In this document: piece after piece, positions 1 through 64,000 of the stretch
Layout of the letters: every line of letters starts with the position of its first letter
How positions within the stretch are numbered: the first letter of the stretch is position 1
Origin: Escherichia phage vB_EcoM-RPN187
DNA: 64,000 nt
Reading direction: 5' to 3' (one strand)
Sequence record: OL770074.2
Position numbers and translations under genes: made by a program
Notes under the pieces: model-generated
What the model was told of the DNA's origin: nothing
Seen by the model: only the letters and a program-made list of their open reading frames with translations
The model's database searches: none

Positions 1-519
1 CTCGGGTATTATTCTCAATTAGTATCTTATATGGGTATGCTTCAAGATATGATTGCTCCTCTTCCAGATTTTTGGTTTAACTCTGCAAACGAGCAATTAA
101 AAGTAATGGGTAACTTTAGACAGAAAGATGTAATTATCGTTGAATCGTATGTTCGCTCTTATATCGAGACCCATAAGATGGTAGGAAATACAGTAGGGTA
201 CGGTCAAGTAGGTCCTCGTGATTCATGGTCTATTTCTGAACGTTATGATAATCCAGACCATAATTTGGTCGGACGTCGAGTTGGTGAAGATCCTGCAACT
301 AAACAAGGCGCATATAACAACCGCTGGGTTAAAGATTATGCAACTGCATTAGCTAAAGAGCTTAATGGACAAATTCTTGCTAAACATCAAGGTATGATGT
401 TACCGGGTGGCGTCACTGTTGACGGTGTTCGATTAATTGAAGAAGCTCGTTTAGAGAAAGAAGCTTTACGAGAAGAGTTATATTTACTGGACCCTCCTGC
501 AGGTATTTTGGTAGGTTAA
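1..519 (+). CDS. 13: neck protein gp13, C-terminal part (5' end lies outside the window)
   Basis: Frame is open from nt 1 to TAA at 517-519; sits immediately upstream of gene 14 as in T4; identity from synteny and recollection. Confidence 0.6.
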
Positions 520-520
520 T

Positions 521-1156
521 ATGGCAACATACTACAGATTGTATATTACAACATTTGAAACATCCACCGGTATAAAGATTTATGGTGGTAAACACAAATC
601 AGTTTACGAAGACCCTTCAAAAGACCCTTATACTGGGTCTGGTACCTTTATACGAAGGGCCAAAAGAAAATACGGTCCGTCTTGTATAAAAGAAATTATA
701 TGGTCTAAGCCATTTGAATCTAAAGCTCTAATGGATGAAGCTGAAGAGTTACTGGTAGATGAATTATCCATTTTAGAAAATTGCGCAAATCTTGTTAAAG
801 GTGGTGCAGGCGGAAGGTCGTATATTAACCCAGAAGATAATCCATCTATAGGACAAAAACGTTCAGCCCAATCTAAAAAGAAAATGTCTGACGCCGCAAA
901 ATCAAGAAAATGGACTGAAGAAGGGTTAAGAAAACGTAAAGAATCTACAGCAAGAATGTGGAAAGATTTCAAACATAGACATCCTGATTTTTCTGGTTCA
1001 AAGAATCCAGCAGCTCGAAAAGTTAGTGTAAATGGTAAAATATTTAACACCTGCAAAGAATGTGGTGAAGAATTTAATATCACATCAAGCGCGGTTATAG
1101 GCCGATGCAAAAACAACAAACCTAAATGGGCAGGATGGAATTATGTCGACGTATAA
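521..1156 (+). CDS. GIY-YIG-type homing endonuclease-like protein (seg-like)
   Basis: ATG at 521; N-terminus [22 protein letters not shown] fits the GIY...YIG spacing; basic C-terminal half with CxxC...C; overlaps gene 14 start by 14 nt. Confidence 0.5.
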
Positions 1157-1907
1157 TTCAAATTTATTTGCAAAGTTAGAAAACCGAGAAGGCTATTCTA
1201 AAACTAATGAAACCGAGATTTTAAACAAATACGTGAACTTTAACAAATACGAAAATAGTCAGACATTAGCCGATGTTCTAGTGGCAGAAAGCATACAGAT
1301 GCGCGGTATTGAATGTTTTTATGTTCCACGTGAATATGTTGCCGTGGACCTTATCTTTGGTGAGGACCTTAAAAATAAATTTACTAAAGCATGGAAATTT
1401 GCTGCATATCTGAACTCTTTTGAAGGTTATGAAGGAGCGAAATCGTTCTTCAGCAACTTCGGAATGCAAGTTCAAGACGAAGTTACATTATCTATTAACC
1501 CAGGTCTTTTCAAACACCAGGTCAACAATCAGGAGCCCAAGGAAGGTGATTTAATATACTTCCCAATGGATAACAGTTTGTTTGAGATTAACTGGGTTGA
1601 ACCATATGACCCATTCTATCAAGTAGGTAAAAATGCGATTCGTAAAATTACTGCAGGCAAGTTTATTTACTCTGGCGAAGAAATCAATCCGGTGCTTCAG
1701 AAAAATGAAGGTATCAATATACCTGAATTTAGTGACTTGGAACTTAACCCTGTTAGAAATCTTGACGGTATCCATGACATTAATATCGATGAATATTCTG
1801 AAGTTGAGCAAATCAATTCAGAGGCAAGTGAATACGTTGAGCCGTATGTAGTAGTTAACAACCGTGGTAGACAAAATTCACCATTTGACGATGGGTTTAT
1901 GAATTAA
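1143..1907 (+). CDS. 14: neck protein gp14
   Basis: 254 aa; N-terminus and length match T4 gp14 as recalled; ATG at 1143. Confidence 0.85.
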
Positions 1908-1932
1908 TAAATAGATAAGATAAAGCAAACAC

Positions 1933-1950
1933 CGGTCGAAAGGCCGGTTA
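1933..1950 (+). other. intercistronic stem-loop with GAAA (GNRA) tetraloop between genes 14 and 15
   Basis: accggtc-gaaa-ggccggt read directly; no U-run, so more likely a stability/processing hairpin than a terminator. Confidence 0.3.
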
Positions 1951-1959
1951 GGAGAAATG

Positions 1960-2781
1960 ATGTTTGGTTATTTTTACAACTCGTCGTTCAGGCGATATAT
2001 CACAATGATGGGCGATTTGTTTTCAAATATCCAAGTTAACCGTCAATTGTCTACAGGCAATAAATTAATTAGAGTTCCTATTACGTATGCATCTAAAGAG
2101 CACTTTATGATGAAACTTAATAAATGGACCTCTATAAACTCACAAGAAGATGTGGCTAAAGTCGAAACTATTCTACCACGTATAAATCTCCAAATGGTAG
2201 ATTTCGTTTATAACCCAACGTTTAAAACGAATATATTGAATAACTCTCTTTTGAGTAAATCGACTAAGGATATTGTAGACCAATACAACCCATCACCAAT
2301 TAAAATGATTTTTGAACTGAGCATCTTTACTCGTTATGAAGATGATATGTTCCAAATCGTTGAGCAAATTATTCCATATTTTCAGCCGCATTTTAATACG
2401 ACTATGATTGAGCAATATGGGCAGGATATTCCATTTGAAAGGGATATTAAAGTCGTATGGATGTCAGCAGCAATGGATGAACAAATAGACGGTGATAATT
2501 TATCCCGTCGACGTTTAGAGTGGTCATTAACATTTGAAGTAAATGGATGGATGTATCCTCCGGTAGGCGCAGCAGAAGGCCTTATTAAAACGACTTATCT
2601 TGATTTTCATGCTAATGAACGAGACCTTCAAACAGCCGCCAGCGTTTTTGAATCAGTTGATACAGAAATTAAACCGAGAGAAGTTGAAGCACAAGATTGG
2701 AATGGCGAAGTTGAACAAACTTATACTCATGATATTCCAATCCCGACTCCACCAACCCCTCCTGGTCCTAGAAAACAATAA
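1960..2781 (+). CDS. 15: tail sheath stabilizer / tail completion protein gp15
   Basis: MFGYFYNSSFRRY matches T4 gp15; second ATG (1960) has better spacing to GGAG at 1951-1954 than the ORF-track ATG at 1957. Confidence 0.85.
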   Translation: MFGYFYNSSFRRYITMMGDLFSNIQVNRQLSTGNKLIRVPITYASKEHFMMKLNKWTSINSQEDVAKVETILPRINLQMVDFVYNPTFKTNILNNSLLSKSTKDIVDQYNPSPIKMIFELSIFTRYEDDMFQIVEQIIPYFQPHFNTTMIEQYGQDIPFERDIKVVWMSAAMDEQIDGDNLSRRRLEWSLTFEVNGWMYPPVGAAEGLIKTTYLDFHANERDLQTAASVFESVDTEIKPREVEAQDWNGEVEQTYTHDIPIPTPPTPPGPRKQ

Positions 2782-5107
<2,326 letters not shown>

Positions 5108-5134
5108 AAATAAAGCAAATTAAGAGGAATTAAA

Positions 5135-7117
5135 ATGGCACTTCTCTCTCCGGGCGTTGAGCTCAAAGAAACTACCGTACAGAGTACTGTAGTTAATAAC
5201 TCCACTGGTACTGCTGCCCTGGCTGGAAAATTCCAATGGGGACCTGCATTCCAGATTAAACAAATCACTGATGAAGTTGCATTGGTTGATATGTTTGGTA
5301 CTCCTAATACGGATACAGCAGATTATTTCATGTCTGCTATGAACTTCCTTCAATATGGTAATGACCTTCGTGTTGTACGCGCAGTTGATCGTGATACCGC
5401 TAAGAACTCATCTCCTGTAGCAGGCAATATTGAATTCACAATCTCTGCTACTGGTAGTAACTATGCAGTTGGTGATAAAATTATCGTTAAGTATTTGACC
5501 GAAACTGTTGAAGCAGATGGTTATGTCACTTCAGTTGATGTCGATGGTAAAATTCTTAACATTTATATCCCAACCGGTAAAATTATTGCTCGTGCAAAAG
5601 AAATTAATGAATATCCGACATTGGGTTCTAATTGGACCGCCGAAGTTGCCAGTTCTTCTTCTGGACTTTCTGGCGTTATTACAATTGGTTCTATCGTAAC
5701 CGATTCGGGTATTCTGTTAACTGAAGTTGAAACTTCTGAAGAAGCTATTACTTCTCTAACTTTCCAAGAATCTATTAAAAAATATGGTGTCCCAGGCGTA
5801 GTTGCTCTTTATCCTGGTGAACTTGGCGACCAGCTCGAAATTGAAATCGTATCTAAAGCAGACTATGACAAAGGTGCTTCAGCCCAGTTAAAAATTTATC
5901 CTGATGGTGGTACTCGTGCATCTACTGCTAAAGCAATCTTTGGATATGGCCCACAAACTGATGACCAATATGCAATTATCGTTCGTCGTAACGATGCTGT
6001 AGTTCAGAGCGTAATTCTTTCTACTAAACGCGGTGAACGCGATATTTATGGTAGTAATATCTTTATTGATGATTTCTTTGCTAAAGGCGCAAGCAATTAT
6101 ATTTTCGCTACTGCACAAGGTTGGCCAAAAGGTTTCTCTGGCGTAATCAAACTGGGTGGCGGCTTATCATCTAATGAAACGGTTGACGCTGGTGATTTAA
6201 TGGAAGCTTGGGATTTGTTTGCTGACCGTGAATCTGTTAATGCGCAGTTGTTTATTGCCGGTTCTTGTGCAGGTGAATCTTTAGAAGTTGCTTCTACAGT
6301 TCAGAAACATGTTGTAGCAATTGGTGATTCTCGCCAAGATTGTTTGGTTCTTTGCTCGCCGCCACGTGCAACTATAGTTGGTATTCCTGTTAATCGTGCA
6401 GTTGATAATCTGGTTGATTGGCGTACTGCGTCAGGAACTTACACTGATAATAACTTTAATATAAGTTCTACTTATGCTGCTATTGACGGTAACTATAAAT
6501 ATCAATATGACAAATATAATGACGTGAATCGTTGGGTTCCATTAGCTGCTGATATTGCTGGTCTTTGTGCTCGCACAGACAATATTTCTCAGCCTTGGAT
6601 GTCTCCCGCCGGTTATAACCGTGGACAAATTCTTAACGTTATTAAGCTTGCAATTGAAACTCGCCAACCACAGCGTGATCGTTTGTATCAGGAAGCTATT
6701 AACCCTGTTACTGGTACCGGCGGTGATGGGTATGTTCTGTATGGTGATAAAACTGCCACTTCTGTTCCTTCACCATTTGACCGTATTAACGTTCGTCGTT
6801 TGTTCAATATGGTTAAAACGAACATTGGTTCAGCATCTAAATATCGCCTGTTTGAATTGAACAACGCATTTACCCGTTCTTCTTTCCGTACAGAGACTTC
6901 TCAATATCTACAGGGTATTAAAGCTCTTGGTGGTGTATATAACTTTAAAGTTGTTTGTGATACTACCAATAACACCCCAGCAGTTATCGACCGTAATGAA
7001 TTTGTAGCTACTTTCTACTTACAACCTGCCCGCTCGATAAATTATATTACGTTGAACTTTGTAGCAACAGCAACTGGTGCCGATTTCGACGAACTAATTG
7101 GTACTGTAAGTGGCTAA
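5135..7117 (+). CDS. 18: tail sheath protein gp18
   Basis: 660 aa; MALLSPGVELKETTVQS N-terminus and length match T4 gp18. Confidence 0.95.
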   Translation: MALLSPGVELKETTVQSTVVNNSTGTAALAGKFQWGPAFQIKQITDEVALVDMFGTPNTDTADYFMSAMNFLQYGNDLRVVRAVDRDTAKNSSPVAGNIEFTISATGSNYAVGDKIIVKYLTETVEADGYVTSVDVDGKILNIYIPTGKIIARAKEINEYPTLGSNWTAEVASSSSGLSGVITIGSIVTDSGILLTEVETSEEAITSLTFQESIKKYGVPGVVALYPGELGDQLEIEIVSKADYDKGASAQLKIYPDGGTRASTAKAIFGYGPQTDDQYAIIVRRNDAVVQSVILSTKRGERDIYGSNIFIDDFFAKGASNYIFATAQGWPKGFSGVIKLGGGLSSNETVDAGDLMEAWDLFADRESVNAQLFIAGSCAGESLEVASTVQKHVVAIGDSRQDCLVLCSPPRATIVGIPVNRAVDNLVDWRTASGTYTDNNFNISSTYAAIDGNYKYQYDKYNDVNRWVPLAADIAGLCARTDNISQPWMSPAGYNRGQILNVIKLAIETRQPQRDRLYQEAINPVTGTGGDGYVLYGDKTATSVPSPFDRINVRRLFNMVKTNIGSASKYRLFELNNAFTRSSFRTETSQYLQGIKALGGVYNFKVVCDTTNNTPAVIDRNEFVATFYLQPARSINYITLNFVATATGADFDELIGTVSG

Positions 7118-7130
7118 TAAGACGCCTGAT

Positions 7131-7148
7131 GGGCTATTTCGGTAGCCC
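7131..7148 (+). terminator. stem-loop downstream of gene 18
   Basis: gggcta-tttcgg-tagccc inverted repeat 14 nt after the gene 18 stop. Confidence 0.35.
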
Positions 7149-7149
7149 A

Positions 7150-7165
7150 TATAAATATAACTATA
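7150..7165 (+). promoter_or_regulatory. late promoter, 16-bp element TATAAATATAACTATA (copy 1), upstream of gene 19
   Basis: Exact TATAAATA plus an identical 8-bp extension; the same 16-mer recurs at 7771 and 18056. Confidence 0.6.
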
Positions 7166-7230
7166 TCGTTTAAAAATTAATTCTATGGGCATCTGGTTAA
7201 TCCTAAGCCCATATTACTACAGAGGCTAAT

Positions 7231-7722
7231 ATGTTTGTAGATGACGTAACTCGTGCCTTCGAATCAGGTGATTTCGCTCGCCCTAACCTGTTCGAAGTAG
7301 AAATCTCTTATCTTGGGCAAAACTTTAGCTTCCAGTGTCGTGCTACGGCTCTTCCTGCTGCGATCGTTGAAAAGGTTCCTGTTTCTTATATGAACCGTAA
7401 AATTAACGTGGCCGGTGATCGTACATTCGATGATTGGACTATTACAGTAATGAACGATGATGCTCATAGCATTCGTCAGAAATTTGTTGATTGGCAAGGT
7501 ATTGCAGCAGGACAAGGTAATGAAATTACCGGTGGTAAACCTGCTGAATATAAAAAGACCGCTATCGTTCGTCAATTTGCTCGTGATGCTAAAACGGTCA
7601 CTAAAGAAGTTGAAATTGTTGGCTTGTGGCCTACTAACGTTGGTGAAGTATCTCTTGACTGGGACAGCAATAACGAGATTGAAACGTTCGAAGTAACTCT
7701 TGCTCTTGATTGGTGGGAATAA
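7231..7722 (+). CDS. 19: tail tube protein gp19
   Basis: 163 aa; same length and position as T4 gp19. Confidence 0.9.
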   Translation: MFVDDVTRAFESGDFARPNLFEVEISYLGQNFSFQCRATALPAAIVEKVPVSYMNRKINVAGDRTFDDWTITVMNDDAHSIRQKFVDWQGIAAGQGNEITGGKPAEYKKTAIVRQFARDAKTVTKEVEIVGLWPTNVGEVSLDWDSNNEIETFEVTLALDWWE

Positions 7723-7728
7723 TCTGGT

Positions 7729-7744
7729 TGGGGAGAAATCCCCA
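7729..7744 (+). terminator. stem-loop with GAAA tetraloop downstream of gene 19
   Basis: tgggga-gaaa-tcccca read directly; weak U-run. Confidence 0.35.
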
Positions 7745-7770
7745 GCTTCCCGTGATGACGGAGAAGTCCA

Positions 7771-7786
7771 TATAAATATAACTATA
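7771..7786 (+). promoter_or_regulatory. late promoter, 16-bp element TATAAATATAACTATA (copy 2), upstream of gene 20
   Basis: Exact 16-mer, 21 nt upstream of the gene 20 ATG. Confidence 0.65.
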
Positions 7787-7806
7787 ATTCCCATTCGGAG
7801 AATACA

Positions 7807-9378
7807 ATGAAATTTAATATCTTAAGTTTGTTTGCTCCATGGGCAAAAATGGACGAACGTGATTACAAAGACCAAGAAAAAGAAAATTTAGAATCTATCA
7901 CCGCACCAAAATTGGACGACGGCGCTAAAGAATATGAAGTATCTGAAAATGAAGCACAGCAAACATATAATGCTATGTTTCAGAGAATGTTCGGTAGTCA
8001 AGAACCAGGGCTCAAATCAACCCGTGAATTAATCGATACGTATCGAAATTTGATGACGAACTATGAAGTGGATAACGCGGTCTCTGAAATAGTTTCCGAT
8101 GCTATCGTGTATGAAGATGATACAGAAGTCGTTTCTATAAATTTAGACAACACAAAATTTAGTCCAAATATCAAATCAATGATGTTGGATGAATTTAATG
8201 AAGTGTTAAATCATTTATCTTTCCAACGTAAAGGTTCAGATCATTTTAGACGTTGGTATGTGGATTCTCGAATTTTCTTCCATAAAATTATTGACCCTAA
8301 ACGCCCTAAAGAAGGTATTAAAGAGCTTCGTCGTTTAGACCCACGTCAAGTTCAATATGTCCGTGAAGTTATTACAACCACTGAAGCCGGTGTTAAAATA
8401 GTCAAGGGTTATAAAGAATATTTCATTTATGACACATCACACGAATCTTATGCTTGTGATGGTCGCATATATGAAGCCGGCACAAAAATAAAAATCCCTA
8501 AAGCCGCGATTGTTTATGCCCATTCTGGTTTAGTTGATTGTTGTGGTAAAAATATCATTGGTTATTTGCATCGGGCTATTAAGCCGGCGAACCAATTAAA
8601 ACTTCTTGAAGATGCCGTCGTAATTTATCGTATTACTCGTGCTCCTGATCGTCGTGTATGGTATGTTGATACAGGTAATATGCCTTCAAGAAAAGCAGCC
8701 GAACATATGCAACATGTTATGAATACGATGAAAAACCGTATTGCGTATGATGCTACTACAGGCAAGATTAAAAACCAGCAGCATATTATGTCGATGACCG
8801 AAGATTATTGGTTACAACGACGTGATGGTAAAGCGGTAACAGAAGTTGACACATTACCAGGTGCAGATAATACTGGAAATATGGAAGATGTACGTTGGTT
8901 CCGTAATGCGCTTTATATGGCTTTACGTATTCCTATTACCCGTATTCCAAGTGACCAAGGTGGTATACAGTTTGATGCTGGTACTTCTATTACACGAGAT
9001 GAATTGACATTTGGTAAATTTATTCGTGAGCTGCAACATAAATTTGAAGAGATATTCCTAGACCCGCTTAAAACTAATTTAATTCTTAAAGGAATTATTA
9101 CAGAAGATGAGTGGAATGATGAAATAAATAATATTAAGATAAAATTTCATCGGGATAGTTATTTCTCGGAATTAAAGGATGCTGAGATTCTGGAGCGTCG
9201 CATTAATATGCTTCAGATGGCCGAACCATTTATTGGTAAATATATTTCTCACAGAACAGCTATGAAAGATATTCTTCAGATGTCTGACGAGGAAATTGAA
9301 CAAGAGGCTAAGCAAATTGAAGAAGAGTCGAAAGAGGCTCGTTTCCAAGACCCCGACCAAGAACAAGAGGATTTTTAA
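7807..9378 (+). CDS. 20: portal vertex protein gp20
   Basis: 523 aa; length and position match T4 gp20. Confidence 0.95.
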
Positions 9379-9608
9379 TGGACGATTTAATTCAAGCTAT
9401 TAAATCAAACGACCTCGTTGCTACTCGAAAGTTTTTTGAAAGTGCAATGGCAGAAAAAACGGTTCGTTTGATTGAAGCACGCAAAGCAGAAATCGCTTCT
9501 CAATTTTTGATTGAAGGCGAAGAACCCGAAGAAGAAGAGAAAGCTTCGGAAGACGACGCTGATGAAGGCGATGACGACGAAGACGAAGATGATGAGGACG
9601 ATGAATAA
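9378..9608 (+). CDS. 67: prohead core protein gp67
   Basis: 76 aa with acidic D/E-rich C-terminus; T4 order 20-67-68-21; TAATG overlap with gene 20. Confidence 0.7.
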
Positions 9609-10033
9609 TGTATCTTATCCCTGAATCTTATGAATTGGTACTCGAAAATGTCGAAGCACTTATTCCTGAAGCACAGGGCCGAATCGATGCATTGTCTTCT
9701 GCTCTCGATATTGACGATATAAATACTATTATCGAGAACATGCTTGAAACTGAAACGGATTTAGCTGTTGCAATGGCTTCCATTATTAATGAAGAACAGT
9801 TAAATGAGTTTATCGTTAAACATGTTTCTTCTCGTGGTGAAGTCACTCGCACTAAAGACCGTAAAACTCGTGAACGTAACGCGTTCCAAACAACTGGTCT
9901 TTCTAAAGCAAAACGTAGACAAATCGCTCGTAAGGTCGTTAAAGCTAAAAAAGCTAACCCTTCAGGCCAAGTTAAAGGCTTGCGTAAGCGTAAAAAAGCT
10001 CTTAAACGTCGTAAAGCATTAGGATTAAGCTAA
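9608..10033 (+). CDS. 68: prohead core protein gp68
   Basis: 141 aa; synteny with T4. Confidence 0.7.
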
Positions 10034-10680
10034 TGAATAAACCCGAGTTACTTATTGAAACTTGGGGTCAACCCGGTGAGATTATTGATGGCGTTCCAAT
10101 GTTGGAATCTCATGATGGAAAAGATTCTGGCTTAAAACCAGGGCTTTATATAGAAGGTATTTTTCTTCAGGCAGAGGTTGTTAACCGAAATAAACGTTTA
10201 TATCCTAAACGCGTTTTGGAAAAAGCAGTAAGTGACTATATTAAAGAACAAGTCGAAACCAAACAAGCCCTTGGAGAATTAAACCATCCACCTCGTGCAA
10301 ATGTTGACCCCATGCAAGCCGCTATCATTATTGAAGATATGTGGTGGAAAGGAAACGATGTATACGGACGTGCTAGAATTATTGAAGGCGACCATGGTCC
10401 CGGTGATAAATTAGCTGCTAATATACGAGCTGGTTGGATTCCAGGTGTTTCCTCTCGTGGTCTTGGTTCTTTAACCGACACCAATAAAGGGTACCGTATC
10501 GTGAACGAAGGATTTAAATTAACCGTCGGCGTAGATGCCGTATGGGGACCTTCTGCTCCAGATGCTTGGGTTACTCCTAAACAAATATCAGAATCAGAAT
10601 CAGAAAATTCGGTGGAAACCACCAAAAACAGTGCTGATGAAGCATTTAAAGCTCTCGCAGAGAGTTTAAAAGCATTATAA
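10033..10680 (+). CDS. 21: prohead core scaffold protease gp21
   Basis: 215 aa; position and length match T4 gp21. Confidence 0.9.
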   Translation: MNKPELLIETWGQPGEIIDGVPMLESHDGKDSGLKPGLYIEGIFLQAEVVNRNKRLYPKRVLEKAVSDYIKEQVETKQALGELNHPPRANVDPMQAAIIIEDMWWKGNDVYGRARIIEGDHGPGDKLAANIRAGWIPGVSSRGLGSLTDTNKGYRIVNEGFKLTVGVDAVWGPSAPDAWVTPKQISESESENSVETTKNSADEAFKALAESLKAL

Positions 10681-10713
10681 ATAATAATGTAATCTAAACC
10701 ACAGGACACTAAA

Positions 10714-11526
10714 ATGATCAAAGAACAACTTTTGAAAGAAGCTCAAAACATCGAGACTTCAGTTGCTCTTAATAGTGTTTTCGAATCAGTAGAACTGTCT
10801 CCGGACGTTAAAGCTAATTTCAGCACTGTATTCGAAGCCACCGTTAAGCAGGAAGCAGTCAAACTGGCTGAATCTCATATCAAAGCCATCGCCGAAAAGG
10901 CCGAAGAAGAAGTTGAAAAGGCCAAAGAAGATGCTGAAGAGAAAGCTGATAAAAAATTGGCTGAACAAGCTTCTAAATTCCTAGACCATCTTGCAAAAGA
11001 ATGGCTCGCAGAAAACCAAATCGCAGTTGATAAAGGCATTAAAGCTGATTTGTTCGAATCCATGCTTGGTGGTCTGAAAGAACTGTTTGTTGAACATAAC
11101 GTTGTTGTTCCAGAAGAATCTGTAGATGTTGTAGCAGAAATGGAAGAAGAGCTGGCCGAACATAAAGAAGAAACCGCTCGTTTGTTCGAAGAAGTTACCA
11201 AACGTGATGCATATATCAATTACGTTCAGCGTGAAACCGCTATTAATGAAAGCGTAAAAGACCTGACTGAATCTCAGAAAGAAAAAGTTATTGGCCTGGT
11301 TGAAGGTATGGATTATTCTGACGCATTTGGTACTAAGTTAACTGCTATTGTAGAAATGGTTAAAGGTTCTACTAAAGAAGAAGCCGCTATTACCGAAAGT
11401 ATAAATACAGTTGACAATGACGCTGCCGGTCTTAATTTTGTTGCCGAAGCAGTTGACACTACCACAACTCAGGTAGAACAGAATTCTAATGTAAGTTTAT
11501 ATGCGAAAGTCGCATCTCGTTTCTAA
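10714..11526 (+). CDS. 22: prohead core scaffold protein gp22
   Basis: 270 aa; acidic coiled-coil-like composition typical of gp22. Confidence 0.85.
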   Translation: MIKEQLLKEAQNIETSVALNSVFESVELSPDVKANFSTVFEATVKQEAVKLAESHIKAIAEKAEEEVEKAKEDAEEKADKKLAEQASKFLDHLAKEWLAENQIAVDKGIKADLFESMLGGLKELFVEHNVVVPEESVDVVAEMEEELAEHKEETARLFEEVTKRDAYINYVQRETAINESVKDLTESQKEKVIGLVEGMDYSDAFGTKLTAIVEMVKGSTKEEAAITESINTVDNDAAGLNFVAEAVDTTTTQVEQNSNVSLYAKVASRF

Positions 11527-11543
11527 TTTAAAGGTTAACACAA

Positions 11544-13112
11544 ATGACTACTATCAAAACTAAAGCTCAGCTCGTAGACAAATGGAAAGAACTGCTGGAA
11601 GGTGAAGGCCTGCCGGAAATCGCTAATAGCAAGCAGGCTATTATCGCTAAAATCTTCGAAAACCAGGAAAAAGATTTCGAAGTATCCCCTGAATATAAAG
11701 ACGAGAAAATCGCTCAGGCATTTGGTTCTTTCTTGACCGAAGCTGAAATTGGTGGTGACCATGGTTATAATGCTCAGAACATCGCAGCAGGTCAAACCTC
11801 TGGTGCAGTAACCCAAATTGGGCCAGCAGTTATGGGTATGGTTCGTCGTGCTATTCCTAATCTGATCGCTTTTGATATTTGTGGTGTTCAGCCTATGAAC
11901 AGCCCGACCGGTCAGGTATTTGCTCTCCGTGCAGTATATGGTAAAGACCCTATCGCTGCTGGCGCTAAAGAAGCTTTCCATCCGATGTATGCCCCGGACG
12001 CGATGTTCTCTGGTCAGGGTGCTGCTAAGAAATTCCCAGCTCTGGCTGCTGACACTACTACTGTTGTAGGTGATATCTATACTCACTTCTTCCAAGAAAC
12101 TGGTACCGTATATCTGCAAGCTTCTGCTATCGTAACACTTGATTCTAGTGCGACTGATGCTGCTAAATTAGATGCAGAAGTTAAGAAACAAATGGAAGCT
12201 GGTGCACTGGTAGAAATCGCTGAAGGTATGGCTACTTCTATCGCTGAACTCCAGGAAGGTTTCAACGGTTCTACCGACAACCCATGGAACGAAATGGGCT
12301 TCCGTATCGATAAACAAGTTATCGAAGCTAAATCTCGTCAGCTGAAAGCAGCTTACTCCATCGAATTAGCACAAGACCTCCGTGCAGTACACGGTATGGA
12401 TGCTGATGCTGAACTGAGCGGTATTCTTGCTACTGAAATTATGCTAGAAATCAACCGTGAAGTTGTTGATTGGATTAACTACTCAGCACAGGTTGGTAAA
12501 TCTGGTATGACCCTGACTCCGGGTTCTAAAGCCGGTGTATTTGACTTCCAGGACCCGATTGATATCCGTGGTGCTCGTTGGGCCGGTGAAAGCTTTAAAT
12601 CTCTGTTGTTCCAGATTGATAAAGAAGCAGTTGAAATTGCTCGTCAAACCGGTCGTGGTGAAGGTAACTTCATTATCGCTTCCCGTAACGTAGTTAACGT
12701 ACTGGCTTCAGTTGATACTGGTATTTCTTACGCTGCACAGGGTCTGGCTTCTGGTTTTAATACCGACACTACTAAGTCTGTATTTGCCGGTGTACTTGGT
12801 GGTAAATACCGCGTATACATCGACCAGTATGCTAAACAGGATTACTTCACCGTTGGTTACAAAGGCGCTAACGAAATGGATGCAGGTATTTACTATGCTC
12901 CTTACGTTGCACTTACCCCACTGCGTGGTTCCGATCCTAAGAACTTCCAGCCGGTAATGGGCTTTAAAACTCGTTACGGTATCGGTGTTAACCCGTTTGC
13001 TGAAAGTTCCCTGCAGGCTCCAGGTGCTCGCATCCAGTCCGGTATGCCGTCTATCCTGAACAGCCTTGGTAAGAACGCTTACTTCCGCCGTGTATATGTA
13101 AAAGGCATCTAA
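11544..13112 (+). CDS. 23: major capsid protein gp23
   Basis: 522 aa; near-identical to T4 gp23 as recalled (MTTIKTKAQL...RVYVKGI). Confidence 0.97.
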   Translation: MTTIKTKAQLVDKWKELLEGEGLPEIANSKQAIIAKIFENQEKDFEVSPEYKDEKIAQAFGSFLTEAEIGGDHGYNAQNIAAGQTSGAVTQIGPAVMGMVRRAIPNLIAFDICGVQPMNSPTGQVFALRAVYGKDPIAAGAKEAFHPMYAPDAMFSGQGAAKKFPALAADTTTVVGDIYTHFFQETGTVYLQASAIVTLDSSATDAAKLDAEVKKQMEAGALVEIAEGMATSIAELQEGFNGSTDNPWNEMGFRIDKQVIEAKSRQLKAAYSIELAQDLRAVHGMDADAELSGILATEIMLEINREVVDWINYSAQVGKSGMTLTPGSKAGVFDFQDPIDIRGARWAGESFKSLLFQIDKEAVEIARQTGRGEGNFIIASRNVVNVLASVDTGISYAAQGLASGFNTDTTKSVFAGVLGGKYRVYIDQYAKQDYFTVGYKGANEMDAGIYYAPYVALTPLRGSDPKNFQPVMGFKTRYGIGVNPFAESSLQAPGARIQSGMPSILNSLGKNAYFRRVYVKGI

Positions 13113-13136
13113 TCTTAATTGATTAAATCTTATTTT

Positions 13137-13160
13137 GGGAGACTTCGGTCTCCCATTTTT
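13137..13160 (+). terminator. intrinsic terminator GGGAGAC-UUCG-GUCUCCC + U-run downstream of gene 23
   Basis: Perfect 7-bp stem with UUCG tetraloop followed by ATTTTT; also flanks the stop of the minus-strand ORF at 13165. Confidence 0.75.
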
Positions 13161-13164
13161 GGTT

Positions 13165-13434
13165 TTATTTCTGTGCAATTTCGATGTAAGTTTTCAAAAT
13201 ATTTTGCCAATTAGGCATACCTTCTTGGACATATGCCGGAGAACCATCTTTGTTTTTGAATGACGCAAGTTTATCAGTGGCCCAATAACCTTTAGCTCGA
13301 GCTTCGGAATCAACTTTCATCCATACTTTGTTGAAGGCATTACCATTAACTTTTGCACCATATTTTTCTACTAATCTAACTGCTTCAGCTTCCAGAACTT
13401 TTAAAGTATCTCGTAAGAAACGTGCTTTAGTCAT
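13165..13434 (-). CDS. hypothetical protein, antisense-oriented early gene between 23 and 24
   Basis: 89 aa, ATG at 13434 preceded by GAGGAG; own early-type promoter upstream; no recognisable motif. Confidence 0.5.
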   Translation of the reverse strand: MTKARFLRDTLKVLEAEAVRLVEKYGAKVNGNAFNKVWMKVDSEARAKGYWATDKLASFKNKDGSPAYVQEGMPNWQNILKTYIEIAQK

Positions 13435-13462
13435 TTTGTTTACTCCTCTGTAGTTGATAAGT

Positions 13463-13494
13463 CTATAGTATCACATACCAAATACGTTGTAAAC
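13463..13494 (-). promoter_or_regulatory. T4 early-type promoter (GTTTAC ... TGATACTATAG) for ORF 13165..13434
   Basis: Reverse complement reads ttGTTTACaacgtatttggtatgtgaTACTATAGa; same architecture as eight other minus-strand promoters here. Confidence 0.5.
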
Positions 13495-13500
13495 AATCTT

Positions 13501-13508
13501 TATAAATA
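13501..13508 (+). promoter_or_regulatory. late promoter (TATAAATA) for gene 24
   Basis: Exact TATAAATA 28 nt upstream of the gene 24 ATG. Confidence 0.6.
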
Positions 13509-13535
13509 ATCTATATCACATAAGGAAAAAATGCA

Positions 13536-14819
13536 ATGAGTAAAATCCAAAAATTATTGCGTGAATCTACAACGTCTACTAGCAACTCAATTGGTCGCCC
13601 AAATCTCGTTGCTTTGACTCGCGCTACGACTAAATTAATATATTCTGACATTGTAGCAACACAAAGAACTAATCAACCTGTTGCTGCTTTTTATGGTATC
13701 AAATATCTTAACCCAGATAACGAATTCACATTTAAAACTGGTGCTACTTATGCAGGCGAAGTTGGATATGTGGACCGAGAAAAAATTACTGAGCTCACAG
13801 AAGATTCAAAAGCCACACTAAATAAAGGCGATTTTTTCAAATATAATAATATCGTCTATAAAGTGTTAGAAGATACACCGTTTGCAGATATTCAAGAAAG
13901 TGATCTAGAACTAGCTCTTCAGATTGCAATCGTTCATTTAAAGGTACGGTTATTTTCAGATGCAGCGGTAACAAGCAAATTTGAAAGCTCTGATAGCGAA
14001 ATTTCTGATGCAAGATTCCAGATTAATAAATGGCAAACTTCGGTCAAATCTCGTAAACTTAAAACTGGTCTCACGGTTGAATTAGCGCAAGATTTGGAAG
14101 CGAATGGATTTGATGCCCCTAACTTCTTAGAAGATTTGCTTGCTACTGAAATGGCTGATGAAATTAATAAAGATATTCTTCAGTCTTTAATTACTGTATC
14201 TAAACGCTATAAAGTTACTGGAATTACTGACACCGGATTTATTGACTTGAGCTATGCATCCGCTCCAGAAGCAGGTCGTTCATTATATCGAATGGTGTGT
14301 GAAATGGTATCACACATTCAAAAAGAGACAACTTATACTGCAACGTTTTGTGTAGCCTCAGCTCGTGCAGCTGCTATTCTTGCTGCTTCTGGTTGGTTAA
14401 AACATAAGCCAGAAGATGACAAGTATCTTTCACAAAATGCTTATGGATTCTTGGCAAATGGATTACCTCTTTACTGCGATACCAACAGTCCGTTAGATTA
14501 TGTTATTGTGGGTGTTGTAGAAAATATCGGCGAAAAAGAAATTGTAGGGTCCATCTTTTATGCTCCATACACTGAAGGAGTAGATTTAGATGACCCTGAA
14601 CATGTTGGTGCATTTAAAGTTGTAGTTGATCCAGAAAGCTTGCAACCGTCTATCGGATTATTGGTTAGATATGCTTTATCAGCAAATCCTTACACAGTAG
14701 CAAAAGATGAAAAAGAAGCGAGAATAATTGATGGCGGGGACATGGATAAAATGGCAGGACGTTCAGACTTGTCTGTTTTACTCGGTGTTAAATTGCCAAA
14801 AATCATCGTTGATGAATAA
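13536..14819 (+). CDS. 24: head vertex protein gp24
   Basis: 427 aa, same length as T4 gp24; gp23 paralogue. Confidence 0.9.
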   Translation: MSKIQKLLRESTTSTSNSIGRPNLVALTRATTKLIYSDIVATQRTNQPVAAFYGIKYLNPDNEFTFKTGATYAGEVGYVDREKITELTEDSKATLNKGDFFKYNNIVYKVLEDTPFADIQESDLELALQIAIVHLKVRLFSDAAVTSKFESSDSEISDARFQINKWQTSVKSRKLKTGLTVELAQDLEANGFDAPNFLEDLLATEMADEINKDILQSLITVSKRYKVTGITDTGFIDLSYASAPEAGRSLYRMVCEMVSHIQKETTYTATFCVASARAAAILAASGWLKHKPEDDKYLSQNAYGFLANGLPLYCDTNSPLDYVIVGVVENIGEKEIVGSIFYAPYTEGVDLDDPEHVGAFKVVVDPESLQPSIGLLVRYALSANPYTVAKDEKEARIIDGGDMDKMAGRSDLSVLLGVKLPKIIVDE

Positions 14820-14848
14820 AAAAAAAAGGGACCTTACGGTCCCTTTTT
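14820..14848. terminator. bidirectional terminator between gene 24 (+) and rnlB (-)
   Basis: A10-gggacc-ttac-ggtccc-T5: hairpin flanked by A-run and T-run between convergent stops. Confidence 0.75.
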
Positions 14849-14850
14849 CG

Positions 14851-15849
14851 TTATGATACTAATTCAATCCATGCAGGACGCAGAACATCTTGCACCATTC
14901 GGACTAATTCTTTCTTAACAAGATTCGGATTATCAGATGATGTTAATACAATACCTTCACGAGAAGTTTCTTCCAGAATATCTTGAACAGTCAATCCCAT
15001 CACTTTGCCAAAATCTTTTGGCGTTACAGTCCCAATCTTAGAAATCACATTATTAACACGATTTAATGTAACATAACAAGCTAGAACATCAAGCAAGTTT
15101 TTGTCAATTTCGGTTAATGGAACCTGAGTTTTAATAGGCTTATCAGACTTTTTCTTTTCACTGAATTTAGAGTTCTTGCACTTAATAGCTACACGAGTAC
15201 CGTTTGGCAGCCATTTAGGGAAACAAGGCTTCAGAACATAACCTTCTGCCGTATTATCGCCAATAACATTAGCATCAAATACACAATTATTTGCTTCTAA
15301 AAGGTCTTCTGACGCAGTAGCATTATAAGCGGCTAAGACGGAATCAAGGTCGTTCGGAATCATGATAAGAGAATCAAATGTTCCACGACCAAGCATTGGT
15401 GCCATTTTAAAACCGAATTCATTACAGAAATCTTGCATTTCGTAATCGGTCAAATACGTATTATCACCACTTTCTGTATTGATAAGGATATCGAACACAT
15501 AAAAATCTTTTTCACCGTAGTCAACACCTTTCTGGATTCCACCGCCAGCGAATTCACCGAATACTTGATATGATACGGCTCGAGCTGCGTGCATTAATTC
15601 CTGAACGGCTTTAATAGCTTTATCATACTTCTTGAGTACGATTTCATAGCCGTAAAAATCTTCTGCTGGAAGAATAGGGCCTGTGCGCTTGGCGCATGTG
15701 ACGTTGTCACGTTCAATTATTAACGAGAAGTTGGTCCCATGGATCTTCTCACGTGCTACCCAAACACCAGTAGTCAAACCGTTAGTGTAGAGGTTTTCAA
15801 TAAACTTAGAGTTGTAGTGGTTTTCAAGACTGCTGTATTTCTTAAACAT
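14851..15849 (-). CDS. rnlB: RNA ligase 2 (RnlB)
   Basis: 332 aa; near-identical to T4 Rnl2 as recalled; nucleotidyltransferase motif KIHGTN. Confidence 0.85.
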
Positions 15850-15940
15850 AAATCACCATTATAAATAATAATATCAAAATAATTAGCAGAGACTCTATCT
15901 CTGTCCCAATGTTTAATTTGAATGGATAGAACCTAGATTC

Positions 15941-15967
15941 ATTATACCATCAAAAAATGTAAAGCAT
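15941..15967 (-). promoter_or_regulatory. MotA-dependent middle promoter (TGCTTTA box + TATAAT) for rnlB
   Basis: Reverse complement reads gtaTGCTTTAc-13 nt-TATAAT in the 24.2-rnlB intergenic region. Confidence 0.45.
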
Positions 15968-15968
15968 A

Positions 15969-16220
15969 CTAGAACTTGATTTCTATCCAGTGCCCATCAC
16001 GCTGGTCGTGATTAATTTTGTACTGAAAGCCGTTATCACGGAACCACTGCCCGATTTGCTCGGTGATAGTTAAATCATTCTTTGACGGATAGTATGTAAA
16101 TTGTGTCTGGCCTTTGTCAGCGGCTTTCTCTGCCATCACAGAGAAGTTAGTAATAAAATCTTTCAACAAATTGGCTTTAGTGGCCAGGGCCCTTTCTCTT
16201 AATTCCTGTGCAAAACTCAT
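15969..16220 (-). CDS. hypothetical protein (T4 24.2 position)
   Basis: 83 aa, ATG start, ATGA overlap with upstream gene; synteny only. Confidence 0.5.
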   Translation of the reverse strand: MSFAQELRERALATKANLLKDFITNFSVMAEKAADKGQTQFTYYPSKNDLTITEQIGQWFRDNGFQYKINHDQRDGHWIEIKF

Positions 16221-16411
16221 TTCTTCACCTTTTTGTTAATAAAACGTTTACGGTATACAACTTTTTCTTTTGCTTTAAACTTTGACCGAGCTGTCTCGGC
16301 TTTAGTCCATAGTAATCCAACTTCTTTAGGTTGTAAACCGATTTTTTGAGCAATTTCTACGAATGAAAATCCCGCCTCATGTAATGTATAAACTTCAACT
16401 TCAGCTCTCAT
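16217..16411 (-). CDS. small basic helix-turn-helix-like protein (T4 24.3 position)
   Basis: ORF-track start 16417 is TTG; first ATG at 16411; HTH-like FSFVEIAQKIGLQPKEV and K/R-rich tail. Confidence 0.45.
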   Translation of the reverse strand: MRAEVEVYTLHEAGFSFVEIAQKIGLQPKEVGLLWTKAETARSKFKAKEKVVYRKRFINKKVKK

Positions 16412-16475
16412 AATCAATCCCGTATTATTTGGTTTGTGCCATTATACACATCAATCTCAAGATGTGTTTTGTATG

Positions 16476-16506
16476 CTTTAAAAACGAAGAAAGGGGCCGA
16501 AGCCCC
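16476..16506 (-). terminator. intrinsic terminator (UUCG tetraloop on minus strand) downstream of hoc
   Basis: ggggc-cgaa-gcccc; on the minus strand it is followed by a U-rich run. Confidence 0.6.
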
Positions 16507-16512
16507 TTACGA

Positions 16513-17364
16513 TTATTGATAGGTATAGATGATACCAGTTTCTAAAGCAGTTTTATGAATGATGTATCCATTACGTGATTCTTGAACATCAACTTCTGGA
16601 TAATCTTGCAACATCTTCTGAAGAGTGTAACGATGCAGGTAGTATTTACTATCTGGATCTTCAGTTTTCCAATCTTTACCTTCTTCGGTCATTTTTTGGA
16701 TTTCATCCATAACCCACCAACCGCACCAGATGTAAGCTGAAGTACGATGTGGAAGAGGATGAACATAAGGTAATTCGCCTTCTGGTTCTTGAGCAACTTT
16801 ATCATTCACAGTAAGTGATACTTCATTCGAAGTAACTTCCTTTGCATCATAATCTGTCGCGGTTACTTGAGCTACACACTTAATTGTTTTAACTCCGCTT
16901 GTGGAAGGAGTGTAATTAAATGTAGCAGAAGTTGCTTCGCCTACAGGAGAACCGTCAACGTACCACTGATACGTAGCAGATGCGCCTGATGGTTGAGAAG
17001 CTAAAGCAGCAGTAAATTCAACAGGAGTTCCAATCGCTCCAGTAGCAGGACTATCAGGAGTTACAGCTAAGGTAGTTGACTGAGTTTTATTTTTAACTGT
17101 GATAGTTGTTGTCGCTTCAGCCGTTTCCGGGCCTCCTTCAGAAAGTGTATTTGTTGCAACAACTTTAATTGTTTTTGTTCCAGCAGGTCCTTTTAACACA
17201 TAATCAAAAGTTGCTTCAGATCCATCTTGTTGAACATTATCTACAGTCCAAGCATAGGTAATAGTTCCACCTCCAGTTTCACCACTGGGTGTAGCAGTAA
17301 ACTGCTGAGTCTGATCTATAACTCCAGTAGGTGTTTTAGGAGTTATATCAACTGTAAAAGTCAT
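16513..17364 (-). CDS. hoc: highly immunogenic outer capsid protein Hoc (short form)
   Basis: 283 aa; N-terminal Ig-like T/S-rich repeats and C-terminal WCGWWVMDEIQKM capsid-binding region; about 90 aa shorter than T4 Hoc (376 aa as recalled). Confidence 0.8.
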   Translation of the reverse strand: MTFTVDITPKTPTGVIDQTQQFTATPSGETGGGTITYAWTVDNVQQDGSEATFDYVLKGPAGTKTIKVVATNTLSEGGPETAEATTTITVKNKTQSTTLAVTPDSPATGAIGTPVEFTAALASQPSGASATYQWYVDGSPVGEATSATFNYTPSTSGVKTIKCVAQVTATDYDAKEVTSNEVSLTVNDKVAQEPEGELPYVHPLPHRTSAYIWCGWWVMDEIQKMTEEGKDWKTEDPDSKYYLHRYTLQKMLQDYPEVDVQESRNGYIIHKTALETGIIYTYQ

Positions 17365-17373
17365 AAGTTATCC

Positions 17374-18042
17374 TTATTTTAATGTTACGAAAGAAGAATT
17401 GCGTGTTTCACGAATTAGAACTGATCCGTCGCGATTAATGTAATAAATTAAGCTAAATAAAGTTTGGTGAGCAGAAGCATGCACAAAACTAGTTGGGCGA
17501 GATTTCCAATCTGGGGTTTCGGCTATCCATTGATAAATCCACCAAGGAACAGTAACATATCCTGGGCCTTTGCCTAATTTAATGAGTGTAGGACTAAAAT
17601 TTTCAGGCAGAACAAATTTTACTTCTTTATTTACATCTGCCTCAGGCTCTTTTTCAGATTCAACAACCTGAGTAATTGCTTCTTCGAATTTATCATGGTC
17701 GAATTCTTTTTCTTGTTCGACAACTTCTAATACTTCAACTTGTTCTGTTGGAGAATCAAACAACAGAATAGCTTCTTCTTTAACTTCTTCGTTGGTGAAA
17801 TTAACACCGTCCACATCATCTGCGGCAGTAATTAAATCGGTGATAGATAATCCATCAGTTTCAGGTAATGGTTCATCAGCCAGTGCTTTAAGAGCTTCTT
17901 CGATATCAATAACAATATTATCGAATGATTTTGTTTTCTTAACACTAATCCCAAATTGTTCTGCGTATTCAAACAGTTTAGCTTTGGCTTCCTTTTTATC
18001 AGAAAGAGCACGTAACTCTTCAATATAGTCTTTATCGATCAT
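17374..18042 (-). CDS. inh: Inh, inhibitor of prohead protease gp21 (by synteny)
   Basis: 222 aa acidic protein immediately downstream of hoc as in T4. Confidence 0.55.
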   Translation of the reverse strand: MIDKDYIEELRALSDKKEAKAKLFEYAEQFGISVKKTKSFDNIVIDIEEALKALADEPLPETDGLSITDLITAADDVDGVNFTNEEVKEEAILLFDSPTEQVEVLEVVEQEKEFDHDKFEEAITQVVESEKEPEADVNKEVKFVLPENFSPTLIKLGKGPGYVTVPWWIYQWIAETPDWKSRPTSFVHASAHQTLFSLIYYINRDGSVLIRETRNSSFVTLK

Positions 18043-18055
18043 GGTATTTCCTCAT

Positions 18056-18071
18056 TATAAATATAACTATA
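18056..18071 (+). promoter_or_regulatory. late promoter, 16-bp element TATAAATATAACTATA (copy 3), upstream of uvsW
   Basis: Exact 16-mer, 22 nt upstream of the uvsW ATG. Confidence 0.6.
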
Positions 18072-18092
18072 TTTATTACATGGTAATTTGAC

Positions 18093-19607
18093 ATGACTGA
18101 CATTAAAGTACATTTTTATGATTTTAGTCACGTGCGCATTGAATGCGACGAAAGTACGTTTTACGAACTTCGTGACTTTTTTAGTTTTGAAGCTGACGGG
18201 TATAAATTTAACCCAAAATATCGCTATGGGAACTGGGATGGTAGAATTCGACTTTTAGATTATAACCGTTTGTTACCATATGGACTTGTAGGACAAATAA
18301 AAAAGTTCTGTAATAATATGAGTTATTCTGTATGGATTGACCCTAAAATATTTGAGACCGAAGACCTTACCAGGGAAGATTTTGACGCATGGCTTTCTAA
18401 ACAAGAAATTTATTCGGGCAACTCCAAAATCGAACCACATTGGTATCAAAAAGATGCAGTATACGAAGGATTAGTTAATCGTCGTCGAATTTTAAACCTT
18501 CCGACATCAGCAGGTAAATCACTAATCCAAGCACTTTTAGCTCGATATTATCTAGAGAACTATGAAGGTAAAATTCTCATTATCGTCCCTACAACAGCAT
18601 TGACAACCCAGATGGCTAATGATTTTGTTGATTATCGCTTGTTTAGTCATTCGATGATTAAGAAAATTGGCGGTGGTGCTGATAAAGCAGACAGAGCTAA
18701 AAACGACGCTCCAATTATTGTTGGCACATGGCAAACAGTAGTTAAGCAGCCTAAAGAATGGTTCTCTCAGTTCGGTATGATGATGAATGATGAATGCCAC
18801 TTAGCAACAGGCAAAAGTATTTCTTCAATCATCTCAGGATTAAATAATTGCATGTTTAAATTCGGTTTATCTGGCTCATTAAGAGATGGAAAAGCCAATG
18901 TAATGCAGTACGTAGGTATGTTCGGCGAAATCTTCCGTCCTGTTAGCACGTCTAAATTAATGGAAGACGGACAGGTAACTGAGCTTAAGATTAATAGTAT
19001 TTTCCTTCGTTATCCGGACGAATTCACCGTTAAATTAAAAGGTAAAACATACCAAGAAGAAGTTAAAATTATTACCGGACTAAAACGACGTACAAAGTGG
19101 ATTGCTCAACTTTCAGTCAAATTGGCTAAGAAAGACGAGAACGCCTTTGTAATGTTTAAACACGTTACACACGGTAAAGAAATATTTGAAGCTATTAAAG
19201 AGCTTGGATACGAAAAAGTTTATTACGTATCAGGTGAAGTTGATACTGAAACACGTAACGCGCTTAAAGTCATGGCAGAAAATGGTAAAGGCATTATTAT
19301 TGTCGCATCATATGGAGTATTCTCTACTGGTATTTCAGTCAAGAATCTTCATCATGTTATTTTTGCCCATGGTGTTAAATCAAAAATTATCGTACTTCAA
19401 ACCGTAGGTCGCGTGCTTCGTAAGCATGGTTCTAAAGCTGTTGCTACAGTTTGGGATCTCATCGATGACGCAGGTGTAAAACCTAAATCATTAAATACTA
19501 AAAAGAAGTATACTCATCTTAATTACTTGTTAAAACACGGTATTGATCGTATCCAACGTTACGCTGATGAGAAATTTAACTATGTAATGAAAACAATTAA
19601 TTTATAA
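18093..19607 (+). CDS. uvsW: UvsW DNA/RNA helicase
   Basis: 504 aa; Walker A PTSAGKS and DECH box; near-identical to T4 UvsW as recalled. Confidence 0.9.
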   Translation: MTDIKVHFYDFSHVRIECDESTFYELRDFFSFEADGYKFNPKYRYGNWDGRIRLLDYNRLLPYGLVGQIKKFCNNMSYSVWIDPKIFETEDLTREDFDAWLSKQEIYSGNSKIEPHWYQKDAVYEGLVNRRRILNLPTSAGKSLIQALLARYYLENYEGKILIIVPTTALTTQMANDFVDYRLFSHSMIKKIGGGADKADRAKNDAPIIVGTWQTVVKQPKEWFSQFGMMMNDECHLATGKSISSIISGLNNCMFKFGLSGSLRDGKANVMQYVGMFGEIFRPVSTSKLMEDGQVTELKINSIFLRYPDEFTVKLKGKTYQEEVKIITGLKRRTKWIAQLSVKLAKKDENAFVMFKHVTHGKEIFEAIKELGYEKVYYVSGEVDTETRNALKVMAENGKGIIIVASYGVFSTGISVKNLHHVIFAHGVKSKIIVLQTVGRVLRKHGSKAVATVWDLIDDAGVKPKSLNTKKKYTHLNYLLKHGIDRIQRYADEKFNYVMKTINL

Positions 19608-19632
19608 GGGCTTCGGCCCTTAGGAGATAAAA

Positions 19633-19863
19633 ATGGTACTTGAATTTAAACAATTTTTATACGAAGCATCTATTGACGAATTCATGGGTAAAATTGCTAG
19701 TTGTCATACCTTAGAAGGGCTTGAAGAATTGGAAGCTTATTATAAGAAACGTATAAAAGAAACGAAATTAAAAGATACAGATGATATTTCTGTCAGGGAT
19801 GCCTTAGCAGGTAAGCGTGCCGAACTTGAAGGCGACGATGATGATGAGGAAGAAGACTTCTAA
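19633..19863 (+). CDS. uvsW.1: UvsW.1 small acidic protein
   Basis: 76 aa; position and size as in T4. Confidence 0.6.
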   Translation: MVLEFKQFLYEASIDEFMGKIASCHTLEGLEELEAYYKKRIKETKLKDTDDISVRDALAGKRAELEGDDDDEEEDF

Positions 19864-19865
19864 TT

Positions 19866-19895
19866 AAAAAAGGCCCGACCTTTTTGGAAGGGCCA
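19866..19895. terminator. putative bidirectional terminator between uvsW.1 (+) and uvsY.-2 (-)
   Basis: GGCCC...GGGCC stem flanked by A-run and T-run between convergent genes; stem is weak. Confidence 0.35.
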
Positions 19896-19919
19896 AAACC
19901 ATAGGCAAAAAAGGTAACA

Positions 19920-20087
19920 CTATAGTAAAAGTTGGGTTTCGTTCAATTGCTCTTCTGAACTTTCTGAAACCGGCATTTGTTGGACATAATTATAACAAGG
20001 CCCAGGATGTGCTGGTCCTTTGTCTGTTTCAACAACCAATGCAGAATCGATTGGAGTTTTACAGACAACACAAATCTTATCTGACAT
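19920..20087 (-). CDS. small Cys-containing protein (T4 uvsY.-2 position), 55 aa
   Basis: Not in ORF track (under 60 aa); hand-translated MSDKICVVCKTPIDSALVVETDKGPAHPGPCYNYVQQMPVSESSEEQLNETQLLL; AGGAGG 7 nt upstream. Confidence 0.5.
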   Translation of the reverse strand: MSDKICVVCKTPIDSALVVETDKGPAHPGPCYNYVQQMPVSESSEEQLNETQLLL

Positions 20088-20119
20088 GATTGCCTCCTAA
20101 GTTGAAATTACATATCTAT

Positions 20120-20344
20120 TTATACAACTCGCATGCACATATCGATACCCATATCTTTTGTATAAAAATACTCGTCGATGTACCCAGCAAACTTCCCTTT
20201 AATATAAAGGACGTCTTCGCCACAAGGGTGGTCTGCCAGGATACGAATATCCTGGCGTCGTAGACGATACTTTTCCATTAAGAATTTAATTTCAGTTTCA
20301 AATTCTTCATCATTATTAAAGGCATCTTCAATTGAATAGCGCAT
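20120..20344 (-). CDS. hypothetical protein (T4 uvsY.-1 position)
   Basis: 74 aa; TAATG overlap with the uvsY stop. Confidence 0.55.
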   Translation of the reverse strand: MRYSIEDAFNNDEEFETEIKFLMEKYRLRRQDIRILADHPCGEDVLYIKGKFAGYIDEYFYTKDMGIDMCMRVV

Positions 20345-20757
20345 TATTGCCCCGCTTCAAATTCTCGCATATCCTGGATATGTTTAAGTGCAAAACTACG
20401 AGACTTAACTGCGTCAAGTGCACCACTACAGAACTCAAGTAAAATTCCCCAGTATTGTAAAGTAGTCTCTATTTTAAGCACATCTTTATCTGCAGCCAGG
20501 ACAGTTTTCATTTCAGACTTCTCGTATCGGTCCATACTGAATTCATCACCGTCACCTCGTCCCGAGTAGTAGTCTAATCTTGCTTTTAGAGCAGTTTTCT
20601 TCTGAGTCTCTATACGCAACATTTCTTTACGAATAAATGAGTGCTTACGTAGCCATTTGCTGTATAACTTAACATTATTCGCCGTCTCATATTGCAACTT
20701 TGTCATATCAATAGCTAAGTCTGCGTCTAACTCTTCCTGTAAATCTTCCAGCTTCAT
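20344..20757 (-). CDS. uvsY: UvsY recombination mediator protein
   Basis: 137 aa from ATG at 20757 (MKLEDLQEEL...) matches T4 UvsY; the ORF-track 5' extension to 20838 starts at an ATG inside the MotA box. Confidence 0.85.
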   Translation of the reverse strand: MKLEDLQEELDADLAIDMTKLQYETANNVKLYSKWLRKHSFIRKEMLRIETQKKTALKARLDYYSGRGDGDEFSMDRYEKSEMKTVLAADKDVLKIETTLQYWGILLEFCSGALDAVKSRSFALKHIQDMREFEAGQ

Positions 20758-20812
20758 AATGTTCTCTCTTTTAACTAATAATCTCCCGGCTGTATCGGAA
20801 GGACCTAAAACC

Positions 20813-20837
20813 ATTATACACAGGTTGCCTTGAAGCA
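20813..20837 (-). promoter_or_regulatory. MotA-dependent middle promoter for uvsY
   Basis: Reverse complement reads aaTGCTTCAa-12 nt-TATAAT in the 25-uvsY intergenic region; T4 uvsY is a known middle gene. Confidence 0.55.
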
Positions 20838-21236
20838 TTACACTCTATTGCTTGACGCTAACTGAAGTTTAATTTGTTCAATATCGTCAGGGTTGTCTAC
20901 GACCGAAAATCTAATCTCTACTATAACCGTATAGTCATCATATACTGGCGTTACACTCACAGAAAGTTTGTCGATGCGTGGCTCATAGTTACGAACAGCT
21001 GCCTGGATATTACGCTCAATCGTATCGGCTGTAAGTGGTGTCATGTTCTCGAAAAGTTCGTCGACCAAATCGCATCCAAATTCAGGGTCGAAGGGGCGTG
21101 AGCCTTTTCTAGTTGTCACTATGCCAAGAAGACTATTTTTAATAGAACGAAGTCCTACAGAACGAGCAACGTCCTTGTTCCAATCCATACGCATTTCTGG
21201 GTCGATATCTGAATAAAGTTTATTGATATTAGACAT
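20838..21236 (-). CDS. 25: baseplate wedge protein gp25
   Basis: 132 aa; near-identical to T4 gp25 as recalled. Confidence 0.9.
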   Translation of the reverse strand: MSNINKLYSDIDPEMRMDWNKDVARSVGLRSIKNSLLGIVTTRKGSRPFDPEFGCDLVDELFENMTPLTADTIERNIQAAVRNYEPRIDKLSVSVTPVYDDYTVIVEIRFSVVDNPDDIEQIKLQLASSNRV

Positions 21237-21862
21237 TATAGTAACTCAAAGAATTCTTTGAGGCCTCGTATTGTGTGAACGTGTGACGCCCCACATTTGG
21301 GACATTTAATAGGGGTTGCCAGATAAATTGATGGCGATACTAAAAGATTTTTAATATTGATCATGTCATCTTCTGTTATAAGGCCGTAAAGGTCGTTTAT
21401 TTCTGCTTCAGTTAAATCTTCAACAGGGATGGACTCTCCATTGACAAAAACAGCCTCAATACATGAAGCAATCATTAATGCGATATTTTTATCGTCAAAT
21501 AATTTAGGTTGACGGAACTTAATTTTAATACCACTGAACGAATACCAGGGATCGGCCTGTTCATCTAATCGAGTGTGCAATAAATTCATATAGACTTGAA
21601 ATGAATGCCCACAGGAACAATTCCAGGTGTGTTCTTGATTCACTTCACCTAATGAATGTGCCCACAGATTTACCAACAATAACTCGGCTTCTTGTTTAGT
21701 CAAGTTTTTAGCGTTAGAGCAATTAGTGATAATATTGTTCACTGCTGATTCAATAGTACCTGTAGCCCGCGCACCTATGAGTCCTAGATATTCTTTTAAA
21801 GTAAAGGCTCTACAATTCACTTCTTTATCGCCTAAACGTACGGTAAACGTATATTTGTACAT
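21236..21862 (-). CDS. 26: baseplate hub subunit gp26
   Basis: 208 aa; size and position as in T4. Confidence 0.8.
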   Translation of the reverse strand: MYKYTFTVRLGDKEVNCRAFTLKEYLGLIGARATGTIESAVNNIITNCSNAKNLTKQEAELLLVNLWAHSLGEVNQEHTWNCSCGHSFQVYMNLLHTRLDEQADPWYSFSGIKIKFRQPKLFDDKNIALMIASCIEAVFVNGESIPVEDLTEAEINDLYGLITEDDMINIKNLLVSPSIYLATPIKCPKCGASHVHTIRGLKEFFELL

Positions 21863-21884
21863 GTTAACTCCTTTATTGTGTATT

Positions 21885-21892
21885 TATAAATA
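21885..21892 (+). promoter_or_regulatory. late promoter (TATAAATA) for gene 51, in a palindromic TATTTATAAATA that also reads as a late promoter towards gene 26
   Basis: tatttataaataat between divergent genes 26 and 51; near-palindrome gives TATAAATA on both strands. Confidence 0.55.
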
Positions 21893-21909
21893 ATAGAAAA
21901 GGAGTAATT

Positions 21910-22662
21910 ATGGCTAATATAATTCGTTGTAAATTACCGGATGGTGTTCATCGTTTTAAGCCGTTCACTGTGGCGGATTATAGAGACTTTTTACTAGTTA
22001 GAAATGATATCGAACATCGTTCGCCACAAGAACAAAAAGAAATAATTGCCGATCTGATTGATGATTATTTTGGCGAGTACCCTAAAACATGGCAACCATT
22101 TATATTCCTGCAAGTTTTTGCAGGCTCTATAGGCAAAACAAAAGTTCCCGTTATTTTCACTTGCCCTAAATGCTCTAAAGAAAAAACTGCACCATTTGAA
22201 ATATATCAAAAAGAACTAGTCGAACCTGAACTTGATGTTGCTGGTATAAAAATACGTTTTTCTTTCCCTGAAAAGTTTTATGACAATAAAGCATTAATGA
22301 TAAGTGAAAACATAAAAGAAATATATTATAATGATGAATGGTACCCATGGAATGATTTGACTGAAGAGAACCAAATCCAAGTAATAGAAGCAATAGACAT
22401 TGACTCGCTCGAGAAGGTTATTGCTTCTATGAACCCTATTAATTTGACCCTTAGATTAGGTTGTTGTGAACGTCATGTTAAAACATATACTGATATCTTA
22501 GAGGTTTTTAAATTGTTAGTTAACCCTGATGAGATTTTTACATTCTATCAGATAAACCATTCACTAGTAAAGAGTCAATACACATTGGATTCTATTATGC
22601 AAATGATTCCTGTTGAACGTGGTATTGCTTTAACATTAGTAGAAAAGGACCATAAAAAATGA
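21910..22662 (+). CDS. 51: baseplate hub assembly catalyst gp51
   Basis: 250 aa; synteny and size. Confidence 0.8.
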
Positions 22663-23831
22663 CAGTATTCCAACGTCCAGGATATCCTAACTTAAGCGTT
22701 AAATTATATCAAGATTATTCGGCTTGGCAAGAAAATAGATACGTTGAACTCGCGGCAACAATAACAACTTTAACCATGCGAGATTCGCTATATGGAAGAA
22801 ATGAAGGGATTCTTCAATTTTATGACACTAAAAACATCCACACTAAAATGGATGGTAGACAGATAGTCCAAATCTCTGTTTCAAATTCAAACACACCTCT
22901 CCAAGTTAGAACTCGAATTTATGGATGTAGACATTATTCTGTGTCTGTGGACTCAAAAGGTGACAATATTATTGCAATTGAGCTTGGAACAATACATTCT
23001 ATAGAGAACCTTAAATTTGGGCGTCCATTCTTCTCAGACGCAGGAGAATCTATACGTGAAATGTTAGGTGTCATATATAAAGACCGTACGTTAATTACTC
23101 CGCCAATAAACACTATTAATGCTTATGTTCCTGATATTCCTTGGACAAGCACATTTGATGATTATTTGGCATATGTCAGAGAATTAGGACTTGCTACAGC
23201 GAGTGATAAGTTCGTATTCGTATGGCAAGATATTTTAGGCGTAAACATGATTGACTACGATACTCTTATTGGTCAGGAAGGCATTAAGATGGTTGTAGGT
23301 GAGCCAAATACTGTAGGTCAGTATATTCAAGAGCTTGAGTATCCATTAGTATGGGATTTCACCTGGATGACTAAAGCTAACCAATTTACAAGAGACCCTA
23401 TTAAAAACGCCACGATATTCGCTCATTCATTTTTAGATACATCTATTCCGGTTATTGTTACAGGTGATGGTGATAATGCTATTCTTGTGTCAAGATCAGG
23501 TGGATATTCCGAAATGACCTATCGTAATGGATTTGAAGAAGCAAGTCGTCTTCAGACAATGGCCCAATATGACGGATATGCTAAATGCACTACTACAGGT
23601 AATTTTAACATAACGCCTGCTACTAAAATTATATTTGTTGACCAAAAGAACCAATTCAAATCCGAATTTTACGTGGATGAAGTTATTCATGAGTTATCAA
23701 ATAACAACTCGCAAACTCATCTGTACATGTTTACCAACTCAATGGTGTTAGAACCTGTTAACCCAGTTAAGGTTAAAAATGAACTTAAATCTGATTCTAC
23801 CTCTAAAGAAAATAATTCTACCACAGTCTAA
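22659..23831 (+). CDS. 27: baseplate hub subunit gp27
   Basis: 390 aa; ATGA overlap with gene 51. Confidence 0.9.
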
Positions 23832-24312
23832 TAAAAAGGTAATGATTCCCAAACTAGGGCTCAAACATTATAATCTTTTAAAGGACGTTAAAGGTCCTGA
23901 CGAAAACATGAAAATCTTAGCTGATTCTATTTGTAAAAATATGAGTCCCGCAGATTTTGATTTTGCATGTCTACACATATTGGAATTTAATAACAAACTT
24001 AAGTCTGAAGTTGAAAAAGATGGATTCACTTATAAACTAGATGACGTCTATGTATGCCAACGAACAGAATTCCAATTTCAAGGTAATACTTTTTATTTTA
24101 GACCCCCAGGCAAATTTGAACAATTCGCTACAATCAGTGAAATGCTATCAAATTGCTTAATAAAAGTTAACGACGAAGAGAAAGAAATTTCTTTCCTTGA
24201 GATGCCTGCTTTTGTAATCAAATGGGCAGAAGACCTTTCGACAACTATTGCTATTCCAGGCCCTAATGGTCCTATTAAGGGTATAGCAGAAATTATTGGA
24301 TTGCTTGAATGA
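23779..24312 (+). CDS. 28: baseplate hub distal subunit gp28
   Basis: 177 aa from ATG 23779 (equals T4 length as recalled) but overlaps gene 27 by 53 nt; alternative ATG at 23842 has AAGG 4 nt upstream and would give 156 aa. Confidence 0.7.
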
Positions 24313-26081
24313 AACCTGAAGAAATGAAATCCATGCGTAGAAATAAGGTCATTGCCGATAATAAACCACAAAAAGTAGCTGCAACAGCAGCTACTGATTC
24401 ATTAGAAGCATTGAATAACATTTCATCAAAACTGGACGATGTCCAAGCCGCGTCTGAACTCACATCACAAAGTGTAGAAGATAAAGGCAATGGAATTATT
24501 GAATCAATTGGAGACTTAAAGAATTCGACAGATAATACTGCTGAAGGCGCAGAGCTTATCGCAGAAGTTATTGAAAAACAAACTGAAGTCACTAAAAGTA
24601 TAAACGAAGTTTCTAGTGCAATAAGCTCCAAGTTAGACCGATTAGCTACATTATTAGAGCAAAAATTACAAACATCTACCGCTATTCAAAATACAGGAGG
24701 CACCTCTCTTGAAGTAATTGAGAACGCAATACCTGTTAAAGTGGTTGATAACGAAACTTATGATGAGTTGTTTAAAGCATTACCTACACCTGAAAAGATT
24801 GATAATAAGCCAGACGAAGATTTCTTCCCAGCCCCGGTTCAAGAAAGTGCTAATTCTACTTCCGATTCTAAAGGTGGAATTAGCTTTAAATTGAGCGATA
24901 AAATTGCAATGCTCACCAAAACAGTTCAAGCCGGGTTTAATAAATCAATATCAATTTCAGACAGAATTGCTGGAATGCTTTTCAAATACACTATAACGGC
25001 TGCTATTGAAGCAGCAAAAATGGCCGCACTTATTCTTGGTATTGTTATCGGTATTGATTTATTGATAGTCCATTTCAAATATTGGACAGACAAGTTCACT
25101 TCTGCCTGGGATTTATTTGATGAAAACTTTACTAAATTCTCCGATGAAGCTAAAGAGTGGGGTAAATTCTTAAGTGATATATTCACTTCTATTGACTCGA
25201 TAAAACAATTGTGGGAAGCCGGAGACTGGGGTGGTTTAACCGTTGCTATTGTCAAAGGTGTAGGAACAGCGTTAATGAACTTAGGTGAACTAATTCAATT
25301 AGGAATGGCTAAACTCTCCGCGTCTATATTGCGTGCTATAGGTTTTGGTGATACCGCGGACGAAATAGAAGGACGTGCTTTGGAAGGATTCCAAGAAACT
25401 ACTGGGAACAAATTAAAGAAAGAAGACCAAGAGAAAGTCGCTAAATATCAAATGAAGCGTGACGATGGTGAATTAGGAACCGTTTCTAAAGGTCTTGATA
25501 TGTTACAACGCGGCAAAACATTTGTTACTAACTGGGTTCGTGGTAATGACAATAAAGAAGAGTTTAGTACAAGCGATGAACGTGCTGCAGAATCAGCAAA
25601 ATTAAAAGAGTTACCTGAAGAGGAGCGTAAAGAGGCATATATAAAAGCTAATGAAACTCGTGCAGCACTGGTTAGATTTGAGGATTATATCGATAAAATC
25701 GATATGACTAATCCGGAAAATGCTAAAAACGTCGAGAAGTCTTATGCTGATTTAAGTAAACTTATTAAAGACCCTGAACTTAATAAAACTCCTGTTGTTA
25801 AAAAGGAATTAGATGCTAGATTTGAAAAGCTAAATAATAAAATGGCTGAAGCCAAAAAGGCCCAGACGACAGTTAAGCCTGAATCTTCGACTAAATCTCC
25901 AGAAGCAAAACAAGTTCAGTCAATAGAGAAAGGACGTGCTTCTGAATCTAAACAACAGCAACCGGTAGCGGCGATTAGTAACACAAATAATGTCGTCAAA
26001 AAGAATACCGTAGTCCAGAATATGACCCCTGTAACAAGTACAACGGCTCCTGGAATTTTCCATGCCACCGGTGTTAATTAA
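24309..26081 (+). CDS. 29: baseplate hub subunit / tail length determinator gp29
   Basis: 590 aa; central hydrophobic segment; same size as T4 gp29. Confidence 0.85.
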   Translation: MKPEEMKSMRRNKVIADNKPQKVAATAATDSLEALNNISSKLDDVQAASELTSQSVEDKGNGIIESIGDLKNSTDNTAEGAELIAEVIEKQTEVTKSINEVSSAISSKLDRLATLLEQKLQTSTAIQNTGGTSLEVIENAIPVKVVDNETYDELFKALPTPEKIDNKPDEDFFPAPVQESANSTSDSKGGISFKLSDKIAMLTKTVQAGFNKSISISDRIAGMLFKYTITAAIEAAKMAALILGIVIGIDLLIVHFKYWTDKFTSAWDLFDENFTKFSDEAKEWGKFLSDIFTSIDSIKQLWEAGDWGGLTVAIVKGVGTALMNLGELIQLGMAKLSASILRAIGFGDTADEIEGRALEGFQETTGNKLKKEDQEKVAKYQMKRDDGELGTVSKGLDMLQRGKTFVTNWVRGNDNKEEFSTSDERAAESAKLKELPEEERKEAYIKANETRAALVRFEDYIDKIDMTNPENAKNVEKSYADLSKLIKDPELNKTPVVKKELDARFEKLNNKMAEAKKAQTTVKPESSTKSPEAKQVQSIEKGRASESKQQQPVAAISNTNNVVKKNTVVQNMTPVTSTTAPGIFHATGVN

Positions 26082-26089
26082 GGATTATT

Positions 26090-27199
26090 ATGATTAGTGT
26101 AAAAGAAATAGTAGTAGATGCAAAGGATTTAAATAAAGCAATCCCAGTCTCAGAAAGTGCTGGGCAAAGCACTAAAACCGAAACAACTACTAAAACTTAT
26201 GTTGCTCAATTTCCTACAGGAAGAGCAGCCGGAAATGACTCCACAGGAGACTTCCAGGTAACAGATCTTTATAAGAATGGATTATTATTTACCGCGTACA
26301 ATATGTCTGCACGCGATTCAGGATCCCTCAGGAATTTACGTCCGGCATACGCCGGCACTTCATCTAACGGTATCATATCAGATTTAACTGATAATGTGAA
26401 AGATGCAGTGACTAAATTCTCTAATGGGTTGCTTCCTGCCGGAGCTAATAAACCTACTATAAATAAAACTCCTGTTGCTAATATACTTTTGCCACGTTCC
26501 AAATCTGACGTTGATACAACTTCACATCGTTTTAATGATATTGGTGATAGCCTTATTACTAAAGGTGGAGGTACTGCTACGGGTGTTTTAAGTAACATTG
26601 CTTCTACTGCAGTTTTTGGTGCATTAGATTCTATTACTCAAGGGCTTATGGCTGATAATAACGAACAGATTTATACGACTTCTCGTAGTATGTACGGCGG
26701 TGCTGAGAACCGTACTAAAGTCTTTACATGGGATTTAACTCCACGTTCAACTGAAGACCTTATGGCTATTATAAACATTTACCAGTATTTTAACTATTTC
26801 TCATATGGTGAGACCGGTAAATCACAGTACGCCCAAGAGATTAAAAGTTATTTAGACGAATGGTACCGTTCAACGTTTATTGAGCCTATGACGCCTGATG
26901 ATGCAGTAAAAAATAAGACATTGTTTGAAAAGATTACTGCGTCATTAACAAATGTATTAGTTGTAAGCAACCCTACAATTTGGATGGTTAAAAACTTTGG
27001 TTATACGTCTAAATTTGATGGATTAACTGACGTATTTGGCCCATGTCAAATTCAAAGCGTACGTTTTGATAAAACTCCAAATGGACAATTTAATGGTCTT
27101 GCTGTTGCTCCTAACTTACCGTCAACATTTACGTTAGAGATAACAATGCGAGAAATTATTACATTAAACCGTTCTTCACTTTATGCGGGGACTTTCTAA
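26090..27199 (+). CDS. 48: baseplate tail-tube junction protein gp48
   Basis: 369 aa; synteny. Confidence 0.85.
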   Translation: MISVKEIVVDAKDLNKAIPVSESAGQSTKTETTTKTYVAQFPTGRAAGNDSTGDFQVTDLYKNGLLFTAYNMSARDSGSLRNLRPAYAGTSSNGIISDLTDNVKDAVTKFSNGLLPAGANKPTINKTPVANILLPRSKSDVDTTSHRFNDIGDSLITKGGGTATGVLSNIASTAVFGALDSITQGLMADNNEQIYTTSRSMYGGAENRTKVFTWDLTPRSTEDLMAIINIYQYFNYFSYGETGKSQYAQEIKSYLDEWYRSTFIEPMTPDDAVKNKTLFEKITASLTNVLVVSNPTIWMVKNFGYTSKFDGLTDVFGPCQIQSVRFDKTPNGQFNGLAVAPNLPSTFTLEITMREIITLNRSSLYAGTF

Positions 27200-28161
27200 T
27201 GTACTCTTTAGAAGAATTTAATAACCAAGCTATAAATGCAGATTTCCAACGAAACAATATGTTTAGTTGTGTATTTGCTACTACACCGTCGACCAAATCG
27301 TCTTCACTAATTTCGTCAATTGGTAGTTTTGCTTATAATAACTTAGGGTTGGATTCAGATTGGCTAGGATTATCTCAAGGTGATATCAATCAGGGCGTAA
27401 CAACCCTGATTACAGCAGGAACACAGAAATTAATTCGAAAATCAGGTGTAAGTAAATATCTGATTGGAGCAATGAGTCAACGTACGGTACAAAGCTTGTT
27501 AGGCGAGTTCACAGTAGGAGCTTATCTGATAGACTTCTTCAATATGGCATATAATAATACAGGTTTAATGATTTATTCTGTAAAAATGCCTGAGAACCGA
27601 TTATCTTATGAAACGGATTTCAACTATAACTCTCCGAACATCCGAATTACCGGCCGTGAAATGGACCCGTTAGTAATAAGCTTTAGAATGGATTCCGAAG
27701 CATCTAACTTTAGAGCAATGCAAGACTGGGTAAACTCAGTCCAAGACCCTGTAACAGGTCTTCGTGCTTTACCACAAGACGTCGAAGCAGATATTCAGGT
27801 TAATTTACATGCACGAAATGGTTTACCACATACCGCTGTCATGTTCACCGGATGTATTCCTGTTAGTGTCTCTTCTCCTGAGTTAACGTATGATGGTGAT
27901 AATCAGATAACAGTTTTTGATGTAACATTTGCTTATCGCGTTATGCAATCAGGTGCCGTAAATAGACAGGCTGCTTTAGAATGGCTGGAATCAGGACTTA
28001 TTAGTAGTGTTTCAGGAATGTTTGGAAATAATCAGAATGATTCTGGCCTAGGAAGTGCAGTATCAAGACTTTCTAGATTAGGTGGGACTGCTGGAGGTGT
28101 GTCTAATATAAACACATTGACAGGTGTGGTGAATTCTGCGTCAAGAGTTTTAGGACTATAA
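27199..28161 (+). CDS. 54: baseplate tail-tube initiator gp54
   Basis: 320 aa; same size as T4 gp54. Confidence 0.85.
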   Translation: MYSLEEFNNQAINADFQRNNMFSCVFATTPSTKSSSLISSIGSFAYNNLGLDSDWLGLSQGDINQGVTTLITAGTQKLIRKSGVSKYLIGAMSQRTVQSLLGEFTVGAYLIDFFNMAYNNTGLMIYSVKMPENRLSYETDFNYNSPNIRITGREMDPLVISFRMDSEASNFRAMQDWVNSVQDPVTGLRALPQDVEADIQVNLHARNGLPHTAVMFTGCIPVSVSSPELTYDGDNQITVFDVTFAYRVMQSGAVNRQAALEWLESGLISSVSGMFGNNQNDSGLGSAVSRLSRLGGTAGGVSNINTLTGVVNSASRVLGL

Positions 28162-28163
28162 GG

Positions 28164-28190
28164 AAAAAAGGGAGACGTCGTCTCCCTTTA
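28164..28190. terminator. terminator hairpin between gene 54 (+) and the alt.-1-like gene (-)
   Basis: AAAAAA-gggagacg-tcgtctccc-TTTA; near-perfect palindrome between convergent stops. Confidence 0.6.
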
Positions 28191-28195
28191 GGGGT

Positions 28196-28489
28196 TTATT
28201 TACGGAATGAAAGGAATGCTGGTGCTCGGAATGGAGTATCATCTTTAGAGTATTTAACTAATACGACCATTGGTACCTCTGTTTCTAAATGACCTGTCAC
28301 TACACCGACAAAAATTTGATCAGTGTGCTCAGGGTCGCGAAAGTTTTTAAGAGGTTCCATAGCAATATGGAATGCACCTGGGAATACTCGATTCAATTCG
28401 TCAATCACAGCTTCGTTAAAAGCATCATCCGCTGGGATAACATCTTCAACTACTAGTTCTTGACCATTAAAGCGAAGCATAGATTTCAT
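28196..28489 (-). CDS. hypothetical protein (T4 alt.-1 position), 97 aa
   Basis: ORF-track start 28561 is TTG and reads through the promoter; first ATG at 28489 is preceded by GAGGA. Confidence 0.45.
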   Translation of the reverse strand: MKSMLRFNGQELVVEDVIPADDAFNEAVIDELNRVFPGAFHIAMEPLKNFRDPEHTDQIFVGVVTGHLETEVPMVVLVKYSKDDTPFRAPAFLSFRK

Positions 28490-28517
28490 AACGTTTTCCT
28501 CATGTTGTTGATGGGAT

Positions 28518-28548
28518 GATAGTATCACACATCCATGTGTTTGTAAAC
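28518..28548 (-). promoter_or_regulatory. T4 early-type promoter for the alt.-1-like gene
   Basis: Reverse complement reads aGTTTACaaacacatggatgtgtgaTACTATc; overlaps the Alt stop codon. Confidence 0.5.
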
Positions 28549-30635
28549 TATCCTTGGACAAATTTAAATGGAACTGATTCTAAATCCATTAAAGATGCTA
28601 ACAATTTCAATCCTTTAGGAGCACTAGTTTTTTCTACAAATGAAGAGAACGATACCGGCTCATCCGATTCGATTTCACCAGTCATAGCAACCACCTCGCC
28701 TGTTTCCATGAGAACATCACCATCGTAAATGACAGCTTCGTCCAACTGGTCTGAGGACATGACTTCAGCTTGAATAAATTTAAGGTTGGATTCTAAACCT
28801 GCACCAGTGTCAGATGACGCATCTGTAATTTTATTTATCTGCAAGAGAATGCCTCTAGGCAAAATAATTTCTTGCTCGTTAGGGTGATTACTCAACTGTC
28901 CAGGATAAATCACGTTAACTTTATGGGCGCCATCAATAGCCCATCCAACGTTAACACGGATTTGGTCTGGTGCATGCATAGCTGTTCTTACTTGACTAGG
29001 AGAAATAGTAACACCTTCGTCATTATTATCAATGTTAAGCTCTTTGCGAACTTCTTCAGGAGCAAGTCCAAGGGCAACGTTCTCTTTAAACCCGCCGAAA
29101 ATAATAGGAGCTAGTGAAGTGGAAACATAGTTTCTGAAGTAGAATACCTTATTTTTAACCATTGCTTCGTAAATAGGCATTCTGATAGACTGAGCTCTAT
29201 ATAACGTTAGTCCTTCAGGTAAACGGTCTCCATTTAAAAACGCCGAATCAAGACCATCAATAGCGCGTTTAACTTCATCTTCATCTGCAACATCGTAAAA
29301 ATCTGGTTTATAACGACCTAACAACATATTATTGATATCGGTATACGCAGAAGAGGCATATTCACGAATAGCTCGTTTTTCAGCAACAGAGTATTGATTA
29401 GGGACCCGATTCATTGTTATATTAAAGGTGCCTCTAGCCGATTCTCGTGCATAAGTATACATCACATTAGACAAGAACGCTGATTTACGCTGTTTCCAAG
29501 TTTTTTCAGATACTTCAGCTAAAACGTCGTCAGCCAGTTGGAAATTATCACGTCTAAAATCTTCAAACCATTCGTCTTTAATAGAGTCTGCAATTTCATT
29601 TGCAGCTTCAACAAAAGCAGCTAATGCTTTAACAGATGTTGTTTTTTCAGTTTTAATTTTCTTAGCAAACTTTTCTAAAGTTGGCTTAATAACACTACCG
29701 TAAGAAACTTCATCAGCAAATCTAAAGGATTCATCAATACGATTATAAATCTTATTTTCGATATCAGCAACTAAAGTGCCTTTTGCTGTGGACGATGCTT
29801 GGGCTAGTACGATTTCATATGCTTCAGGAAGTAATTCGGCTGTAGCTGGGCCACTAACTTCTTTAGCAGAATTTTCGTATTTCTGGAATAACTCACCTTC
29901 TTGACGGTCAGCTTCTAAAGATTGACTTGCTGCAATAGCACGACGAGAAATTTTAGTACGAGCAATAACAGGCTTATCTTTACGTTTTTCTTCTACAGCA
30001 GCAATAGAACCAGCGATAGCAGTTTCTTTGGTGACCATTTCACCAGTCTTTTTACTCACATAAACTTCGCCAACATCAGAATCTACTTTCGTGTACAACT
30101 CTGTGTTAATGTTAGGGATGCCTTTAATATCTTCAATGTTGGCATTTTTACGAACCATCATCACATAGGTGTGTTTACCTGTGAATTGATACATTGCCGA
30201 CAATACTTTAAAACGACCACCGGTTTTAGTAGAAACTAAACGAGCAAGAAGAGTTTGAAGTTGTTGTCCACGTCCTTTCAATTTCTTTGTAGGGAATCGG
30301 AACAGAACTGCATCCATACGAAGAGCTTTAACCTGTTCATATACTGTATTGAAAATGGTGTTGATTGCATCAATAGGAGCAGGACCAAGGCCGTTTTTCA
30401 ATTCAGCGAGATTACCCTTTTCAGACAGACTCATAATAACAACATGAGCGTATTTGTCGCCAAGTTTAACTTGTTTTACAGCATCGCCTTCAGAAAGGTA
30501 AGAGAATAAGCGAACTACGATGTTTGTATCAACATCACCAATTTTCCAGACTTGTGGAACTTTAGCTTTAGGGTTCAAATTGACGACAGGAAGACTGCCT
30601 TCAGATTCAAACACTTCATTTAATTGTTCAGACAT
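28548..30635 (-). CDS. alt: Alt ADP-ribosyltransferase (packaged, modifies host RNA polymerase)
   Basis: 695 aa; C-terminal region has ART-like R (YRAQSIR), STS (YVSTSL) and EQE (NEQEIILP) motifs; position between 54 and 30 as in T4. Confidence 0.8.
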   Translation of the reverse strand: MSEQLNEVFESEGSLPVVNLNPKAKVPQVWKIGDVDTNIVVRLFSYLSEGDAVKQVKLGDKYAHVVIMSLSEKGNLAELKNGLGPAPIDAINTIFNTVYEQVKALRMDAVLFRFPTKKLKGRGQQLQTLLARLVSTKTGGRFKVLSAMYQFTGKHTYVMMVRKNANIEDIKGIPNINTELYTKVDSDVGEVYVSKKTGEMVTKETAIAGSIAAVEEKRKDKPVIARTKISRRAIAASQSLEADRQEGELFQKYENSAKEVSGPATAELLPEAYEIVLAQASSTAKGTLVADIENKIYNRIDESFRFADEVSYGSVIKPTLEKFAKKIKTEKTTSVKALAAFVEAANEIADSIKDEWFEDFRRDNFQLADDVLAEVSEKTWKQRKSAFLSNVMYTYARESARGTFNITMNRVPNQYSVAEKRAIREYASSAYTDINNMLLGRYKPDFYDVADEDEVKRAIDGLDSAFLNGDRLPEGLTLYRAQSIRMPIYEAMVKNKVFYFRNYVSTSLAPIIFGGFKENVALGLAPEEVRKELNIDNNDEGVTISPSQVRTAMHAPDQIRVNVGWAIDGAHKVNVIYPGQLSNHPNEQEIILPRGILLQINKITDASSDTGAGLESNLKFIQAEVMSSDQLDEAVIYDGDVLMETGEVVAMTGEIESDEPVSFSSFVEKTSAPKGLKLLASLMDLESVPFKFVQG

Positions 30636-30649
30636 AGTGTTTTCCTTTT

Positions 30650-30669
30650 AGTAATAATTTATATTTATG
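30650..30669 (-). promoter_or_regulatory. possible late promoter for alt (7/8 matches to TATAAATA)
   Basis: Reverse complement reads gcATAAATATAAATTat about 27 nt upstream of the Alt ATG; not an exact consensus. Confidence 0.3.
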
Positions 30670-30692
30670 CCAAAAAGAGCCCGAAGGCTCTT
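30670..30692 (-). terminator. intrinsic terminator (UUCG on minus strand) downstream of the ligase operon
   Basis: aagagcc-cgaa-ggctctt preceded on plus by AAAAA, which is a U-run on the minus transcript. Confidence 0.55.
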
Positions 30693-30879
30693 AATCCACA
30701 ATCGGGAGCAAAGTACGATAAACTTCAAAATTAGGGCCTTTTTCGTACCCATTAACGTTATCTACGAAAACCCGATACGAATTTTCATTAGGAAAATCTA
30801 ATATAATCTGAGAGCAAGAGGTGGAAACATCTCCACCATCCTTCTTAGCTACAATAACTGTTTCTAAATAAGCTTTCAT
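30691..30879 (-). CDS. hypothetical small protein downstream of DNA ligase
   Basis: ORF-track start is GTG; first ATG at 30879 overlaps the ligase stop (TAATG); 62 aa. Confidence 0.35.
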   Translation of the reverse strand: MKAYLETVIVAKKDGGDVSTSCSQIILDFPNENSYRVFVDNVNGYEKGPNFEVYRTLLPIVD

Positions 30880-32372
30880 TATAAACCTGTCTGGGACCAC
30901 GGTCCAAATACGTCTTCAAATGAATCCGCTTCTGTTTTATCAAAACGGAACCCTTTAATAATTGGAAGGAAAATACCTACAGTACCTTCACGGCCTTTAG
31001 AATGAACCCAACCATTACATTCACAATCAGCGATACGCCCAATTAATTTACCTTCACGAGCTTCGGTCATTAATCGTTCACGGTCCAAATCATGACGCTC
31101 GTCTAAAGGAATAAGAACCTTTACACCGTCAACTGTTTTATGAGTTGTATCTTTAAAACCTGAACCACAATCAGTTGTAATACGACGACAACGTGATACG
31201 AGTTCGACACCACCTAATTTGTTAGGGTCTTTAGAGTGTTCATAGTATCCTACAACTTCTAAAGCGATATCAATAACTTCTTTAAATTTAATTAGGTTCT
31301 TAGATCGTTTGTTTTCCCAATATGAATCACGGTTTTTAAGGATAATACCTTCAAGACCTTGGTCAACATATTTTTTATAAACCGCTTTAGCTTCGTCAAG
31401 ATTACGAACTAACTGATTTTCAATTGGCTCAATTCGCTTAAAGCCTTCAGCCATATTTTCAAGAGCAGCAAAACGAACATCGTATTTCTGACCTTTAATT
31501 TTGCCATCAGAATAGACTTCATCTAAAGGAACATAGTCCCAGGCTTGAAGAACCATACCTTCCGCTTCTTTAGGAGAAATAGTCCCTTGAAGAGATTTAT
31601 TTGCTAAACCATTTGAAGTGCTACGGTCTGCAACTTGTACTTCTTCTGATTCTTCATTATCACCAAATAAGAACGACAGGTCATTTCCTGAGCTCACAGC
31701 CTTTTTAATATCAAATGAATGATAAACTAATTCACCGTCGATTAAAACCCCATTAGGGTGTCTTTCACGAGCTTCTTTAGTCATTTCCATTAGTTCATCC
31801 GCTAATAGAGTAAGACCATGGTATTCGTTACCAGCACGAGAAAAGAATTGAACACCATCATCGCGAACTTCAGCGAAACAACGAGCACCATCTGCTTTTA
31901 ATTGGGCAAATGCTGGCCATTTAATATTTTTAGTAATCAATTTCTCATCATATGCAGATGCTAACATCTGTGGTTGCAATTGAATAAGTCCAGGCCACAC
32001 CTTATTCGCGATAGACACTGAAGCACCTACTTCAAGATCGCGCATCATTACACGACGAAGGACTTCTACATCATCAGGTTTACCATCAGCGATATAACCC
32101 ATGAGCTCTTTAATTGCAGCGTTACCAGTGAGTTTACGAGTGGCTAATGTGAACTCAATAAAATCCAACATGTCATCTAATTCAAGAAGACCATATGCTT
32201 GAGACCTTTCACCCGGTCCTGGCCATTTCTTAATATAATACTGGATACCACGTGCATATGTTAAACGATACACACGTTCAAGTAATTTGTTGTCCTTATT
32301 TTTCTTAAGGATTTCTTGTTTTGTTTTAGTAGAACCGATCGCAGCTATTTTGTTTAAAATATCTAAAATCAT
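30879..32372 (-). CDS. 30: ATP-dependent DNA ligase gp30
   Basis: 497 aa; adenylation motif KADGAR; close to T4 DNA ligase as recalled. Confidence 0.95.
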   Translation of the reverse strand: MILDILNKIAAIGSTKTKQEILKKNKDNKLLERVYRLTYARGIQYYIKKWPGPGERSQAYGLLELDDMLDFIEFTLATRKLTGNAAIKELMGYIADGKPDDVEVLRRVMMRDLEVGASVSIANKVWPGLIQLQPQMLASAYDEKLITKNIKWPAFAQLKADGARCFAEVRDDGVQFFSRAGNEYHGLTLLADELMEMTKEARERHPNGVLIDGELVYHSFDIKKAVSSGNDLSFLFGDNEESEEVQVADRSTSNGLANKSLQGTISPKEAEGMVLQAWDYVPLDEVYSDGKIKGQKYDVRFAALENMAEGFKRIEPIENQLVRNLDEAKAVYKKYVDQGLEGIILKNRDSYWENKRSKNLIKFKEVIDIALEVVGYYEHSKDPNKLGGVELVSRCRRITTDCGSGFKDTTHKTVDGVKVLIPLDERHDLDRERLMTEAREGKLIGRIADCECNGWVHSKGREGTVGIFLPIIKGFRFDKTEADSFEDVFGPWSQTGL

Positions 32373-32638
32373 TTGATGTCCTCGATTTTGGTTACGGTTC
32401 TATTATAAGCCACTTCATCTAGAAGCGATTTCAGCGTTTTCTGATAAGTGGTAATCCATTTACCGAGTCCTTCAACATAGTATTCTGAAATGTAGATGAA
32501 CCCTTGTTCAACACACTCTTTAAATATTTCTGCATCTTTTACTGAACGAAACAACGGCCAGTCTCGAAAGAACATGTTAACGTGACCGTAGTCACGCGTT
32601 GTGTTTTTGCCATCTGTAATATCATGAACTACAAACAT
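32369..32638 (-). CDS. hypothetical protein (T4 30.1 position)
   Basis: 89 aa; ATGA overlap with the ligase start. Confidence 0.5.
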   Translation of the reverse strand: MFVVHDITDGKNTTRDYGHVNMFFRDWPLFRSVKDAEIFKECVEQGFIYISEYYVEGLGKWITTYQKTLKSLLDEVAYNRTVTKIEDIK

Positions 32639-32647
32639 AATTAACCC

Positions 32648-33463
32648 TTAACAATTTGTAGACCAAGTCCATTTGGACGAATCTAAAGGAAAGTTTTGAA
32701 TCGTCCACCATGGCTGCATATCGGTTGGTCCTGGGGTTCGCCAGGTATACGGATTCGACGGAGCGCCAATTTGATTAGGCCATGCGCCTGGACTTGTTGT
32801 ACCAGATTCTTTAAGCAAATCCGCCAATCGTTTTAAAAGGTCTTCATGATCTGAATCTGAATTATGCTCGGGAGGAACCAAACGAGATTCAATATCATCC
32901 CACGTGTGTACACGTTGTGCAGTACGAGGAATGGCATCACGTTCACCACGAGCCAACCAATAAATCGGTACATTAAGAATTTCTGCTGCATGGTCACAAT
33001 GATGAGCTAAATCGTCAACGTAACAAATCACGTTATATTTTGTTTTAGCTAGTTCGAATAATTGTTCCTTTGAAGAATCATGACCACACATCATTACTTC
33101 AGAGAAAGCGCCTGGGAACAAAGCATTCAAATTAAATTGTCTATTCAATCGAGCATCAATTGAATCACCTAGCGCCGTCACGGCTACAAAATTATAGTCT
33201 TCCTTTAGTTTATTGATAACTCGAAGAGCATCAGAATAAGGCGCTAAGTAACGAATAAAATCAGAGCGATTATATTTTTCTATTAATTGTTTACCGAGGT
33301 TATCGTCGGTATTGAATAGTTTACCAGGAGAAATAAATTTTTCGTCCTGAATCATTTTTAAAATATGTTCTAATGGAAGATTATATTTTTGGGCAAAATA
33401 AGGAAGTCCAGATTGCCAGCTTAAACATACACCATCAATATCAGTTAAAATAGTAGGTTTCAT
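32648..33463 (-). CDS. HAD-superfamily phosphatase-like protein (T4 30.2 position)
   Basis: 271 aa; N-terminal ILTDIDGV (HAD motif I, DxDxV) and later YVDD (motif IV-like); Trp/Pro-rich C-terminal tail. Confidence 0.5.
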   Translation of the reverse strand: MKPTILTDIDGVCLSWQSGLPYFAQKYNLPLEHILKMIQDEKFISPGKLFNTDDNLGKQLIEKYNRSDFIRYLAPYSDALRVINKLKEDYNFVAVTALGDSIDARLNRQFNLNALFPGAFSEVMMCGHDSSKEQLFELAKTKYNVICYVDDLAHHCDHAAEILNVPIYWLARGERDAIPRTAQRVHTWDDIESRLVPPEHNSDSDHEDLLKRLADLLKESGTTSPGAWPNQIGAPSNPYTWRTPGPTDMQPWWTIQNFPLDSSKWTWSTNC

Positions 33464-33912
33464 AAAGAGTCTCTTAATAGGTTTAACACATCAATAAATT
33501 CAGCTTCGGTTAGTATTGTATCATCTTTTGTTAGACCGCTAGCCATGCTGTGCTTCAAAATTTTTCCTTTAGAGGCTTGTAAGGCATCACGAAACCCCTT
33601 GTTTTGGATCGCGGCTTCAAAATATGCATTTGTGTATAATTCTTTCCACGCTTCGGAGTATCTTGAAAATGGAACTCCTAACCAGAAGAGAGTCCCACGG
33701 TCCTGAGCTCTTGCATAAGACCTTCCGGCTTGCTGTGCAGCCAATCCAGACAACCTAAATATACGTTTTTGTTGTTCAACATTTTTCACCTTACATCCTT
33801 GGAGAAATCCTTCAAGTCCTCCGAATTGAATACCATCCATAACAAAAGGCCATTGAGCAAAGTTACTTAATGCACATGACGGCCATGGAAAATTGCTTCT
33901 GATTTCAATCAT
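33460..33912 (-). CDS. NADAR/YbiA-like (DUF1768) domain protein (T4 30.3 position)
   Basis: 150 aa; ALSNFAQWP...DG...EGFLQGCK resembles the FSNF-WP-DG-EHYFQAQK core of E. coli YbiA as recalled; motif-level call. Confidence 0.5.
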   Translation of the reverse strand: MIEIRSNFPWPSCALSNFAQWPFVMDGIQFGGLEGFLQGCKVKNVEQQKRIFRLSGLAAQQAGRSYARAQDRGTLFWLGVPFSRYSEAWKELYTNAYFEAAIQNKGFRDALQASKGKILKHSMASGLTKDDTILTEAEFIDVLNLLRDSL

Positions 33913-34103
33913 AGTCTTTTAAGGCTTTTGATAATTTCTAATTCAGAACTCATGCGAACGTCTTCAGTTCCATCGACCCATAGGACGGTGTAGGCTTCTT
34001 TAATTTGTGTATTACCCAATTTAAAAGCAGGTAGAACCTTGGAAATCATGCCAGGAATACCTACACCTTTTAATTGAACTGTTTGTGATAAGAATAGTTG
34101 CAT
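33909..34103 (-). CDS. hypothetical small protein
   Basis: 64 aa; ATG start; ATGA overlap with the upstream gene. Confidence 0.4.
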   Translation of the reverse strand: MQLFLSQTVQLKGVGIPGMISKVLPAFKLGNTQIKEAYTVLWVDGTEDVRMSSELEIIKSLKRL

Positions 34104-34390
34104 TAGAACCTCATCTGAAAGCCATGAGATTTAACATTACCACCATAGATGTCAGAGGTATTGACTTCACGGGCGACACTTGGGTCGATATTGATAACAT
34201 GGTTGAGCTTAGTGATTGCTAGGGTATCCCGACCATTAACAGTACGGAATTCTACTGGGCATACAACATCGGCATAAGCCTTAATAGATTCACGAGTAGG
34301 TTGTTTGTCGGCAGGAACATCTTTACCCGCTTTAGAGAAAACAACTTCACAGAAATTTTTACGAGTATCGAAATAAGTGGTCATAAACAT
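34103..34390 (-). CDS. hypothetical protein
   Basis: Start placed at ATG 34390 (GAGGA 8 nt upstream, 95 aa); the ORF-track ATG at 34423 lies inside a stable hairpin. Confidence 0.4.
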   Translation of the reverse strand: MFMTTYFDTRKNFCEVVFSKAGKDVPADKQPTRESIKAYADVVCPVEFRTVNGRDTLAITKLNHVINIDPSVAREVNTSDIYGGNVKSHGFQMRF

Positions 34391-34406
34391 AATATTTTCC
34401 TCAATG

Positions 34407-34429
34407 GAGGCTTCGGCCTCCATTTTTAA
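34407..34429 (+). other. stable hairpin GGAGGC-UUCG-GCCUCC + T5, plus-strand oriented, inside the minus-strand 30.x cluster
   Basis: ggaggcttcggcctcc followed by atttttaag on plus; the UUCG loop and U-run are on the strand opposite to the local genes. Confidence 0.4.
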
Positions 34430-34431
34430 GA

Positions 34432-34797
34432 TTAGATATCGAATTCGTTAAGAACTACATCAAAGATTGCTTCGAGATGTTCAGGTTTAGCTCGATTGCT
34501 CAGGATGTGACGAATCCAAGTTTTAACCAGAAGTTTACGATTAACACCGTTCCAGCAAGGATGAGTACCTAAATCACGTTGACGGAAATCGTCATCTAAT
34601 GCAATTTTGAAGTTGGAACCTTCCATCGTGATTGAAACCGTGATGCCATTTTCAAATCGCATATAAACGTAATTAGGAGTCATATACTGCTCAATTTCGC
34701 ATACTGAGCCGTTATTATGCTTCCATAAGCAAATTGTATCGATAGAACCAGCGATACAGTTAGAAACATATTTACGTTCGAAGTTGATGTAGTTCAT
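34432..34797 (-). CDS. hypothetical protein
   Basis: 121 aa; ATG at 34797 preceded by GGAGAATAAA; early promoter upstream. Confidence 0.5.
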   Translation of the reverse strand: MNYINFERKYVSNCIAGSIDTICLWKHNNGSVCEIEQYMTPNYVYMRFENGITVSITMEGSNFKIALDDDFRQRDLGTHPCWNGVNRKLLVKTWIRHILSNRAKPEHLEAIFDVVLNEFDI

Positions 34798-34825
34798 TTT
34801 ATTCTCCAGATGTTTAAGTTGTTTG

Positions 34826-34867
34826 TTGGTACAGGTCTATAATAACAAAACCTGTACCAAAGTAAAC
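34826..34867 (-). promoter_or_regulatory. T4 early-type promoter with a 10-bp inverted repeat bracketing the -10 element
   Basis: -35 GTTTAC at 34862-34867; -10 TTATTATAG; perfect inverted repeat TTGGTACAGG (34826-34835) / CCTGTACCAA (34851-34860). Confidence 0.5.
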
Positions 34868-34871
34868 TGTT

Positions 34872-35240
34872 TTATGCAACTTTAATCCAATTGCCTAAAT
34901 TTAAAACACCTTTGGCTTTCATTTTTTCGATCAGGTTATCTGCTGTAATGCGTCCATTTTGATACCATGTAACATCTTCAGAGTAACCAGTTTCTTCGTC
35001 AACATATGTTTCTGAGCGAATTTTACCGGTAATAATAGTTTTTAATTCGTATGTGTCACCAGTGAAAAAGTTTGCTAACACAATTTTCCAAGAGAAATCA
35101 TTTGAAGGACCTTCAGGGGTCATACAACTTATGAACTCAAATTGCTCTTTGTATAACATCCACTGGAATTCTTTAATTTCGATAGCTTTATAACCGTCGT
35201 GGTCTTTACATTTGATGTATGAGTTCAGATTGATTTTCAT
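34872..35240 (-). CDS. hypothetical protein
   Basis: 122 aa; ATG at 35240 preceded by GGAGAATAAA. Confidence 0.5.
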   Translation of the reverse strand: MKINLNSYIKCKDHDGYKAIEIKEFQWMLYKEQFEFISCMTPEGPSNDFSWKIVLANFFTGDTYELKTIITGKIRSETYVDEETGYSEDVTWYQNGRITADNLIEKMKAKGVLNLGNWIKVA

Positions 35241-35278
35241 TTTATTCTCCGGTTGTTTTATTGATTAGGTGGTACAAG

Positions 35279-35310
35279 TCTATAGTAACACATCCTACAG
35301 GAGAGTAAAC
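35279..35310 (-). promoter_or_regulatory. T4 early-type promoter, paralogue of the 34826-34867 promoter
   Basis: Reverse complement reads aGTTTACtctcctgtaggatgtgtTACTATAGACTTGTACCA; shares the GGTACA-GTCTATA-TAACA module. Confidence 0.5.
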
Positions 35311-35342
35311 ATCTTTTTTAAACTTTTTCTGCCCTAAACGCA

Positions 35343-35365
35343 CAAAAGGGAGACCGAAGTCTCCC
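35343..35365 (-). terminator. intrinsic terminator GGGAGAC-UUCG-GUCUCCC (minus strand)
   Basis: Same 18-nt hairpin as at 13137, 50092 and 58417; on the minus strand it is followed by UUUUG. Confidence 0.7.
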
Positions 35366-35370
35366 TAAAA

Positions 35371-35550
35371 TTATGCAACAACCTTTCCAAAACGAGAAGC
35401 ATCATCTCGAAGAACTGCACGTGCTCTGCGCATGATCTTCTCAACTGTTTGATTAATACGAGAGTTCGACCCACGCTTGTATCCAGCGCGTTTAGAGGTA
35501 CCATCAACTTTCTTTTCTACTGCTTTCTTTGCTTTAGCTTGTTTTGCCAT
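35371..35550 (-). CDS. small basic protein, 59 aa
   Basis: Not in ORF track; hand-translated MAKQAKAKKAVEKKVDGTSKRAGYKRGSNSRINQTVEKIMRRARAVLRDDASRFGKVVA; terminator immediately downstream; weak SD. Confidence 0.35.
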   Translation of the reverse strand: MAKQAKAKKAVEKKVDGTSKRAGYKRGSNSRINQTVEKIMRRARAVLRDDASRFGKVVA

Positions 35551-35820
35551 TATAAATTCTCTTTAAATGAAAATGCAGGACTTATTGACATTGCCTGCTC
35601 AAGCCCTCAAGGGGAACATAGGTTTTTGAATATTTAACGACCAGGATAACCATAAACCCGTCATCATACCTACCACGACTTAGACAGATAACCTTTTTCT
35701 GACGCGTGATAGTACAAAATACATTCAAGAGGTACACCGTAAAATTGTCGGGGCGGTACTTCTAAAACATACCGATTCGCAAATCGATAATCAGACAATT
35801 CGACGGCTCCTCGATTTAAC

Positions 35821-36069
35821 TTACTTCAGGGTAATAACAAAATGACGAACTGCTTTACGTGCTGCAGAAGCCAGAGGCTTAGCATATTTCAATTCATCTT
35901 TCTGGACCAGGATATCACGAAGATCAGCTTGTGCTGGATTCAGATGTTTGAAATACTGTAAGATTTCAAGAGCTTCGGCTTCAACATCAATAGATGCACC
36001 GTAATTTTCATGGCCATTATTCCATGCATGGCGTTGCAGTTCAAGAGCGTGTTGTAATTGTTTAATCAT
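35821..36069 (-). CDS. rIII: rIII lysis-inhibition accessory protein
   Basis: 82 aa; MIKQLQHALELQR...VRHFVITLK matches T4 rIII as recalled. Confidence 0.8.
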   Translation of the reverse strand: MIKQLQHALELQRHAWNNGHENYGASIDVEAEALEILQYFKHLNPAQADLRDILVQKDELKYAKPLASAARKAVRHFVITLK

Positions 36070-36193
36070 TTTAAATTCTCAATTCGAGATAATATTTAGT
36101 AGCCACGTTCTTCTGAATTTCACTTTCTTTCGACAAGTCTCTCAGGTGTAGGCTACCGCTTAGAAGAGTGTTCTCTTCATATAGTTATTTATA

Positions 36194-36526
36194 TCACTTA
36201 TAAAGACACGGAATAGCTTTATAGTGGCATGTTACGAATTTCTGTTTAATTTCTTTAGGTTGTTTAAGACCCAAAGCCACAAATGGATGTGGAACATTTC
36301 GAATTTGTCCAACTGGTAGTGGAGTCAAATCACCGACTTCAACAAAACCTTCAGGAACATCAGGACCTACAGAATGAACTACACATAGTTCAGGAACTTC
36401 ACCTTGAACACGTTTACCAATCACAAGTCCTGATTCTGTAACTTCTTCATCACCTGCTTGAGCTGGTTCAGAAACCAGAATGACATATTCACCAACAGCA
36501 CGAATTGGGAGTTGTACTTCAGACAT
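36194..36526 (-). CDS. 31: co-chaperonin gp31 (GroES analogue)
   Basis: 110 aa; near-identical to T4 gp31 as recalled. Confidence 0.9.
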
Positions 36527-36556
36527 CTTATTTCCTTATTGTTTGACGATAGATTA

Positions 36557-36581
36557 ATAATACCATACTATTCGTAAAGCA
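36557..36581 (-). promoter_or_regulatory. MotA-dependent middle promoter for gene 31
   Basis: Reverse complement reads tATGCTTTAc-12 nt-TATTAT, then AAGGA and the ATG. Confidence 0.4.
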
Positions 36582-36583
36582 TA

Positions 36584-36880
36584 TTACATAAGAAGCAAAC
36601 GTTCTACCGGAGTGCCATCAACCGAAATTACTTTATCAAGGCGGAAAGAACGCCACTGACCTAACTTGGTGTCGAATGCTCGAACTGATTCACGAGGTTC
36701 ATAACGAACTTCTGTTGCTGGATTGTTATTTTCGTATTTGACTTCAAGTTCATCGCGCGAAGCAAACATAGTGCGTACCTCGCCGTTAGCCTTTTCAAAT
36801 ACAACACAATGAACGCCTACAGACAGAATAGTTTTAATACGTTCACGAAGAACCATAGTTTCTTGTTCAGTTAAAATCAT
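36584..36880 (-). CDS. hypothetical protein
   Basis: ORF-track start 36892 is GTG; first ATG at 36880 preceded by GGTGA; 98 aa. Confidence 0.45.
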   Translation of the reverse strand: MILTEQETMVLRERIKTILSVGVHCVVFEKANGEVRTMFASRDELEVKYENNNPATEVRYEPRESVRAFDTKLGQWRSFRLDKVISVDGTPVERLLLM

Positions 36881-36881
36881 A

Positions 36882-37463
36882 TTATTCACCACAAAAGTTT
36901 CGGATTTGTTCCCAATTCAGAGAACGAAGATTATTACGAGAGTACTGAATTACTTCAATACCGGCTTGTTTTAGAATGTCTGCCCAATTTTCAGGAGATC
37001 GATCGTATAATTCTGCGTATACAACCTTTTTAATACCTGACTGCGTAATAGCTTTAGTGCAATCAGGACACGGAGAAAGCGTCGTATATAACGTAGCACC
37101 TTCAATAGAATTACCTTTACGAGCTGCAAACAAAATTGCGTTCAGTTCCGCATGGATTTCGTTATTAGCAGACCATGCACTATGAGCCGCTCGATGTTCT
37201 TTAGCCAAAACAAAATTATCTGCCCGTCCAAATGCCGTAGTGCCTTCTTTATGTCCAGCAACGATGACCGGACTTGGTTTATTCTTCAACCAACCATTTT
37301 CGGATGCATGTTCGCAACAGTTAACGCCACCGGCCGGTGAACCATTATATCCAGTAGAGATAATGCGCCCATCTTTTTCAATGACGGCACCAACTTTCCA
37401 TGAACAACATTTTGATTCTTGAGAAATCAAATAAGCAATTTGAAGATATGTGCTAGCTTTCAT
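36882..37463 (-). CDS. cd: dCMP deaminase
   Basis: 193 aa; zinc-binding HAELNAI and SPCPDC motifs; close to T4 Cd as recalled. Confidence 0.9.
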   Translation of the reverse strand: MKASTYLQIAYLISQESKCCSWKVGAVIEKDGRIISTGYNGSPAGGVNCCEHASENGWLKNKPSPVIVAGHKEGTTAFGRADNFVLAKEHRAAHSAWSANNEIHAELNAILFAARKGNSIEGATLYTTLSPCPDCTKAITQSGIKKVVYAELYDRSPENWADILKQAGIEVIQYSRNNLRSLNWEQIRNFCGE

Positions 37464-38455
37464 TATTGAACCTTATTAATATAAGTTAACAGCTCTTTAG
37501 TTTGTTCCCAACTGATGCACGCATCGGTAACGGAAACGCCATAGGACATATTATCAGAAATTTTTTGATTTCCTTCATGTAGGAATGATTCTATCATAAT
37601 TCCTTTGACCAAATCATTAGCTGCTAAATTTTTACCAATACCAATTTGATTGCTATAACACCCATCAGCGTTTGCATGGCTACAGTCAACCATTACATAA
37701 TGATTCAGACCTAATGCACTTGCTTTGTTAGAAGCTTCTTGAATATCAGAAGAATGATAGTTCGGGCCGTTGGTCCCACCACGCAATACGATATGCGTAT
37801 TCTGATTACCTTCAGCTTCAACAATGCCTACAGTACCATCGACGTCCATACCCATATACCGATGAGGCCAGGCGGCACTATACATCGCGTCTGTAGCTAC
37901 TTTAATAGAACCATTGGTTGCGTTCTTGAAGCCTACGCACATCGGTAGACCTGAAGCAATTTCACGATGTGTCTGACTTTCAGTCGTACGGGCGCCAATA
38001 GCAACCCATGAGAAAATACCAGAAAGATACTTAATTGTGAATGGGTCTAATACTTCAGTTGCTAATGGAAGTCCCATACGTAGAAGTTTACGACACAATG
38101 TTCGTGCAACTATAAGACCGTGGTTCATATCAAAACTTCCGTCAAGATATGGATCATTTACAAGACCTTTCCAACCTACGGTAGTTCGAGGCTTTTCAAA
38201 ATAAACGCGCATCACTAACAGAACATTAGGAAGACGAGTTTGAAGTTCAGCCAGACGTTTGCCGTATTCAACAGCAGCAATAGGGTCATGAATTGAACAA
38301 GGACCTACAACAATAAGTTTGCGTGGGTCTTCACCGTTCATAATCGAATTAACTTGTTCGCGATGAGAAGCCACTTGTGATGCGTAAGCTTCCGACAAAG
38401 GAATAATCTCAGCCAGTTCTTTTGGAGAAATAAGTTTTCTGATGACAGGTAACAT
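37463..38455 (-). CDS. 3-deoxy-D-arabino-heptulosonate-7-phosphate (DAHP) synthase, class I (AroG/AroF/AroH-like)
   Basis: 330 aa; GPCSIHD, RVYFEKPRTTVGWKGL, AIGARTTESQ, HIVLRGG, ESFLHEGNQ and SVTDACISW blocks match E. coli AroG as recalled, including the metal/catalytic Cys, His, Glu, Asp; stop overlaps the cd start (TAATG). Confidence 0.85.
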   Translation of the reverse strand: MLPVIRKLISPKELAEIIPLSEAYASQVASHREQVNSIMNGEDPRKLIVVGPCSIHDPIAAVEYGKRLAELQTRLPNVLLVMRVYFEKPRTTVGWKGLVNDPYLDGSFDMNHGLIVARTLCRKLLRMGLPLATEVLDPFTIKYLSGIFSWVAIGARTTESQTHREIASGLPMCVGFKNATNGSIKVATDAMYSAAWPHRYMGMDVDGTVGIVEAEGNQNTHIVLRGGTNGPNYHSSDIQEASNKASALGLNHYVMVDCSHANADGCYSNQIGIGKNLAANDLVKGIMIESFLHEGNQKISDNMSYGVSVTDACISWEQTKELLTYINKVQ

Positions 38456-38575
38456 AACAATCCTTAGGAGATATAAACAGATTCTGATTCAACAATACCT
38501 TTAACCGGATTAGACAGGCTAAGTTAGTAGTGCTCAGATTTATGACCATTCTCGATAGTAATTAGATAACTCTCA

Positions 38576-38812
38576 TTATAGTGTTCCATATACTCGAGTT
38601 GCTTCAACGAGACCATCACTGCCTAATTTAAGATTAGTAATTTGGTCACCATCTTTAGGATTAACGATTATGAGAAAAGAACGAGGAGATTCTTGAATAA
38701 CTCGTAATGTTGCATCCTGGAAACGTTCAGACACTTTATTGATGAGTGTTTGAGCGAATTCTTTTACTTTAATCTGAAATTCGTGTACTGTAATTGGATT
38801 TTCACTTAGCAT
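38576..38812 (-). CDS. hypothetical protein
   Basis: 78 aa; ATG preceded by GAGGA; first gene after an early promoter. Confidence 0.45.
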   Translation of the reverse strand: MLSENPITVHEFQIKVKEFAQTLINKVSERFQDATLRVIQESPRSFLIIVNPKDGDQITNLKLGSDGLVEATRVYGTL

Positions 38813-38838
38813 TTCTATTTCCTCATTTGTTGGTAGAG

Positions 38839-38870
38839 TTATAGTATCACAACTCCACCATGTTGTAAAC
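38839..38870 (-). promoter_or_regulatory. T4 early-type promoter driving ORF 38576..38812, DAHP synthase and cd
   Basis: Reverse complement reads gGTTTACaacatggtggagttgtgaTACTATAAc. Confidence 0.5.
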
Positions 38871-38872
38871 CA

Positions 38873-39148
38873 TTAAATTGCTTTGCATTCAATTTTTTGT
38901 GAATCGAAATCAACTTCACATTGAATTACTAGATCAGCGTCAAGTCCAAACACAACAATCACATGAGCCGAGCTTGGCAACAGTGTAACAGACACAGAAT
39001 CCACTTGGTCTGGCACCAGCGTATTCAAAACGTAGAGTAGTTCAGAGTGGATCTTAAGCTCGGTGGCCGTATCCGGCTTATCAAAGAAATGATTTGCGAT
39101 AATCTGACTAAAAACTACCTTTACAATTTCAGAATATTTAGGGAACAT
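38873..39148 (-). CDS. hypothetical protein
   Basis: 91 aa; ATG start; compact early gene array. Confidence 0.45.
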   Translation of the reverse strand: MFPKYSEIVKVVFSQIIANHFFDKPDTATELKIHSELLYVLNTLVPDQVDSVSVTLLPSSAHVIVVFGLDADLVIQCEVDFDSQKIECKAI

Positions 39149-39155
39149 AATTACC

Positions 39156-39380
39156 TCAGTGCACAGTATTTACTTTAACTCGAACAACAAATCGCTCGGT
39201 TGGTTCACCTACAGGAACAAACTCTACATGATATTCACCTTTGTAACGAGTATTCAGATCATTACGAATTCCTGCGAGTTTGTTGATTAATGTAGGACTC
39301 ATATTAAGTCCCACTAGTTTACGAAGCATTTTGTATGCTTCATCTTCGATTTCATGATGTTTATCGTACATAGTTTTCAT
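39156..39380 (-). CDS. hypothetical protein
   Basis: 74 aa; ATG start. Confidence 0.45.
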   Translation of the reverse strand: MKTMYDKHHEIEDEAYKMLRKLVGLNMSPTLINKLAGIRNDLNTRYKGEYHVEFVPVGEPTERFVVRVKVNTVH

Positions 39381-39551
39381 TTAACCATTCAATTGCCTGG
39401 TCGACGTTATCAAATATACTGCCGTCCAACCATTCTTCATGTTCATAGTCCAGCACATCAATACCGAACCGTCCATTTACTAAAGGCCATACTACAAACA
39501 AATATTCTTTATGCTGTTCGATGGCCTCAATCACTTCATATAATCGTTTCA

Positions 39552-39552
<1 letters not shown>
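39361..39552 (-). CDS. hypothetical acidic protein
   Basis: 63 aa; ATG start; overlaps neighbours by a few nt. Confidence 0.4.
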
Positions 39553-40638
<1,086 letters not shown>

Positions 40639-40639
<1 letters not shown>

Positions 40640-40938
40640 TATTTTATTCCTAAGAAAATTTCAAGAATACGAATGTTATGCTCGCGCCGGTCTTTATTAA
40701 TTTCAGCAACGTTTTTATTAATTGACGTACTTCTAACGTTTGAAGAAATAAATTTAATCATATGACTTTTGAGTTGTTGCAAATCCAACCCTTTTTCTTT
40801 AGCAGCTTTACGAAGAGCTTTACCTGCTTCATCTAGTGCCTTTGCTGCATCTTTGTCATAATTGCCAAGTGACATTCCACGGCAGATATCAATATACTCA
40901 TCAGACCGTTTGATGTAATTCTCTAGTAATGTTTTCAT
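40639..40938 (-). CDS. hypothetical protein
   Basis: 99 aa; ATG start; lysine-rich. Confidence 0.4.
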
Positions 40939-40995
40939 TTAGATTTCCTCAATTATCCATAGGAGCATTATACTCTGCTCCTGAGAGTTTGTAAA

Positions 40996-41220
40996 CTATT
41001 TTACTAAAGATTCAATATACTCGTGAAGAGCTTTAGTCGCTACTGCCCACTTATTCTGATATTCATTTTTCAGATTAGCACGAGACTGAACTAACAATCG
41101 GTCATTAGTCGGAGGCAAAGATTCTAATCGTTGAATCTGGCGCCCATAAATCATAGCCGCCATTTCAGATTCATAGATAAGCCCTTTAATGTATTCATGC
41201 TGTTCTTTAGTCATTGGCAT
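40996..41220 (-). CDS. hypothetical protein
   Basis: 74 aa; ATG start. Confidence 0.4.
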   Translation of the reverse strand: MPMTKEQHEYIKGLIYESEMAAMIYGRQIQRLESLPPTNDRLLVQSRANLKNEYQNKWAVATKALHEYIESLVK

Positions 41221-41501
41221 TTTTCCTCTTTTAAACCACTACGATAATAACATATCATAGTCTTCTGGTCATGTACGTATCTTTTTACGTCGTTTAACCA
41301 GATACGAAATTCTTGAGAGTCTTCAAATGGCATTCCAACCCACGGATTACCATCAATAACCTTTACTTGCCATTTCTGGTTATATTCAACAATAGATTCA
41401 GGCCATGGCGGATGTAAAGTTTCTTTAGGGCTTAAGGGCACATCCTGGGCACATCCGGCTAAAATGCCAATAGATAATACAACTGCAGTTAATTTAATCA
41501 T
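41211..41501 (-). CDS. outer-membrane spanin lipoprotein (o-spanin, T4 pseT.2-like)
   Basis: 96 aa; signal peptide with lipobox ILAGC, Pro-rich mature part with C-terminal Cys. Confidence 0.6.
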   Translation of the reverse strand: MIKLTAVVLSIGILAGCAQDVPLSPKETLHPPWPESIVEYNQKWQVKVIDGNPWVGMPFEDSQEFRIWLNDVKRYVHDQKTMICYYRSGLKEEKCQ

Positions 41502-41854
41502 TCTGAGAGCTTCCTGAGGTCTTCTGCAAAGGAATCGAAGGACCTGTTGATTTGTTTTTCGACCAATCCTGGTTTACTTGCCACCACGTTCTTCTTCTTC
41601 GAATCCTTACGGAGCTTTTCATTTTCGGCCTTAAGTTGGTCAACTAAAACACGGTTCTTATAAGTCATTTCTTCGATTGACTGATATTGAACCTTGAAGT
41701 CGTCTAATACTTTAGCATTGTTTTTAGCAGTCTCTTTAACAGAAGCTAATTCATTATTCAACGAATCAACTTTGTTGTTTAAGACAACTATTGTTAGCGT
41801 AGAAACTAGAGCAAAAGCTGCTACCATAGCATAAATCGGATTTACTTTAAGCAT
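41498..41854 (-). CDS. inner-membrane spanin (i-spanin, T4 pseT.3-like)
   Basis: 118 aa; N-terminal transmembrane segment AMVAAFALVSTLTIVVL then coiled-coil-like charged region; directly precedes the o-spanin. Confidence 0.6.
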   Translation of the reverse strand: MLKVNPIYAMVAAFALVSTLTIVVLNNKVDSLNNELASVKETAKNNAKVLDDFKVQYQSIEEMTYKNRVLVDQLKAENEKLRKDSKKKNVVASKPGLVEKQINRSFDSFAEDLRKLSE

Positions 41855-42342
41855 GTTTTAATAATCTCAATGATTTCATCTCGGGATAATCCATTGATAA
41901 GAACGGTTTTCGGACCATCACACTGGATTTTGTACGATTCAAACAATACACACAACTCTTCTGCTGTATGATACGGACTTGAAATTCCGAGGCGATTGAA
42001 TTTGTCGGTAAGAGGGTCGCAAATAATGTAGAATTTTATACCTGAGATATGTACGTTTGGTTGACTAATATTAATGAACACATTAGCGTCATATTTAGTC
42101 AAATTGTTTTGAAGAAATTCTACCATGGCATTAACTGCTTCCGGCATCGCTTCACGTTTCTCTTCGGTGTAACGTGTTGAATATTCCTTTTGCTTTAACT
42201 TCTTTTTAGCATTTTTCGCTAGAGTAGTACGAAGGTCCGTAAGATAACCAACTGCACGGCCTTTCTTAAAGACTCGGATTCCATCTGTAGAATCACCAAA
42301 TGCTGCCACAACCATATCGTTAGTAATCAATTGCATATTCAT
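41842..42342 (-). CDS. alc: Alc, inhibitor of host transcription
   Basis: 166 aa from ATG 42342 (MNMQLITNDMVVAAFGDS...) matches T4 Alc as recalled; the ORF-track extension to 42405 reads through the promoter. Confidence 0.75.
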   Translation of the reverse strand: MNMQLITNDMVVAAFGDSTDGIRVFKKGRAVGYLTDLRTTLAKNAKKKLKQKEYSTRYTEEKREAMPEAVNAMVEFLQNNLTKYDANVFINISQPNVHISGIKFYIICDPLTDKFNRLGISSPYHTAEELCVLFESYKIQCDGPKTVLINGLSRDEIIEIIKTCLK

Positions 42343-42371
42343 AATTTTCTCCTCGTGTTGTTGATAAAAGC

Positions 42372-42402
42372 CATAGTAACACCTTCCTTGGTGTTTGTAA
42401 AC
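42372..42402 (-). promoter_or_regulatory. T4 early-type promoter for alc
   Basis: Reverse complement reads gGTTTACaaacaccaaggaaggtgtTACTATGG, then GAGGAG and the ATG. Confidence 0.5.
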
Positions 42403-42404
42403 CA

Positions 42405-43538
<1,134 letters not shown>

Positions 43539-43553
43539 TCAGTTAGTTTTTTT

Positions 43554-43585
43554 AAATTGTACCACAATCCTTGTGGCATGTAAAC
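43554..43585 (-). promoter_or_regulatory. T4 early-type promoter for rnlA
   Basis: Reverse complement reads aGTTTACatgccacaaggattgtgGTACAATtt, then GAGGA and the ATG. Confidence 0.5.
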
Positions 43586-43995
43586 TACTTTTTCTTATGT
43601 TGGATATTCCAAGGCGGGTTGAACTTTTTGATAAAAAGCGGTTCTTCAAGGTCCATTGTTGCGATGGTCATTGAACCAAGTTCGTTGGTGACTGAAAGGT
43701 CAAAACATTGGCGGGCCCAGAATTCAACCTTTTTGCCTTGCATTAAGGCATCCAAAATCATAAGTGATTTTCTTGAATCTGAAGTCTGGTCTTTTCGATT
43801 TATGGCTGTTCGATAATAGTTAATGCGTTTCTTTAAATTCTTGGTTTTACCAATATACACAAGCTCGTCATCTATAGCAATAGCGTATATGACATTTTTC
43901 TTATTAGGGACATCAACTGTTTTAATTGTTGCATCTTCTAATAGCTCCAATTCTGTATATTTAATAAAGGAATATTCGGCGGCAATATCTTTCAT
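43585..43995 (-). CDS. denA: endonuclease II (DenA)
   Basis: 136 aa; same length and position as T4 DenA; GIY-YIG-like VYAIAIDDELVYIGKTKNLKKR. Confidence 0.8.
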   Translation of the reverse strand: MKDIAAEYSFIKYTELELLEDATIKTVDVPNKKNVIYAIAIDDELVYIGKTKNLKKRINYYRTAINRKDQTSDSRKSLMILDALMQGKKVEFWARQCFDLSVTNELGSMTIATMDLEEPLFIKKFNPPWNIQHKKK

Positions 43996-44003
43996 AATAA
44001 AGT

Positions 44004-44017
44004 GGGACCGAAGTCCC
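44004..44017 (-). other. stem-loop GGGAC-UUCG-GUCCC between nrdB and denA
   Basis: gggaccgaagtccc read directly; lies between the nrdB stop and the denA start. Confidence 0.35.
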
Positions 44018-44021
44018 GTCC

Positions 44022-45200
44022 TTAGAAATATTTTTTGTATGAATTGATTACATTTTGGTCTACATCATTATCAATTTGTGCGACAAGATAAGAACTGATT
44101 TCAACTTCCTGAGGAGCTGCTTGAACTAAATCAGAGTTCAGATATTCACGAATCCAAGGATACGGATGCTTGGTCGGAGCATCAGTGATTGGGCAGGGTA
44201 AACCACACTGTTTCATACGAGACACAGTCAAGTAATCAACAAAAGCACACATACTCTGCGTATTGATACCTGGACATGTACCGTCTTTAAAGAGGTGTGC
44301 AGCCCATTCCTTCTCTTGACTATTTACTTCCATAAAAATGCCAACTGCTTCTTGTTCACATTCTTTAGCAATTTGAACCCACTCATCACCGTCAGTACCA
44401 GATTGAAGTTGACGGATAATGTACTGAGTACCCTTTAGGTGGAGTTGTTCGTCACGAGCAATGAACTTCATAATCTTTGCATTACCTTCCATAATTTCCA
44501 TATTTTTATGGAAGTTGAAAGTACATGCGAAAGATACATAAAAACGAATAGCTTCCAAGGCGTTAATTACATGAAGGCAAAGATAAAGAGATTTCATTAG
44601 CTCACGCTTCCAATATGTCTCATGCTCAATAGCATCTTCAATAACGTCTTCGTCTGCATTAATTTCTTTTTGGTATTTGATATCAGCTTTAGCGTTTTCC
44701 CAATAACGAGTTTTAACCAGAACATCATCGTAATATTTACCTATTGATTCAGCTCGTTTCATGATTGCTTCGTCTAATACAATCTCATCAAATACCTTAG
44801 ACGGATCGGTATAAAGATTTCGCATAATATGAGTATACGAACGAGAGTGAATAGTTTCGCTGAATGTCCATGTTGCAACCCACGTATCTAATGAAGGGTC
44901 AGAAATCAGTGCCATAAGTACCGCAGATGGGGCTCTGCCTTGGATAGAATCTAATAATGATTGATACTTAAGATTGTTTGTAAAGATGTCCTGTTGGAAC
45001 TGAGGAAGCTTATTGAACTGCGCAGAGTCCAACATCAAGTTTACCTCTTCGGGGCGCCAGAAAAACGAGAGCTGACGTTCAATAAGTTCTTCAAATACTC
45101 GATGTCGTTGAATATCATAACGAGCTAAACCTAATCCAGAACCAAAGAACATCGGTTCATTCAAAACATCAACTTGTTGTGTGTTAAAAACTGTACTCAT
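44022..45200 (-). CDS. nrdB: ribonucleotide reductase small subunit NrdB (intron-less)
   Basis: ORF-track start 45212 is GTG; ATG at 45200 gives MSTVFNTQQVDVLNEPMFFG, matching the T4 NrdB N-terminus as recalled; contiguous reading frame. Confidence 0.9.
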   Translation of the reverse strand: MSTVFNTQQVDVLNEPMFFGSGLGLARYDIQRHRVFEELIERQLSFFWRPEEVNLMLDSAQFNKLPQFQQDIFTNNLKYQSLLDSIQGRAPSAVLMALISDPSLDTWVATWTFSETIHSRSYTHIMRNLYTDPSKVFDEIVLDEAIMKRAESIGKYYDDVLVKTRYWENAKADIKYQKEINADEDVIEDAIEHETYWKRELMKSLYLCLHVINALEAIRFYVSFACTFNFHKNMEIMEGNAKIMKFIARDEQLHLKGTQYIIRQLQSGTDGDEWVQIAKECEQEAVGIFMEVNSQEKEWAAHLFKDGTCPGINTQSMCAFVDYLTVSRMKQCGLPCPITDAPTKHPYPWIREYLNSDLVQAAPQEVEISSYLVAQIDNDVDQNVINSYKKYF

Positions 45201-45252
45201 TATATTTCTCACTTAGTTTAACTCATCCATGAGTAAATTATAATCAAAAGTC

Positions 45253-47508
45253 TTAAAGCTTACAAGCAGAACAATCTTCAGCTTTAGGTGTTTCTAATTC
45301 ATAGTCATCTGTACCTGACCCATCACGAGTGTTATGATAGTAGAGATTTTTTCCGCCAAAGTACCAGAAGTAAAGCAGATCGTCAAGCATTACTGACATT
45401 GGCACTTTACCTTTCTCAAATACCGCAGGGTCATAGTAAGTATTAGCAGAAGCAGATTGGCACACCCATTTCAACATGATAGCAACTTGGGTCAAATAAG
45501 GTTTATTACCTTTCTTAGCAAGTTTCCACGCGTAGTCGTAAAGACTCATGTTATGTTCTATATTAGGAACAACCTGACGGAAGTTGCCTTCTTTAGATTC
45601 TTTAATACTTACTGGACCGCGTGGGGGCTCAATCCCGTTTGTAGAGTTTGATACTTGACTGCTTGACTCACAAGGCATGAGTGCAGACAACGTTGAGTTA
45701 CGAATTCCATGTTCTTTGAGTTCAGCTCGAAGTTCTTCCCAGTCACAGACGTAGTTCGGGGCTGCGATTTGGTCAATCTTTTTATTGTACCAGTCGATAG
45801 GTAATTCGCCTCTAGACCATTTAGTGTCTGAATAATACTCGCAACATCCTTTTTCTTTGGCGAGTTTGATTGAAGCTTTGATAAGGCCATATTGCAATCT
45901 CTCAAACAATTCATGAGTCAAATCGTTAGCGTCTTCATATGAAGCAAAGTTAGAAGTTAACCATGCAGCATAGTTCGTCACACCAACACCGAGGTTTCGA
46001 CGCTTTTTAGCTTTTAAAGCTTCTGGAACCGGATAATCTTGATAGTCTAACAGGTTATCAAGTGCACGAACTTGGACTTCTGCCAATTCATTAATTTTAT
46101 CTTGGTCTTGCCAATCAAATTTATCTAATACAAAAGCAGATAATGTGCATAAACCAATTTCAGCATCAGGACCATTCACATCATTAGTTGGAATAGCGAT
46201 TTCACAACATAAGTTACTCTGACGAATTGGAGCTTTTTCACGAATAAATGGAGTATAGTTATTAGTGTTATCAACAAACTGTGGATAAATTCGAGCGGTG
46301 CCAGAACGTTCAGTCATGAACAATTCAAAGAGTTCTAGTGCTTTGATTCTTTTCTTTCTGATTGTCGGGTCTTTTTCAGCTTTCTCATAAAGCTCACGGA
46401 ATTTATCTTGATCTTCAAAGAACGAGTAGTATAGTTCGCCTGACATTTCGTGAGGGCTAAATAAAGTAATATAATCATTTTTACCAAGGCGTTCCATCAT
46501 GAGGTCATTAATCTGAATTCCGTAGTCCATATGTCGAATACGGTTTTCATCCACGCCTTTGTTATTTTTCAGAACTAATAGGTTCTCTACTTCTAAGTGC
46601 CACATTGGATAATAAGCTGTAGCAGCACCACCACGAATACCACCTTGAGAACAAGATTTTACTGCAGTTTGGAAATGTTTCCAGAATGGAATAACACCCG
46701 TATGTCGAACTTCACCCATACCGATCTTAGAACCTTCTGCACGAAGCATACCAACGTTGATACCGATACCAGCTCGTTTAGAAATATATTCAATAATTGA
46801 TGCTGAAGTTTTGTTAATAGATTTTAACGAATCACCAGCTTCAATAACTACACAACTAGAGAACTGACGAGTTGGAGTACGAGCACCTGCCATAATTGGG
46901 GTAGGCAATGAAACTTGATGAGTAGAAACGGCATCATAAAAACGAATAATATGTTTCAAACGGTCATGAGTTTCGTCTTGGTGTAAGGCCATACCAATAG
47001 CCATGATAGCAAACTGTGGAGTTTCATAAATCTTCCCAGTTGTTTTATCTTTAACTAGATATTTTTCTTTAAGCTGCATAGCACCAGCATAAGTCAGGTC
47101 AAAGTCTCGTTCATGTTTAATCTGTGAATCGAGATAAATGATTTCTTCTGCTGAATATTGAGACAACAACTCAGGGTCGTATTTACCTTCATTAACACAG
47201 TAAGAAATATGGTCGATAAAAGCAGGCGGTTCAAACTGCCCGTATACATCTTTACGAAGTGCAAACATTAATCCTTTAGCGGCGACATACTGATAATCAG
47301 GTTCTTCGACAGAAATCAAGTTAGCTGCAACTTTAATACAAATCTTCTGAATATCTTTGGTGCTCATCCCATCGACAAGATGGGTCTTAATTTCTTCGTA
47401 TAATTCATATGGGTCGATTTGTGTTCCTTCACATTGCCAAGTTAAAACTTGAATAATTTTCTGTGCATCAAAATTTTGAGATACACCACTGCTCTTAGTT
47501 ACTTGCAT
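45253..47508 (-). CDS. nrdA: ribonucleotide reductase large subunit NrdA
   Basis: 751 aa; ATP-cone N-terminus and active-site NLCCEI; C-terminal CSACKL. Confidence 0.95.
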   Translation of the reverse strand: MQVTKSSGVSQNFDAQKIIQVLTWQCEGTQIDPYELYEEIKTHLVDGMSTKDIQKICIKVAANLISVEEPDYQYVAAKGLMFALRKDVYGQFEPPAFIDHISYCVNEGKYDPELLSQYSAEEIIYLDSQIKHERDFDLTYAGAMQLKEKYLVKDKTTGKIYETPQFAIMAIGMALHQDETHDRLKHIIRFYDAVSTHQVSLPTPIMAGARTPTRQFSSCVVIEAGDSLKSINKTSASIIEYISKRAGIGINVGMLRAEGSKIGMGEVRHTGVIPFWKHFQTAVKSCSQGGIRGGAATAYYPMWHLEVENLLVLKNNKGVDENRIRHMDYGIQINDLMMERLGKNDYITLFSPHEMSGELYYSFFEDQDKFRELYEKAEKDPTIRKKRIKALELFELFMTERSGTARIYPQFVDNTNNYTPFIREKAPIRQSNLCCEIAIPTNDVNGPDAEIGLCTLSAFVLDKFDWQDQDKINELAEVQVRALDNLLDYQDYPVPEALKAKKRRNLGVGVTNYAAWLTSNFASYEDANDLTHELFERLQYGLIKASIKLAKEKGCCEYYSDTKWSRGELPIDWYNKKIDQIAAPNYVCDWEELRAELKEHGIRNSTLSALMPCESSSQVSNSTNGIEPPRGPVSIKESKEGNFRQVVPNIEHNMSLYDYAWKLAKKGNKPYLTQVAIMLKWVCQSASANTYYDPAVFEKGKVPMSVMLDDLLYFWYFGGKNLYYHNTRDGSGTDDYELETPKAEDCSACKL

Positions 47509-47552
47509 ACATTCCTCAGTACAGGTTGGTAGACATTACTCCAAACGGGATA

Positions 47553-47575
47553 GTATTTATCCCGTTAATTTATTA
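47553..47575. other. 7-bp inverted repeat in the nrdA 5' leader region
   Basis: acgggat-N7-atcccgt read directly upstream of the nrdA RBS; function unknown. Confidence 0.25.
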
Positions 47576-47595
47576 TACACTTTTAAACTGAAGCG

Positions 47596-47850
47596 TTAAT
47601 TATCCTCAGCAATAATTTCTTCGTATTCTTTAGGTGTCAAGACTGTGATATCGAAATAAACCAACGGTTCTTTTTCTATACCGTAACCACCACAAAATTC
47701 ACGATATTCATAAATTCGTTCGTGTGAATAGCAAATAAATCGTTCACCTTTAACTGTGATTTCACTATTAGGTGAAGGGATATCCAGTTCACTTGGATTT
47801 TTCATTTCAAAAATTGTGGTGCCATATGAATTAATAAAACGTAAAATCAT
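47596..47850 (-). CDS. hypothetical protein (T4 nrdA.1 position)
   Basis: 84 aa; ATG start. Confidence 0.4.
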   Translation of the reverse strand: MILRFINSYGTTIFEMKNPSELDIPSPNSEITVKGERFICYSHERIYEYREFCGGYGIEKEPLVYFDITVLTPKEYEEIIAEDN

Positions 47851-47851
47851 T

Positions 47852-49547
<1,696 letters not shown>

Positions 49548-49608
49548 TTTATTCTCCTTCACTTTTATTTGATAGGGCTACTATAACATAGCCCTATCTT
49601 GTTATAAA

Positions 49609-50001
49609 CTACTTTTTAAAAGTTTTTTGCAAAAGTTTGATGATTTCGTCGACGTTGGTTTCATCTACGATACAATGGATTTTTGTTACACCTAAAGTTA
49701 TACCTTCATTAGTAGGTTGAGGCTTTACTAAATCTACCTCAGTAAAGTATTTGAACTCGTCAGGATAAATCTCAAAATAAGTTTCAATTTCACCACCAGC
49801 AGAACATACCGTACCATCTTCCATAGTTACACTTACTACGTTTGACGTATCGCTATCATAATCAGGTTCCATTCCGTTTACAACAAAACTAGGCCCGTGA
49901 AGTTCAATCAATTTTAACATCTTAGCGTTATTGTGTGGTGCTTCTTGAACAAAGTCGTCTTTAAACAAAGGGTTAATGATATAAGATTTTCCGATTTCCA
50001 T
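49609..50001 (-). CDS. hypothetical protein (T4 frd.2/frd.3 position)
   Basis: 130 aa; ATG preceded by GAGGA; own early promoter. Confidence 0.45.
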   Translation of the reverse strand: MEIGKSYIINPLFKDDFVQEAPHNNAKMLKLIELHGPSFVVNGMEPDYDSDTSNVVSVTMEDGTVCSAGGEIETYFEIYPDEFKYFTEVDLVKPQPTNEGITLGVTKIHCIVDETNVDEIIKLLQKTFKK

Positions 50002-50030
50002 TTTGATTTCCTCATGTTGTTGATAGAACT

Positions 50031-50059
50031 ATAATATCACATCTAGGGAAGAAGTAAAC
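50031..50059 (-). promoter_or_regulatory. T4 early-type promoter
   Basis: Reverse complement reads tGTTTACttcttccctagatgtgaTATTATAGt. Confidence 0.5.
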
Positions 50060-50086
50060 AACTTTTTTTGGCAATTTACAGATACT

Positions 50087-50109
50087 CAAAAGGGAGACCG
50101 AAGTCTCCC
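50087..50109 (-). terminator. intrinsic terminator GGGAGAC-UUCG-GUCUCCC downstream of gene 32
   Basis: Identical 18-nt hairpin; on the minus strand it is followed by UUUUGAG; 6 nt after the gene 32 stop. Confidence 0.75.
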
Positions 50110-50115
50110 GATTTA

Positions 50116-51018
50116 TTATAGACCAGCTAACAGGTCATCGAGGTCGCCATCATCAGAGGATGAGGTAGAGCTCATGAAGTCATCTTCAGTTTTTGCAGAA
50201 CTAAAGGCTTCCATGTCTTTATCAAAATCGTCAAGGTCAGAAGCAACTTTATCTGCAACAGAAGCTGCTGCGGCTGCTGCACCACCAAGAGCGGCAGTAC
50301 CAAGAACTTGATTAAATTTAGTATTCAATTCTTCAAACGATTTGAACTTATCTTTAGAAGTCATTTCAGAAAGGTCAACCATTTGTTCGAACAATTCTTT
50401 CTGGAAAGATTCATCATCAATGTTTGGAATCGCAGATTGATTCAGGAATTTAGATTCGTCGTAGTTACTGAAACCAGAAACCTGTTTAACTTTCAGTACA
50501 AAGTTAGCACCTTCCCATGGGCAAGTTACATCAACAGGAGTTTCACCCATTTCAGTATCGACTGCAATCATTGCATTGATTTTGTCCCAAATCTTTTTAC
50601 CAAAACGGTATTTGAATACTTTACCTTCATTGTCTGGAGCTTGTGGGTCTTTAACAACCAGGATATTAGCCCAATAAGAAGTTTTACGTTTCAGTTGAGA
50701 ATATTCTGTTTTGTTTGTATTGTACAGATCATTTTTACTAATGTACTGACATACTGGACAAGAGTCATAATCGCCGTGTGTAGATGAACAGGTTTCAATA
50801 TACCATTTGCCGTTTTTCTTGAACCCGTGGTTAACAAGAATTGCAAACGGAAGTGCGTCATCTGTTTTTGCCGGCAGGAAACGAATTACCGCTTGACCAT
50901 TACCGGATGCATCGAGTTTCAGCTTCCATTCACCTTTATCTTCTGAAGAGAAACCTTTGTTACCATTCAGTTTAGCCATCTGAGCTGCGAGGTCTGCGGT
51001 ACTTTTACGTTTAAACAT
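50116..51018 (-). CDS. 32: single-stranded DNA-binding protein gp32
   Basis: 300 aa; N-terminal [17 protein letters not shown], acidic C-terminal tail; close to T4 gp32 as recalled. Confidence 0.95.
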
Positions 51019-51090
51019 TTTATTTGCCTTTATTTAGATTATTAATTAAATTTTACAGTTGGTTGCTACGACACTTATACCTCGTAGCTG
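51019..51090 (-). promoter_or_regulatory. gene 32 5' leader: autoregulatory translational operator (hairpin plus AU-rich tract)
   Basis: Stem GCTACGA(51065-51071)/TCGTAGC(51082-51088) followed, in the mRNA, by about 45 nt of A/U-rich sequence before the ATG; matches the known T4 gene 32 operator layout. Confidence 0.5.
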
Positions 51091-51098
51091 GTATGTTT

Positions 51099-51106
51099 TA
51101 TTTATA
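51099..51106 (-). promoter_or_regulatory. late promoter (TATAAATA) for gene 32
   Basis: Reverse complement reads ccgTATAAATAaaac upstream of the operator hairpin. Confidence 0.45.
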
Positions 51107-51135
51107 CGGTAATTCTAACACACAAGAAATAAAGC

Positions 51136-51789
51136 TTAATACTTACATGATTTGATTGTTTCTATGAACAATTTCTTAGCAGCATTTCCATCGATTTGAA
51201 GTATTTTTCGATATGCCTTTAATTTGGTAGAATAATTTTGCCAGACTAAGTTATCGGTGAGTTCGTCGTGCTTATCTATAATATTCAAAAATGAGTCCAA
51301 CAATAAGAAAGTCTCAAATGAAATTATATTGCTTTGTAGCAATTTGAATATGTAGCTCGACTGAACGTTGTTATTATAATCAAATATCTCTTGAAGCGCA
51401 CTAACTTCAACTTTCTTACTGAAATAGTAGATGTTACGCACGTCTTCAGCAAACGTCTCCTTGGCTTGTTTGAGACGTCCAATATATTCCCTATAGAAAA
51501 CTAATGCATCAGCGTCTGATATCTCACCAATCCATGCGTCTTGGTTAGCAACTAAGTTGCTTATGAATATCAAGGTGAGTTCCTTCAATTTATATTTCTC
51601 TGATAGTTTTTCAAAGAAATATTTATCTCGGCGTTTTTGATACGCATTATCCGAAACACGCATGCACCAGTTATATTTGATTACGTCATACCGACCATTA
51701 AAATGTTGTTTGCACATCAAGTATAGTTTATATACCGATTTTCCATTAATATAACGTTCTCCATCAGGAGGCATGCGTATTTTAATCAT
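51136..51789 (-). CDS. 59: gp59 helicase loader
   Basis: 217 aa; near-identical to T4 gp59 as recalled. Confidence 0.85.
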   Translation of the reverse strand: MIKIRMPPDGERYINGKSVYKLYLMCKQHFNGRYDVIKYNWCMRVSDNAYQKRRDKYFFEKLSEKYKLKELTLIFISNLVANQDAWIGEISDADALVFYREYIGRLKQAKETFAEDVRNIYYFSKKVEVSALQEIFDYNNNVQSSYIFKLLQSNIISFETFLLLDSFLNIIDKHDELTDNLVWQNYSTKLKAYRKILQIDGNAAKKLFIETIKSCKY

Positions 51790-52124
51790 AATAAGAAATC
51801 TAACGTATTAGTTTTTTCACCACGAGCAACTGATGGGCGAAGCATGTTTTCGTCAATTGCTTCGCTTGTAATTTTTTCAACAATTCCTGTAGGAATAAAT
51901 TTAGCAAATTGTGTTTCTGGAATAGAATTTTCTTCCAAGAAAGCAGTTGTTGCTTCTAAATAAGACATACCAAATTGTTCAACCATGGATTCGATAATGA
52001 ATCCGTTTTCTTGACGGTCAAGCAATTTAGCGATATCATCTTTATCGTGTTTTACTGCTAATTCTTGTTCAGATAAACCGGCCTCATCAACCGGCTTAAT
52101 ATCACTTAGTGAAAACTGTGTCAT
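51786..52124 (-). CDS. 33: gp33 late-transcription co-activator
   Basis: 112 aa, same length as T4 gp33; ATGA overlap with gene 59. Confidence 0.8.
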   Translation of the reverse strand: MTQFSLSDIKPVDEAGLSEQELAVKHDKDDIAKLLDRQENGFIIESMVEQFGMSYLEATTAFLEENSIPETQFAKFIPTGIVEKITSEAIDENMLRPSVARGEKTNTLDFLL

Positions 52125-52371
52125 AAAGCTCGACTACCTCTTCGTTTTCAGCTTCAAATTGGTCACGAGCGTCTTTATGATAAAGAGCTAACAAACGATT
52201 AAACATTTTTACATCGACGCCAAGCTCTTCTTTAGCACGAGTACGAATGTCTTTAATCAGTTCATTATAACCAGAAATTTTAAGTTTGTTATCGGAAGCT
52301 TCCTTGACTAGTTTAGCCAGTTCTTCACCATGCACATCTTGATTAAATTCAACTGCTTCTTTCTTAGCCAT
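52102..52371 (-). CDS. dsbA: DsbA double-stranded DNA-binding protein
   Basis: ATG at 52371 (GAGGT 5 nt upstream) gives 89 aa, the T4 DsbA length; the ORF-track ATG at 52389 adds 6 residues. Confidence 0.7.
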   Translation of the reverse strand: MAKKEAVEFNQDVHGEELAKLVKEASDNKLKISGYNELIKDIRTRAKEELGVDVKMFNRLLALYHKDARDQFEAENEEVVELYDTVFTK

Positions 52372-52378
52372 GTTTACC

Positions 52379-53296
52379 TCAGAATTCATTAATTACACTT
52401 GTTAATTTAGAAAGACCAGATTTTACAAAGTATGAATAAATCTTGCCTTTAGGTTGTGGTTTATATGAGTTATAATACTCTATAATGGTTGAAGCAATAT
52501 TATCAGGGATATAATCAAAATCAATGAGAACCAAATTTTCTTGATACCGTTTATATTCTTCTGCACTTAATAATACTTCAGCTTGAGAACGGTCATTGGC
52601 AATTGCTTCAATAATCGTTGTTTTCATGCTCGGAGTTCGTTCACCATCAACTCTGGTAAACCAGAAGTCGCCGCGAACTCGAACAGATGCAACGCCGTCT
52701 TTACGGTCACCTTTAAGAATTTTAGTCATGCAATCAATTTCAGCAGAACCGTTCTTAATTTTAACCCATTTTTTCTGTGGTGGCGACCACTGTTTAACGT
52801 TAGGATATTTGTGTAATTGTGTAAAGTCACCATCTGATGCAACAATACATACCTTATGTCCAGTTAATGACAAATATTTAGTTAATACACCGATATGGTC
52901 ATCCGCTTCATACTTGTCAATATCCATTACAACGTATGGCATGTATTTCTTAATCTCATCAACAACTTGACGGAGCGCAGTAAAATATCCTTCCCAATCC
53001 CACTTTGAAGCTTCACGATCGGTTTTACGATTTTTCTTGTAATAGTAAGCAAAGTCACGACGCCAATAACCTGAAGTAGCATTATCCATACACAATACAA
53101 ATTTTGTATAGCCTTGCTTACGGAACATCACTACGTTTTTACGAATTGAATTCAAGATTACATGGCGAACCATCGGAACAGTAATTTTATCACCGTCTTC
53201 AAAGTTGTTTAATGCAGCTGCTAATGCAATGTTACTAAAGTCGGCAAGTGCAATACCTTCTTTGTAATCTTCATCCAACATCATTTCTAAATCCAT
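52379..53296 (-). CDS. rnh: RNase H (5'-3' exonuclease)
   Basis: 305 aa; close to T4 RNase H as recalled. Confidence 0.85.
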   Translation of the reverse strand: MDLEMMLDEDYKEGIALADFSNIALAAALNNFEDGDKITVPMVRHVILNSIRKNVVMFRKQGYTKFVLCMDNATSGYWRRDFAYYYKKNRKTDREASKWDWEGYFTALRQVVDEIKKYMPYVVMDIDKYEADDHIGVLTKYLSLTGHKVCIVASDGDFTQLHKYPNVKQWSPPQKKWVKIKNGSAEIDCMTKILKGDRKDGVASVRVRGDFWFTRVDGERTPSMKTTIIEAIANDRSQAEVLLSAEEYKRYQENLVLIDFDYIPDNIASTIIEYYNSYKPQPKGKIYSYFVKSGLSKLTSVINEF

Positions 53297-53325
53297 ATGA
53301 ACCTCTTGTTCAGTTAGTCAACTTG

Positions 53326-53358
53326 ACTATAGTAACATACTCATTTGAAAGCGTAAAC
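53326..53358 (-). promoter_or_regulatory. T4 early-type promoter for rnh
   Basis: Reverse complement reads aGTTTACgctttcaaatgagtatgtTACTATAGt; divergent from the gene 34 late promoter. Confidence 0.5.
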
Positions 53359-53361
53359 TGG

Positions 53362-53369
53362 TATAAATA
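53362..53369 (+). promoter_or_regulatory. late promoter (TATAAATA) for gene 34
   Basis: Exact TATAAATA 30 nt upstream of the gene 34 ATG. Confidence 0.6.
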
Positions 53370-53399
53370 AGTATTATTGAAACAATAAAGGAAAAACGA

Positions 53400-56300
53400 A
53401 TGGCCGACATCAAACGTAAGTTCAGAGCCGAAGACGGTCTGGACGCCGGTGGCGACAAGATTGTTAACGTAGCATTAGCCGACCGTACAGTAGGTACTGA
53501 TGGCGTAAACGTTGACTTCCTGGTACAAGAAAACACCGTTCAAGTATATGATTCTACGCGTGGATATAACAAAGGATTTGTTGTTCTTTATGACAACCGT
53601 TTATATCAAGCAATAAATGATATCGTGTCTCCTTCCGGGGCATTTAACCTTTTACAATGGCGTGCAGTTCGTACCGATGCACAATGGATAACTGTCTCTT
53701 CTGGGACTTATCAACTTTCTTCAGGTGAATCGATTTCGGTTAACACTGGTGCCGGCAATGATATGGTTTTCACATTGCCAAATACGCCGGTTGATGGTGA
53801 TACTGTTGTTTTGGCTGATATTGGTGGAAGAACCGGGACAGTTAAAGTACAGATTAACGCGTCTGTGCAGAGTATTTTAAACTTTAGAGGTGAACAAGTT
53901 CGTACAGTTTTAATGACGCGCCCACGTTCACAACTATTGTTTGTGTTTAGTAATCGTTTGTGGCAGATGTATATTACCGATTATGGTAAAGAATCAATCA
54001 CTGTTACACCTGCGGCACCATACCAAGCACAAGCAAATGATTTTATCGTTCGTCGTTTTACTAGTGCAGCACCAATCAACATTACACTTCCACGTAATGC
54101 TAACAATGGTGATATAATCAGCCTAGTCGATTTAGATAGATTAAACCCGCTGTATCATACATTTGTTAAAACATTTGATGATACAACGTCTATTGGTGAA
54201 GTCGGGACTCATATTGCCGAAGGCAGAAATGACTCTGACGCGTTTTTTGTTTTTGATGCTGCAAATAGTTTATGGCGTATATGGGAAGGCGACCAGAAAT
54301 CGCGTCTTCGTATTATCCGTGCGGATTCAAATATTCGTCCAAATGAAGAAGTTCTTATTTTTGGCACAAATAACGCTACAGCCGGAACTATTAATCTTAC
54401 GCTGCCTTCTGGAATTTTGAGTGGTGACACTGTTAAAATTTCAATGAACTACATGCGTAAAGGCCAAACAGTAAAAATTAAAGCTGCCGAAGGTGATACA
54501 ATTGCTTCTTCTGTTGCGTTGCTTCAGTTCCCTAAACGTTCGGAGTATCCACCTGATGCACAATGGGTCTCTGTTACTGAACTAGAATTCAATGGCACTA
54601 CTTCATATGTTCCTGTATTAGAATTAGCGTATATCGAAGACACCGTTGCTGGTACACGTTATTGGGTTGTTAAACAAAACGTCCCAACTGTAGAACGTGT
54701 CGATGCTGGAACTGATGCTACACGAGCTCGTTTAGGTGTTATTGCTCTTGCTACTCAAGCGCAAGCAAATGTTGATTTAGAGAATACTCCAGCTAAAGAA
54801 GTGGCTATTACTCCTGAAACGTTGGCAAATCGTACAGCAACTGAAGCTCGACGTGGTATCGCCAAAATTGCTACAACATCACAAGTTAACCAGAATTCCA
54901 CAGCATCATTTGTGGACGATACTATTGTTACGCCTAAAAAACTAAATGAGCGTACAGCAACTGAAACTCGTCGCGGTCTTGCTGAAATTGCTACTCAGAC
55001 TGAAACCGATGCTGGTCTTGATGACACAACGATTATTACGCCTAAGAAATTACAGGCACGTCAGGGTTCCGAAACACTATCGGGTATAGTTAAATATGTA
55101 TCAACTACTTCTGCTACTCCTGCCGAAACTCGTGGGGCTGCAGGCACTAATGTTTATAATAAAACCGTAAATAATTTAACTATTTCTCCTAAAGCCCTTG
55201 ACCAATATAAAGCAACTTACGCCCAACAAGGTGCAGTAATTTTAGCTATTGATAGTGAAGTAATTGCTGGACAATCTCAGTCTGGATACTCTCATGCTGT
55301 AGTAACTCCTGAAACACTACATAAGAAAACTTCTACTGATGGACGTATTGGTTTAATTGAAATTGCTACGCAAGCAGAAACTAATGCTGGGACTGATTAT
55401 ACACGTGCAGTAACGCCTAAGACGTTAAATGATAGGAGAGCGACGGAAGGATTATCCGGCATAGCCGAAATTGCTACGCAAGTTGAATTTGATACTGGAA
55501 CTGATGATACTCGTATCTCGACTCCACTGAAAATTAAAACTCATTTTGATTCTTCTGACCGTACCAGTGTTAATTCTGATTCCGGACTTATTGAAGAAGG
55601 AACCTTGTGGAACCATTATACTCTTGATATTTCTAAAGCAAATGAAACACAACGTGGTACACTTCGCGTAGCGACCCAGGCAGAATCTAATGCAGGAACT
55701 TTAGATGATGTTCTTATTACTCCTAAAAAGCTTTTAGGGACTAAGTCCACTGAAACGTCTGAAGGTGTAATCAAGGTTGCAACCCAGTCTGAAACTGTGA
55801 CTGGAACGTCAGCGAACACTGCTGTATCTCCTAAGAATTTAAAATGGATTGTGCAGAGTGAACCAACATGGGCTGCTACTACAGCAATTCGCGGATTCGT
55901 TAAAACTTCATCCGGTTCTATTACATTCGTTGGTAATGATACAGTCGGTTCTACACAAAACTTAGAGCTATACGAGAAAAATAGCTATGCAGTATCACCG
56001 TATGAATTAAACCGTGTATTGGCAAATTACTTGCCATTAAAAGCAAAAGCTGCTGACGCAAATTTATTAGATGGCCTAGATTCATCTCAGTTCATTCGTA
56101 GGGACATTGCACAGACGGTTAATGGTTCACTAACCTTAACCCAACAAACGAATCTGAGTGCCCCTCTTGTATCATCTAGTACGGCTACGTTTGGTGGTTC
56201 GGTATCTGCTAATAGTACATTAACTATTTCTAATACAGGTGCTTCAACTCGCTTAATATTTGAAAAAGGTCCACAAACTGGAAACAACCCTGCTCAGGCG

Positions 56301-57275
56301 ATGAATATCCGTGTATGGGGTAACCAATTCGCCGGCGGTTCTGATACATCTCGTGCTACGATATTTGAAGTTGGTGATGAAACATCTAACCACTTTTATT
56401 CACAACGGGATAACCTTGGTAATATTACTTTCAGCATCAACGGTACAGTTCGGCCGATTAATGTTAATGCATCCGGAACATTGAATGCTAATGGTGCGGC
56501 AACATTTGGACGTTCGGTGACAGCACAGGGTGAATTTATAACCTATAGTGCAAACGCATTCAGAGCAATTAGTGGTAATTACGGATTCTTTATTCGTAAT
56601 GATGCTGCTAATACCTATTTTATGCTTACTGCATCAAGTGATCAGACTGGCGGATTTAATGGATTACGTCCTTTAGCTATTAATAATGCATCCGGCCAAG
56701 TAACGATTGGTGAAAGCTTAATCATTGCCAAAGGTGCTACTATAAATTCAGATGGTTTAACTGTTAACTCGAGAATTCGTTCTCAGGGCACTAAAACCGC
56801 TGATTTATACACCCGTGCACCGACATCTGATACTGTAGGATTCTGGTCAATTGACATTAATGATTCAGCTACTTATAACCAATTCCCGGGTTATTTTAAA
56901 ATGGTTGAAAAAACTAATGAAGTGACTGGGCTTCCATACTTAGAACGTGGCGAAGAAGTTAAATCTCCTGGTACATTGACTCAGTTTGGTAATACACTTG
57001 ATTCACTTTACCAAGATTGGATTACTTATCCAACAACTCCAGAAGCACGTACAACCCGTTGGACACGTACATGGCAGAAAACTAAAAATTCTTGGTCGAG
57101 TTTTGTTCAGGTATTTGATGGCGGAAACCCTCCTCAACCTTCTGATATTGGCGCTTTACCTTCTGATAATGCAACAATCGGAAACTTGACAATAAGGGAT
57201 TTCTTAAGGATTGGTAATGTTCGCATTATTCCAGACCCTGTGAATAAAACTGTTAAATTTGAGTGGATTGAATAA
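53400..57275 (+). CDS. 34: long tail fibre proximal subunit gp34
   Basis: 1291 aa; internal repeats of the E-x-RRG-I/L-A-x-IAT type; size and position as in T4. Confidence 0.9.
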   Translation: MADIKRKFRAEDGLDAGGDKIVNVALADRTVGTDGVNVDFLVQENTVQVYDSTRGYNKGFVVLYDNRLYQAINDIVSPSGAFNLLQWRAVRTDAQWITVSSGTYQLSSGESISVNTGAGNDMVFTLPNTPVDGDTVVLADIGGRTGTVKVQINASVQSILNFRGEQVRTVLMTRPRSQLLFVFSNRLWQMYITDYGKESITVTPAAPYQAQANDFIVRRFTSAAPINITLPRNANNGDIISLVDLDRLNPLYHTFVKTFDDTTSIGEVGTHIAEGRNDSDAFFVFDAANSLWRIWEGDQKSRLRIIRADSNIRPNEEVLIFGTNNATAGTINLTLPSGILSGDTVKISMNYMRKGQTVKIKAAEGDTIASSVALLQFPKRSEYPPDAQWVSVTELEFNGTTSYVPVLELAYIEDTVAGTRYWVVKQNVPTVERVDAGTDATRARLGVIALATQAQANVDLENTPAKEVAITPETLANRTATEARRGIAKIATTSQVNQNSTASFVDDTIVTPKKLNERTATETRRGLAEIATQTETDAGLDDTTIITPKKLQARQGSETLSGIVKYVSTTSATPAETRGAAGTNVYNKTVNNLTISPKALDQYKATYAQQGAVILAIDSEVIAGQSQSGYSHAVVTPETLHKKTSTDGRIGLIEIATQAETNAGTDYTRAVTPKTLNDRRATEGLSGIAEIATQVEFDTGTDDTRISTPLKIKTHFDSSDRTSVNSDSGLIEEGTLWNHYTLDISKANETQRGTLRVATQAESNAGTLDDVLITPKKLLGTKSTETSEGVIKVATQSETVTGTSANTAVSPKNLKWIVQSEPTWAATTAIRGFVKTSSGSITFVGNDTVGSTQNLELYEKNSYAVSPYELNRVLANYLPLKAKAADANLLDGLDSSQFIRRDIAQTVNGSLTLTQQTNLSAPLVSSSTATFGGSVSANSTLTISNTGASTRLIFEKGPQTGNNPAQAMNIRVWGNQFAGGSDTSRATIFEVGDETSNHFYSQRDNLGNITFSINGTVRPINVNASGTLNANGAATFGRSVTAQGEFITYSANAFRAISGNYGFFIRNDAANTYFMLTASSDQTGGFNGLRPLAINNASGQVTIGESLIIAKGATINSDGLTVNSRIRSQGTKTADLYTRAPTSDTVGFWSIDINDSATYNQFPGYFKMVEKTNEVTGLPYLERGEEVKSPGTLTQFGNTLDSLYQDWITYPTTPEARTTRWTRTWQKTKNSWSSFVQVFDGGNPPQPSDIGALPSDNATIGNLTIRDFLRIGNVRIIPDPVNKTVKFEWIE
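54820..55860 (+). repeat. intragenic repeats in gene 34 (six or more divergent copies of a roughly 35-40 aa motif ...RxGxxEIATQxExxxGTDDTxxxTPKKL...)
   Basis: Seen in the translation: EARRGIAKIATT, ETRRGLAEIATQ, GRIGLIEIATQ, SGIAEIATQ, GTLRVATQ, GVIKVATQ; boundaries approximate. Confidence 0.6.
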
Positions 57276-57283
57276 GAGGTATT

Positions 57284-58411
57284 ATGGAAAAATTTATGGC
57301 TAAGTTCGGACAAGGATACGTCCAAACGCCATTTTTATCGGAAAGCAATTCAGTACGATTTAAATTAAGCATAGCGGGCTCTTGCCCGCTATCAACATCT
57401 CCTGCTTATATTAAGTTCCAAGATAATCCACTTGGGTCCCAGGTTTTTTCCGTTGGATTAAACGTTCGTGTAATAAATCCTACAACAGGTGCAGTAGTTG
57501 AATCTAAGTCATATAATTTCTCTACTGAAAACGACGCCACGTCAAGTGCATTTGTTACTTACATGGACACATATGCTTCTAATTTTATATTTGCTCTTGT
57601 TACTAACGCTAAAACAAACTTTCCTCCTGAAGTTCTCGCATGGTTTACCAAAGTTGGGAGTTCTGTTATTCCATTAGCTCAACAAGTTTTAAATATAGTG
57701 GACATTTCTTATTCTGCATTTTATATTTCTGGTAAGAATGCTATAGCACTAGAACATATTAAGTATAGTAATAAGAAAACTTCAACCGACTATAGTACAC
57801 CACTTGATGTTGTGTACGACACGATTGATGATATTGGTGCTACCGGCTTTCCTAGTCGTACGTACGAATCGACAGACACATTTTTATCTGCTGTTGGAGG
57901 TACTAATAATGAAATTAAAAGGATGCCTACAACGTCCCTTATTACACCTCTCGCTGGGTATAAATTGAAGGCTGGAGATTTCCTTTATATGAAATTCCAA
58001 CTAATGGCTGATGCTGATTTGTTAGCACAAGGGACGACACGACTTTCTATTCGTTTCTTTAAATCTCCTTCTACTTCACCTATTTCATTTAAGGATATAA
58101 ACTTTGATGGGGGCGCAGGTGAATGGAAGATATATGAAGACTACATAGAAATTCCTGCCGGTGCCGACGGGTTCACGATTTATTGTTATCGTACAGCTCC
58201 AGTTGGGCAAGGTGGATTAAGAAATGTTATATTCACTGAAGTATCATGTAATGGAAGCGTTTCAAAACCTGCCGAGTTTGGTATAAATGGTATTCGTGTA
58301 AATTATGTTTCAGAATCTTTAAGTGCCCCAGACATATTGACATTACCTACTCAATCTTCAACTGATACTGGTAAGGTATTTGGACAAGAATTTAAAGAAG
58401 CATCAGAATAA
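57284..58411 (+). CDS. 35: long tail fibre hinge connector gp35
   Basis: 375 aa; synteny. Confidence 0.8.
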   Translation: MEKFMAKFGQGYVQTPFLSESNSVRFKLSIAGSCPLSTSPAYIKFQDNPLGSQVFSVGLNVRVINPTTGAVVESKSYNFSTENDATSSAFVTYMDTYASNFIFALVTNAKTNFPPEVLAWFTKVGSSVIPLAQQVLNIVDISYSAFYISGKNAIALEHIKYSNKKTSTDYSTPLDVVYDTIDDIGATGFPSRTYESTDTFLSAVGGTNNEIKRMPTTSLITPLAGYKLKAGDFLYMKFQLMADADLLAQGTTRLSIRFFKSPSTSPISFKDINFDGGAGEWKIYEDYIEIPAGADGFTIYCYRTAPVGQGGLRNVIFTEVSCNGSVSKPAEFGINGIRVNYVSESLSAPDILTLPTQSSTDTGKVFGQEFKEASE

Positions 58412-58416
58412 ATTTA

Positions 58417-58440
58417 GGGAGACTTCGGTCTCCCATTTTT
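58417..58440 (+). terminator. intrinsic terminator GGGAGAC-UUCG-GUCUCCC + U-run downstream of gene 35
   Basis: Identical 18-nt hairpin followed by ATTTTT. Confidence 0.75.
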
Positions 58441-58441
58441 G

Positions 58442-58449
58442 TATAAATA
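58442..58449 (+). promoter_or_regulatory. late promoter (TATAAATA) for gene 36
   Basis: Exact TATAAATA 25 nt upstream of the gene 36 ATG. Confidence 0.6.
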
Positions 58450-58473
58450 TGGTATACATATAAGGAGACAACT

Positions 58474-59136
58474 ATGGCCGATTTAAAAGCTGGTAGTACA
58501 ACTGGCGGTGCTGTTATATGGCACCAAGGTAATTTCCCTTTAATGCCAGCAGGTGATGACGTCCTGTATAAAACGTTTAAACTCTATTCAGAATATAATA
58601 AACCGCAAGCGGCTGATAACGACTTCGTTTCTAAAGCTAATGGTGGTACTTACGCTGCGACTGTTCGATTTAATGGAGGCGTACATGTTCCTACTGTAGG
58701 TAGTAGTCAACAGTGTGGTGTTTATCCAGGTAACGGTGATAATGCTACTTTTGCTGTAACAAATATCGATATTGTTTCGTGGAATGGTATTGGTTTTAAG
58801 TCATCACAAGGTTCAGCAGACCGAACTGTTGTAATTAATGCACGTAACGGTGATATTAGTACAAAAGGCGTTGTGACAGCAGCTGGTCAAGTAAGAAGTG
58901 ATGCGACTGCTCCTATAGCAGCGAATGACCTTACTAGAAAAGATTATGTTGATGGACGAATAAATATTGTTACAGATAACGCAAATTCCCGTGTATTGCG
59001 TTCTGGCGATACTATGGCTGGTACTTTAACAGCACCAAACTTTTTCTCACAGAATCCGGCATCTGAGGCTAATCATGTTCCTCGTTTCGACCAGATTGTA
59101 ATTAAAGATTCTGTTCAAGATTTCGGCTATTATTAA
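58474..59136 (+). CDS. 36: long tail fibre distal subunit gp36
   Basis: 220 aa; synteny and size. Confidence 0.85.
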
Positions 59137-59144
59137 GAGGACTT

Positions 59145-62100
59145 ATGGCTACATTAAAACAGATACAATTTAAAAGAAGCAAAACCGCAGGTGCACGTCC
59201 TGCTGCTTCAGTATTAGCCGAAGGTGAATTGGCTATAAACTTAAAAGATAGAACAATTTTTACTAAAGATGATTTAGGAAATATCATTGATCTGGGTTTT
59301 GCTAAAGGCGGACAAGTTGATGGAAATGTAACTATAAATGGTCTTTTGAGATTAAACGGCGATTATGTACAAACAGGCGGAATGACCGTAAATGGACCTA
59401 TTGGTTCTACTGATGGCATAACTGCAAAAGTTTTCAGATCTACACAAGGTTCATTTTACGCAAGAGCAACAAACGATACATCAAATGCCCACCTTTGGTT
59501 TGAAAATACGAATGGATCGGAGAGAGGGGTTTTATACTCAAAACCGCAGTCTGAAAATGAAGGCGTAATTACAATGCGTGTTCGCCAAGGAACCGCAGCA
59601 GGGGCTCAAAGTTCAGAATTTCATTTCATTTCTACTGATGGCGGTATCTTCCAGGCACGCAAATTAACTGCTTTAACTTCTATTAGTACACCAACTATTA
59701 GTGTTAATTTAATTAATCATGATTCTAAAGCCTTTGGACAATATGATTCACAATCTTTGGTTAACTATGTTTATCCTGGAGATGGCGAAACCAACGGAGT
59801 AAACTATCTTCGTAAAGTTCGCGCTAAAGCTGCCGGAACCATGTGGCATGAAATCTGTACAGCTCAGACTGGCCAAGCAGATGAAATGTCTTGGTGGACG
59901 GGTAATACTCCATCATCTAAACAATATGGTATTCGTAACGACGGCCGAATGGCTGGGCGTAATAGCCTTGCATTAGGTACATTCACTGCAGATTTCCCAT
60001 CTAGTGATTATGGTAACGTCGGTGTAATGGGCGATAAGTATCTTGTTCTCGGTGACACTGTAACTGGCTTGTCATACAAAAAAACTGGTGTATTTGATCT
60101 AGTTGGCGGTGGATATTCTGTTGCTTCTATTACTCCTGACAGTTTCCGTAGTACTCGTAAAGGTATATTTGGTCGTTCCGAGGACCAAGGCGCTACATGG
60201 ATTATGCCTGGAACCAACGCAGCCTTTTTATCGGTTCAAACACAGGCCGATAATAACAATGCTGGAGACGGACAAACCCATATCGGGTACAATGCTGGTG
60301 GTAAAATGAGTCATTATTTCCGCGGTAAAGGCAAAACTAATATTAATACTCAGGAAGGTGTAGACGTTAACCCGGGTATTTTAAAATTAACAACCGGTGC
60401 TAACAGTATTAGCTTTAACGCTGCAACAGGTAATATTGATTCTACATTAGCTTTTCGTCTTAATAAAGGTATAATTATTGATGGGCCTGATAATCAGGGG
60501 TTCCAATTCAATGCTCCGACGGCTGTAGATGGTACTAGAAGCATATACTGGAATAGTGGCACACGCTCAGGTCAAAACAAAAGCCCTGTTACGGTTAAGG
60601 CATGGGGAAGTGCGTACAGCACAGGCGATAAATCTCGTGAAACTGTATTTGAAGTTGGCGACGGACAAGGTTATTATTTTTATGCGCAGCGTGTAGCTCC
60701 AGCTTCAGGATCTACTGTTGGGCCAATTCAATTTAGAATTGCTGGAGCATTATTAACCGGTGGTGGTATTACATCATCCGGCTCGATTGTTACAGAATCC
60801 AGTTTAGTTGCTAATAACGGAATGACTGTAAACGGTCAAGCCAAATTTGGCGGAACAGCAGATGCATTAAGAATTTGGAACTCTCGTTATGGTGCCATTT
60901 TCCGCCGCTCAGAAACATCATTATATATTATCCCAACTAACGAAAATGAAGGGGAAAACGGTGAAATAAACGACCTTCGTCCGTTTAGTATTGAGTTAGG
61001 CACCGGCGCAGTTTATATGAATCACGTTGTTGATATTGGCCGGGGCAAGTTTAAAGTAGAAGCATCCGGTACTACAGCAGGGCAACGTATTACAGTTAAT
61101 ACTGCCTCCGATGCTATTAGAATAAATGCTCCAACACAAGAATCTTCTAACTTCATCCAAGGACGTAAAGCAGATGTTCCGAAATGGTATTTAGGTATTG
61201 GCGATGGCGGCAACATCGTTCGTATGCACAGTTACACCTACTCCCATGGTATTGCATTAAACTCTGATACTGTTGATATAGCTAAACCTCTTAGAATAGG
61301 TTCAGCTCAATTAGGTACTGATGGTAATATTACTGGCGGTTCTGGTAATTTTGCTAACTTGAATACCACAATAAATAACCTTAAGACGGATATTGTCTCG
61401 AGTTACCCAATTGGCGCTCCGATTCCTTGGCCTACTGATACACCTCCTGAAGGCTATGCCATAATGGAAGGTCAAACATTTGATGCTGGCTTGTATCCTA
61501 AGTTAGCTGCGGTGTATCCTTCCGGCACTCTGCCTGATATGCGTGGTCAAACTATCAAGGGTAAACCATCTGGGCGTGCTGTATTAAGTACAGAAGCAGA
61601 CGGTGTTAAGTCACATAGCCATAGTGCAAGTGCATCAAGCACAGATTTAGGTACTAAGACCACTTCTAGTTTTGATTACGGTAGCAAAACGACTTCAAGC
61701 TTTGATTATGGTACTAAGACAAGTAGTACCACTGGCAACCATAACCATACAGTGAGTGGTAATACTAGTTCCGCTGGTGCTCACCAACACGCGCGTTCAG
61801 GCCCTCAGATACAAGGCGTCGTACCCGCTAGCATATTCTATGATGGATACAATAGTGCCGGTCCAAACGGCAACGCTAAAATCACTGGAAGCGTGAGCGG
61901 TGCTACTGCATCGTCGAATATGGCCAAAACTTCTTCAGACGGTGCCCACGCCCATAGTTGGTCTGGTACTACTAGCGCCACAGGTAACCATGCGCATACG
62001 GTGGGTATTGGCGCTCATACCCATTCGGTAGGTATTGGTGCTCATACGCATACTGTTGCAATTGGTTCCCATGGACATACAATAACTGTAAATGCCACAG

Positions 62101-62159
62101 GAAATACAGAAAACACAGTTAAAAACGTTGCTTTTAACTATATCGTTCGTTTAGCATAA
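59145..62159 (+). CDS. 37: long tail fibre distal subunit gp37 (receptor-binding tip)
   Basis: 1004 aa; C-terminal His-x-His boxes ([59 protein letters not shown]) as in T4-type gp37. Confidence 0.9.
61650..61730 (+). repeat. tandem 30-nt repeat in gene 37 (about 2.7 copies, encoding [11 protein letters not shown])
   Basis: ggtactaagaccacttctagttttgattac / ggtagcaaaacgacttcaagctttgattat / ggtactaagacaagtagtacc read directly. Confidence 0.7.
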
Positions 62160-62164
62160 GGAGA

Positions 62165-62185
62165 AGGGACTTCTGTCCCTTTTTA
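62165..62185 (+). terminator. intrinsic terminator downstream of gene 37
   Basis: gggac-ttct-gtccc followed by TTTTT. Confidence 0.6.
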
Positions 62186-62189
62186 TAAT

Positions 62190-62741
62190 ATGAAACTCTA
62201 TCACTATTATTTTGACACTAAAGAATTTTACAAAGAAGAAAATTACAAACCATTAAAAGGCGTAGGATTTCCGGCTCATTCGACACCAAAAAAACCTTTA
62301 GACCCTAAAGAAGGCTATGCTATTATATTTGACGAACGCGAGCAAGAATGGGTATATGTTGAAGACCATCGTGGAAAAACGGTATGGACTTATGATAAGC
62401 AAAAAATTGTTATTGACACTCCAGGTGCTCTTCAAAATGTTACTACAGAAGAACCCGGCGAATTTGACATTTGGACCGACGACGGGTGGAAGGAAGATGA
62501 AGCATATAAACGCGTAGTTCAACGTGATAAGAAAATTCATGAACTCTATAAATTATTCAGTGTTTTAAGTTCTCTTATTGACGCAGAGGTTGCTAATAGA
62601 GAAGAAAAACGAAAATTTAAAGAGCTCAAAAAATTCTTTGCCCTTTTAGAAAAGCATGAACATCTTGGCGGTGAATTCCCTAAATTCCCTGACCTTGAAA
62701 ACAAATCTATTGTCAAAGCGATTATAAATATCTTTAAGTAA
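62190..62741 (+). CDS. 38: gp38 tail-fibre assembly chaperone (T4 type)
   Basis: 183 aa; MKLYHYYFDTKEFYKEENYKP...KHEHLGGEFP resembles T4 gp38 rather than the longer T2-type adhesin. Confidence 0.85.
   Translation: MKLYHYYFDTKEFYKEENYKPLKGVGFPAHSTPKKPLDPKEGYAIIFDEREQEWVYVEDHRGKTVWTYDKQKIVIDTPGALQNVTTEEPGEFDIWTDDGWKEDEAYKRVVQRDKKIHELYKLFSVLSSLIDAEVANREEKRKFKELKKFFALLEKHEHLGGEFPKFPDLENKSIVKAIINIFK
62723..62730 (+). promoter_or_regulatory. late promoter (TATAAATA) for holin t, inside the 3' end of gene 38
   Basis: Exact TATAAATA 21 nt upstream of the t ATG, followed by AAGGAGG. Confidence 0.55.
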
Positions 62742-62750
62742 GGAGGTATT

Positions 62751-63410
62751 ATGGCAACACCAAAAGTATCATCTTCGCCTAGTGATATTCTATTTGGGTT
62801 GCTAGATCGTATTTTCAAAGATAACGCTACTGGAAAGGTTTTAATGTCTCGAGTAGCGGTAATTATTCTTTTGTTCCTAATGGCACTAATATGGTACAAA
62901 GGAAGTATTTTGCTGGATTATTATGTAAGAGCTAAGTATGATACTTATACTGAAATAATCCAAAAAGAACGAGCTTTACGTTTTGAATCTGCGGCTCTAG
63001 AACAACTGCAAATAGTTCATATCTCATCTGGTGCAGATTTTAGTGCTGTGTATTCTTTCAGACCTAAAAACTTAAATTATTTCGTCGACCTTATAGCTTA
63101 TGAAGGCAAACTACCTAGCACAATTTCTGAAAAGTCCCTTGGCGGATTCCCGGTGGATAAAACGGCTAATGAATATATAATTCATTTAAGTGGCCGTCAT
63201 TTCTCATCTAAATCAGAATTTGCATTTTTGCCTACAAAATCTAAGACTGCCGAACTTTCTTATATGTATAGTTGTCCATACTTTAATTTGGATAACATCT
63301 ATGCTGGAACTGTGACGATGTATTGGTATAAGGGGAGTAATATACTTGAGGAAGATCGCTTAGCGGCTATATGCAACCAAGCGATCCGAATACTAGGAAG
63401 GGCTAAATAA
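62751..63410 (+). CDS. t: holin T
   Basis: 219 aa; single transmembrane segment VAVIILLFLMALIWY and large periplasmic domain; close to T4 T as recalled. Confidence 0.9.
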   Translation: MATPKVSSSPSDILFGLLDRIFKDNATGKVLMSRVAVIILLFLMALIWYKGSILLDYYVRAKYDTYTEIIQKERALRFESAALEQLQIVHISSGADFSAVYSFRPKNLNYFVDLIAYEGKLPSTISEKSLGGFPVDKTANEYIIHLSGRHFSSKSEFAFLPTKSKTAELSYMYSCPYFNLDNIYAGTVTMYWYKGSNILEEDRLAAICNQAIRILGRAK

Positions 63411-63683
63411 TTAGTTGTTAGAATACATCGCTAAATGACGATAAATATTTTCAAAACCTTCATTGAATTCACTAATCAGTGTTTTCTTTTCTTCGGCAGT
63501 TAAATTTGTAATTAGTTTTCTGAACGAATTCTGATTTAGCTGCCGACCATCTTTTTTAATTCCAATCTCATTCAAGAATCCGATGAAACTTGCTCGGTCT
63601 TCAACAATATCTTCCCTAGAGAATTTAATCAAAATAGAAGCAATAGTAATAATTTCACGTACGATTTCAATATCTTTATTCAT
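63411..63683 (-). CDS. asiA: AsiA anti-sigma70 factor
   Basis: 90 aa; MNKDIEIVREIITIASILIKFSREDIV... matches T4 AsiA as recalled. Confidence 0.85.
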   Translation of the reverse strand: MNKDIEIVREIITIASILIKFSREDIVEDRASFIGFLNEIGIKKDGRQLNQNSFRKLITNLTAEEKKTLISEFNEGFENIYRHLAMYSNN

Positions 63684-63729
63684 AACGTTTTATTCATTCC
63701 ACTTAGTTGATATGGATATAGTACCATTA

Positions 63730-63891
63730 TCAGTGTTGATTGTAAACGGCTTTTTCTACGCTTTTAACGTAATTGGTATAGTCTTCCTGTTCATACGAGT
63801 GTAAGGCCAAGAACTGAACTAATAGTTCATTATAGACTAAAGCCTCACGCTCACGTTCGGCCTCTACTACGTTCTGAAGATTATGACTCAT
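63730..63891 (-). CDS. hypothetical small protein (T4 asiA.5 position), 53 aa
   Basis: ATG at 63891 preceded by AAGGA; the ORF-track start at 63945 would overlap the upstream gene by 65 nt. Confidence 0.3.
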   Translation of the reverse strand: MSHNLQNVVEAEREREALVYNELLVQFLALHSYEQEDYTNYVKSVEKAVYNQH

Positions 63892-64000
63892 ATCGTTCCT
63901 TATAACTATCAATATAGTCCTGTATGTCGAAGAATGATATTTCATATTCTAGGGCATTAAGAGCCCGTTCTTCAGTATAGTCAGAACCAAAGACGATAGT
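63881..64000 (-). CDS. partial CDS, 3' end only (upstream gene continues beyond the window; arn-like by position)
   Basis: 40 codons open from 64000 to TAA at 63881-63883 on the minus strand in AT-rich DNA; identity unknown. Confidence 0.3.
   Translation of the reverse strand, partial: TIVFGSDYTEERALNALEYEISFFDIQDYIDSYKERYES

Follow-up and report, generated by a model that had tools for sequence, protein, structure and literature searches.

Four small genes between pseT and DAHP synthase in a Mosigvirus-type phage are catalogued T-even accessory genes, with a host-conditional fitness effect indicated for Cd.4 orthologues

What are the four small ORFs that lie between pseT and a DAHP synthase gene in Escherichia phage vB_EcoM-RPN187 (OL770074.2), and do they form a cassette directed against host defences, as an earlier sequence-only reading had proposed? 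We addressed this in a 64,000-nucleotide stretch of the genome (hereafter the window), which represents a Mosigvirus-type T4 relative. Such genes are of interest only because they belong to the accessory repertoire of T-even phages, which is still unexplained and several members of which have recently proved to inhibit bacterial immunity. One concrete lead emerged from supplementary data that are already public: T4 cd.4 scored, along with pseT and cef, as conditionally essential in an E. coli isolate of clinical origin.

The ORF list bore out the four ATG-started, minus-strand ORFs (78, 91, 74 and 63 aa) at the positions given by the earlier reading, and they do occupy the cd.x slot, flanked by pseT and DAHP synthase (Table 1). 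Their order of transcription is cd.4, RB69ORF227c (hereafter ORF227c), cd.3 and cd.2. The tight packing with short overlaps was found only in part. Overlaps join the 63-aa ORF to pseT (1 nt) and to the 74-aa ORF (20 nt), whereas gaps precede the 91-aa ORF (7 nt) and the 78-aa ORF (60 nt, with a promoter inside). The overlap of the pseT stop with the cd.4 start, which also occurs in RB69, JS98 and EcS1, suggests that the two genes may be translationally coupled.

Table 1. Coordinates of genes and sequence features around the small-ORF array in the window.
Feature	Position	Strand	Remarks
Promoter-like site, best of region (11/12)	40967..40995	-	TTTACA-17-TATAAT; upstream of 99-aa and 63-aa ORFs and pseT
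pseT, polynucleotide 5'-kinase/3'-phosphatase	39552..40451	-	phrog_505, E 1e-123; Pfam HAD_PNKP and AAA_33
cd.4 orthologue, 63 aa	39361..39552	-	ATG overlaps pseT stop codon (TAATG), 1 nt shared
RB69ORF227c orthologue, 74 aa	39156..39380	-	ATG start, from ORF list
cd.3 orthologue, 91 aa	38873..39148	-	ATG start, strong GAGG Shine-Dalgarno
Promoter-like site, sigma-70/T4-early type	38841..38869	-	(G)TTTACA-17 nt-TACTAT with upstream TG; consensus scan; between cd.3 and cd.2
cd.2 orthologue, 78 aa	38576..38812	-	ATG start, GAGG Shine-Dalgarno
Spacer, 120 nt, cd.2 to DAHP synthase	38456..38575	-	no feature detected
AroF-like DAHP synthase	37463..38455	-	Pfam DAHP_synth_1, 3e-74
cd	36882-37463	-	follows DAHP synthase

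The promoter scan as a whole returned 13 sites against 14.4 expected from shuffles, i.e. no enrichment. The early-type promoter placed ahead of the 78-aa ORF by the earlier reading (38839-38870) was nevertheless recovered at 38869..38841; it has a base-for-base match at the homologous position in T4, RB69 and JS98 and is conserved in AlbertHofmann too. The T4 record annotates an early promoter, Pe133295, between cd.2 and cd.3. Co-transcription of cd.2 with DAHP synthase and cd, also claimed, agreed with the lack of an intervening minus-strand terminator-like site, the 120-nt spacer included. The transcript carrying cd.4, ORF227c and cd.3 likely starts at the stronger site upstream of pseT, judging from its consensus match. 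An Rfam search of the region and the spacer gave no match at E up to 1, and RNA folding of both likewise found nothing, the spacer folding no better than its shuffles (z +0.8). AlbertHofmann has an annotated 41-aa ORF in this spacer; all that the window offers there is a 31-aa GTG ORF, whose ATG-started part, read from the sequence, is ~21 aa. DAHP synthase itself, which occupies the place downstream of cd.2 that cd.1 holds in T4, matched the Tyr-sensitive DAHP synthase 6agm (E 1e-104).

By similarity and gene order, the four ORFs correspond to already catalogued accessory genes of the T4 family, and the RB69 record carries gene or ORF names for all four. The array is an ordinary architecture and its presence in one more Mosigvirus is routine. 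Conserved T4 cd.1-cd.5 orthologues with no phenotype were what the sequence-only reading had said would speak against it, and this largely describes the locus, three of the four proteins being orthologues of T4 Cd.2, Cd.3 and Cd.4. Cd.4 (pI 4.3, net charge about -9) was 54% identical to T4 Cd.4 (UniProt P39500) over 63 aa (BLASTP, E 3e-26) and matched phrog_2360 (E 1.9e-33); full-length similarity and its position beside pseT place it in the T4 Cd.4 family. In precomputed tables, PF26883 was carried by Cd.4 homologues at 76-97% identity, an assignment to these homologues rather than a direct score of the family on Cd.4. Residues E12, F19, D32, D35, E39 and G44 were invariant. T4 Cd.4 has a similar length, acidic character, conserved motif and pseT neighbourhood, but in T4 cd.5 lies between pseT and cd.4, whereas in the window cd.4 directly abuts pseT. 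An EF-hand-like reading of the acidic motif was rejected, because its residues fall at positions that disagree with the loop consensus.

Cd.3 (pI 4.6) was 65% identical to T4 Cd.3 (P39499; BLASTP, E 3e-44), which also has 91 aa and is likewise encoded upstream of the conserved early promoter. It belongs to Pfam DUF7355 (117.2 bits against a cut-off of 27, residues 1-91), a family matched by 13/13 Cd.3 relatives. Cd.2 (pI 5.7), also 65% identical to its T4 counterpart (P39498; BLASTP, E 9e-34), belongs to DUF7320 (120.3 bits against a cut-off of 27, residues 1-77 of 78), as do all 13 aligned Cd.2 relatives. In both phages cd.2 is directly downstream of the conserved early promoter; however, T4 Cd.2 has a GTG start and a different N-terminal register, whereas the window gene has an ATG with a strong Shine-Dalgarno. 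ORF227c (pI 9.0) was 100% identical to RB69ORF227c (NP_861917), which fills the same cd.4/cd.3 interval, and matched phrog_3609 (E 3.5e-41). Its family membership follows from full-length similarity and its position between cd.4 (or pseT) and cd.3; T4 and other Tequatrovirus phages lack this family, and ORF227c had no Pfam family. The start kept in other genera is Met4 at 39371, giving 71 aa.

The absence of a recognisable functional motif was confirmed in searches of Pfam, NCBIfam and PADLOC profiles. When all family members were scanned against Pfam at E up to 1, only the two DUF families were returned. PADLOC-DB defence-component profiles gave no match to the four ORFs at E up to 1, and the sole NCBIfam match, that of Cd.2 to MoaD, stayed below threshold at 14 bits (cut-off 49.5). 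Neither single sequences nor family profiles found anything significant in the Protein Data Bank, where the Cd.2 profile gave weak SuhB/inositol monophosphatase matches (E about 0.6). A transmembrane-typical 19-residue window was absent from the four proteins except for a beta-hairpin stretch in Cd.3.

We further investigated how widely these genes occur and how they evolve. In tblastn comparisons against 50,697 phage records, matches were found to ORF227c in 337, Cd.4 in 689, Cd.2 in 796 and Cd.3 in 921. All carriers were enterobacteria phages, nearly all named Tevenvirinae. By the organism names of these matches, Cd.4 occurred in Escherichia, Shigella, Salmonella and Yersinia phages and in no named Klebsiella or Enterobacter phage. 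Pairwise dN/dS against AlbertHofmann, RB69, JS98 and T4 was 0.0-0.41 for all four ORFs. As judged from these ratios, all four are under purifying selection and are more than chance ORFs; the ratios and the spread across phage records together are why we treat them as real genes. Across 14 compared loci, cd.2 was always present, whilst cd.4 occurred in eight, always at most one gene from pseT, and pseT stood without cd.4 in the other six. ORF227c was found in 10 loci, at the same position in nine, and adjoins cd in Serratia phage 4S. The slot was otherwise variable, with loss of cd.1 and cd.5 and gain of DAHP synthase or a homing-endonuclease-like ORF.

The window cd.3 is a rare divergent allele within Mosigvirus. 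Its product reached at least 90% identity in only 41/921 records and was 70% identical to that of RB69. Because its dS to RB69 was 1.28 (dN/dS 0.14) compared with 0.07-0.24 for adjoining genes, the allele was probably acquired by recombination. Searched as a profile against 1.84 billion representatives, ORF227c reached only 4-5 clusters, its relatives being a handful of 70-71-aa proteins that resemble those of T4-type phages. The one other match, to a 1,426-aa repeat protein (E 2e-5), ran through seven short stretches and was treated as spurious.

AlphaFold models were obtained for Cd.3 and ORF227c. The Cd.3 model (pLDDT 79) has two helices and a four-stranded sheet, whilst that of ORF227c (pLDDT 86) has helices at 4-20 and 29-45 and strands at 50-56 and 66-72. 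For both, the prediction is an adaptor-like module of two helices plus a beta-sheet. They resemble the IraD anti-adaptor and the gp25/TssE-like fold at ≤12% identity and without a sequence-family match, ORF227c differing in having only two strands. On the models, this likeness is best taken as fold resemblance rather than membership, and neither protein could be placed in the GPW/gp25-like family. A concatenated four-family profile, used for distant homologues, returned mostly close Cd.2 relatives, and so the alignments for structure prediction stayed shallow.

Literature searches of main texts by gene or family name returned nothing, and all useful data came from supplementary tables. In T4, cd.2 yields early RNA and early protein, and cd.3 and cd.4 yield early RNA and middle protein (PMC9697503). 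HIDEN-SEQ transposon sequencing in K-12 lists T4 cd.1-cd.5 and Bas37_0050-0054 as 'Non-essential', and CRISPRi-ART knockdown scores the T4 cd genes as 'Not Fit'. Together, these data show that T4 transcribes cd.2, cd.3 and cd.4 early and makes their proteins, and that it can do without all three in E. coli K-12.

A different picture was given for cd.4 in the clinical strain CFE299. In the HIDEN-SEQ supplementary table, the K-12 versus CFE299 comparison gave T4 cd.4 a log2FC of -2.93 (adjusted p printed as 0.00000), whereas the flanking genes were unaffected (cd.5 +0.06, cd.3 -0.30, cd.2 -0.01); the preprint authors argue against widespread polar effects. Insertions in T4 cd.4 were ~8-fold depleted in this uropathogenic strain. 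The corresponding value for T4 pseT was -5.27. In Bas37, the Cd.4 orthologue scored -2.26 (p 0.010), which was not significant after correction (adjusted p 0.31), and PseT scored -1.90 (adjusted p 0). In CFT073, the Cd.4 orthologue and PseT were unaffected (+0.12 and -0.13). CFE299 carries two Septu systems and a Retron VI. Of the two hallmarks of an anti-defence protein, a fitness loss confined to hosts with a given defence and neutralisation of that defence on expression, the first is indicated in CFE299 for the T4 and Bas37 Cd.4 orthologues. This phenotype comes from one preprint's supplementary tables and is absent from its main text, and the preprint authors report no matched defence system. 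ORF227c is absent from both screened phages (T4 and Bas37). Transfer of function to the window is an assumption, given that its Cd.4 shares only about half its residues with T4 Cd.4. The proposed anti-defence cassette finds experimental backing for one member only: cd.4 was depleted in T4 with the same trend in Bas37, whereas the screen tables examined gave no phenotype for cd.2 or cd.3.

Several other explanations of the array were weighed against this evidence. We give hardly any credence to the idea that Cd.3 and ORF227c are diverged copies of gp25/baseplate-W, the sheath initiator, acting in tail or baseplate assembly. The fold similarity that prompts it is generic, because the inositol monophosphatase N-lobe and IraD score equally well or better; moreover, T4 expression is early rather than late, the genes are non-essential, and Pfam scans of 13 and 12 family members gave no gp25-family match at E up to 1. 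It is quite improbable that the array arose by tandem duplication and divergence of a single small alpha/beta domain, so that all four proteins share a mode of action. The two helices and first strand of ORF227c are nearly superimposable on those of Cd.3 (H3-20, H27-44, E49-56), and weak BLASTP links were seen in a tiny database (Cd.2/ORF227c, E 0.002; Cd.2/Cd.3, E 0.05), but small topologies of this kind are very common and hhalign gave 0.1-3.8% for all 15 pairs among Cd.1, Cd.2, Cd.3, ORF227, Cd.4 and Cd.5. A BFVD search with Cd.3 returned only DUF7355 and weak gp25-like entries, with no row named Cd.2 or ORF227c, although many were unnamed. Paralogy of the four ORFs at the sequence level was rejected by the profile-profile comparison, leaving a shared fold for Cd.3/ORF227c only. 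A Cd.4-ORF227c heterodimer, considered for their opposite charges and overlapping genes, was disfavoured, since in many genera either one is found alone. An array of functionless filler or selfish cargo, carried in a hyperplastic region without benefit to the phage, would fit the dispensability of the genes in K-12 and the variable slot, the cd.3 allele swap included. We consider this very unlikely: the low dN/dS holds over deep divergence (dS above 1), the genes are kept in hundreds of genomes and several genera, the T4 proteins are produced and the cd.4 effect is host-specific.

A remaining explanation treats the small proteins as accessory subunits of the adjoining enzymes, with Cd.4 serving PseT as a cofactor or specificity factor during RNA end-healing and the others taking part in dCMP deaminase-centred dNTP synthesis. 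The recurrent cd.4/pseT overlap and close spacing speak for it, but pseT adjacency is weak evidence because the gene order of this region is conserved as a block and pseT is often kept without cd.4. T4 PseT, a well-studied enzyme, is active alone, which also counts against a subunit role. In the screen tables, cd.4 and pseT were important in the same host and both neutral in CFT073; however, the T4 pseT effect was far stronger and no co-phenotype of cd.2 or cd.3 with cd appeared. On balance we regard the subunit explanation as unlikely.

We lean, with modest confidence, towards the array being four independent and real T-even accessory genes, expressed early and encoding small binders, with Cd.4 as a counter-defence or host-range factor. 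Each product would be small (63-91 aa), soluble and cytoplasmic and have no catalytic motif; it would probably bind a host or phage macromolecule stoichiometrically and matter only in particular hosts. The role proposed for Cd.4 was suggested by its very acidic character, the overlap with the pseT stop and its host distribution, and a counter-defence role is plausible. T4 offers parallels in NrdC.1 (against Septu), AdfM/Tk.4 (against DarTG2) and Dmd (against RnlA), anti-defence proteins found by conditional essentiality. All three are small, early, dispensable in K-12 and conditional on host defence, and cd.4 behaves likewise in CFE299; they differ in having no sequence or fold relation to Cd.4, to which no defence system has been matched.

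If these small accessory genes do act in this way, Cd.4 would most likely work in or alongside a pathway protecting or repairing tRNA or RNA against nuclease-type defence, because CFE299 requires T4 cd.4 alongside PseT (RNA repair), Cef (tRNA maturation) and NrdC.1 (a Septu inhibitor). It could do so as an acidic, nucleic-acid-like decoy blocking a defence protein, or as an assistant of PseT. A more specific version, in which Cd.4 is an undescribed counter-defence of the PseT pathway against tRNA/RNA-cleaving immunity such as the Septu or retron systems of CFE299, acting as decoy or repair helper, and Cd.3, ORF227c and Cd.2 are similar host-specific binders whose matching hosts have yet to be sampled, is tentative and rather doubtful. 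Cleavage of tRNA-Tyr by Septu has been reported during T6 infection (PMC13096335), and a bas37_0053 knockout construct has already been built by the preprint authors.

The four minus-strand, ATG-initiated ORFs that the sequence-only reading had placed in the cd.x slot were all present in the ORF list and the sequence (see table). Their description as joined by short overlaps held for part of the array only. The pseT stop coincides with the start of cd.4 (TAATG) and RB69ORF227c (hereafter ORF227c) overlaps cd.4 by 20 nt, whereas cd.3 begins 7 nt past ORF227c and a 60-nt gap separates it from cd.2; both cd.3 and cd.2 have a GAGG Shine-Dalgarno. The surrounding 3.7 kb shared 98% identity with Escherichia phage AV112 and ~97% with Bas47/AlbertHofmann (Mosigvirus). 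In BLASTP comparisons with the T4 slot proteins, the 78-aa ORF was identified as Cd.2 (65% identity, E = 9e-34), the 91-aa ORF as Cd.3 (65%, 3e-44) and the 63-aa ORF as Cd.4 (54%, 3e-26); no T4 counterpart was found for the 74-aa ORF, which was 100% identical to RB69ORF227c. The RB69 record carries the identical series (cd.4, RB69ORF227c, cd.3, cd.2). Relative to T4, the window lacks cd.5 and cd.1, with DAHP synthase in the cd.1 position. Cd.2 and Cd.3 matched Pfam DUF7320 and DUF7355, respectively, and PHROGs placed each ORF in its own unknown-function family. The slot and the lack of a functional motif were thus as first described, but the ORFs are already catalogued, as T4 Cd.2/Cd.3/Cd.4 orthologues plus RB69ORF227c. 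All four are known as annotated conserved hypothetical genes, in an architecture ordinary among T-even phages.

Features of the cd.x slot and its surroundings in the window
Feature	Position	Strand	Basis or placement
Promoter-like site TTTACA-17-TATAAT, best of region, 11/12	40995..40967	-	consensus scan
RB69ORF231c counterpart, 99 aa	40639-40938		
RB69ORF230c counterpart, 63 aa	40448-40639		
pseT	39552-40451	-	one flank of the array
cd.4, 63 aa	39361-39552	-	ORF list, sequence
RB69ORF227c, 74 aa	39156-39380	-	ORF list, sequence
cd.3, 91 aa	38873-39148	-	ORF list, sequence
Promoter-like site TTTACA-17-TACTAT, TG upstream	38869..38841	-	consensus scan
cd.2, 78 aa	38576-38812	-	ORF list, sequence
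DAHP synthase	37463-38455	-	other flank of the array
dCMP deaminase, cd	36882-37463	-	after DAHP synthase

Orthologues of these genes have been followed experimentally in T4 and in a second phage, Bas37. In T4, cd.2 belongs to the early class for both RNA and protein, and cd.3 and cd.4 combine early RNA with middle protein; since each has a protein class, all three products have been detected as protein (PMC9697503). CRISPRi-ART scored cd.1-cd.5 as 'Not Fit', i.e. no fitness effect (PMC11879866), and HIDEN-SEQ, a phage transposon sequencing preprint, reports T4 cd.1-cd.5 and their Bas37 orthologues as non-essential in K-12 (10.1101/2025.11.20.689424). On the uropathogenic E. coli isolate CFE299, T4 cd.4 was depleted (log2 fold change in insertion counts versus K-12, -2.93; printed adjusted P, 0.00000; mean falling from 286 to 37 over 16 sites), as were pseT (-5.27), nrdC.1 (-4.80), cef (-3.99) and dsbA; the values were +0.06 for cd.5, -0.30 for cd.3, -0.01 for cd.2 and -0.33 for cd.1 (10.1101/2025.11.20.689424). 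As cd.5, located between pseT and cd.4 in T4, was unaffected, the effect appears specific to cd.4 rather than exerted by position through pseT or cd. For Bas37 on CFE299, the cd.4 orthologue gave -2.26 (P = 0.010, adjusted P = 0.31) and pseT -1.90 (adjusted P = 0), and on CFT073 the values were +0.12 and -0.13, respectively (10.1101/2025.11.20.689424). The evidence for a host-specific requirement for Cd.4 is direct, though thin. It appears in the supplementary tables alone, cd.4 being absent from the preprint's main text; a knockout construct was made for the Bas37 orthologue, and the authors matched no defence to Cd.4 and argued against widespread polar effects (10.1101/2025.11.20.689424). 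CFE299 encodes two Septu systems and a type VI retron, and NrdC.1 is a reported Septu inhibitor in this host (10.1101/2025.11.20.689424). Septu cut tRNA-Tyr during T6 infection (PMC13096335).

Matches to Cd.3 were found in 921, Cd.2 in 796, Cd.4 in 689 and ORF227c in 337 of 50,697 phage records (tblastn). By organism name, these phages were T4-like, almost all named Tevenvirinae, with hosts among the Enterobacteriaceae and close relatives. Across 14 loci (13 genera or lineages), Cd.2 occurred in all, Cd.3 in 13 (BLAST clustering recovered 12, Pfam alone the FBB1 copy), ORF227c in 10 and Cd.4 in 8. Cd.4 was missing from the Jiaodavirus, Karamvirus and Marfavirus loci examined, and its tblastn matches included no named Klebsiella or Enterobacter phage; phages of this type do carry Cd.3 and ORF227c. 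ORF227c is a very narrow family, its profile retrieving just four or five clusters from 1.84 billion representative proteins.

Cd.3 was only 70% identical to its RB69 counterpart, versus 94-100% for the adjoining genes, and dS to RB69 was 1.28 for cd.3 against 0.07-0.24 for pseT, cd.4, ORF227c, cd.2 and cd. Its allele recurred at ≥90% identity in 41/921 phage records. From this pattern, cd.3, whose dN/dS versus RB69 was 0.14, appears to be a recombinant island, with an allele swapped in by recombination rather than changed by a burst of positive selection.

None of the four proteins had a convincing membrane segment. Cd.4 was very acidic (pI 4.3, net charge ~-9), with E12, F19, D32, D35, E39 and G44 invariant; Cd.3 was acidic (pI 4.6), Cd.2 mildly so (5.7) and ORF227c basic (9.0). 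AlphaFold2 models, built from few homologues, predicted two helices and a beta-hairpin for ORF227c (pLDDT 86, confident) and two helices and a four-stranded sheet for Cd.3 (pLDDT 79, fair). Matches to the Cd.3 model were moderate and heterogeneous: the inositol monophosphatase N-lobe (8.5), the IraD anti-adaptor (7.9), PilX (7.8), and TssE and gp25-like proteins (7.3 and 7.2). Against a viral structure library, Cd.3 retrieved DUF7355 members and weak gp25-like matches, nothing else. A role for the small proteins as gp25-like assembly proteins is scarcely credible. The ORF227c and Cd.3 models had common structural neighbours and nearly identical first three elements. Descent of the array from tandem duplicates that have since diverged is nonetheless unlikely, as profile-profile comparison of the six slot families found no relationship (probabilities <4%). 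Sequence searches beyond the DUF and PHROG families returned nothing further.

We propose that the array encodes four separate small cytoplasmic binding proteins, made early and relevant in certain hosts only. The Cd.4 requirement arises in the same host as those for PseT, in RNA repair, and Cef, in tRNA maturation. Cd.4 could be a nucleic-acid-like decoy against nuclease-type defence or a PseT helper; an acidic protein with conserved acidic positions, encoded from a start codon that overlaps the pseT stop, fits either option. That the small proteins serve as accessory subunits of enzymes is rather improbable. Cd.3 and ORF227c have an adaptor-like predicted fold, for which IraD is a stand-alone inhibitor precedent by resemblance only. 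Functionless cargo is very unlikely; judged by sequence, all four are genuine genes, with dN/dS of 0.0-0.41 in pairwise comparisons with AlbertHofmann, RB69, JS98 and T4, in which synonymous divergence extends to saturation. The data establish identity, selection, conservation and promoter homology, together with how the T4 and Bas37 orthologues behave; what these proteins do and bind in vB_EcoM-RPN187, like any connection with Septu or the retron, is inferred. What gives the locus its interest is almost wholly cd.4, a lead open to direct testing in strains that already exist.

The early promoter postulated ahead of cd.2 is matched by a promoter-like site. The consensus scan that found it was overall at chance (13 sites versus 14.4 expected); the equivalent site in T4, RB69 and JS98 shows near base-for-base conservation, and the T4 record places an early promoter in the interval from cd.3 to cd.2. 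As no minus-strand terminator-like site was found from pseT to cd, cd.2 can reasonably be expected to be co-transcribed with DAHP synthase and cd. The region's best site, which precedes pseT and two small ORFs, probably serves cd.4, ORF227c and cd.3. These two ORFs, counterparts of RB69ORF231c and RB69ORF230c, form an insertion, compared with T4, that separates pseT.1 from pseT; the 99-aa ORF had a weak TnsD match (E = 0.0017) and is labelled 'putative homing endonuclease' in Bas47.

Start codons varied. Initiation of ORF227c at Met1 (39380) adds MKT, which is limited to the closest, Mosigvirus-type relatives; Met4 (39371) may be the true start, since homologues from the other genera examined begin at its equivalent. 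T4 cd.2 has a GTG start in another register and Mosigvirus cd.2 an ATG (T4 locus 8250-8350 versus window 38800-38890), and a small indel right after the common Shine-Dalgarno alters the N-terminal residues. The 120-nt spacer past cd.2 had no Rfam match and no unusual or stable fold. Bas47/AlbertHofmann has an annotated 41-aa ORF overlapping the cd.2 end (window 38456-38619, minus strand); the matching window frame encodes 21-31 aa only, and this ORF is unlikely to be a conserved gene.

The Cd.3 homologue of Escherichia phage EcS1 (153 aa; 3791-4252 of that locus) has a ~70-aa N-terminal extension, loosely Cd.4-like in its C-terminal part, that could reflect gene fusion. Two metagenome-derived proteins (P0010, P0013) join the first ~55 residues of ORF227c to a tRNA-synthetase B5 domain (PF03484) fragment, most likely an assembly chimera. 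The 330-aa DAHP synthase is AroF-like, of the Tyr-sensitive type; its N-terminus is shorter, as alignment begins ~9-10 residues into E. coli-type enzymes. RB69 lacks its gene; in Klebsiella phage Marfa, EcS1 and PEi20 the gene is found at the corresponding place.

Follow-up and report, generated by a model that had tools for sequence, protein, structure and literature searches.

A T4-type gp37/gp38 module in Escherichia phage vB_EcoM-RPN187, with a TuIa/TuIb-class head and one predicted needle rung more than T4

The needle of T4 gp37 carries seven irons along its length, held by H-x-H motifs (PMC6957217; PMC11705849), and the contacts G964-H929 and G921-F970 place ascending and descending residues of the needle side by side (PMC6957217). 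T4 gp38 is required for trimerisation of gp37 and, according to Hashemolhosseini et al. (1996) as cited in PMC3157838, is absent from the finished virion. Among phages with related tips, TuIb is an OmpC phage (PMC9659904), Bas42 has OmpC as its primary receptor (BASEL supplementary table), and OmpC use was predicted by the authors for AV112 and AV113 (PMC10844046), whose tips are 99% identical to the one described here. [quoted passage not shown]

The window analysed here, 64,000 nt in length, comes from the Mosigvirus phage vB_EcoM-RPN187 (record OL770074.2). According to published information on this phage, it was isolated from swine-associated samples. Both proteins of interest are already in GenBank as exact matches (gp37, ULA51974.1; gp38, ULA52064.1), and genes 37 and 38 encode the host-recognition end of a T4-like long tail fibre and its folding helper, an ordinary pair that had been catalogued before. 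Overall, the locus is very likely a T4-type gp37/gp38 module comprising a needle with one rung more than T4, a head of the TuIa/TuIb class and a chaperone gp38. Genes 36 and 37 and their surroundings contain the following features.

58417-58434: terminator-like hairpin, just upstream of the gene 36 late-promoter motif
58442..58449, + strand: TATAAATA late-promoter motif upstream of gene 36, with a putative function based on the T4 late-promoter consensus
58474..59136, + strand: gene 36, distal hinge connector joining the gp37 N-terminus (Pfam Phage_T4_gp36, E 6.7e-36; T4 synteny)
59145..62159, + strand: gene 37, long tail fibre distal subunit with C-terminal receptor-binding domain, 1004 aa (PHROG 1699, E 3e-266)
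59342..61281, + strand: gene 37 shaft segment, aa ~66-712, departing from the closest Mosigvirus relatives
61413..61556, + strand: Collar domain, aa 757-804 (Pfam PF07484 Collar, E 5e-11; aligned to 2XGF)

Open reading frames, profile matches and synteny gave the gene order 34-35-36-37-38-t-asiA, which is the same as that of T4. The whole window contained 19 late-promoter motifs compared with 7.3 expected by chance, and the motif scan of the window detected none before gene 37 or gene 38, so that genes 36-37-38 probably form a single late transcription unit. The Rfam search of positions 57000-64000 returned no matches, and NCBIfam returned none for gp37 or gp38.

When gp37 was compared with known structures, PDB 2XGF (T4 gp37 tip; chain residues 2-242) matched aa 727-1004 with an E value of 1.2e-88. 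Together with the gene order, this match bears out the original prediction of a T4-type gene 37/gene 38 module, and the protein has the combination that marks a T4-type gp37, namely a Collar, a variable head with H-x-H boxes before and after it, and a conserved end. The first 100 residues were 94% identical to T4 gp37, with 68% identity across 676 aligned residues. Inside the shaft segment, the DNA showed weak or no match to AV113, AV117 and AV118, while the flanks were 93-97% identical; further, the shaft protein was nearer to that of T4 (74-100% in 50-aa windows, aa 1-150 and 201-400). Since it departs in this way from the Mosigvirus relatives, the shaft is, judged by sequence comparison, a mosaic allele. 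The gp37 protein would be a trimer that makes up the distal half of the long tail fibre. Its last ~280 residues follow the three-part plan of T4, with a collar, then a needle and, at the end, a head that would touch the receptor. In the needle, each chain would ascend and then return, giving six antiparallel strands per trimer. The features of the needle, head and tail are as follows.

61614..61622, + strand: His box 1 (HSH, aa 824-826), at the needle base
61650..61739, + strand: ascending 10-aa units, two full and a degenerate third, encoded by the 30-nt repeat of the original prediction; T4 has one fewer
61650-61679: unit 1 of the 30-nt repeat
61680-61709: unit 2 of the 30-nt repeat
61710-61739: degenerate unit 3 of the 30-nt repeat
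61740..61790, + strand: His boxes 2 and 3 (HNH, aa 866-868; HQH, aa 880-882), 14 residues apart
61791..61946, + strand: head (aa 883-934), lying between boxes 3 and 4; putative receptor-binding tip of the TuIa/TuIb/Bas42 class
61947..61955, + strand: His box 4 (HAH, aa 935-937), the first descending-strand box
61983..62090, + strand: four descending 9-aa His-box units (boxes 5-8), the last being GSHGHTITV; T4 has one unit fewer
62091..62156, + strand: conserved 22-residue C-terminal tail, within the last 45 residues of gp37

Multiple His-x-His boxes had been predicted at the end of gp37, and eight were found, all in the C-terminal segment (aa 824, 866, 880, 935, 949, 958, 967 and 976; spacing 42-14-55-14-9-9-9). 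All 16 histidines of the last ~181-184 residues sit inside these boxes, and the first 820 residues contain nine histidines and no H-x-H. Each box, present in three copies per trimer, would hold one metal ion, and the box count thus predicts eight ions per trimer as against seven in T4. The end of the protein was strongly conserved: 41-45 of the last 45 residues were identical in T4, TuIa, TuIb, Bas42 and AV113/117/118, and the terminal ...FNYIVRLA was seen in most homologues.

The descending units are encoded by a 27-nt repeat (9-aa GIGAHTHxV, four units; repeat core called at 61989-62053), which the original prediction had overlooked. To relate the ascending and descending units across homologues, rung counts were taken from the raw spacing between successive H-x-H boxes. 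Counts by SFDY and GIGxHxH regular expressions were dropped because they gave a noisy table, and a heuristic that takes the largest gap as the head was dropped because it mis-assigned tips with short heads. The search for homologous proteins yielded mostly prophage Stf tips instead of full-length gp37 proteins, a sample adequate for the spacing survey. In ~230 homologues, many of which are related prophage side-tail-fibre tips and therefore not independent events, the spacer from box 1 to box 2 was 12+10n residues, where n (1-6) is the number of trailing 9-residue spacings. Of 122 close homologues, those with a 32-aa spacer all had two trailing 9-aa spacings and those with a 42-aa spacer all had three, and this pairing was constant through 18 spacing patterns with differing heads. 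Among 111 representatives of 50%-identity clusters, the combinations were 22/1, 32/2, 42/3, 52/4, 62/5 and 73/6, without exception. The added spacer length consisted of added GxKxxSxFDY-like units, and the 14-residue spacings were gained or lost symmetrically on either side of the head. T4 has n=2 and seven boxes, and RPN187 has n=3 and eight boxes.

The length covariation and the two published T4 contacts, rather than coordinates, suggest that the 10-aa and 9-aa units pair physically. A rung would then be one 10-residue ascending unit beside one 9-residue descending His-box unit (GxGAHTHxV), and the needle would be built of such rungs, RPN187 having one more than T4 on both strands. Given this paired build, the 30-nt repeat could not vary alone; it would change only together with the 27-nt repeat ~330 nt downstream. 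We came across no statement of this rule in the accessible literature (a search for the GXHXH motif gave nothing), and it may already be known. As a tentative extension that we consider possible but not probable, T4-type and lambda-Stf-type tips may have in their His-box needle a modular ruler whose length shifts only by whole rungs gained or lost in concert (10 + 9 residues and a metal site; n = 1-6). The number of rungs may tune the distance to which the head reaches through LPS or O-antigen, and in this way may contribute to host range independently of the head sequence. If so, RPN187 (n=3) and T4 (n=2) would differ in reach as well as in the head.

The original prediction described the 30-nt repeat as a tandem repeat whose copy-number variation would be an obvious route to changes in tip length or specificity. 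The peptide repeat is present. As DNA, however, units 1 and 2 were identical at only 23 of 30 positions (77%), with a longest in-register identical run of 8 nt, and Tandem Repeats Finder made no call of the 30-nt repeat even at score 30. The differences between the two units were five synonymous third-position changes and one Thr-to-Ser codon, and the same divergence (22-27/30) was observed in six relatives. Thus, the repeat is conserved as a peptide, and its DNA is not a tandem repeat of high identity. Because identity is 23/30 and the differences are mostly synonymous, its DNA reads as an old duplication with the peptide kept by selection, not as a slippage hotspot.

The opposing explanation is that the repeat is a contingency locus, at which slippage or unequal recombination often alters copy number and thereby tip length or specificity. 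Rung number does vary among lineages, from n=1 to n=6, and an exact 11-nt repeat, GGTACTAAGAC, occurs at 61650 and 61710. Tetart and colleagues are also said to have described, in 1996, that small duplications in the adhesin region of T4 gene 37 widen host range. Yet besides the divergence of the units and their failure to score as a tandem repeat, of the 60 closest tips, which are 84-99% identical, 59 were exactly equal in length, the numbers of ascending and descending units were equal in all of the ~230 homologues, and a change at one site would mismatch the two needle strands. We therefore regard a contingency locus as very improbable, and the predicted route of variation was not upheld: units change only in matched pairs. 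The conserved peptide repeat, as one half of a paired block that would set needle length, is the only notable feature of the module.

The receptor-binding role of the head is suggested by analogy with T4 genetics (PMC5221442, PMC6957217). With flanking boxes included, the head was identical to that of AV113 at 56/58 positions, TuIb at 47/58 (81%), Bas42 at 44/58 (76%), TuIa at 29/58 (50%) and T4 at 13/58. The head spacing of 55 is shared with TuIb and Bas42, to which the head is clearly homologous at the same length, and the RPN187 head is 18 residues longer than that of T4. Alignment of the gp37 C-terminus with T4 and relatives, which the original prediction had proposed, thus placed the tip with 2XGF and the head in the TuIa/TuIb class, not that of T4. 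We rejected the mapping of T4 contact residues onto the RPN187 head, which has large gaps in that alignment; at 13/58 identity, neither the Nik, Nib and Arl positions (PMC5221442) nor those of the alanine scan (PMC6957217) are transferable. AV117 and AV118, which are Mosigvirus phages with experimentally demonstrated OmpC dependence, were likewise rejected as direct support for OmpC, their heads being identical at only 17-18/58 positions.

An OmpC/LPS-type receptor had been predicted by analogy with T4. OmpC is indeed the likely primary receptor, because a head of the TuIa/TuIb class is nearest to those of the OmpC-dependent phages TuIb and Bas42, and the 17 OmpC-specific Straboviridae point the same way; the analogy with T4, given the divergent and longer head, did not hold. 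Fine specificity probably differs from that of TuIb, because 11 of the 58 head positions differ. The module could be as described here and its head nevertheless target something other than OmpC, whether OmpF, which TuIa uses, a core sugar of LPS by itself or another set of porin alleles. OmpF is possible because the OmpF phage TuIa shares the head architecture, having the same box spacing of 42-14-55-14-9-9-9 and 29/58 head residues, and the 11 differences from TuIb leave room for a shifted target. Further, T4 can use LPS without OmpC (PMC5221442), and some phages with T4-type gp37 (AV116, AV122) seem to be LPS-dependent (PMC10844046). Against this, the head is far nearer to TuIb and Bas42 than to TuIa, the Gp37 C-terminal type is that of every OmpC-specific member of the Straboviridae in the large screen, and phages with tips at least 96% identical came from OmpC-proficient K-12 (NRG-P0074 on MG1655). 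A target other than OmpC is therefore rather unlikely, at about one-third the weight that we give to OmpC. The prediction of OmpC as likely and OmpF as possible is useful for cocktails that mix receptors, as was done with AV110-AV118.

The gene downstream of gene 37 and its initiation region were located as follows.

62158..62189, + strand: gene 38 translation initiation region, with Shine-Dalgarno AAGGAG at 62158-62163, 26 nt upstream of the ATG at 62190
62190..62741, + strand: gene 38, T4-type tail fibre assembly chaperone, 183 aa, in a 173-member cluster at 90% identity

Between the Shine-Dalgarno sequence and the ATG lies a G+C-rich hairpin (62164-62183), and the whole segment folds at -15.9 kcal/mol. 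This layout, with compensating stem changes, was also present in T4, TuIb, Bas42 and AV113/117/118, and it probably corresponds to what is described for T4 gene 38 as a "split ribosome-binding site". The RPN187 gp38 was identical to T4 gp38 at 119 of 183 positions (65%) in a full-length, gap-free alignment of equal lengths (E 2e-91). It matched PHROG 105 "tail fiber assembly" (E 2e-49) and, marginally, Pfam Caudo_TAP PF02413 (23.3 bits; cut-off, 22.1), which was its only Pfam match; the T2-type Gp38 adhesin family gave none at E<=0.01. A weak, probably spurious match to a glutathione transferase was the only one in the PDB. These results agree with the original prediction of a short 183-aa chaperone rather than a T2-type adhesin of ~260 aa. 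The protein would act as a non-structural chaperone that aids trimerisation of the gp37 C-terminal domain and, like T4 gp38, would be absent from the virion.

If gp38 were instead the tip adhesin, as in T2, T6 and S16, the gp37 C-terminus would be a mere carrier. The position of the gene downstream of gene 37 fits such a role, but the length of the protein, its full-length identity to the T4 chaperone and its Pfam assignment do not. Further, gp38 has nine glycines in total, at most two per 15-residue window, and no glycine-rich motifs, and gp37 already has a full needle and head of its own, homologous to 2XGF. An adhesin role for gp38 is thus scarcely credible, and the chaperone assignment is retained. 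The gp38 proteins of T4, TuIb and Bas42 were 99.5-100% identical, even though the T4 tip has a different head and rung number from those of TuIb and Bas42. The gp38 allele follows phage genus rather than head type or rung number and, because it does so, gp38 probably engages those parts of the tip that are conserved.

For T-even biology, the module adds nothing new, the TuIb tip class having been sequenced already in 1990. For the engineering of T4-type and Stf-type tips, a longer or shorter needle probably requires that units be added or removed in matched pairs, one ascending and one descending; the rung number in turn fixes how many H-x-H boxes, and therefore predicted metal ions, the tip has.

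Compared with known systems, RPN187 resembles T4 in gene order, the collar-needle-head plan, the last 45 residues (43/45) and the presence of H-x-H boxes at corresponding positions. In contrast to T4, it has 10 additional residues on the ascending side and nine on the descending side (an extra GIGAHTHxV), and hence eight boxes instead of seven; its head has insertions of 15 and 3 aa relative to 2XGF, and the region equivalent to T4 residues ~660-770 is shorter. The T2/T6/S16-type gp38 adhesin shares with RPN187 gp38 only the gene name and the place after gene 37, and is an unrelated fibre-tip protein of ~260 aa with glycine-rich motifs and hypervariable loops (PMC3157838). Lambda-type Stf tips with Tfa, from E. 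coli prophages, share the collar, the His-box needle, the head, the ...FNYIVRLA end and the rung rule, and also have a Caudo_TAP chaperone gene downstream (PMC9659904), but they have unrelated shafts, occur in siphovirus or prophage contexts and carry mostly n=2 rungs and other heads.

The TuIa tip (X55190) has the same box spacing and head length, and its gp38 fragment is 89% identical to gp38 of RPN187; however, the two heads have half of their positions in common, and its reported receptor is OmpF, not OmpC (PMC9659904). The BASEL phage Bas42 (AndreasVesalius) shares the tip architecture and much of the head and was shown experimentally to use OmpC and the LPS deep core, but is a Tequatrovirus with a T4-type gp38. 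AV113 (Mosigvirus) has a tip 99%, a gp38 99.5% and a genome backbone 98% identical to those of RPN187, and differs in its shaft allele (aa ~66-712), in a gp37 of 1048 aa and in having a receptor that is only predicted. TuIb (X55191; Montag, Hashemolhosseini & Henning 1990) has the box spacing of RPN187, two full 10-aa units and four 9-aa His-box units, and its C-terminal 267 aa are 88% identical; it differs by the 11 head substitutions, a T4-type gp38 allele (65% identical to that of RPN187) and a Tequatrovirus backbone.

The tail fibre genes of the window and their neighbours lie in the same order as in T4, from gp34 to asiA:

53400-57275, + strand: gp34, 1291 aa (ORF list)
57284-58411, + strand: gp35, 375 aa (ORF list)
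58474-59136, + strand: gp36, 220 aa (Pfam Phage_T4_gp36)
59145-62159, + strand: gp37, 1004 aa (Pfam Collar, gp37_trimer and Gp34_trimer)
62190-62741, + strand: gp38, 183 aa (Pfam Caudo_TAP)
62751-63410, + strand: holin t, 219 aa (Pfam Phage_holin_T)
63411-63683, - strand: asiA, 90 aa (ORF list)

Exact matches to gp37 and gp38 in GenBank were ULA51974.1 and ULA52064.1, both from Escherichia phage vB_EcoM-RPN187, whose host of isolation was swine-associated E. coli and for which a literature search found no receptor data. Across 20-40 kb, the window was 98% identical to the Mosigvirus phages AV112 and AV113. The gp37/gp38 module is of a known kind, from an already deposited phage genome. Residues 58-129 of the hinge protein gp35 (window 57284-58411) matched Pfam ILEI (interleukin-like EMT inducer, PF15711; E 2.7e-7), above the family cut-off.

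The C-terminal 278 residues of gp37 matched the sequence of the T4 receptor-binding tip crystal structure (PDB entry 2XGF) with E 1.2e-88. gp38 was identical to T4 gp38 at 119 of 183 positions without gaps, matched PHROG 105 ('tail fiber assembly', E 2e-49) and narrowly passed the Caudo_TAP threshold (23.3 against 22.1 bits). Further, it possessed no glycine-rich motifs and, in Pfam, no similarity to the T2-type adhesin family. The original prediction of a T4-type gp37 with a short chaperone-type gp38, not a T2-type adhesin, was therefore correct.

The last 181 residues of gp37 contained eight His-x-His (H-x-H) boxes (aa 824, 866, 880, 935, 949, 958, 967 and 976), within which all histidines of this region were located; the preceding 820 residues contained nine scattered histidines and no boxes. 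Two sets of peptide units were found in the tip:

61650-61679, + strand: ascending 10-aa unit 1 (peptide repeat)
61680-61709, + strand: ascending 10-aa unit 2 (peptide repeat)
61710-61739, + strand: ascending 10-aa unit 3, degenerate (peptide repeat)
61983-62090, + strand: four consecutive 9-residue His-box units, the last being GSHGHTITV

The 30-nt units 1 and 2 were identical at 23 of 30 bases (longest identical run, 8 nt); five changes were synonymous, and one codon was exchanged between Thr and Ser. Tandem Repeats Finder did not call this repeat even at its lowest threshold; what it reported was a 27-nt repeat at 61989-62053, within the His-box units. The 30-nt repeat is real as a peptide repeat and poor as a DNA repeat. 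Thus, the His-box tip, the tandem repeat and the 183-aa gp38 noticed originally were all confirmed, and the second repeat (61983-62090) is an addition to them. Residues 741-984 of gp37 (window 61365-62096), spanning the collar and the needle start, also matched a 554-aa 'short tail fiber' chain (structure 9cuy, E 6e-8), with a convincing alignment in the collar part only.

H-x-H motifs are described as coordinating seven iron ions in the T4 needle (PMC6957217; PMC11705849), and by the contacts G964-H929 and G921-F970 in T4 gp37, ascending residues lie next to descending ones (PMC6957217). If each chain runs up and then back, the two needle arms must match in length, and we tested this by tabulating the distances between successive boxes across homologues. 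Among 122 sequences (seven phage gp37 and 115 of 120 homologue-search matches), a gap of 32 residues between boxes 1 and 2 always occurred with two C-terminal 9-residue spacings and a gap of 42 always with three, and this rule was kept across 18 distinct spacing patterns with many different heads (the segment between boxes 3 and 4). A library-wide search, in which 111 representatives of 50%-identity clusters were usable, extended the series.

Table. Box 1-2 gap and number (n) of trailing 9-aa spacings in the library-wide survey
22 aa: n = 1
32 aa: n = 2
42 aa (41 in two sequences): n = 3
52 aa: n = 4
62 aa: n = 5
73 aa: n = 6

Three odd survey patterns conformed if one extra or lost box was allowed. 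When the spacers were cut into 10-mers, the added box 1-2 length consisted of more GxKxxSxFDY-like units. In both surveys, the 14-residue spacings beside the head were either present on both sides or absent from both. The spacing rule and the spacer composition thus identify the 30-nt repeat as the ascending half of a rung, and the 9-residue His-box unit as its descending half; we infer that the two are physically paired in the needle. His-box needles ranged from one to six rungs (homologues P0250, P0188, P0211, P0141 and P0244); P0141 possessed five GxKxTxxFDY units on the ascending side and six His-box units of 9 aa, and P0244 combined a spacer of 73 aa with seven 9-aa units.

The 30-nt repeat had also been proposed as a route of copy-number variation. 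This idea is not empty, because rung number has altered during evolution and differs between lineages. A precedent has been published for T4, where small duplications in the adhesin region reportedly change host range (described by Tetart et al. in 1996). However, frequent and free variation at this repeat alone is very improbable. Ascending and descending units changed in concert, the copies were synonymously diverged in the window phage and six relatives (22-27 of 30 bases identical), length was constant in 59 of the 60 closest tips, and the partner repeats are ~330 nt apart; all four points speak against such variation. The original interpretation erred in regarding the repeat as a site that varies by itself.

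At the sequence level, gene 37 is a mosaic. As far as 59341, the window was 93-96% identical to the Mosigvirus relatives AV113, AV117 and AV118, and from 61282 onwards the identity was 97%. Between these flanks, the shaft (59342-61281, aa ~66-712) was a different allele, nearer T4 at the protein level and 100% identical to T4 in a 50-aa window at aa 301-350. The window gp37 formed a singleton cluster at 90% identity.

The window head was 18 residues longer than that of T4 and is not T4-like, so the OmpC/LPS contact residues mapped in T4 could not be used here. Judged by its sequence, it falls into the class for which TuIa and TuIb (X55190, X55191) provided the first sequences.

Table. Identity to the window head, counted over 58 positions including the flanking boxes, and receptor of each phage
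AV113: 56/58; OmpC, predicted by its authors (PMC10844046)
TuIb: 47/58; OmpC (PMC9659904)
Bas42: 44/58; primary receptor OmpC, terminal receptor the LPS deep core (BASEL supplementary table)
TuIa: 29/58; OmpF (PMC9659904)
T4: 13/58; OmpC and LPS (PMC5221442)

A 2026 preprint assigned receptors for 71 of 73 Straboviridae, and all 17 OmpC-specific phages had this Gp37 C-terminal domain type, with an extensively varied tip (bioRxiv 10.64898/2026.04.02.716166). We consider OmpC the probable receptor of the window phage; the main alternatives, OmpF, as used by TuIa, or an LPS-only mode, are rather unlikely. An OmpC/LPS-type receptor had been predicted by analogy to T4: OmpC is probably right, but its basis is the TuIb/Bas42-type head and not the T4 analogy. 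A need for OmpC was shown experimentally for AV117 and AV118 (PMC10844046); their heads are unrelated to that of the window, and we rejected them as evidence for its receptor.

T4, TuIb and Bas42 possess the same or nearly the same gp38 (99.5-100% identity), even though the head and rung number of T4 are unlike those of TuIb and Bas42. Further, the window gp38 was 94-99.5% identical to those of AV113, AV117 and AV118, which bear three different heads. Thus, the gp38 allele tracks the genus backbone and not the receptor-binding part. The needle base and C-terminal tail were conserved across all compared phages (41-45 of 45 residues identical), and gp38 may act on these elements. In TuIa, an OmpF phage filed under Tequatrovirus T4, part of gp38 is encoded at positions 1178-1607 of X55190. 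This fragment had 89% identity to the window's Mosigvirus-type allele against only 73% to the T4 allele, indicating that the gp38 gene was also exchanged between lineages. Residues 68-170 of gp38 (window 62391-62699) weakly matched a glutathione transferase (PDB 6to3, E 1.7e-4; related chains, E>0.1), which is probably spurious; a PDB sequence search found no gp38 homologue among the solved structures.

A motif search located T4 late-promoter motifs before three genes of the region:

53362-53369: TATAAATA before gene 34
58442-58449: TATAAATA before gene 36, downstream of a terminator-like hairpin (58417-58434)
62723-62730: TATAAATA before t

Upstream of gene 37 and of gene 38, the search found no such motif; the window as a whole contained it 19 times, versus 7.3 expected by chance. 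Between the gene 37 stop and the gene 38 start, the gene 38 Shine-Dalgarno sequence AAGGAG is 26 nt upstream of the ATG, separated from it by a stable hairpin (window 62158-62192); the whole segment folded at -15.9 kcal/mol. This layout was kept in T4, TuIb, Bas42, AV113, AV117 and AV118, with compensating stem changes between genera, and presumably resembles the split ribosome-binding site of T4 gene 38. Rfam gave no match in this region (57000-64000).

Compared with T4 gp37, the window gp37 possesses one additional ascending 10-aa unit (+10 aa), one additional GIGAHTHxV unit (+9 aa) and, from box 3 to box 4, a segment that is longer than and dissimilar to that of T4. An eighth metal ion is predicted in its needle. 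T4 has two rungs and seven boxes, whereas the window phage, TuIa, TuIb, Bas42, AV113, AV117 and AV118 have three rungs and eight boxes.
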